From positions 1-24,550 of the forward strand of contig NIVC01005155.1 in the NCBI GenBank assembly GCA_002269645.1: a DNA stretch of 24,550 nt, written 5' to 3'. Shown in pieces: positions 1 through 24,550 of the stretch (its first letter is position 1; each line of letters opens with the position of its first letter). The translations under genes and the position numbers were made by a program. The notes below the pieces were generated by a model, which saw only the letters and a list, made by a program, of their open reading frames with translations, did not search any database and was not told where the DNA came from. This DNA is from Macrostomum lignano (Eukaryota).

Positions 1-497
1 GGCAAACTAAAAAATCCAAGGTGTTTCTCTAGACTTGAGTGTAAAGCAGCAAACTACTCGAGGGGTAACTATAGACTGCTTGGAGGATAATGACAGACTT
101 CTGAGGAGGATAACAAACAATAAAGTTTTGAATGGACAATAACGGTTGTTGAGGGGACTACTAAGGAATTATTGTAGTTTGCTAAGGGGACAATACTTGA
201 TACTAGGTCACTAAGAGGATAAATGCTCAATGTTAATGAAAATTGTAGACTGCAAAGGGGATAAAAATATGGGGCTACTAAGAGATGAATGCAATCTGTT
301 TTGCAGGATTAGAAGTAATAATTTCAGGTTTTTTGGGGATAACTACCAATTTTTTTGGGAACATAAAGAAAAGAGTGGCTGCTATAAATCTGTGCAAAAT
401 AATACTTTTTGGATCAGTAGAACAAAAGATATAGTGAAAAGTAACACTACTTTTTGGATAGCCCTTGTACATTGAAAAATCTTGGTATACATGTTGC

Positions 498-1319
498 CCC
501 TATTGGAATAAGCTGACAAATCGCAGATGTGTCTGTCCTGTTTTACAAAATTTTTCAGTATCACGTCGTGATGGAGTCATCAAGTAGCTGGTGTCGCGTC
601 GCCATTGCAGAGACCATGGTTTTGTTTGGTAGTGTCGCAACACTGTTGCAGTTGTCAGTTGCCACAATTAATGAACATACAGTCAGAAACTGTATCCAGG
701 TCTTCATTAACATAAATGTCATTATGTCAAGAGATGAGCTTCTTGTCATTTTTCATTTTATCCTCTTCTTTTTTGTTTCAACTTACTTTTAAGTCATTTA
801 CAATGTAACATGTGAATAGATAATATTTGCTATTGCGGACTTGAAGTTAAAGTTTCTCGTTCTCTAGTTTTGATTCTGACATTTTTTCGCTAATGACAAA
901 CATTAAGAATTGAGTGAACTGAACTCAGATGAAGTGATCGCTAGTCCAGCTGCTAGCCTGCTATGAATTATGAAAAACAAGTAACAAGTAATACTTGTTA
1001 GTTACAATGCATGCACTATTATTCTAACTGCTGAATCTTTGTTGTTTTACTTTTTATTGTCATTAAATTTCATTTCTTTTATTATGAAATTGAAAGGAAT
1101 ACTCTCATCCCCTGCCTCATGGTCTTGGGAGTGAACAGCAGAACGAGAATTGTCAATTTAAGTGAATGCTTTCCCCCCCGGTCATTCAGTCAACAGACAT
1201 TGGTGTCGCGTCGCCCCCCCCCCCATCAACAAAATTTGGTGTTGCGTTGTCCTTTTGAAGGCACAATTTTGGCACCCATGTTGCGTGTCTGCGGGTTTTG
1301 GAAACTTATTCCAATAGGG
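498..1319. mobile_element. Non-autonomous TIR DNA transposon (MITE-like, 822 bp), CCCTA..TAGGG termini, probable 8-bp TSD
   Basis: Perfect 15-bp TIR ccctattggaataag (498-512) / cttattccaataggg (1305-1319). Flanks catgttgc (490-497) and catgttgt (1320-1327) match 7/8. Subterminal tggtgtcgcgtcgcc occurs near both ends (about 589 and 1201) with further tgtcg/tgttg motifs. No credible ORF. Confidence 0.8.
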
Positions 1320-1971
1320 CATGTTGTCTTCCAAACTATGGCAAATAATTTAGTTATATACCTACTAAAATTCAATAATTTGAATAAGTCCCATTTTTCC
1401 AAATTTGAAAATATAAAAAGGAAAAGCTAATATATTAAGGGTGTCACAATTTTTAAAAAGCCTTTTTTACATAACAAAAGATGACAATATTTTATCATCA
1501 TAACCTAATATTAAAGGTAGATAATTTTTTAAGTTTTTTCTCTAAGACAATAGGGACTCCAGTGAGATTTTGAAACTTTCAAATTTATTTCTTTTTAGAT
1601 ATGCATCTGATAGAGGACAATAACAACATCACAAAATGGCTTCACTTATTAATTTTGGTTGAGTAATAAAAAAGTTATAGCATTTTTTGTCCAAAAAAAA
1701 TTTGTTTTTTAGATAGGAAACTAGCAATCTAGTGCCTCCTTTCAGGGCACCAAATAAGTAAAGAGCAAAAATTATTCATGCAAATCCATTAAAGAAACAC
1801 ATTTTCTTGAAAACTGATTCCTTTTTTGGTTTATAGATCATCTTATATTTAAGTAAAATTGTCATGGACAAAGATGCCTGCTTTGAATCTCTTGTCTAAA
1901 AGTAATAAAAGTACACAACAAAATAAAGCTTTCACAAATATAATAGGCATTCCCCCTAAGTCAAAAGTATT

Positions 1972-2630
1972 CCCCAGGTGGCAAGCATCGCCCACCCCAC
2001 AAGATAGCAAGCATCCCCAGATAGCAAACATCCCCCAGATAGCAAGCATCCCCCAATAGCAAGCATCCCCCCCTCCCAGATAGCAAGCATCCCCCAATAG
2101 CAAGCATCTACCCAGATAGCAAGCATCCCCCTCCCCCAGACAGCAAGTATCCCCCAGACAGCAAGCATCCCCCCAATAGCAAGCAACCCCAGATAGCAAG
2201 CATCCCCTAGACAGCAAACATCCCCTGAATGCAAGCAACCCCAGATAGCAAACATCCCAGATAGCAGGCATCCCCTAGATAGCAAGCATCCCCCAATTGC
2301 AAGCAACCCCAGATAGCAAGCATCTCCTAGACAGTAAGCACCCCCAGATAGCAAGTATCTCCTAGATAGCAAGCATCCCCTAGACAGCAAGCATCCCCCA
2401 GATAGCAAGTATCCCCCCAATAGCAAGCAAACCCATATAGCAAGCATCCCTCAGATAGCAAGCATCCCTCAGATAGCAAGCATCCCTTAGATAGCAAACA
2501 TCCCTGGATAGAAAAAATCCTGGGATAGATATTTCTTGGATAGAAAGAAATAGCTAGCAACCCCCTCTTAGCAAGCATCCTTCCAATAGCAAGCATCCCA
2601 GCAATAGCAAGCATCCCTCAGATAGCAAGT
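1972..2630 (+). repeat. Minisatellite, unit about 17-19 bp (consensus gatagcaagcatccccca), roughly 35 degenerate copies
   Basis: Direct tandem repetition of atagcaagcatcccc with a variable C-run. The overlapping CLLS/DACYLG ORFs are by-products of the repeat. Confidence 0.95.
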
Positions 2631-2655
2631 AGCTAATTCAACAAGTTCCTTAGCT

Positions 2656-3243
2656 TTATAGTGGCTCCTTTATGTTTGGCATGACAATTATTTTACATTT
2701 GAAATGGTGGCTCTTTTTTGTTTGAAATGGTGGTTCTTTTATGTTTGAAATGGTGTCTCTTTTATGTTTGAAATGGTGTCTTTTTTGTTTGACATGGTGG
2801 CCCATTTATGTTTGGCATGACGCTTCTTTTGTTTAAATAGTATTTGACATACTGGCTCTTTTATGTTTGACATGGTGGCTTTTTTATATTGTACATGGTG
2901 CCTGTTTTATGTTTGAAATGGTGGCACTTTTATGTTTGACATGGCAGCTCTTTTATGTTTGACATAATGGTTCTTTTATGTTTGACATGACAATTCTTTT
3001 GTTTAAAATAGTTTTTGAGATAGTGACTCTTTTATGTGTCACATGATCCTTCTTTTATGTTTGAAATGGTGGCTCTTTTATGTTTGCCATAGTGGTTCTT
3101 TCATATTGTACATAGTGCCACTTTTATGCTTAATATGCCACTTTTATGTTTTGTATATGGTGACTCTTTATGTTTGACATGGGATCTCTTTTATGTTTTA
3201 CATGGTGCCACTTTTATGTTTCACAGTGTATTTCTTTTTTGTT
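2656..3243 (+). repeat. Minisatellite, 23-bp unit (consensus gaaatggtggctcttttatgttt), roughly 25 degenerate copies
   Basis: gaaatgg recurs at 2701, 2724, 2747 and 2770 (period 23) and continues with divergence to about 3243. Confidence 0.93.
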
Positions 3244-4553
3244 TAGCAAAAAAATCTTTTTTTATTAAAAAATATTTTGCACTACTAAGATTTGAACCTA
3301 AGTTGCTACTTTAGCAGTCTAGTCTGTTCGCCTCTAGGGTATCTCTTGTCACTTCAATAACATGAATTATGACCCCTTTAAATCAATACCTACAGCAAGT
3401 CTGCTAGAGTAAAATTTATGACAATCAATTCCTTAGTCAGCCAATACCAGTCTCAATTTAAGTTAGCAATATGGTTACACAATTTCAATCAAGTCAGGTG
3501 CCATGTTTCAACACTGTATTTTTAACAAAGCAAGACAATAAAAGTCAGTAAAACTCAGTCAGTACACAGATAATAAATAAATACAATATGGTTATGCAAT
3601 CTCAATCAAGCCTTGCATGCTTTTCTTCAACACTGTTTTCAACTTGTTGTGATGTAATCTTAATCAGAGTAGGAATTCAATCAATCAGTTTTTTCTCTAC
3701 CATTCTTACAATGCATTTTAAGTCAAAAGAGCTGCTTGACCTATGTAAAAAAGCATGTTTTATGAATATTTAATCCTTTTAGGATTAAGAAATTTCTTAG
3801 CCAAGATACATGTACCATCACAGGTAAAATTTTTGATTGAATGGTGCAAGTTTGAAGAAAATCGGTTGAGCCAATTTTTCAGAAATCAATTGCTTACCCA
3901 TATACAGACAACTCATTTTTAGAATACTAGACTAGACTAGAAATACATTATAGGTTGTTGCCATTGGAAGTATGAAAACTAAATTCTTCAGTTTTTGTTA
4001 TCATATCTTTTTCGCTATTCAACATACAATGTTGAGTCTAGTATTATTTTAAAGACTAATCAGTTCTATATAAGATTAGCAAATTGTTTTTTTTCTTTTT
4101 AATGTATATTTTTCGGGGTTTGCATATGAATTTTAAAGTGAAAAATGCACATCAAAAAAGAGCAAAATTAAAGTTTCAAATAGCTACTATTTAAAAATTA
4201 ATTGCTTTTTCTGAAATATTTTTGCTTACTCTACAACACATAAAAGTATATGTTTTTATACCTTTTTTGTATATATATTGTCAAGGGTCAAAAAATTCAC
4301 CAATTTTGTGACATTTTTGCTATTGGAACTTGATAGCGTATCTTAAAATTGCACATTTTTCAATTTTGAATGATTATAATTTTTAGACTAATGAATATAT
4401 ATTAAGTTTGATTTTTTGAAAAACATAGCAAAAATGTTTTTTGTGTACTTTGGTTAATTCAAAAGCTTCTTCTCATTTTTCCCAATATTATTGCTTGTTA
4501 ATTAGCTGCAACTGAAGACTGAAGTTAGCATATACTTTATATTTAATGCTTAT

Positions 4554-4831
4554 TGTGGCGGCCAGACTATGCAACCAGCAGCACCGTGCAGCTGCACTGG
4601 AAACCCCCCCTGCCAACCTCTGTCTAGCTGAGGTGGGGTGGTGCTGCACTGCGCTAGCCAGCTTGCTAAGCCAGGGGGGTTGGCATAGCCAATCATGCCA
4701 CGCCATATGTGTGCACTTCCCCGGCCCCTCAATAATCTTGTGCTGTTTTCACTTGTATAAATATACACGCAATGCAGTGCAACATCTTTGCTGCCATTCC
4801 ATCTATTGAAACAAAAAGGCCTTCTACCTCA
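4554..4831 (+). repeat. 5' LTR (278 bp) with TATAAATA box at 4756-4763
   Basis: Aligns end to end with 5594-5872; about 18 substitutions and 3 single-base indels counted by eye. Confidence 0.92.
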
Positions 4832-4832
4832 T

Positions 4833-4845
4833 TGGTGAGCCCGAC
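4833..4845 (+). promoter_or_regulatory. Primer-binding site, tRNA-Trp-like
   Basis: tggtgagcccgac starts 1 nt after the LTR end. It matches 12/13 to TGGTGACCCCGAC, the complement of the vertebrate tRNA-Trp 3' end as I recall it; the host tRNA is unknown. Confidence 0.7.
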
Positions 4846-5208
4846 TCCCAGCGCGGAACACTGGGCCTACCTGGTCAGCCCTATGCAGTCCTGGTAGCCA
4901 ACCGCCTTGGCCGACTGCAACAGCAGCACCGCAGCCCAACAGCACTGCAGCCTAGCAGCACCACAGCCCAGCAGCCACAACAGTACCCCGCAGCAACAAT
5001 TGGCCTAGTCAGCCTGCCCCCCACGGTAGCTCCTAGGGTCTCGCCTTTCGGACCCCACGTTGGACCAACCAGCGCCACACGCTGCAACAAATTTTAGGTT
5101 AGCACCGCTGCTGCTGGCCTAATGTCCCCAGCCTCTGTGCAGCAGCTTTGACCTGGCTCACGGCGGCAACTGACTGTCGATTGCTTTGGGTGTAGTCCAG
5201 CCGCGCGC

Positions 5209-5473
5209 CCCTGCTGCTTTCCGCGCCCGCCATGCGCCCTGCTGCTGCCTTTGGCGCCCACCTGGTGCCTTGCTGCTGCCTTCGGCAACTGTCTGGCACC
5301 CTGCTGCTGCCATCGGCGCCCTGCTGCCTTCGGCGCCCTCCTGCTGCCTTTGGCGCCCTGCTGCTGCTTTTGGCGCCCGCCTGGCGCTCTGCTGCCTTTG
5401 GCGCCGCCCGGCACCTGCTTGGCAACCTGCTGCCATTGGCGTCCACCTCGCGCCCCTGCCGCCTTTGGCGTCC
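5209..5473 (+). repeat. GC-rich internal repeat of the LTR element, about 10 copies of ctgctgcc(t/a)t(t/c)ggcgcc
   Basis: Motif seen at about 5209, 5242, 5273, 5304, 5321, 5341, 5361, 5388, 5427 and 5456. Confidence 0.8.
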
Positions 5474-5582
5474 AGGTGATTTCGGCGCCCACTCTTCTGC
5501 AGCTCCGCGGTCTTCGGCGCCCGCTCCTCGGCACTCTCGCTGCCTCGGCTACCACCTGACATTTGGGGCCTAGCTCAGTGCT

Positions 5583-5593
5583 GGGAGGAGCTG
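5583..5593 (+). promoter_or_regulatory. Polypurine tract
   Basis: gggaggag(ctg) lies immediately upstream of the 3' LTR start tgtggcg at 5594. Confidence 0.7.
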
Positions 5594-5872
5594 TGTGGCG
5601 GCCAGACTACGCAACCGGCAGCACCAGTGCAGCCGCACTGGAAAACCCCCCGCCAACCTCTGTCTAGCTGAGGTGGGGTGGTGCTGCACTGCGCTAGCCA
5701 GCTTGCTAAGCCAGGGGGGTTGGCGTAGCCAATCACGCCACGCCACATGTGCGCACCTCCCTCGGCCCCTCAAGAATCTCGCGCTGTTTTCACTTGTATA
5801 AATATACGTGCAATGTAGTGCAACATCTTCGCTGCCATTCCATCTATTGAAACAAAAAGGCCTTCCACCTCA
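5594..5872 (+). repeat. 3' LTR (279 bp) with TATAAATA box at 5797-5804
   Basis: Second copy of the LTR; retains CpGs that are lost in the 5' copy. Confidence 0.92.
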
Positions 5873-6941
5873 TTATTGTCTTTACATACAACATATATTG
5901 TCTGCTTTGCTTTTTCAATGCAAAACATATAGGTAAATTATTGTTGATAGACTATTGTCTTGTATATTTTTTGTATTAAGTGTAACCCTTATTGTATACT
6001 GTGAGTAAAGCTGCCAATCAACATTTATATCTATAAAAAGTGTAAAAAAGTATTTAAAAATATATTATACTTAAAATTGTATATTGTAAAGTTGCTTATT
6101 AAATATACAAATTGAATAAATACCATTTCTTATGAAATTCAGTTCATTTTATGAGAGTTTGCATTGTAGACCAAGGTTATATGCATTCAAAGAGTCACTT
6201 GTTTGGATTGCAATTGCTAAAGCTCAATAATAAGCTGAAGCATATATTTATTTGAATTATTTTACCTTTAAAACAAATCTGCAGTGGTAAAACTCTTTTT
6301 TGTTAAGAGAAGCTAATAATCCATTTTTATATAAGTAGTATGTAGGTAATATGGCTACTAAAATAGCAAACATTGCTGCTGCGGCTGCTTGGTGGATACA
6401 TGCAGAAAAAAAGTGTTGTCAAGAATTCTTATATGCTCCTCTATTAAATGTAGTAAAAGAATAGTCTTTGGAAATTATTCTAGAAAAATAATGAAATTTT
6501 CTGTTCCTCAACTTAAAACGAGTATATTTTACACTGAGGAAATAGGCAAAAATAGGCCTCAATAACTTTTTGGCAGATGTAAAGAGACATGTGCAGTTTT
6601 TTTTATATAATCATATTTAGAATAGCATACATTTCTGGGTTTTACTAAGCTTCGGAAATGCAAGCACAATTTTTATTCAACTGTTTTTTTATACCATCTA
6701 AACAGGAAGAAAAAATTTTTTCAAGATGTTAAAAAAATTACCAAATATAGTTGCTTGTATCATTAAAATATAAATTTTTTTCAATAATTGCTTTCTAACA
6801 AAAAATGAAATTTTGAAAGTACTTTTTGTGGCAACAAAATGTGTATATACTATAGGCCATATTGTGGATCATGTTATATGTATGCCGGAAAGTATCTGGC
6901 TATCTAGTAAAGTATATTCCAATAAAATATGCCAATTAAGC

Positions 6942-8105
6942 CCATAGTGCGGAAGGATTTCTGTATACGACGGAGGGTAAATTTTCATTTCGGCCTGTTG
7001 TACGACAGTACGACAGGGATTGGAAAATGGTACTAGTGTTGTACGACAGAGTTAGAGTTTAAGGAAGTGCTGTACGACAAAAATAGTGGCACTTACATAG
7101 TAATGTAAGGTGTTGGTACTTGGTACGGGCAAAAACTTTTTGAATATGTGGGTAGGTGCGAGAAATTCTTGATATTGCATTTTTTTAATATGCAAAGTAA
7201 AACAACAGATATATTGTACTTTTTTGCTTGCAATGTCAAGTATAGTTTTGCGCCAATAAAATTAAATTTAAGAGTTTGTACGAATATAATACTGATAATT
7301 TAAATTACCCTTTGAGTGGAAAAGTGCAACTATTGAATTTTTACTTTTTTGCTTCAACGCAATACGTTAACAACGACGTTATGAGCCATAGTCCGGAAGG
7401 TGGCCTTTACGCCGGAATTTTCCGGCGTAATTTTGCACTTGCTGACAATCTTGGCATACATTTGGCATATAGAATATTCAGGTTCAACATGAAGTGTAAA
7501 CAACCGGCGTACAAGAAATAGAAAAGTTCAGGGCTGATGCAATCGTGTAGTTAAATATCAATTAACCAAAGCTCTTCTGAATATAAACGGTTAACAAAAC
7601 AGAAAATATTAACGAAATTTACGAGAAAAACTAAATTAAAACAAAGAATATTAGTTTTTGGAAAAAATCAGCCGTTTTCAAGTAAATAATTATTTTTAAG
7701 TTTTAAAAAATACAAATTCTTTAAAAAGTTGGCGTATAAACAACTTTTGACTTGGCGTAAAAAATTTTTGAACTTTATGTCGACGTAAAATTGAAAAGAC
7801 ACAAATTTTCACTCCGGCGTACGCCTGCCATGATCCGGACTATGGGTTATGAGTTAGTTACGAGACTACGAGTATCTGGTACTGGTGTCCAACTGTCCAT
7901 CAAAGGAATACTAACTATGTCTATACTTCATGTATGAGTTGTATGACATTGACAAGTGTACGACAGACAGACATGTAACATGTTTACATGTATGACAGTG
8001 TACGACGTAGCGCCCCCCAAAAATTAGCAATGTACGACATGTACGACAGGCAATCCCTGTGTACGACGGAGATTTCTGGCATATACCCGTCCTTCTGCAC
8101 TATGG
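6942..8105. mobile_element. Middle non-autonomous TIR transposon (about 700 bp without the inner insert), 8-bp TSD
   Basis: TIR ccatagtgcggaagga (6942) / tccttctgcactatgg (ends 8105), 15/16 match. Perfect TSD aattaagc at 6934-6941 and 8106-8113. About 10 gtacgac motifs clustered near both ends. Confidence 0.9.
7386..7845. mobile_element. Inner non-autonomous TIR transposon (460 bp), 8-bp TSD
   Basis: TIR ccatagtccgga (7386) / tccggactatgg (ends 7845). Perfect TSD gttatgag at 7378-7385 and 7846-7853. Repeated ggcgta motifs with intact CpGs. Confidence 0.92.
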
Positions 8106-9410
8106 AATTAAGCCCTCTAGTAAATTGTATGCCAATAAAAATGTGATTAATAAGCACAAAAACTATGTAACAAACAAAACATAAATATTACCATAAAAAT
8201 AAAAGTGAAAACATATATCATTTTAAAAAATTACAAATTAAGACAAGTTCTTTATAGAAAATTTAGAATGCTGTTTGAAAATTAAATTTATTGTCATAAT
8301 TCTACAAATTAATTTTCTTGCCACAAAGAATTATTTAGTATAATTTACACAATTATTTAATATACTTCAATGCTTTTGTATGCTGCGCTGAAAGCTTGAA
8401 CAAGTATAGCTAAGAATTGTAAGCAAATGATTATGCATGGTGGTTGTATTTCCTCCATTTATGCTAGATATACGCCAGACAAAGCATTTGTATGCCATAT
8501 GTATGCTAGCTAAAGCGTTTGTACACCAGATGTATACCAGCTAAAGCATTTGTACGCCGGAATTTTCCACTGTATACTACACCTTCCACAATATGGACTA
8601 TAGGCTTATGCAAAAAAGACAAAATTCAGTGGGACACTACTCGGCATATATTAAATATATTTTTTTGTTTCTTTATCTAATTAGAATAAGTATAAACTCT
8701 TCTTTAATGTGTATATTTTGTTTTTACAAAAACATTTTCTATACTTTGTGATTACATTTTTAAAAACCCTATTTTACAATTTTGTGTAATTATCAGCTTA
8801 TGGTAACCTCACTAGAATCCCTAAAGACAATGTCTTTCTTACTTCTTTCTATTTCTAGTTTATATGTTTGCTTAGTACTTTATATAATTACACTGCAACA
8901 TTATTCATTTGCAAAGAACCTACTTTATACTAAAACTTGCCTTCTCTGTATGTAGGCCTATTGGCAAGACATAAGATCCTAACTTAAAGTCTAACAATAA
9001 TGCAAAAACCACAATTAGCATAGAAAGAGAAATAGCAAGCATAAAAACAGTAAACCAACAATGCTCACTCGCTGATCCAGGCTTGTCAAGTGATATGGAT
9101 TCAAGTTATTGTATGACATAGCAAGTACTATTGACTACAGACTCTTAAAAACAAAAAATAAATTAACTGGCTATTAAACTTTCGTTTATATTGGTGTGTT
9201 TTGGATATAATTACGATTTATTGTAACAAACAGCGCCAATCGCTAGAAAACATTAAAACTTTTTAGAATAGTAGCAAATAACAAACGCAATTATTAAATA
9301 GTAATAGGTTGCCGCAGTCACAGTTACCGACGCATTTGTTTCCCCATTGATATTCGCATTGATATTCGAATTTTAACAAAAGCAAAATACTAAAAGCAAC
9401 CCGTAGCATG

Positions 9411-11372
9411 AAACTTTACACAGAGTAAACTGCAACTGTGAAACAACTATTGGTCAAGTTTCAGCTCGATATGTAACTTTGGCTCTGAGCAGGAGCGATT
9501 TTCGATGTGTTCCATTTAAAATACATGTGATTCCAAAATTCATATTGATATTCGAGTACAGGTACTTCTGCTTCACTGATCTTGACGAAACTTTACACAG
9601 AGTAAACTGCAACCGTGAAACGACTATTGGTCAAGTTTCAGCTCGATATGTAACTTTGGCTCTGAGCAGGAGCGATTTTCGATGTGTTCCATTTAAAATA
9701 CATGTGATTCCAAAATTCGTATTGATATTCGAGTACAGGTACTTCTGCTTCACTGATCTTGACGAAAATTTACACAGAGTAAACTGCAACCGTGAAACGA
9801 CTATTGGTCAAGTTTCAGCTCGATATGTAACTTTGGCTCTGAGCAGGAGCGATTTTCGATGTGTTCCATTTAAAATACATGTGATTCCAAAATTCGTATT
9901 GATATTCGAGTACAGGTACTTCTGCTTCACTGATCTTGACGAAACTTTACACAGAGTAAACTGCAACCGTGAAACGACTATTGGTCAAGTTTCAGCTCGA
10001 TATGTAACTTTGGCTCTGAGCAGGAGCGATTTTTAATGTGTTCCATTTAAAATACATGTGATTCCAAAATTCATATTGATATTCGAGTACAGGTACTTCT
10101 GCTTCACTGATCTTGACGAAACTTTACACAGAGTAAACTGCAACCGTGAAACGACTATTGGTCAAGTTTCAGCTCGATATGTAACTTTGGCTCTGAGCAG
10201 GAGCGATTTTCGATGTGTTCCATTTAAAATACATGTGATTCCAAAATTCGTATTGATATTCGAGTACAGGTACTTCTGCTTCACTGATCTTGACGAAACT
10301 TTACACAGAGTAAACTGCAACCGTGAAACGACTATTGGTCAAGTTTCAGCTCGATATGTAACTTTGGCTCTGAGCAGGAGCGATTTTCGATGTGTTCCAT
10401 TTAAAATACATGTGATTCCAAAATTCGTATTGATATTCGAGTACAGGTACTTCTGCTTCACTGATCTTGACGAAACTTTACACAGAGTAAACTGCAACCG
10501 TGAAACGACTATTGGTCAAGTTTCAGCTCGATATGTAACTTTGGCTCTGAGCAGGAGCGATTTTTAATGTGTTCCATTTAAAATACATGTGATTCCAAAA
10601 TTCATATTGATATTCGAGTACAGGTACTTCTGCTTCACTGATCTTGACGAAACTTTACACAGAGTAAACTGCAACCGTGAAACGACTATTGGTCAAGTTT
10701 CAGCTCGATGTGTAACTTTGGCTCTGAGCAGGAGCGATTTTCGATGTGTTCCATTTAAAATACATGTGATTCCAAAATTCGTATTGATATTCGAGTACAG
10801 GTACTTCTGCTTCACTGATCTTGACGAAACTTTACACAGAGTAAACTGCAACCGTGAAACGACTATTGGTCAAGTTTCAGCTCGATATGTAACTTTGGCT
10901 CTGAGCAGGAGCGATTTTTAATGTGTTCCATTTAAAATACATGTGATTCCAAAATTCGTATTGATATTCGAGTACAGGTACTTCTGCTTCACTGATCTTG
11001 ACGAAACTTTACACAGAGTAAACTGCAACCGTGAAACGACTATTGGTCAAGTTTCAGTTCGATATGTAACTTTGGCTCTGAGCAGGAGCGATTTTTAATG
11101 TGTTCCATTTAAAATACATGTGATTCCAAAATTCATATTGATATTCGAGTACAGGTACTTCTGCTTCACTGATCTTGACGAAACTTTACACAGAGTAAAC
11201 TGCAACCGTGAAACGACTATTGGTCAAGTTTCAGCTCGATATGTAACTTTGGCTCTGAGCAGGAGCGATTTTCGATGTGTTCCATTTAAAATACATGTGA
11301 TTCCAAAATTCGTATTGATATTCGAGTACAGGTACTTCTGCTTCACTGATCTTGACGAAACTTTACACAGAG
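9411..11372 (+). repeat. Left arm: 11 complete plus one 15-bp partial copy of a 177-bp unit
   Basis: aaactttacacagag recurs at 9411, 9588, 9765 ... 11358 (period 177); copies differ at only a few sites. Confidence 0.97.
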
Positions 11373-12320
11373 CAGGCCAGCGTGCGCCGCGTCGACTTGA
11401 GCCTCGAGCGAGTCTTTCAGCGTCCAGGTCTCGGCGTTGTATAACAGGACGGTCTCGATCACCGCCTGGAACAGCGCCGCCCTCTGGCGGTCCGGTAGGG
11501 CCTCGGACTGCAGGACTGACCTTATAGAACGAAAGGCAGCCCAGGCAAGTCCTCGGCGACGCCGCAGATCCTCGCGGACGTCGGGAACCAGACCGCCGAG
11601 GTATACGAACTGCTGACATCTTGGAAGCTCACTCGCCTGTCCGTCAGCGCCTCGGCAGAAGATTGCAGCCTCGGTGTCGTCCGGCACGCATAGCACGACG
11701 GTCTTCTGCGTGTTGACCACCAGGCCGACGCTCGCCGCAACGGCAACCAGTCTATCCAGCTGTCGTTGGGCGCCCTCGACGGTCGAGGACAGCAGGGCGA
11801 GGTCATCGGCGTAGCCAAGCACGCTGAGCCGTCTCTCCGGTTGGCGTCGACCCACGCGTCGCCGCAGCAGGAAGCCGTCGTCGTTGGAAGGCAGAGCAGT
11901 CCGTAGCACCCAGTCAAGCACCAGAATAAATAGGAACGGCGCTAGCGTATCTCCCTGGAGCACCCCGGAGGATGTCTCGAAGAAATCCGATAGGCCGTCC
12001 GGTGTTGAGACAGCAGCCGTCGTGCCGTGGTATAGCGCCATGACAGCAGAAATCAGCAGGTCTGGCACGTTGTACGCACGGAGCACCTCTGGGAGCGCGT
12101 CCCTCACGACCGAGTCGAAGGCCTTCCTGAAATCGACGAAGATCAGGATCAGGGTCAACTGGCGGATGCTCGCCTCCTCGATGACTCGCCGAAGAGCCAG
12201 GATCTGCGTCACTGTGCTGCGATGGGGCCGGAATCCGTTCTGCTCAGGCCACAGGTACGGGTCCAGCACAGTCTGTAACCGCGATAGCAGCATGCGGTTG
12301 AACAGCTTCGCGGCGCAGCT
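11373..12320 (-). pseudogene. Reverse transcriptase fragment of an RTE-like non-LTR retrotransposon (3'-truncated)
   Basis: Stop-free frame with SCAAKLFNRM, EQNGFRPHRS, FVDFRKAFDSV, GVLQGDTLAPFLF, YADD, VYLG and LLYNAETWTL. These are LINE RT domains, and the Y-x-x-ETWTL tail is typical of RTE. The frame runs into the 177-bp repeat after HAGLL. Confidence 0.92.
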
Positions 12321-12901
12321 GCCCGCGCTGGGCCGGTCGCATCAGCGGGACTGCTTGCTCCGCAGCGGCTCGAACTGCAGCGCTCACCTCCGCGTACTCG
12401 GCTCCTCCACGCTTGTCGCCCAGCGCAGTGACAAAGGCACCGGCAAAGCGACGCCGCGTCATGGCGTCCCTGAGCGCGCGGTAGTAGCGCCGCGGTGGCC
12501 GCTTTGGCGGACGGTAGAGCGGGTCCCGAAGCCGAAGGTCGCAGATGAGCAGCCGATGGTCGGACCGCAGAGCCAGCGGCGTAATGGTGCGGCAGTTAGT
12601 GACGCGGCGGCGCTCACGAAAGCGCACAAGCACGTGGTCGAGCTGTGCCAGCCTCCGCGTAGCGTTCCGGCCGCGCGCGTTCCGCCGCCTCCGCTTGCAG
12701 CCCACGAAGGTCGCGAGCCTGCCCGGTGACTTGCGGAATCTGGTGTTGGCCGACACCATGTCCTGTCTCTCCAGGAAGTCCTCTAGCGCTCCGGTGTTGC
12801 CGTTCTCGCGCGCTGTCACAAACAGCGATCGCTCGGACCTACGCAGAACTGCGTTCAGGTCTCCGAGAATGACCACTGTGTCACGTTGCGCCATCTCCTC
12901 C
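12321..12901 (-). pseudogene. C-terminal half of an apurinic/apyrimidinic-type endonuclease of the same LINE (5'-truncated, joined out of frame to RT)
   Basis: VILGDLNA, LDHVLV and SDHRLL motifs of the LINE APE domain in a stop-free frame. The N-terminal APE motifs are absent, and the RT frame begins at about 12320 in a different frame. Confidence 0.88.
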
Positions 12902-13585
12902 ACCTGTACTCGAATATCAATATGAATTTTGGAATCACATGTATTTTAAATGGAACACATTAAAAATCGCTCCTGCTCAGAGCCAAAGTTACATATCGAG
13001 CTGAAACTTGACCAATAGTCGTTTCACGGTTGCAGTTTACTCTGTGTAAAGTTTCGTCAAGATCAGTGAAGCAGAAGTACCTGTACTCGAATATCAATAT
13101 GAATTTTGGAATCACATGTATTTTAAATGGAACACATCGAAAATCGCTCCTGCTCAGAGCCAAAGTTACATATCGAGCTGAAACTTGACCAATAGTCGTT
13201 TCACGGTTGCAGTTTACTCTGTGTAAAGTTTCGTCAAGATCAGTGAAGCAGAAGTACCTGTACTCGAATATCAATACGAATTTTGGAATCACATGTATTT
13301 TTAATGGAACACATCGAAAATCGCTCCTGCTCAGAGCCAAAGTTACATATCGAGCTGAAACTTGACCAATAGTCGTTTCACGGTTGCAGTTTACTCTGTG
13401 TAAAGTTTCGTCAAGATCAGTGAAGCAGAAGTACCTGTACTCGAATATCAATATGAATTTTGGAATCACATGTATTTTAAATGGAACACATTAAAAATCG
13501 CTCCTGCTCAGAGCCAAAGTTACATATCGAGCTGAAACTTGACCAATAGTCGTTTCACGGTTGCAGTTTACTCTGTGTAAAGTTT
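12902..13585 (-). repeat. Right arm: 3 complete plus one about 150-bp partial copy of the 177-bp unit, inverted
   Basis: Reverse complement of the left-arm unit (ctctgtgtaaagttt at period 177). Confidence 0.97.
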
Positions 13586-13931
13586 CATGCTACGGGTTGC
13601 TTTTAGTATTTTGCTTTTGTTAAAATTCGAATATCAATGCGAATATCAATGGGGAAACAAATGCGTCAGTTACCGTGCAAGTAAGGCTTACCTAAGCCTT
13701 AAATTCGCAATACCACAACAAATAGAAAATTAAATGCATAGGTTTCTTTAGCTAATTAAACAAATTATAAAGCAAGAAAATGCTACCGTACTAATTTTTT
13801 TGTAAAAAGCATACTTTAAATTTAAAAAAACTATTACAACAGTAGAACTCTTAAAATTTGACTTGAATTTTTAAAACGCCGGTATTAACCGAATTTTTCT
13901 AATTAAACTTTGCATGTCGTCATGCCGATCT

Positions 13932-14982
13932 CAAGGACTTCTAGACTAACAGGACGTAAAACTCAAAGATCGTGCAATTTTTTGGAGGCCACGATTTCCT
14001 GGAAAAAATACACTGCGAAGATAGGAAAAAATCAGTTTTTCGTCACAAAATCTGTGATTGTATTTGATCTGGGGCAGTCAAGACTACCATTCTTTTAATT
14101 TAACATGCACAATATGTTACTCTATTATATTTTCATATAGCTGTGTAGTGAAGTTTTCATTTTCATATTGTTTTCACTTTATTTCATAAGCCCAAAGTTG
14201 CAAACTCACAAGTGGCATTAGCCAAACTTTTTGTGTTGTTCTTTTTAAAGTAAAGTATAAAAACATTGCATGTAGGTACTCTTAGTCTTAAGCTATTATT
14301 GTTGGTTTAGTAACTATACTAATTCCTAGGCCTACTAGAACTAGACCTATCACTACACTATCTAGCCTAATAAGTAATTAAATTTAGACAATGACTTAAA
14401 GATTAGTATATTTAGATTTTTTTATTATATATAGATTACCAATAAATAGTTTCATATGGTTGGTTACCTAGGCTTGAGAAAGCTGTATTATCAGTTTTTA
14501 AGCCAAGCCTATATTTAGGACTAAGATTTAAGAAGAATAGACTTAATCACAAAAATAGGCCCTAACCATTTTTACTAGGTATCTATAAGAAAAAACATTG
14601 ATTAGTCCTTTTATAATTTTTATTTTAAGGGCTAAAAATATTATTATATTACAAATTTGAATAGCTTTTCTTTTCTTGAATTTGATATTTGGCTAATGCC
14701 ACTTGTGAGTTTGCAACTTTGGGCTTATGAAATAAAGTGAAAACAATATGAAAATGAAAACTTCACTACACAACTATATGAAAATATAATAGAGTAACAT
14801 ATTGTGCATGTTAAATTAAAAGAATGGTAGTCTTGACTGCCCCAGATCAAATACAATCACAGATTTTGTGACGAAAAACTGATTTTTTCCTATCTTCGCA
14901 GTGTATTTTTTCCAGGAAATCGTGGCCTCCAAAAAATTGCACGATCTTTGAGTTTTACGTCCTGTTAGTCTAGAAGTCCTTG
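13932..14982. mobile_element. Non-autonomous DNA transposon with 295-bp TIRs and 8-bp TSD (1051 bp; CA..TG ends, P- or hAT-like)
   Basis: 13932-14226 is the reverse complement of 14688-14982 with one mismatch seen (14141). Perfect TSD gccgatct at 13924-13931 and 14983-14990. Termini caagg..ccttg. 461-bp AT-rich spacer with no ORF. Confidence 0.92.
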
Positions 14983-15416
14983 GCCGATCTACAATATTGC
15001 ATACACTTTTTTGACATATCTTTCTTAAGCAACGGAAAAAAATTTCCATCCGATAGTCACTCCTAAGTTCCAATCTCCTCTCCAATTGTTATTGCCCGCT
15101 GGCAGGGGCGGATACCAGCAGAGGGTCCGCCTCCCCGCCCCCAAAGTTGACCTCAGCCAGGCGCCCATTGTGAGACACGCAAGACACCCACTAAGCCAGA
15201 GTGATGGACAATGCCTACAACCAACTGGCGCGTCTGGCTGTAAGCAAAGCTGTTTGCATGGAAGGCGCGAGTTTACATGTAAAAATAAAGGCCTGTGCTG
15301 CAAAAACAACAACTAAACAACAAAGTACACTGGATGGTCTCTAGTGTCACAGGGAACGTAACTACTGCTACAGTGCTGCAATTAATATATAGGCGCAATG
15401 AGTCACAGTTCAAAAA

Positions 15417-18400
15417 GACACGGTTTAAGCTAGAGGCGCAGTTGCCTTCTAATAACTACACCAAGCAGTCTCGCGCATGCACAGGCGTTCGAAAATACGC
15501 TCACGGCGTGTTATTCTGCTTCCGTGCACTTGTATTTTGCACGCAGTCAGTTTGTTTAGACAAATAGACACGGTTTAAGCTAGAGGCGCAGTTGCCTTCT
15601 AATAACTACACCAAGCAGTCTCGCGCATGCACAGGCGTTCGAAAATACGCTCACGGCGTGTTATTCTGCTTCCGTGCACTTGTATTTTGCACGCAGTCAG
15701 TTTGTTTAGACAAATAGACACGGTTTAAGCTAGAGGCGCAGTTGCCTTCTAATAACTACACCAAGCAGTCTCGCGCATGCACAGGCGTTCGAAAATACGC
15801 TCACGGCGTGTTATTCTGCTTCCGTGCACTTGTATTTTGCACGCAGTCAGTTTGTTTAGACAAATAGACACGGTTTAAGCTAGAGGCGCAGTTGCCTTCT
15901 AATAACTACACCAAGCAGTCTCGCGCATGCACAGGCGTTCGAAAATACGCTCACGGCGTGTTATTCTGCTTCCGTGCACTTGTATTTTGCACGCAGTCAG
16001 TTTGTTTAGACAAATAGACACGGTTTAAGCTAGAGGCGCAGTTGCCTTCTAATAACTACACCAAGCAGTCTCGCGCATGCACAGGCGTTCGAAAATACGC
16101 TCACGGCGTGTTATTCTGCTTCCGTGCACTTGTATTTTGCACGCAGTCAGTTTGTTTAGACAAATAGACACGGTTTAAGCTAGAGGCGCAGTTGCCTTCT
16201 AATAACTACACCAAGCAGTCTCGCGCATGCACAGGCGTTCGAAAATACGCTCACGGCGTGTTATTCTGCTTCCGTGCACTTGTATTTTGCACGCAGTCAG
16301 TTTGTTTAGACAAATAGACACGGTTTAAGCTAGAGGCGCAGTTGCCTTCTAATAACTACACCAAGCAGTCTCGCGCATGCACAGGCGTTCGAAAATACGC
16401 TCACGGCGTGTTATTCTGCTTCCGTGCACTTGTATTTTGCACGCAGTCAGTTTGTTTAGACAAATAGACACGGTTTAAGCTAGAGGCGCAGTTGCCTTCT
16501 AATAACTACACCAAGCAGTCTCGCGCATGCACAGGCGTTCGAAAATACGCTCACGGCGTGTTATTCTGCTTCCGTGCACTTGTATTTTGCACGCAGTCAG
16601 TTTGTTTAGACAAATAGACACGGTTTAAGCTAGAGGCGCAGTTGCCTTCTAATAACTACACCAAGCAGTCTCGCGCATGCACAGGCGTTCGAAAATACGC
16701 TCACGGCGTGTTATTCTGCTTCCGTGCACTTGTATTTTGCACGCAGTCAGTTTGTTTAGACAAATAGACACGGTTTAAGCTAGAGGCGCAGTTGCCTTCT
16801 AATAACTACACCAAGCAGTCTCGCGCATGCACAGGCGTTCGAAAATACGCTCACGGCGTGTTATTCTGCTTCCGTGCACTTGTATTTTGCACGCAGTCAG
16901 TTTGTTTAGACAAATAGACACGGTTTAAGCTAGAGGCGCAGTTGCCTTCTAATAACTACACCAAGCAGTCTCGCGCATGCACAGGCGTTCGAAAATACGC
17001 TCACGGCGTGTTATTCTGCTTCCGTGCACTTGTATTTTGCACGCAGTCAGTTTCTTTAGACAAATAGACACGGTTTAAGCTAGAGGCGCAGTTGCCTTCT
17101 AATAACTACACCAAGCAGTCTCGCGCATGCACAGGCGTTCGAAAATACGCTCACGGCGTGTTATTCTGCTTCCGTGCACTTGTATTTTGCACGCAGTCAG
17201 TTTGTTTAGACAAATAGACACGGTTTAAGCTAGAGGCGCAGTTGCCTTCTAATAACTACACCAAGCAGTCTCGCGCATGCACAGGCGTTCGAAAATACGC
17301 TCACGGCGTGTTATTCTGCTTCCGTGCACTTGTATTTTGCACGCAGTCAGTTTGTTTAGACAAATAGACACGGTTTAAGCTAGAGGCGCAGTTGCCTTCT
17401 AATAACTACACCAAGCAGTCTCGCGCATGCACAGGCGTTCGAAAATACGCTCACGGCGTGTTATTCTGCTTCCGTGCACTTGTATTTTGCACGCAGTCAG
17501 TTTGTTTAGACAAATAGACACGGTTTAAGCTAGAGGCGCAGTTGCCTTCTAATAACTACACCAAGCAGTCTCGCGCATGCACAGGCGTTCGAAAATACGC
17601 TCACGGCGTGTTATTCTGCTTCCGTGCACTTGTATTTTGCACGCAGTCAGTTTGTTTAGACAAATAGACACGGTTTAAGCTAGAGGCGCAGTTGCCTTCT
17701 AATAACTACACCAAGCAGTCTCGCGCATGCACAGGCGTTCGAAAATACGCTCACGGCGTGTTATTCTGCTTCCGTGCACTTGTATTTTGCACGCAGTCAG
17801 TTTGTTTAGACAAATAGACACGGTTTAAGCTAGAGGCGCAGTTGCCTTCTAATAACTACACCAAGCAGTCTCGCGCATGCACAGGCGTTCGAAAATACGC
17901 TCACGGCGTGTTATTCTGCTTCCGTGCACTTGTATTTTGCACGCAGTCAGTTTGTTTAGACAAATAGACACGGTTTAAGCTAGAGGCGCAGTTGCCTTCT
18001 AATAACTACACCAAGCAGTCTCGCGCATGCACAGGCGTTCGAAAATACGCTCACGGCGTGTTATTCTGCTTCCGTGCACTTGTATTTTGCACGCAGTCAG
18101 TTTGTTTAGACAAATAGACACGGTTTAAGCTAGAGGCGCAGTTGCCTTCTAATAACTACACCAAGCAGTCTCGCGCATGCACAGGCGTTCGAAAATACGC
18201 TCACGGCGTGTTATTCTGCTTCCGTGCACTTGTATTTTGCACGCAGTCAGTTTGTTTAGACAAATAGACACGGTTTAAGCTAGAGGCGCAGTTGCCTTCT
18301 AATAACTACACCAAGCAGTCTCGCGCATGCACAGGCGTTCGAAAATACGCTCACGGCGTGTTATTCTGCTTCCGTGCACTTGTATTTTGCACGCAGTCAG

Positions 18401-21400
18401 TTTGTTTAGACAAATAGACACGGTTTAAGCTAGAGGCGCAGTTGCCTTCTAATAACTACACCAAGCAGTCTCGCGCATGCACAGGCGTTCGAAAATACGC
18501 TCACGGCGTGTTATTCTGCTTCCGTGCACTTGTATTTTGCACGCAGTCAGTTTGTTTAGACAAATAGACACGGTTTAAGCTAGAGGCGCAGTTGCCTTCT
18601 AATAACTACACCAAGCAGTCTCGCGCATGCACAGGCGTTCGAAAATACGCTCACGGCGTGTTATTCTGCTTCCGTGCACTTGTATTTTGCACGCAGTCAG
18701 TTTGTTTAGACAAATAGACACGGTTTAAGCTAGAGGCGCAGTTGCCTTCTAATAACTACACCAAGCAGTCTCGCGCATGCACAGGCGTTCGAAAATACGC
18801 TCACGGCGTGTTATTCTGCTTCCGTGCACTTGTATTTTGCACGCAGTCAGTTTGTTTAGACAAATAGACACGGTTTAAGCTAGAGGCGCAGTTGCCTTCT
18901 AATAACTACACCAAGCAGTCTCGCGCATGCACAGGCGTTCGAAAATACGCTCACGGCGTGTTATTCTGCTTCCGTGCACTTGTATTTTGCACGCAGTCAG
19001 TTTGTTTAGACAAATAGACACGGTTTAAGCTAGAGGCGCAGTTGCCTTCTAATAACTACACCAAGCAGTCTCGCGCATGCACAGGCGTTCGAAAATACGC
19101 TCACGGCGTGTTATTCTGCTTCCGTGCACTTGTATTTTGCACGCAGTCAGTTTCTTTAGACAAATAGACACGGTTTAAGCTAGAGGCGCAGTTGCCTTCT
19201 AATAACTACACCAAGCAGTCTCGCGCATGCACAGGCGTTCGAAAATACGCTCACGGCGTGTTATTCTGCTTCCGTGCACTTGTATTTTGCACGCAGTCAG
19301 TTTGTTTAGACAAATAGACACGGTTTAAGCTAGAGGCGCAGTTGCCTTCTAATAACTACACCAAGCAGTCTCGCGCATGCACAGGCGTTCGAAAATACGC
19401 TCACGGCGTGTTATTCTGCTTCCGTGCACTTGTATTTTGCACGCAGTCAGTTTGTTTAGACAAATAGACACGGTTTAAGCTAGAGGCGCAGTTGCCTTCT
19501 AATAACTACACCAAGCAGTCTCGCGCATGCACAGGCGTTCGAAAATACGCTCACGGCGTGTTATTCTGCTTCCGTGCACTTGTATTTTGCACGCAGTCAG
19601 TTTGTTTAGACAAATAGACACGGTTTAAGCTAGAGGCGCAGTTGCCTTCTAATAACTACACCAAGCAGTCTCGCGCATGCACAGGCGTTCGAAAATACGC
19701 TCACGGCGTGTTATTCTGCTTCCGTGCACTTGTATTTTGCACGCAGTCAGTTTGTTTAGACAAATAGACACGGTTTAAGCTAGAGGCGCAGTTGCCTTCT
19801 AATAACTACACCAAGCAGTCTCGCGCATGCACAGGCGTTCGAAAATACGCTCACGGCGTGTTATTCTGCTTCCGTGCACTTGTATTTTGCACGCAGTCAG
19901 TTTGTTTAGACAAATAGACACGGTTTAAGCTAGAGGCGCAGTTGCCTTCTAATAACTACACCAAGCAGTCTCGCGCATGCACAGGCGTTCGAAAATACGC
20001 TCACGGCGTGTTATTCTGCTTCCGTGCACTTGTATTTTGCACGCAGTCAGTTTGTTTAGACAAATAGACACGGTTTAAGCTAGAGGCGCAGTTGCCTTCT
20101 AATAACTACACCAAGCAGTCTCGCGCATGCACAGGCGTTCGAAAATACGCTCACGGCGTGTTATTCTGCTTCCGTGCACTTGTATTTTGCACGCAGTCAG
20201 TTTGTTTAGACAAATAGACACGGTTTAAGCTAGAGGCGCAGTTGCCTTCTAATAACTACACCAAGCAGTCTCGCGCATGCACAGGCGTTCGAAAATACGC
20301 TCACGGCGTGTTATTCTGCTTCCGTGCACTTGTATTTTGCACGCAGTCAGTTTGTTTAGACAAATAGACACGGTTTAAGCTAGAGGCGCAGTTGCCTTCT
20401 AATAACTACACCAAGCAGTCTCGCGCATGCACAGGCGTTCGAAAATACGCTCACGGCGTGTTATTCTGCTTCCGTGCACTTGTATTTTGCACGCAGTCAG
20501 TTTGTTTAGACAAATAGACACGGTTTAAGCTAGAGGCGCAGTTGCCTTCTAATAACTACACCAAGCAGTCTCGCGCATGCACAGGCGTTCGAAAATACGC
20601 TCACGGCGTGTTATTCTGCTTCCGTGCACTTGTATTTTGCACGCAGTCAGTTTGTTTAGACAAATAGACACGGTTTAAGCTAGAGGCGCAGTTGCCTTCT
20701 AATAACTACACCAAGCAGTCTCGCGCATGCACAGGCGTTCGAAAATACGCTCACGGCGTGTTATTCTGCTTCCGTGCACTTGTATTTTGCACGCAGTCAG
20801 TTTGTTTAGACAAATAGACACGGTTTAAGCTAGAGGCGCAGTTGCCTTCTAATAACTACACCAAGCAGTCTCGCGCATGCACAGGCGTTCGAAAATACGC
20901 TCACGGCGTGTTATTCTGCTTCCGTGCACTTGTATTTTGCACGCAGTCAGTTTGTTTAGACAAATAGACACGGTTTAAGCTAGAGGCGCAGTTGCCTTCT
21001 AATAACTACACCAAGCAGTCTCGCGCATGCACAGGCGTTCGAAAATACGCTCACGGCGTGTTATTCTGCTTCCGTGCACTTGTATTTTGCACGCAGTCAG
21101 TTTGTTTAGACAAATAGACACGGTTTAAGCTAGAGGCGCAGTTGCCTTCTAATAACTACACCAAGCAGTCTCGCGCATGCACAGGCGTTCGAAAATACGC
21201 TCACGGCGTGTTATTCTGCTTCCGTGCACTTGTATTTTGCACGCAGTCAGTTTGTTTAGACAAATAGACACGGTTTAAGCTAGAGGCGCAGTTGCCTTCT
21301 AATAACTACACCAAGCAGTCTCGCGCATGCACAGGCGTTCGAAAATACGCTCACGGCGTGTTATTCTGCTTCCGTGCACTTGTATTTTGCACGCAGTCAG

Positions 21401-24400
21401 TTTGTTTAGACAAATAGACACGGTTTAAGCTAGAGGCGCAGTTGCCTTCTAATAACTACACCAAGCAGTCTCGCGCATGCACAGGCGTTCGAAAATACGC
21501 TCACGGCGTGTTATTCTGCTTCCGTGCACTTGTATTTTGCACGCAGTCAGTTTGTTTAGACAAATAGACACGGTTTAAGCTAGAGGCGCAGTTGCCTTCT
21601 AATAACTACACCAAGCAGTCTCGCGCATGCACAGGCGTTCGAAAATACGCTCACGGCGTGTTATTCTGCTTCCGTGCACTTGTATTTTGCACGCAGTCAG
21701 TTTGTTTAGACAAATAGACACGGTTTAAGCTAGAGGCGCAGTTGCCTTCTAATAACTACACCAAGCAGTCTCGCGCATGCACAGGCGTTCGAAAATACGC
21801 TCACGGCGTGTTATTCTGCTTCCGTGCACTTGTATTTTGCACGCAGTCAGTTTGTTTAGACAAATAGACACGGTTTAAGCTAGAGGCGCAGTTGCCTTCT
21901 AATAACTACACCAAGCAGTCTCGCGCATGCACAGGCGTTCGAAAATACGCTCACGGCGTGTTATTCTGCTTCCGTGCACTTGTATTTTGCACGCAGTCAG
22001 TTTGTTTAGACAAATAGACACGGTTTAAGCTAGAGGCGCAGTTGCCTTCTAATAACTACACCAAGCAGTCTCGCGCATGCACAGGCGTTCGAAAATACGC
22101 TCACGGCGTGTTATTCTGCTTCCGTGCACTTGTATTTTGCACGCAGTCAGTTTGTTTAGACAAATAGACACGGTTTAAGCTAGAGGCGCAGTTGCCTTCT
22201 AATAACTACACCAAGCAGTCTCGCGCATGCACAGGCGTTCGAAAATACGCTCACGGCGTGTTATTCTGCTTCCGTGCACTTGTATTTTGCACGCAGTCAG
22301 TTTGTTTAGACAAATAGACACGGTTTAAGCTAGAGGCGCAGTTGCCTTCTAATAACTACACCAAGCAGTCTCGCGCATGCACAGGCGTTCGAAAATACGC
22401 TCACGGCGTGTTATTCTGCTTCCGTGCACTTGTATTTTGCACGCAGTCAGTTTGTTTAGACAAATAGACACGGTTTAAGCTAGAGGCGCAGTTGCCTTCT
22501 AATAACTACACCAAGCAGTCTCGCGCATGCACAGGCGTTCGAAAATACGCTCACGGCGTGTTATTCTGCTTCCGTGCACTTGTATTTTGCACGCAGTCAG
22601 TTTCTTTAGACAAATAGACACGGTTTAAGCTAGAGGCGCAGTTGCCTTCTAATAACTACACCAAGCAGTCTCGCGCATGCACAGGCGTTCGAAAATACGC
22701 TCACGGCGTGTTATTCTGCTTCCGTGCACTTGTATTTTGCACGCAGTCAGTTTCTTTAGACAAATAGACACGGTTTAAGCTAGAGGCGCAGTTGCCTTCT
22801 AATAACTACACCAAGCAGTCTCGCGCATGCACAGGCGTTCGAAAATACGCTCACGGCGTGTTATTCTGCTTCCGTGCACTTGTATTTTGCACGCAGTCAG
22901 TTTCTTTAGACAAATAGACACGGTTTAAGCTAGAGGCGCAGTTGCCTTCTAATAACTACACCAAGCAGTCTCGCGCATGCACAGGCGTTCGAAAATACGC
23001 TCACGGCGTGTTATTCTGCTTCCGTGCACTTGTATTTTGCACGCAGTCAGTTTCTTTAGACAAATAGACACGGTTTAAGCTAGAGGCGCAGTTGCCTTCT
23101 AATAACTACACCAAGCAGTCTCGCGCATGCACAGGCGTTCGAAAATACGCTCACGGCGTGTTATTCTGCTTCCGTGCACTTGTATTTTGCACGCAGTCAG
23201 TTTCTTTAGACAAATAGACACGGTTTAAGCTAGAGCGCAGTTGCCTTCTAATAACTACACCAAGCAGTCTCGCGCATGCACAGGCGTTCGAAAATACGCT
23301 CACGGCGTGTTATTCTGCTTCCGTGCACTTGTATTTTGCACGCAGTCAGTTTCTTTAGACAAATAGACACGGTTTAAGCTAGAGGCGCAGTTGCCTTCTA
23401 ATAACTACACCAAGCAGTCTCGCGCATGCACAGGCGTTCGAAAATACGCTCACGGCGTGTTATTCTGCTTCCGTGCACTTGTATTTTGCACGCAGTCAGT
23501 TTCTTTAGACAAATAGACACGGTTTAAGCTAGAGGCGCAGTTGCCTTCTAATAACTACACCAAGCAGTCTCGCGCATGCACAGGCGTTCGAAAATACGCT
23601 CACGGCGTGTTATTCTGCTTCCGTGCACTTGTATTTTGCACGCAGTCAGTTTCTTTAGACAAATAGACACGGTTTAAGCTAGAGGCAGTTGCCTTCTAAT
23701 AACTACACCAAGCAGTCTCGCGCATGCACAGGCGTTCGAAAATACGCTCACGGCGTGTTATTCTGCTTCGTGCACTTGTATTTACGCAGTCAGTTTCTTT
23801 AGACAAATAGACACGGTTTAAGCTAGAGCGCAGTTGCCTTCTAATAACTACACCAAGCAGTCTCGCGCATGCACAGGCGTTGAAAATACGCTCACGCGTG
23901 TTATTCTACTTTTATTTTGCACGCAGTCAGTGCACTTGTATTTTGCACGCAGAAAGACACGGTTTAAGCTAAGAGCGCAGTCCTTCTAATAACTACACCA
24001 AGGCAGTCTCGCGCAGAAACAGGCGTTGAAAATACGCTCACGCGTGTTATTCTGCTTTGTATTTTGCACGCAGTCAGTTTGTCGACAATAACACGGTTTA
24101 AGCTAGAGGCGCAGTGCCTTCTAATAACTACACCAAGCAGTCTCGCGCATGCACAGGCGTTCGAAAAAATACGCTCACGCGTATTCTGCTAGTGCCTTGT
24201 ATTTTGCACGCAGTCAGTTCTTTAGACAAATAGACACGGTTTAAGCTAGAGCGCAGTTTCCCTTAATAACTACACCAAGGCATCTCGCGCATGCACAGGC
24301 GTTCGAAAATACGCTCACGGCGTGTTATTCTGTTCCGTGCACTTGTATTTGCACGCAGTCAGTATTTCTTCTACAAATAGACACGGTTTAAGCTAGCATT

Positions 24401-24550
24401 TGCCTTCTATACTACACGAACACATCTCGCGCATGCACAGCGTTCGAAAATACGCTCACCGCGTGTTATTCTGCTTCCATAAAAAAGTCGTTCCTTAGAC
24501 AAATAGACACGTTTAAGCTAGAGGCGCAGTTGCCTTCTAATAACTACACC
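15417..24550 (+). repeat. 150-bp tandem satellite array, about 61 copies, open at the window end
   Basis: gacacggtttaagctagaggcgcag... recurs every 150 bp from 15417. Copies are identical to about 23235 apart from one g/c site, then accumulate indels. Confidence 0.99.

What the first reader, a model, noticed from the sequence alone, without database searches (positions are those of the whole stretch)
9330..13666. Foldback transposon whose entire loop is a captured retrotransposon endonuclease/RT fragment
Seen: inverted arms of 177-bp tandem units and a perfect 9-bp TSD enclose exactly 1529 bp of RTE-like LINE and nothing else. The LINE piece lacks its 5' end, its 3' end/tail and any TSD of its own, so it does not look like an ordinary retrotransposition into the element. 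Inference: Pack-MULE-like capture of Class I DNA by a Class II vehicle, probably by template switching during gap repair. Such a hybrid could move an RT domain with intact YADD as a DNA transposon, or act as a hairpin/small-RNA source directed against the RTE family.
Basis: partly seen in the sequence, partly recalled or inferred. Interest (0 to 1): 0.8.

Follow-up and report, generated by a model that had tools for sequence, protein, structure and literature searches.

The report
Foldback transposon with dead LINE spacer
A 4.3-kb foldback-type DNA transposon, probably in the flatworm Macrostomum, carries a broken piece of an RTE-type LINE as the only DNA between its two inverted arms; the structure is real, but this kind of patchwork transposon is already known and how the piece got there cannot be settled from one copy.

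Summary
Window 9330-13666 is bounded by a perfect 9-bp direct repeat (CAGTTACCG). Its two identical 80-nt termini are followed by 177-bp tandem units, 11.1 on the left and 3.9 on the right, and the arms are 98-100% complementary. The 1529 bp between them is entirely RTE-type LINE on the minus strand.

The LINE piece is broken in three places. It lacks at least 109 codons at the 5' end and about 100 codons plus the UTR at the 3' end. It is therefore a dead fragment, not a usable RT. All three breakpoints carry 2-3 nt of microhomology.

The nearest RTE proteins are from Macrostomum lignano (about 97% identity in the RT), so that is the probable host.

The best reading is a non-autonomous foldback element of likely Mutator/Foldback type whose fragile centre was repaired by patching in RTE sequence. 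An ordinary 5'-truncated RTE insertion followed by a deletion across the centre explains the same structure almost as well. Whether the chimera ever transposed is untested, because no other copy could be reached.

The closest precedents are Ssk-FB4 and other Pack-TIRs, Tetris, Tm1 and endonuclease-independent LINE insertions. This is a new member of a known kind, of modest interest.

The parts
9321..9329 (.). Left copy of the 9-bp target-site duplication CAGTTACCG
   Evidence: Read directly. Identical to 13667-13675 and abuts the first base of the left terminus.
9330..9409 (+). Left 80-nt unique terminus of the foldback element. It starts ACGCATTTGTTTCCCC and holds two copies of the 11-mer ATTGATATTCG.
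   Evidence: 80/80 identical to the reverse complement of 13587-13666. 11-mer copies at 9346 and 9358.
9410..11372 (+). Left arm: 11.1 tandem copies of the 177-bp unit, each with one ATTGATATTCG motif. A three-unit B-A-A variant pattern runs through L4-L9. The arm ends at unit position 16.
   Evidence: TRF: period 177, 11.1 copies, 98% matches. Per-unit variants. Motif positions.
11373..12320 (-). RT part of the RTE-type LINE fragment (ORF 12293..11343, YADD present). It starts inside RT at SCAAKLFNR and breaks off after AAHAGLL, about 100 codons before the ORF end of relatives.
   Evidence: Pfam RVT_1 E=5.5e-24, profile positions 26-202 of 205. tblastn: P0123 residues 520-838 and P0001 residues 2-323 of 420. 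blastn homology to L001/L002 stops at 11371 while both continue more than 400 nt.
12319..12320 (-). Internal deletion junction within the LINE fragment. About 209-213 codons (about 0.63 kb) are missing, with a frameshift and AG(C) microhomology.
   Evidence: P0123 residues 311-519 and P0121 residues 1668-1880 have no counterpart in the window. Junction sequence and reading frames.
12321..12901 (-). C-terminal part of the AP-endonuclease domain plus linker of the RTE-type LINE fragment. It starts at ...VEEMAQRDTVVILGDLNA; at least 109 N-terminal codons (189 in P0122) and the 5' UTR are missing.
   Evidence: Pfam Exo_endo_phos profile positions 146-203 of 225, E=0.0028. phmmer hits P0121/P0122 (Macrostomum lignano) and P0123. 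tblastn alignments.
12902..13586 (-). Right arm: 3.9 tandem copies of the 177-bp unit in inverted orientation. Its inner end lies at unit position 154. The variant order B-A-A-B matches left units L4-L7.
   Evidence: TRF, inverted repeats I1-I14, per-unit variants.
13587..13666 (-). Right 80-nt unique terminus
   Evidence: 80/80 match to the left terminus. The 27-mer terminus occurs exactly twice in the window against 0 expected.
13667..13675 (.). Right copy of the 9-bp target-site duplication CAGTTACCG
   Evidence: Read directly.

Best explanation
The feature is a young, non-autonomous foldback-type DNA transposon, most likely in the genome of Macrostomum lignano or a close relative.

Each end consists of an 80-nt terminus followed by an array of 177-bp units. 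The terminus carries an 11-nt motif twice and every unit carries it once, which makes the motif a candidate transposase-binding site (inferred). The 9-bp TSD points to a Mutator/Foldback-type transposase supplied in trans (inferred; none is present in the window).

The spacer between the arms is a dead fragment of an RTE-type LINE. The most likely origin is that the centre of the long palindrome broke, as hairpin- or cruciform-prone inverted repeats tend to do. The ends were then resected unequally, which would explain arms of 11.1 and 3.9 units ending at different unit phases. The gap was bridged by microhomology-primed synthesis or joining that used RTE sequence, copied either from a genomic RTE copy (gap filling or template switching, as for Pack-TIRs) or from RTE cDNA/RNA (endonuclease-independent LINE insertion). 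The internal 0.63-kb deletion is either a further template jump in the same event or was inherited from the donor.

The result is a quasi-palindrome with a 1.5-kb spacer, which should be more stable than a spacerless one.

Shown: the anatomy, the three breakpoints, the microhomologies and the non-functionality of the RT.
Inferred: the break-repair origin, the transposase class and the host.
Unknown: whether the capture came before or after insertion at this site.
For: - Anatomy and TSD.
- Motif ATTGATATTCG: 19 exact copies, all inside the element, two per terminus and one per unit, against 0 expected.
- The LINE piece lacks both natural ends and has no tail or TSD.
- All three breakpoints show 2-3 nt shared between the joined partners: CT at the RTE 3'/left-arm junction, GT or GGT at the RTE 5'/right-arm junction, and AG(C) at the internal deletion. 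The chance of at least 2 nt is about 1/16 per junction.
- The arms end at different unit phases (16 and 154) and differ in length, as expected after asymmetric loss at a central break.
- Precedents. A Foldback element (FB4) that captured Ssk, and animal Pack-TIRs formed by microhomology-guided gap filling at internal fragile sites (PMC8277862). Endonuclease-independent L1 insertions, which lack the marks of endonuclease-mediated insertion and come with microhomology at both ends and target deletions (PMC1920257). Longer, more similar arms with a short or absent spacer are the most break-prone (PMC7999016).
- Host: the RT part is 213/220 identical to M. lignano UniRef A0A1I8G3L1 outside gene-model gaps.
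Against: - Only one copy is available, so nothing here separates break-repair capture from ordinary retrotransposition followed by deletion. The 5' junction looks exactly like a normal 5'-truncated LINE junction, which also tends to show microhomology.
- Two of the three microhomology calls rest on relatives that are 85-88% identical, or on codons inferred from M. lignano proteins, not on the true donor sequence.
- No empty site, no donor copy and no read-level support could be examined.
- The transposase class is inferred from TSD length alone.
Confidence: 0.5

Rival explanations
1. Ordinary retrotransposition followed by deletion. An RTE copy inserted by target-primed reverse transcription into the inner part of the right arm and was 5'-truncated in the usual way. 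That produced the 12901/12902 junction. Later, one deletion across the unstable palindrome centre removed the RTE 3' end and tail, the inner right-arm units, the centre and the inner left-arm units. That produced the 11372/11373 junction. The internal 0.63-kb deletion is a third, independent event, or was already present in the source copy.
For: - The LINE 5' end faces the right arm, so the 5' junction has the form of a standard truncated insertion.
- The right arm is much shorter than the left (3.9 against 11.1 units), and the arms end at unrelated unit phases, as a single asymmetric central deletion would produce.
- Long inverted repeats with a short or absent spacer are prone to breakage and deletion (PMC7999016).
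- Microhomology at deletion junctions is expected from end joining.
Against: - It needs two or three independent events that together remove every trace of the RTE 3' end, its TSD and the original centre.
- No remnant of right-arm sequence lies on the left side of the LINE piece.
- Three of three breakpoints with 2-3 nt microhomology fits one multi-jump repair event as well or better.
Confidence: 0.3
2. Assembly artefact. The tandem arrays and inverted arms were mis-joined or collapsed by the assembler, so the real locus differs. It could, for example, be two separate half-elements, a different array length, or an RTE copy that is not truly enclosed.
For: Inverted repeats built from 98-99% identical 177-bp units are hard to assemble, and unit numbers may be wrong. 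The probable host assemblies are long-read Canu assemblies of a repeat-rich genome with a duplicated chromosome (PMC5730564). No reads could be examined.
Against: - A missed-adapter palindrome would be symmetrical and would also invert the flanks. Here the arms are unequal, the flanks are unique, and a direct 9-bp TSD sits exactly at both termini.
- Both FB/RTE junctions are clean single breakpoints with microhomology.
- The unit-variant pattern is coherent within each arm.
Confidence: 0.07
3. The chimera has a function. Either it is a DNA-transposon carrier that spreads a usable RT domain, or it is a hairpin or small-RNA locus that silences the RTE family.
For: The RT ORF of 316 codons is open and keeps YADD. 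The neighbourhood is rich in transposons and satellite DNA, like many piRNA-source regions. M. lignano has an active piRNA pathway (PMC4604429).
Against: - The RT lacks profile positions 1-25 and the last 100 residues, and the endonuclease is a C-terminal stump behind a frameshift.
- A hairpin transcript would make double-stranded RNA from the arms, not from the RTE loop.
- No expression or small-RNA data could be examined, and no second copy is known.
Confidence: 0.05

Closest known systems
Ssk-FB4 and other animal Pack-TIRs (Tan et al. 2021, PMC8277862)
   Same: A Foldback-type element with long repetitive TIRs and 9-10-bp TSDs whose interior is foreign DNA, joined with short microhomology. 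The proposed origins are gap filling at internal fragile sites or replication template switching.
   Different: The captured DNA here is a dead fragment of another transposon (an RTE LINE), not a host gene. Only one copy is known, whereas Ssk-FB4 has three loci with distinct TSDs. There is no evidence of transcription or selection. The host is a flatworm, not a fly.
Tetris (Drosophila virilis foldback element, PMC4079207)
   Same: Non-autonomous. Its TIRs consist of a flanking domain plus a variable number of tandem repeats of about 220 bp, with a middle domain of variable composition and no coding capacity. TSDs are 8-10 bp, and it was assigned to Mutator on that basis.
   Different: No sequence similarity was tested or is expected. 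Here the unit is 177 bp and the middle domain is identifiable as an RTE fragment. The 177-bp unit was not seen as a free satellite in this window, and the adjacent 150-bp satellite is unrelated.
Tm1 Mutator/Foldback family of root-knot nematodes (PMC3169594)
   Same: Composite foldback-like TIRs of variable length, 9-bp TSDs and mostly non-autonomous copies. This family shows that FB-like elements exist outside insects.
   Different: Tm1 has members that encode a Phantom/Mutator-type transposase. No partner is known here. Homology of the termini was not tested.
Endonuclease-independent (non-classical) LINE insertions at double-strand breaks (Sen et al. 2007, PMC1920257)
   Same: A LINE piece without the marks of endonuclease-mediated insertion (here: no TSD of its own, no 3' tail, truncated at both ends), with microhomology at both junctions and loss of target DNA.
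   Different: Those cases are human L1; this is an RTE-type element in a probable flatworm. A cDNA origin cannot be told apart from copying of genomic RTE DNA.
Galileo (P-superfamily foldback-like element of Drosophila, PMC3573991)
   Same: Long, internally repetitive TIRs whose length changes by tandem-repeat expansion. Chimeric copies with exchanged central regions occur, and most copies are non-autonomous two-TIR copies.
   Different: Galileo makes 7-bp TSDs and belongs to the P superfamily. The TSD here is 9 bp.

Membership tests
Foldback-like (FB-type) class II elements | Long terminal inverted repeats built largely of tandem subrepeats, able to fold back | tested here: met
   Arms of 776 nt are 99% complementary. 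177-bp units occur 11.1 and 3.9 times behind identical 80-nt termini.
Foldback-like (FB-type) class II elements | Target-site duplication of about 9 bp (Mutator/Foldback range) | tested here: met
   A perfect 9-bp CAGTTACCG lies at both ends. FB4 has 9-10 bp, Tetris 8-10 bp and Tm1 9 bp.
Foldback-like (FB-type) class II elements | Repeated family in the host genome with different TSDs (evidence of mobility) | not testable with these tools
   No host genome is available. The FB 22-mer and 20-mer are absent from metagenome and viral contigs. The translated unit has no protein hits.
Foldback-like (FB-type) class II elements | Mobilised by a Mutator/Phantom-type transposase that shares the termini | not testable with these tools
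   No transposase ORF lies in the element or elsewhere in the window. A partner could not be searched for.
Pack-TIR / Pack-MULE | TIRs and TSD enclose DNA copied from a non-transposon host gene | tested here: not met
   The enclosed DNA is an RTE-type LINE fragment with EN and RT domains. It is not a host gene, so this is a chimeric transposon rather than a Pack-TIR in the strict sense.
Pack-TIR / Pack-MULE | Microhomology at the breakpoints between transposon and filler | tested here: met
   CT at 11371-11372 and GT/GGT at about 12901-12903. The 5' one is inferred from the Val codon in M. lignano proteins.
Pack-TIR / Pack-MULE | Identifiable parental copy; several chimeric copies with different TSDs if transposition-dependent | not testable with these tools
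   Family members exist in M. lignano (P0121, P0122), but neither the donor copy nor other chimeric copies can be searched for.
RTE clade of non-LTR retrotransposons (identity of the loop) | A single ORF of about 1000 aa with an N-terminal AP-endonuclease and an RT, no RNase H or C-terminal zinc knuckle, and a short 3' UTR with short tandem repeats (Malik and Eickbush 1998, from my own knowledge) | tested here: inconclusive
   The complete relative P0123 is 938 aa, with Exo_endo_phos at 9-207, RVT_1 at 501-754 and no other Pfam domain. The 3' UTRs of L001 and L002 contain (GTT)n runs. No phylogeny against reference RTE elements was made.
Endonuclease-independent LINE insertion | No TSD around the LINE, 3' truncation or no tail, and microhomology at both ends | tested here: met
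   The flanks are inverted FB units at phases 16 and 154, with no direct repeat. Relatives continue more than 400 nt past the 3' breakpoint. Microhomologies are shown.
Endonuclease-independent LINE insertion | Insert derived from RNA/cDNA rather than from genomic DNA; pre-insertion site known | not testable with these tools
   This needs the host genome (a donor copy carrying the same internal deletion) and an empty or RTE-free FB allele.

The most novel reading that the evidence does not exclude
The chimera formed once and has since been mobilised as a unit, making a multicopy 'Pack-FB' family in Macrostomum that carries antisense RTE sequence around the genome. Read-through transcripts from insertion sites would then feed the piRNA pathway against the RTE family. 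That would make a class II element a spreading vector of anti-class I immunity.
Probability: 0.1. Interest if true: 0.55.

Novelty: new member of a known kind. Interest (0 to 1): 0.3.

Why it matters
The locus gives a cleanly resolved example, with three mapped breakpoints, of how the fragile centre of a foldback transposon can acquire foreign DNA.

No paper in the searched library describes a foldback-type transposon in a flatworm, so the family itself would be a useful addition to Macrostomum repeat annotation.

If further copies share the same junctions, it would be a second animal case, after Ssk-FB4, of a foldback element that moves captured DNA. It would also be a tractable one: M. lignano has transgenesis, piRNA data and recently duplicated chromosomes, which allow filled and unfilled alleles to be compared.

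As it stands, it is one dead chimeric transposon in a repeat-rich region.

Tried and rejected
Searches for other copies, all negative:
- The translated 177-bp array (an open 59-codon frame) against 5.8 billion proteins gave no hits.
- An exact 22-mer of the unit was absent from metagenome contigs and from viral contigs.
- An exact 20-mer of the terminus was absent from metagenome contigs.
- Exact look-ups of the junction-spanning RT ORF and of M. lignano proteins P0121 and P0022 found nothing on record.
- The contigs of the best metagenomic relatives, L001 and L002, are only 1.1-1.4 kb. They hold RTE sequence only and no FB.

Other negative or uninformative results:
- Rfam and tRNA scans of the window found nothing.
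- The promoter/terminator scan uses bacterial consensus patterns and is not informative for a eukaryote.
- The 177-bp unit is unrelated to the neighbouring 150-bp satellite and to the rest of the window.
- No protein in the representative library runs across the internal deletion junction, so no RTE subfamily with the same deletion was seen.

Ideas considered and rejected:
- Two independent half-element insertions either side of a resident RTE. The outer flanks share one 9-bp TSD, which argues against this.
- A missed-adapter palindrome artefact. The arms are unequal and the flanks are unique and direct.
- The RTE ends being natural termini. Relatives extend well beyond both.
- Origin of both arms by a simple inverted duplication of a solo end plus flanking RTE. 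The inner arm ends lie at different unit phases, and the unit-variant orders are not mirror images.

Full report
**1. What is in the sequence**

Window 9330-13666 is a 4337-bp inverted-repeat element.
- Both ends carry the same 80-nt unique terminus, 9330-9409 and the reverse complement of 13587-13666, matching at 80 of 80 positions.
- Inside each terminus lies an array of a 177-bp unit: 9410-11372 (11.1 copies) and 12902-13586 (3.9 copies). Both arrays are 98% internally identical.
- The arms are 98-100% complementary to each other over up to 776 nt.
- The nine bases CAGTTACCG occur immediately outside both termini, at 9321-9329 and 13667-13675, and the next bases outward differ. The duplication is therefore exactly 9 bp. 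The chance of that at fixed positions is about 4e-6.
- The 27-nt terminus occurs only at these two places in the window.
- The 11-mer ATTGATATTCG occurs 19 times in the window, all inside the element: twice in each terminus, 12 nt apart, and once in every 177-bp unit. Zero are expected by chance.

This repetition of a terminal motif through the subterminal arrays resembles other foldback-like transposons. It argues that the array belongs to the inverted repeat and is not an unrelated satellite.

The unit is unrelated to anything else in the window, including the 150-bp satellite that starts 1.7 kb downstream.

**2. The arms are not mirror images**

Units fall into two main variants: A (the consensus) and B (94T, 95A, 133A).
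- Left units L4-L9 follow a three-unit B-A-A pattern.
- The right arm, read from the outside in, is B-A-A-B. This matches L4-L7 rather than L1-L4.
- The left arm stops at unit position 16 and the right arm at unit position 154.

The arrays have therefore been reshaped by unequal exchange or loss, as described for Galileo and FB4.

**3. The loop**

The 1529 bp between the arms (11373-12901) has 64% G+C, against 38% in the arms and 31% in the flanks.

On the minus strand it encodes two ORFs.
- One is 219 codons, with the C-terminal third of an AP-endonuclease domain plus linker.
- The other is 316 codons, with a reverse transcriptase that retains YADD.

I compared it with a complete single-ORF relative, P0123. 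That protein is 938 aa, with Exo_endo_phos at 9-207, RVT_1 at 501-754 and no other domain. The window aligns only to residues 110-310 and 520-838. Three pieces are therefore missing:
- at least 109 N-terminal codons plus the 5' UTR;
- about 209 codons in the middle (213 relative to P0121), with a change of reading frame at about 12319/12320;
- the last 100 codons plus the 3' UTR.

At the DNA level, two metagenomic relatives (L001 at 85% and L002 at 88% identity) align up to window position 11371. Both then continue for more than 400 nt through the rest of the ORF, the stop codon and a UTR with (GTT)n runs.

No other RTE sequence is present in the window.

**4. Breakpoints**

- 3' junction, LINE strand. 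The window reads GGCCTGCT|CTGTGTAAAG. RTE relatives read GGCCTGCT|GCGCGC. The FB unit reads GTTTACT|CTGTGTAAAG. The bases CT are shared.
- 5' junction. The window reads GAGTACAGGT|GGAGGAGATG and the FB unit reads GAGTACAGGT|ACTTCTG. The M. lignano proteins read ...V-R-V-E-E-M-A..., so the GT of the Val codon, and possibly the preceding G, is shared.
- Internal deletion. ...CGCGGGCAG|CTGCGCCGCG joins Q-R-G-Q to (S)-C-A-A-K, with AG or AGC shared.

Two to three shared bases at three of three breakpoints is more than chance would give often (about 1/16 each). Two of the three calls, however, rest on relatives or on inferred codons, not on the true donor.

**5. Host**

The strongest matches to both halves of the loop are two Macrostomum lignano UniRef entries, A0A1I8G3L1 and A0A1I8FST8. 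Outside gene-model gaps, the RT part is 213/220 identical to the first.

The window therefore probably comes from M. lignano or a close relative. This is an inference, since RTE elements are known to transfer horizontally.

The M. lignano genome is more than half repeats, with 15% simple and tandem repeats. It was assembled from PacBio data and has a duplicated large chromosome (PMC5730564).

**6. How the RTE piece got there**

The structure excludes two independent half-element insertions, because there is only one TSD. It also excludes a symmetric palindrome artefact, because the arms are unequal and the flanks are unique.

Two routes remain.

(a) Break repair at the palindrome centre.
- Long, nearly perfect inverted repeats with little or no spacer are break-prone (PMC7999016).
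- Unequal resection would explain the unequal arms and the unrelated end phases.
- The gap would then be bridged with RTE sequence by microhomology-primed copying of a genomic RTE copy. This is the gap-filling or template-switching route documented for animal Pack-TIRs, including the Foldback-based Ssk-FB4 (PMC8277862).
- Alternatively, RTE cDNA could have been captured. Endonuclease-independent L1 insertions show no signs of endonuclease-mediated insertion, carry microhomology at both ends and are associated with target deletions (PMC1920257).
- The internal deletion could be one more template jump.

(b) Ordinary target-primed insertion of a 5'-truncated RTE into the inner right arm. A later deletion across the centre would remove the RTE 3' end, and a separate internal deletion would follow.

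Route (a) needs one complex event and fits the three microhomologies. Route (b) needs two or three common events. I put them at about 0.5 and 0.3, with about 0.07 for assembly error.

**7. What the TSD does and does not show**

The TSD shows that the two termini integrated together at this site. It does not show that the RTE was already inside. In animals, single-copy Pack-TIRs mostly formed in place, after insertion.

The 'class II vehicle moving class I DNA' claim therefore needs other copies with the same junctions and different TSDs. I could not reach any. The host genome is in none of the searchable DNA collections, and all indirect routes came back empty.

**8. The functional suggestions**

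- The RT cannot be expected to work (section 3).
- A hairpin transcript of the element would form double-stranded RNA from the 177-bp arms and leave the RTE as the single-stranded loop. It is therefore not an obvious source of anti-RTE siRNAs.
- A role as piRNA-cluster content cannot be excluded. The window is rich in transposons and satellite DNA, and M. lignano has an active piRNA pathway (PMC4604429). Nothing here supports such a role, however.

**9. Comparison with known elements, and novelty**

In architecture this is a foldback-like element of the Tetris, FB4 or Tm1 kind:
- tandem-repeat TIRs, a 9-bp TSD, no coding capacity and a variable middle domain;
- Galileo is similar in form but makes 7-bp TSDs.

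Membership of the Mutator/Foldback superfamily rests on TSD length only.

In origin it resembles Pack-TIRs, but the strict definition (a captured host gene) is not met, because the filler is another transposon.

I found no paper in the held library that describes a foldback-type transposon in flatworms. The family is probably undescribed, but the kind is known.

Verdict: a real feature, a new member of a known kind, of modest interest (0.3). The interest would rise if the chimera proves to be multicopy.

Noticed in passing
window 13933-14981 (TSD at 13925-13932 and 14982-14989): A second inverted-repeat element lies about 260 bp downstream of the foldback. It has 295-nt terminal inverted repeats that are 99.7% identical (13932-14226 against 14982-14688), a 461-nt AT-rich spacer and an 8-bp direct repeat GCCGATCT at both ends. 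This suggests a young non-autonomous element of hAT- or P-like type. No coding capacity was seen.
   Followed up: partly
window 4554-5874: A small LTR-like element. It has 282-nt direct repeats at 93% identity (4554-4833 and 5594-5874) that start with TG and end with CA, and it is flanked by TTAT on both sides. A primer-binding-site-like TTGGTGAGCCCG follows the left repeat. The interior is G+C-rich and made of 17-31-nt tandem repeats. It looks like a non-autonomous TRIM-type retroelement.
   Followed up: partly
window 15411-24478: A 150-bp satellite with 60.8 copies at 98% identity, running nearly to the end of the window. It is unrelated to the 177-bp foldback unit.
   Followed up: partly
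window 2002-2504 and 2661-3225: Two minisatellites: an 18-bp unit AGATAGCAAGCATCCCCC (about 28 copies) and a 23-bp unit TTTTATGTTTGAAATGGTGGCTC (in higher-order 46- and 171-bp periods).
   Followed up: no
window 9479-11527 and 12960-13469: The 177-bp unit is 59 codons long, and one frame stays open through the A-type units, giving ORFs of 110-185 codons. The B variant (CG to TA at unit positions 94-95) creates a TAA stop in that frame. The translation has no homologues among 5.8 billion proteins, so the open frame is probably accidental.
   Followed up: yes
proteins P0121 and P0122 (Macrostomum lignano UniRef A0A1I8G3L1 and A0A1I8FST8): These database 'proteins' are gene models that fuse RTE endonuclease/RT sequence with unrelated parts (a CCHC gag-like region and low-complexity tails). 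They contain frameshifted RTE stretches, so they are transposon-derived mis-annotations, not host genes.
   Followed up: partly
loci L001 (ENA ERZ2272135) and L002 (JGI 3300037309): Environmental metagenome contigs carry RTE copies 85-88% identical in DNA to the window's fragment. This suggests DNA from related flatworms or other animals in those samples, or horizontal spread of this RTE family.
   Followed up: no
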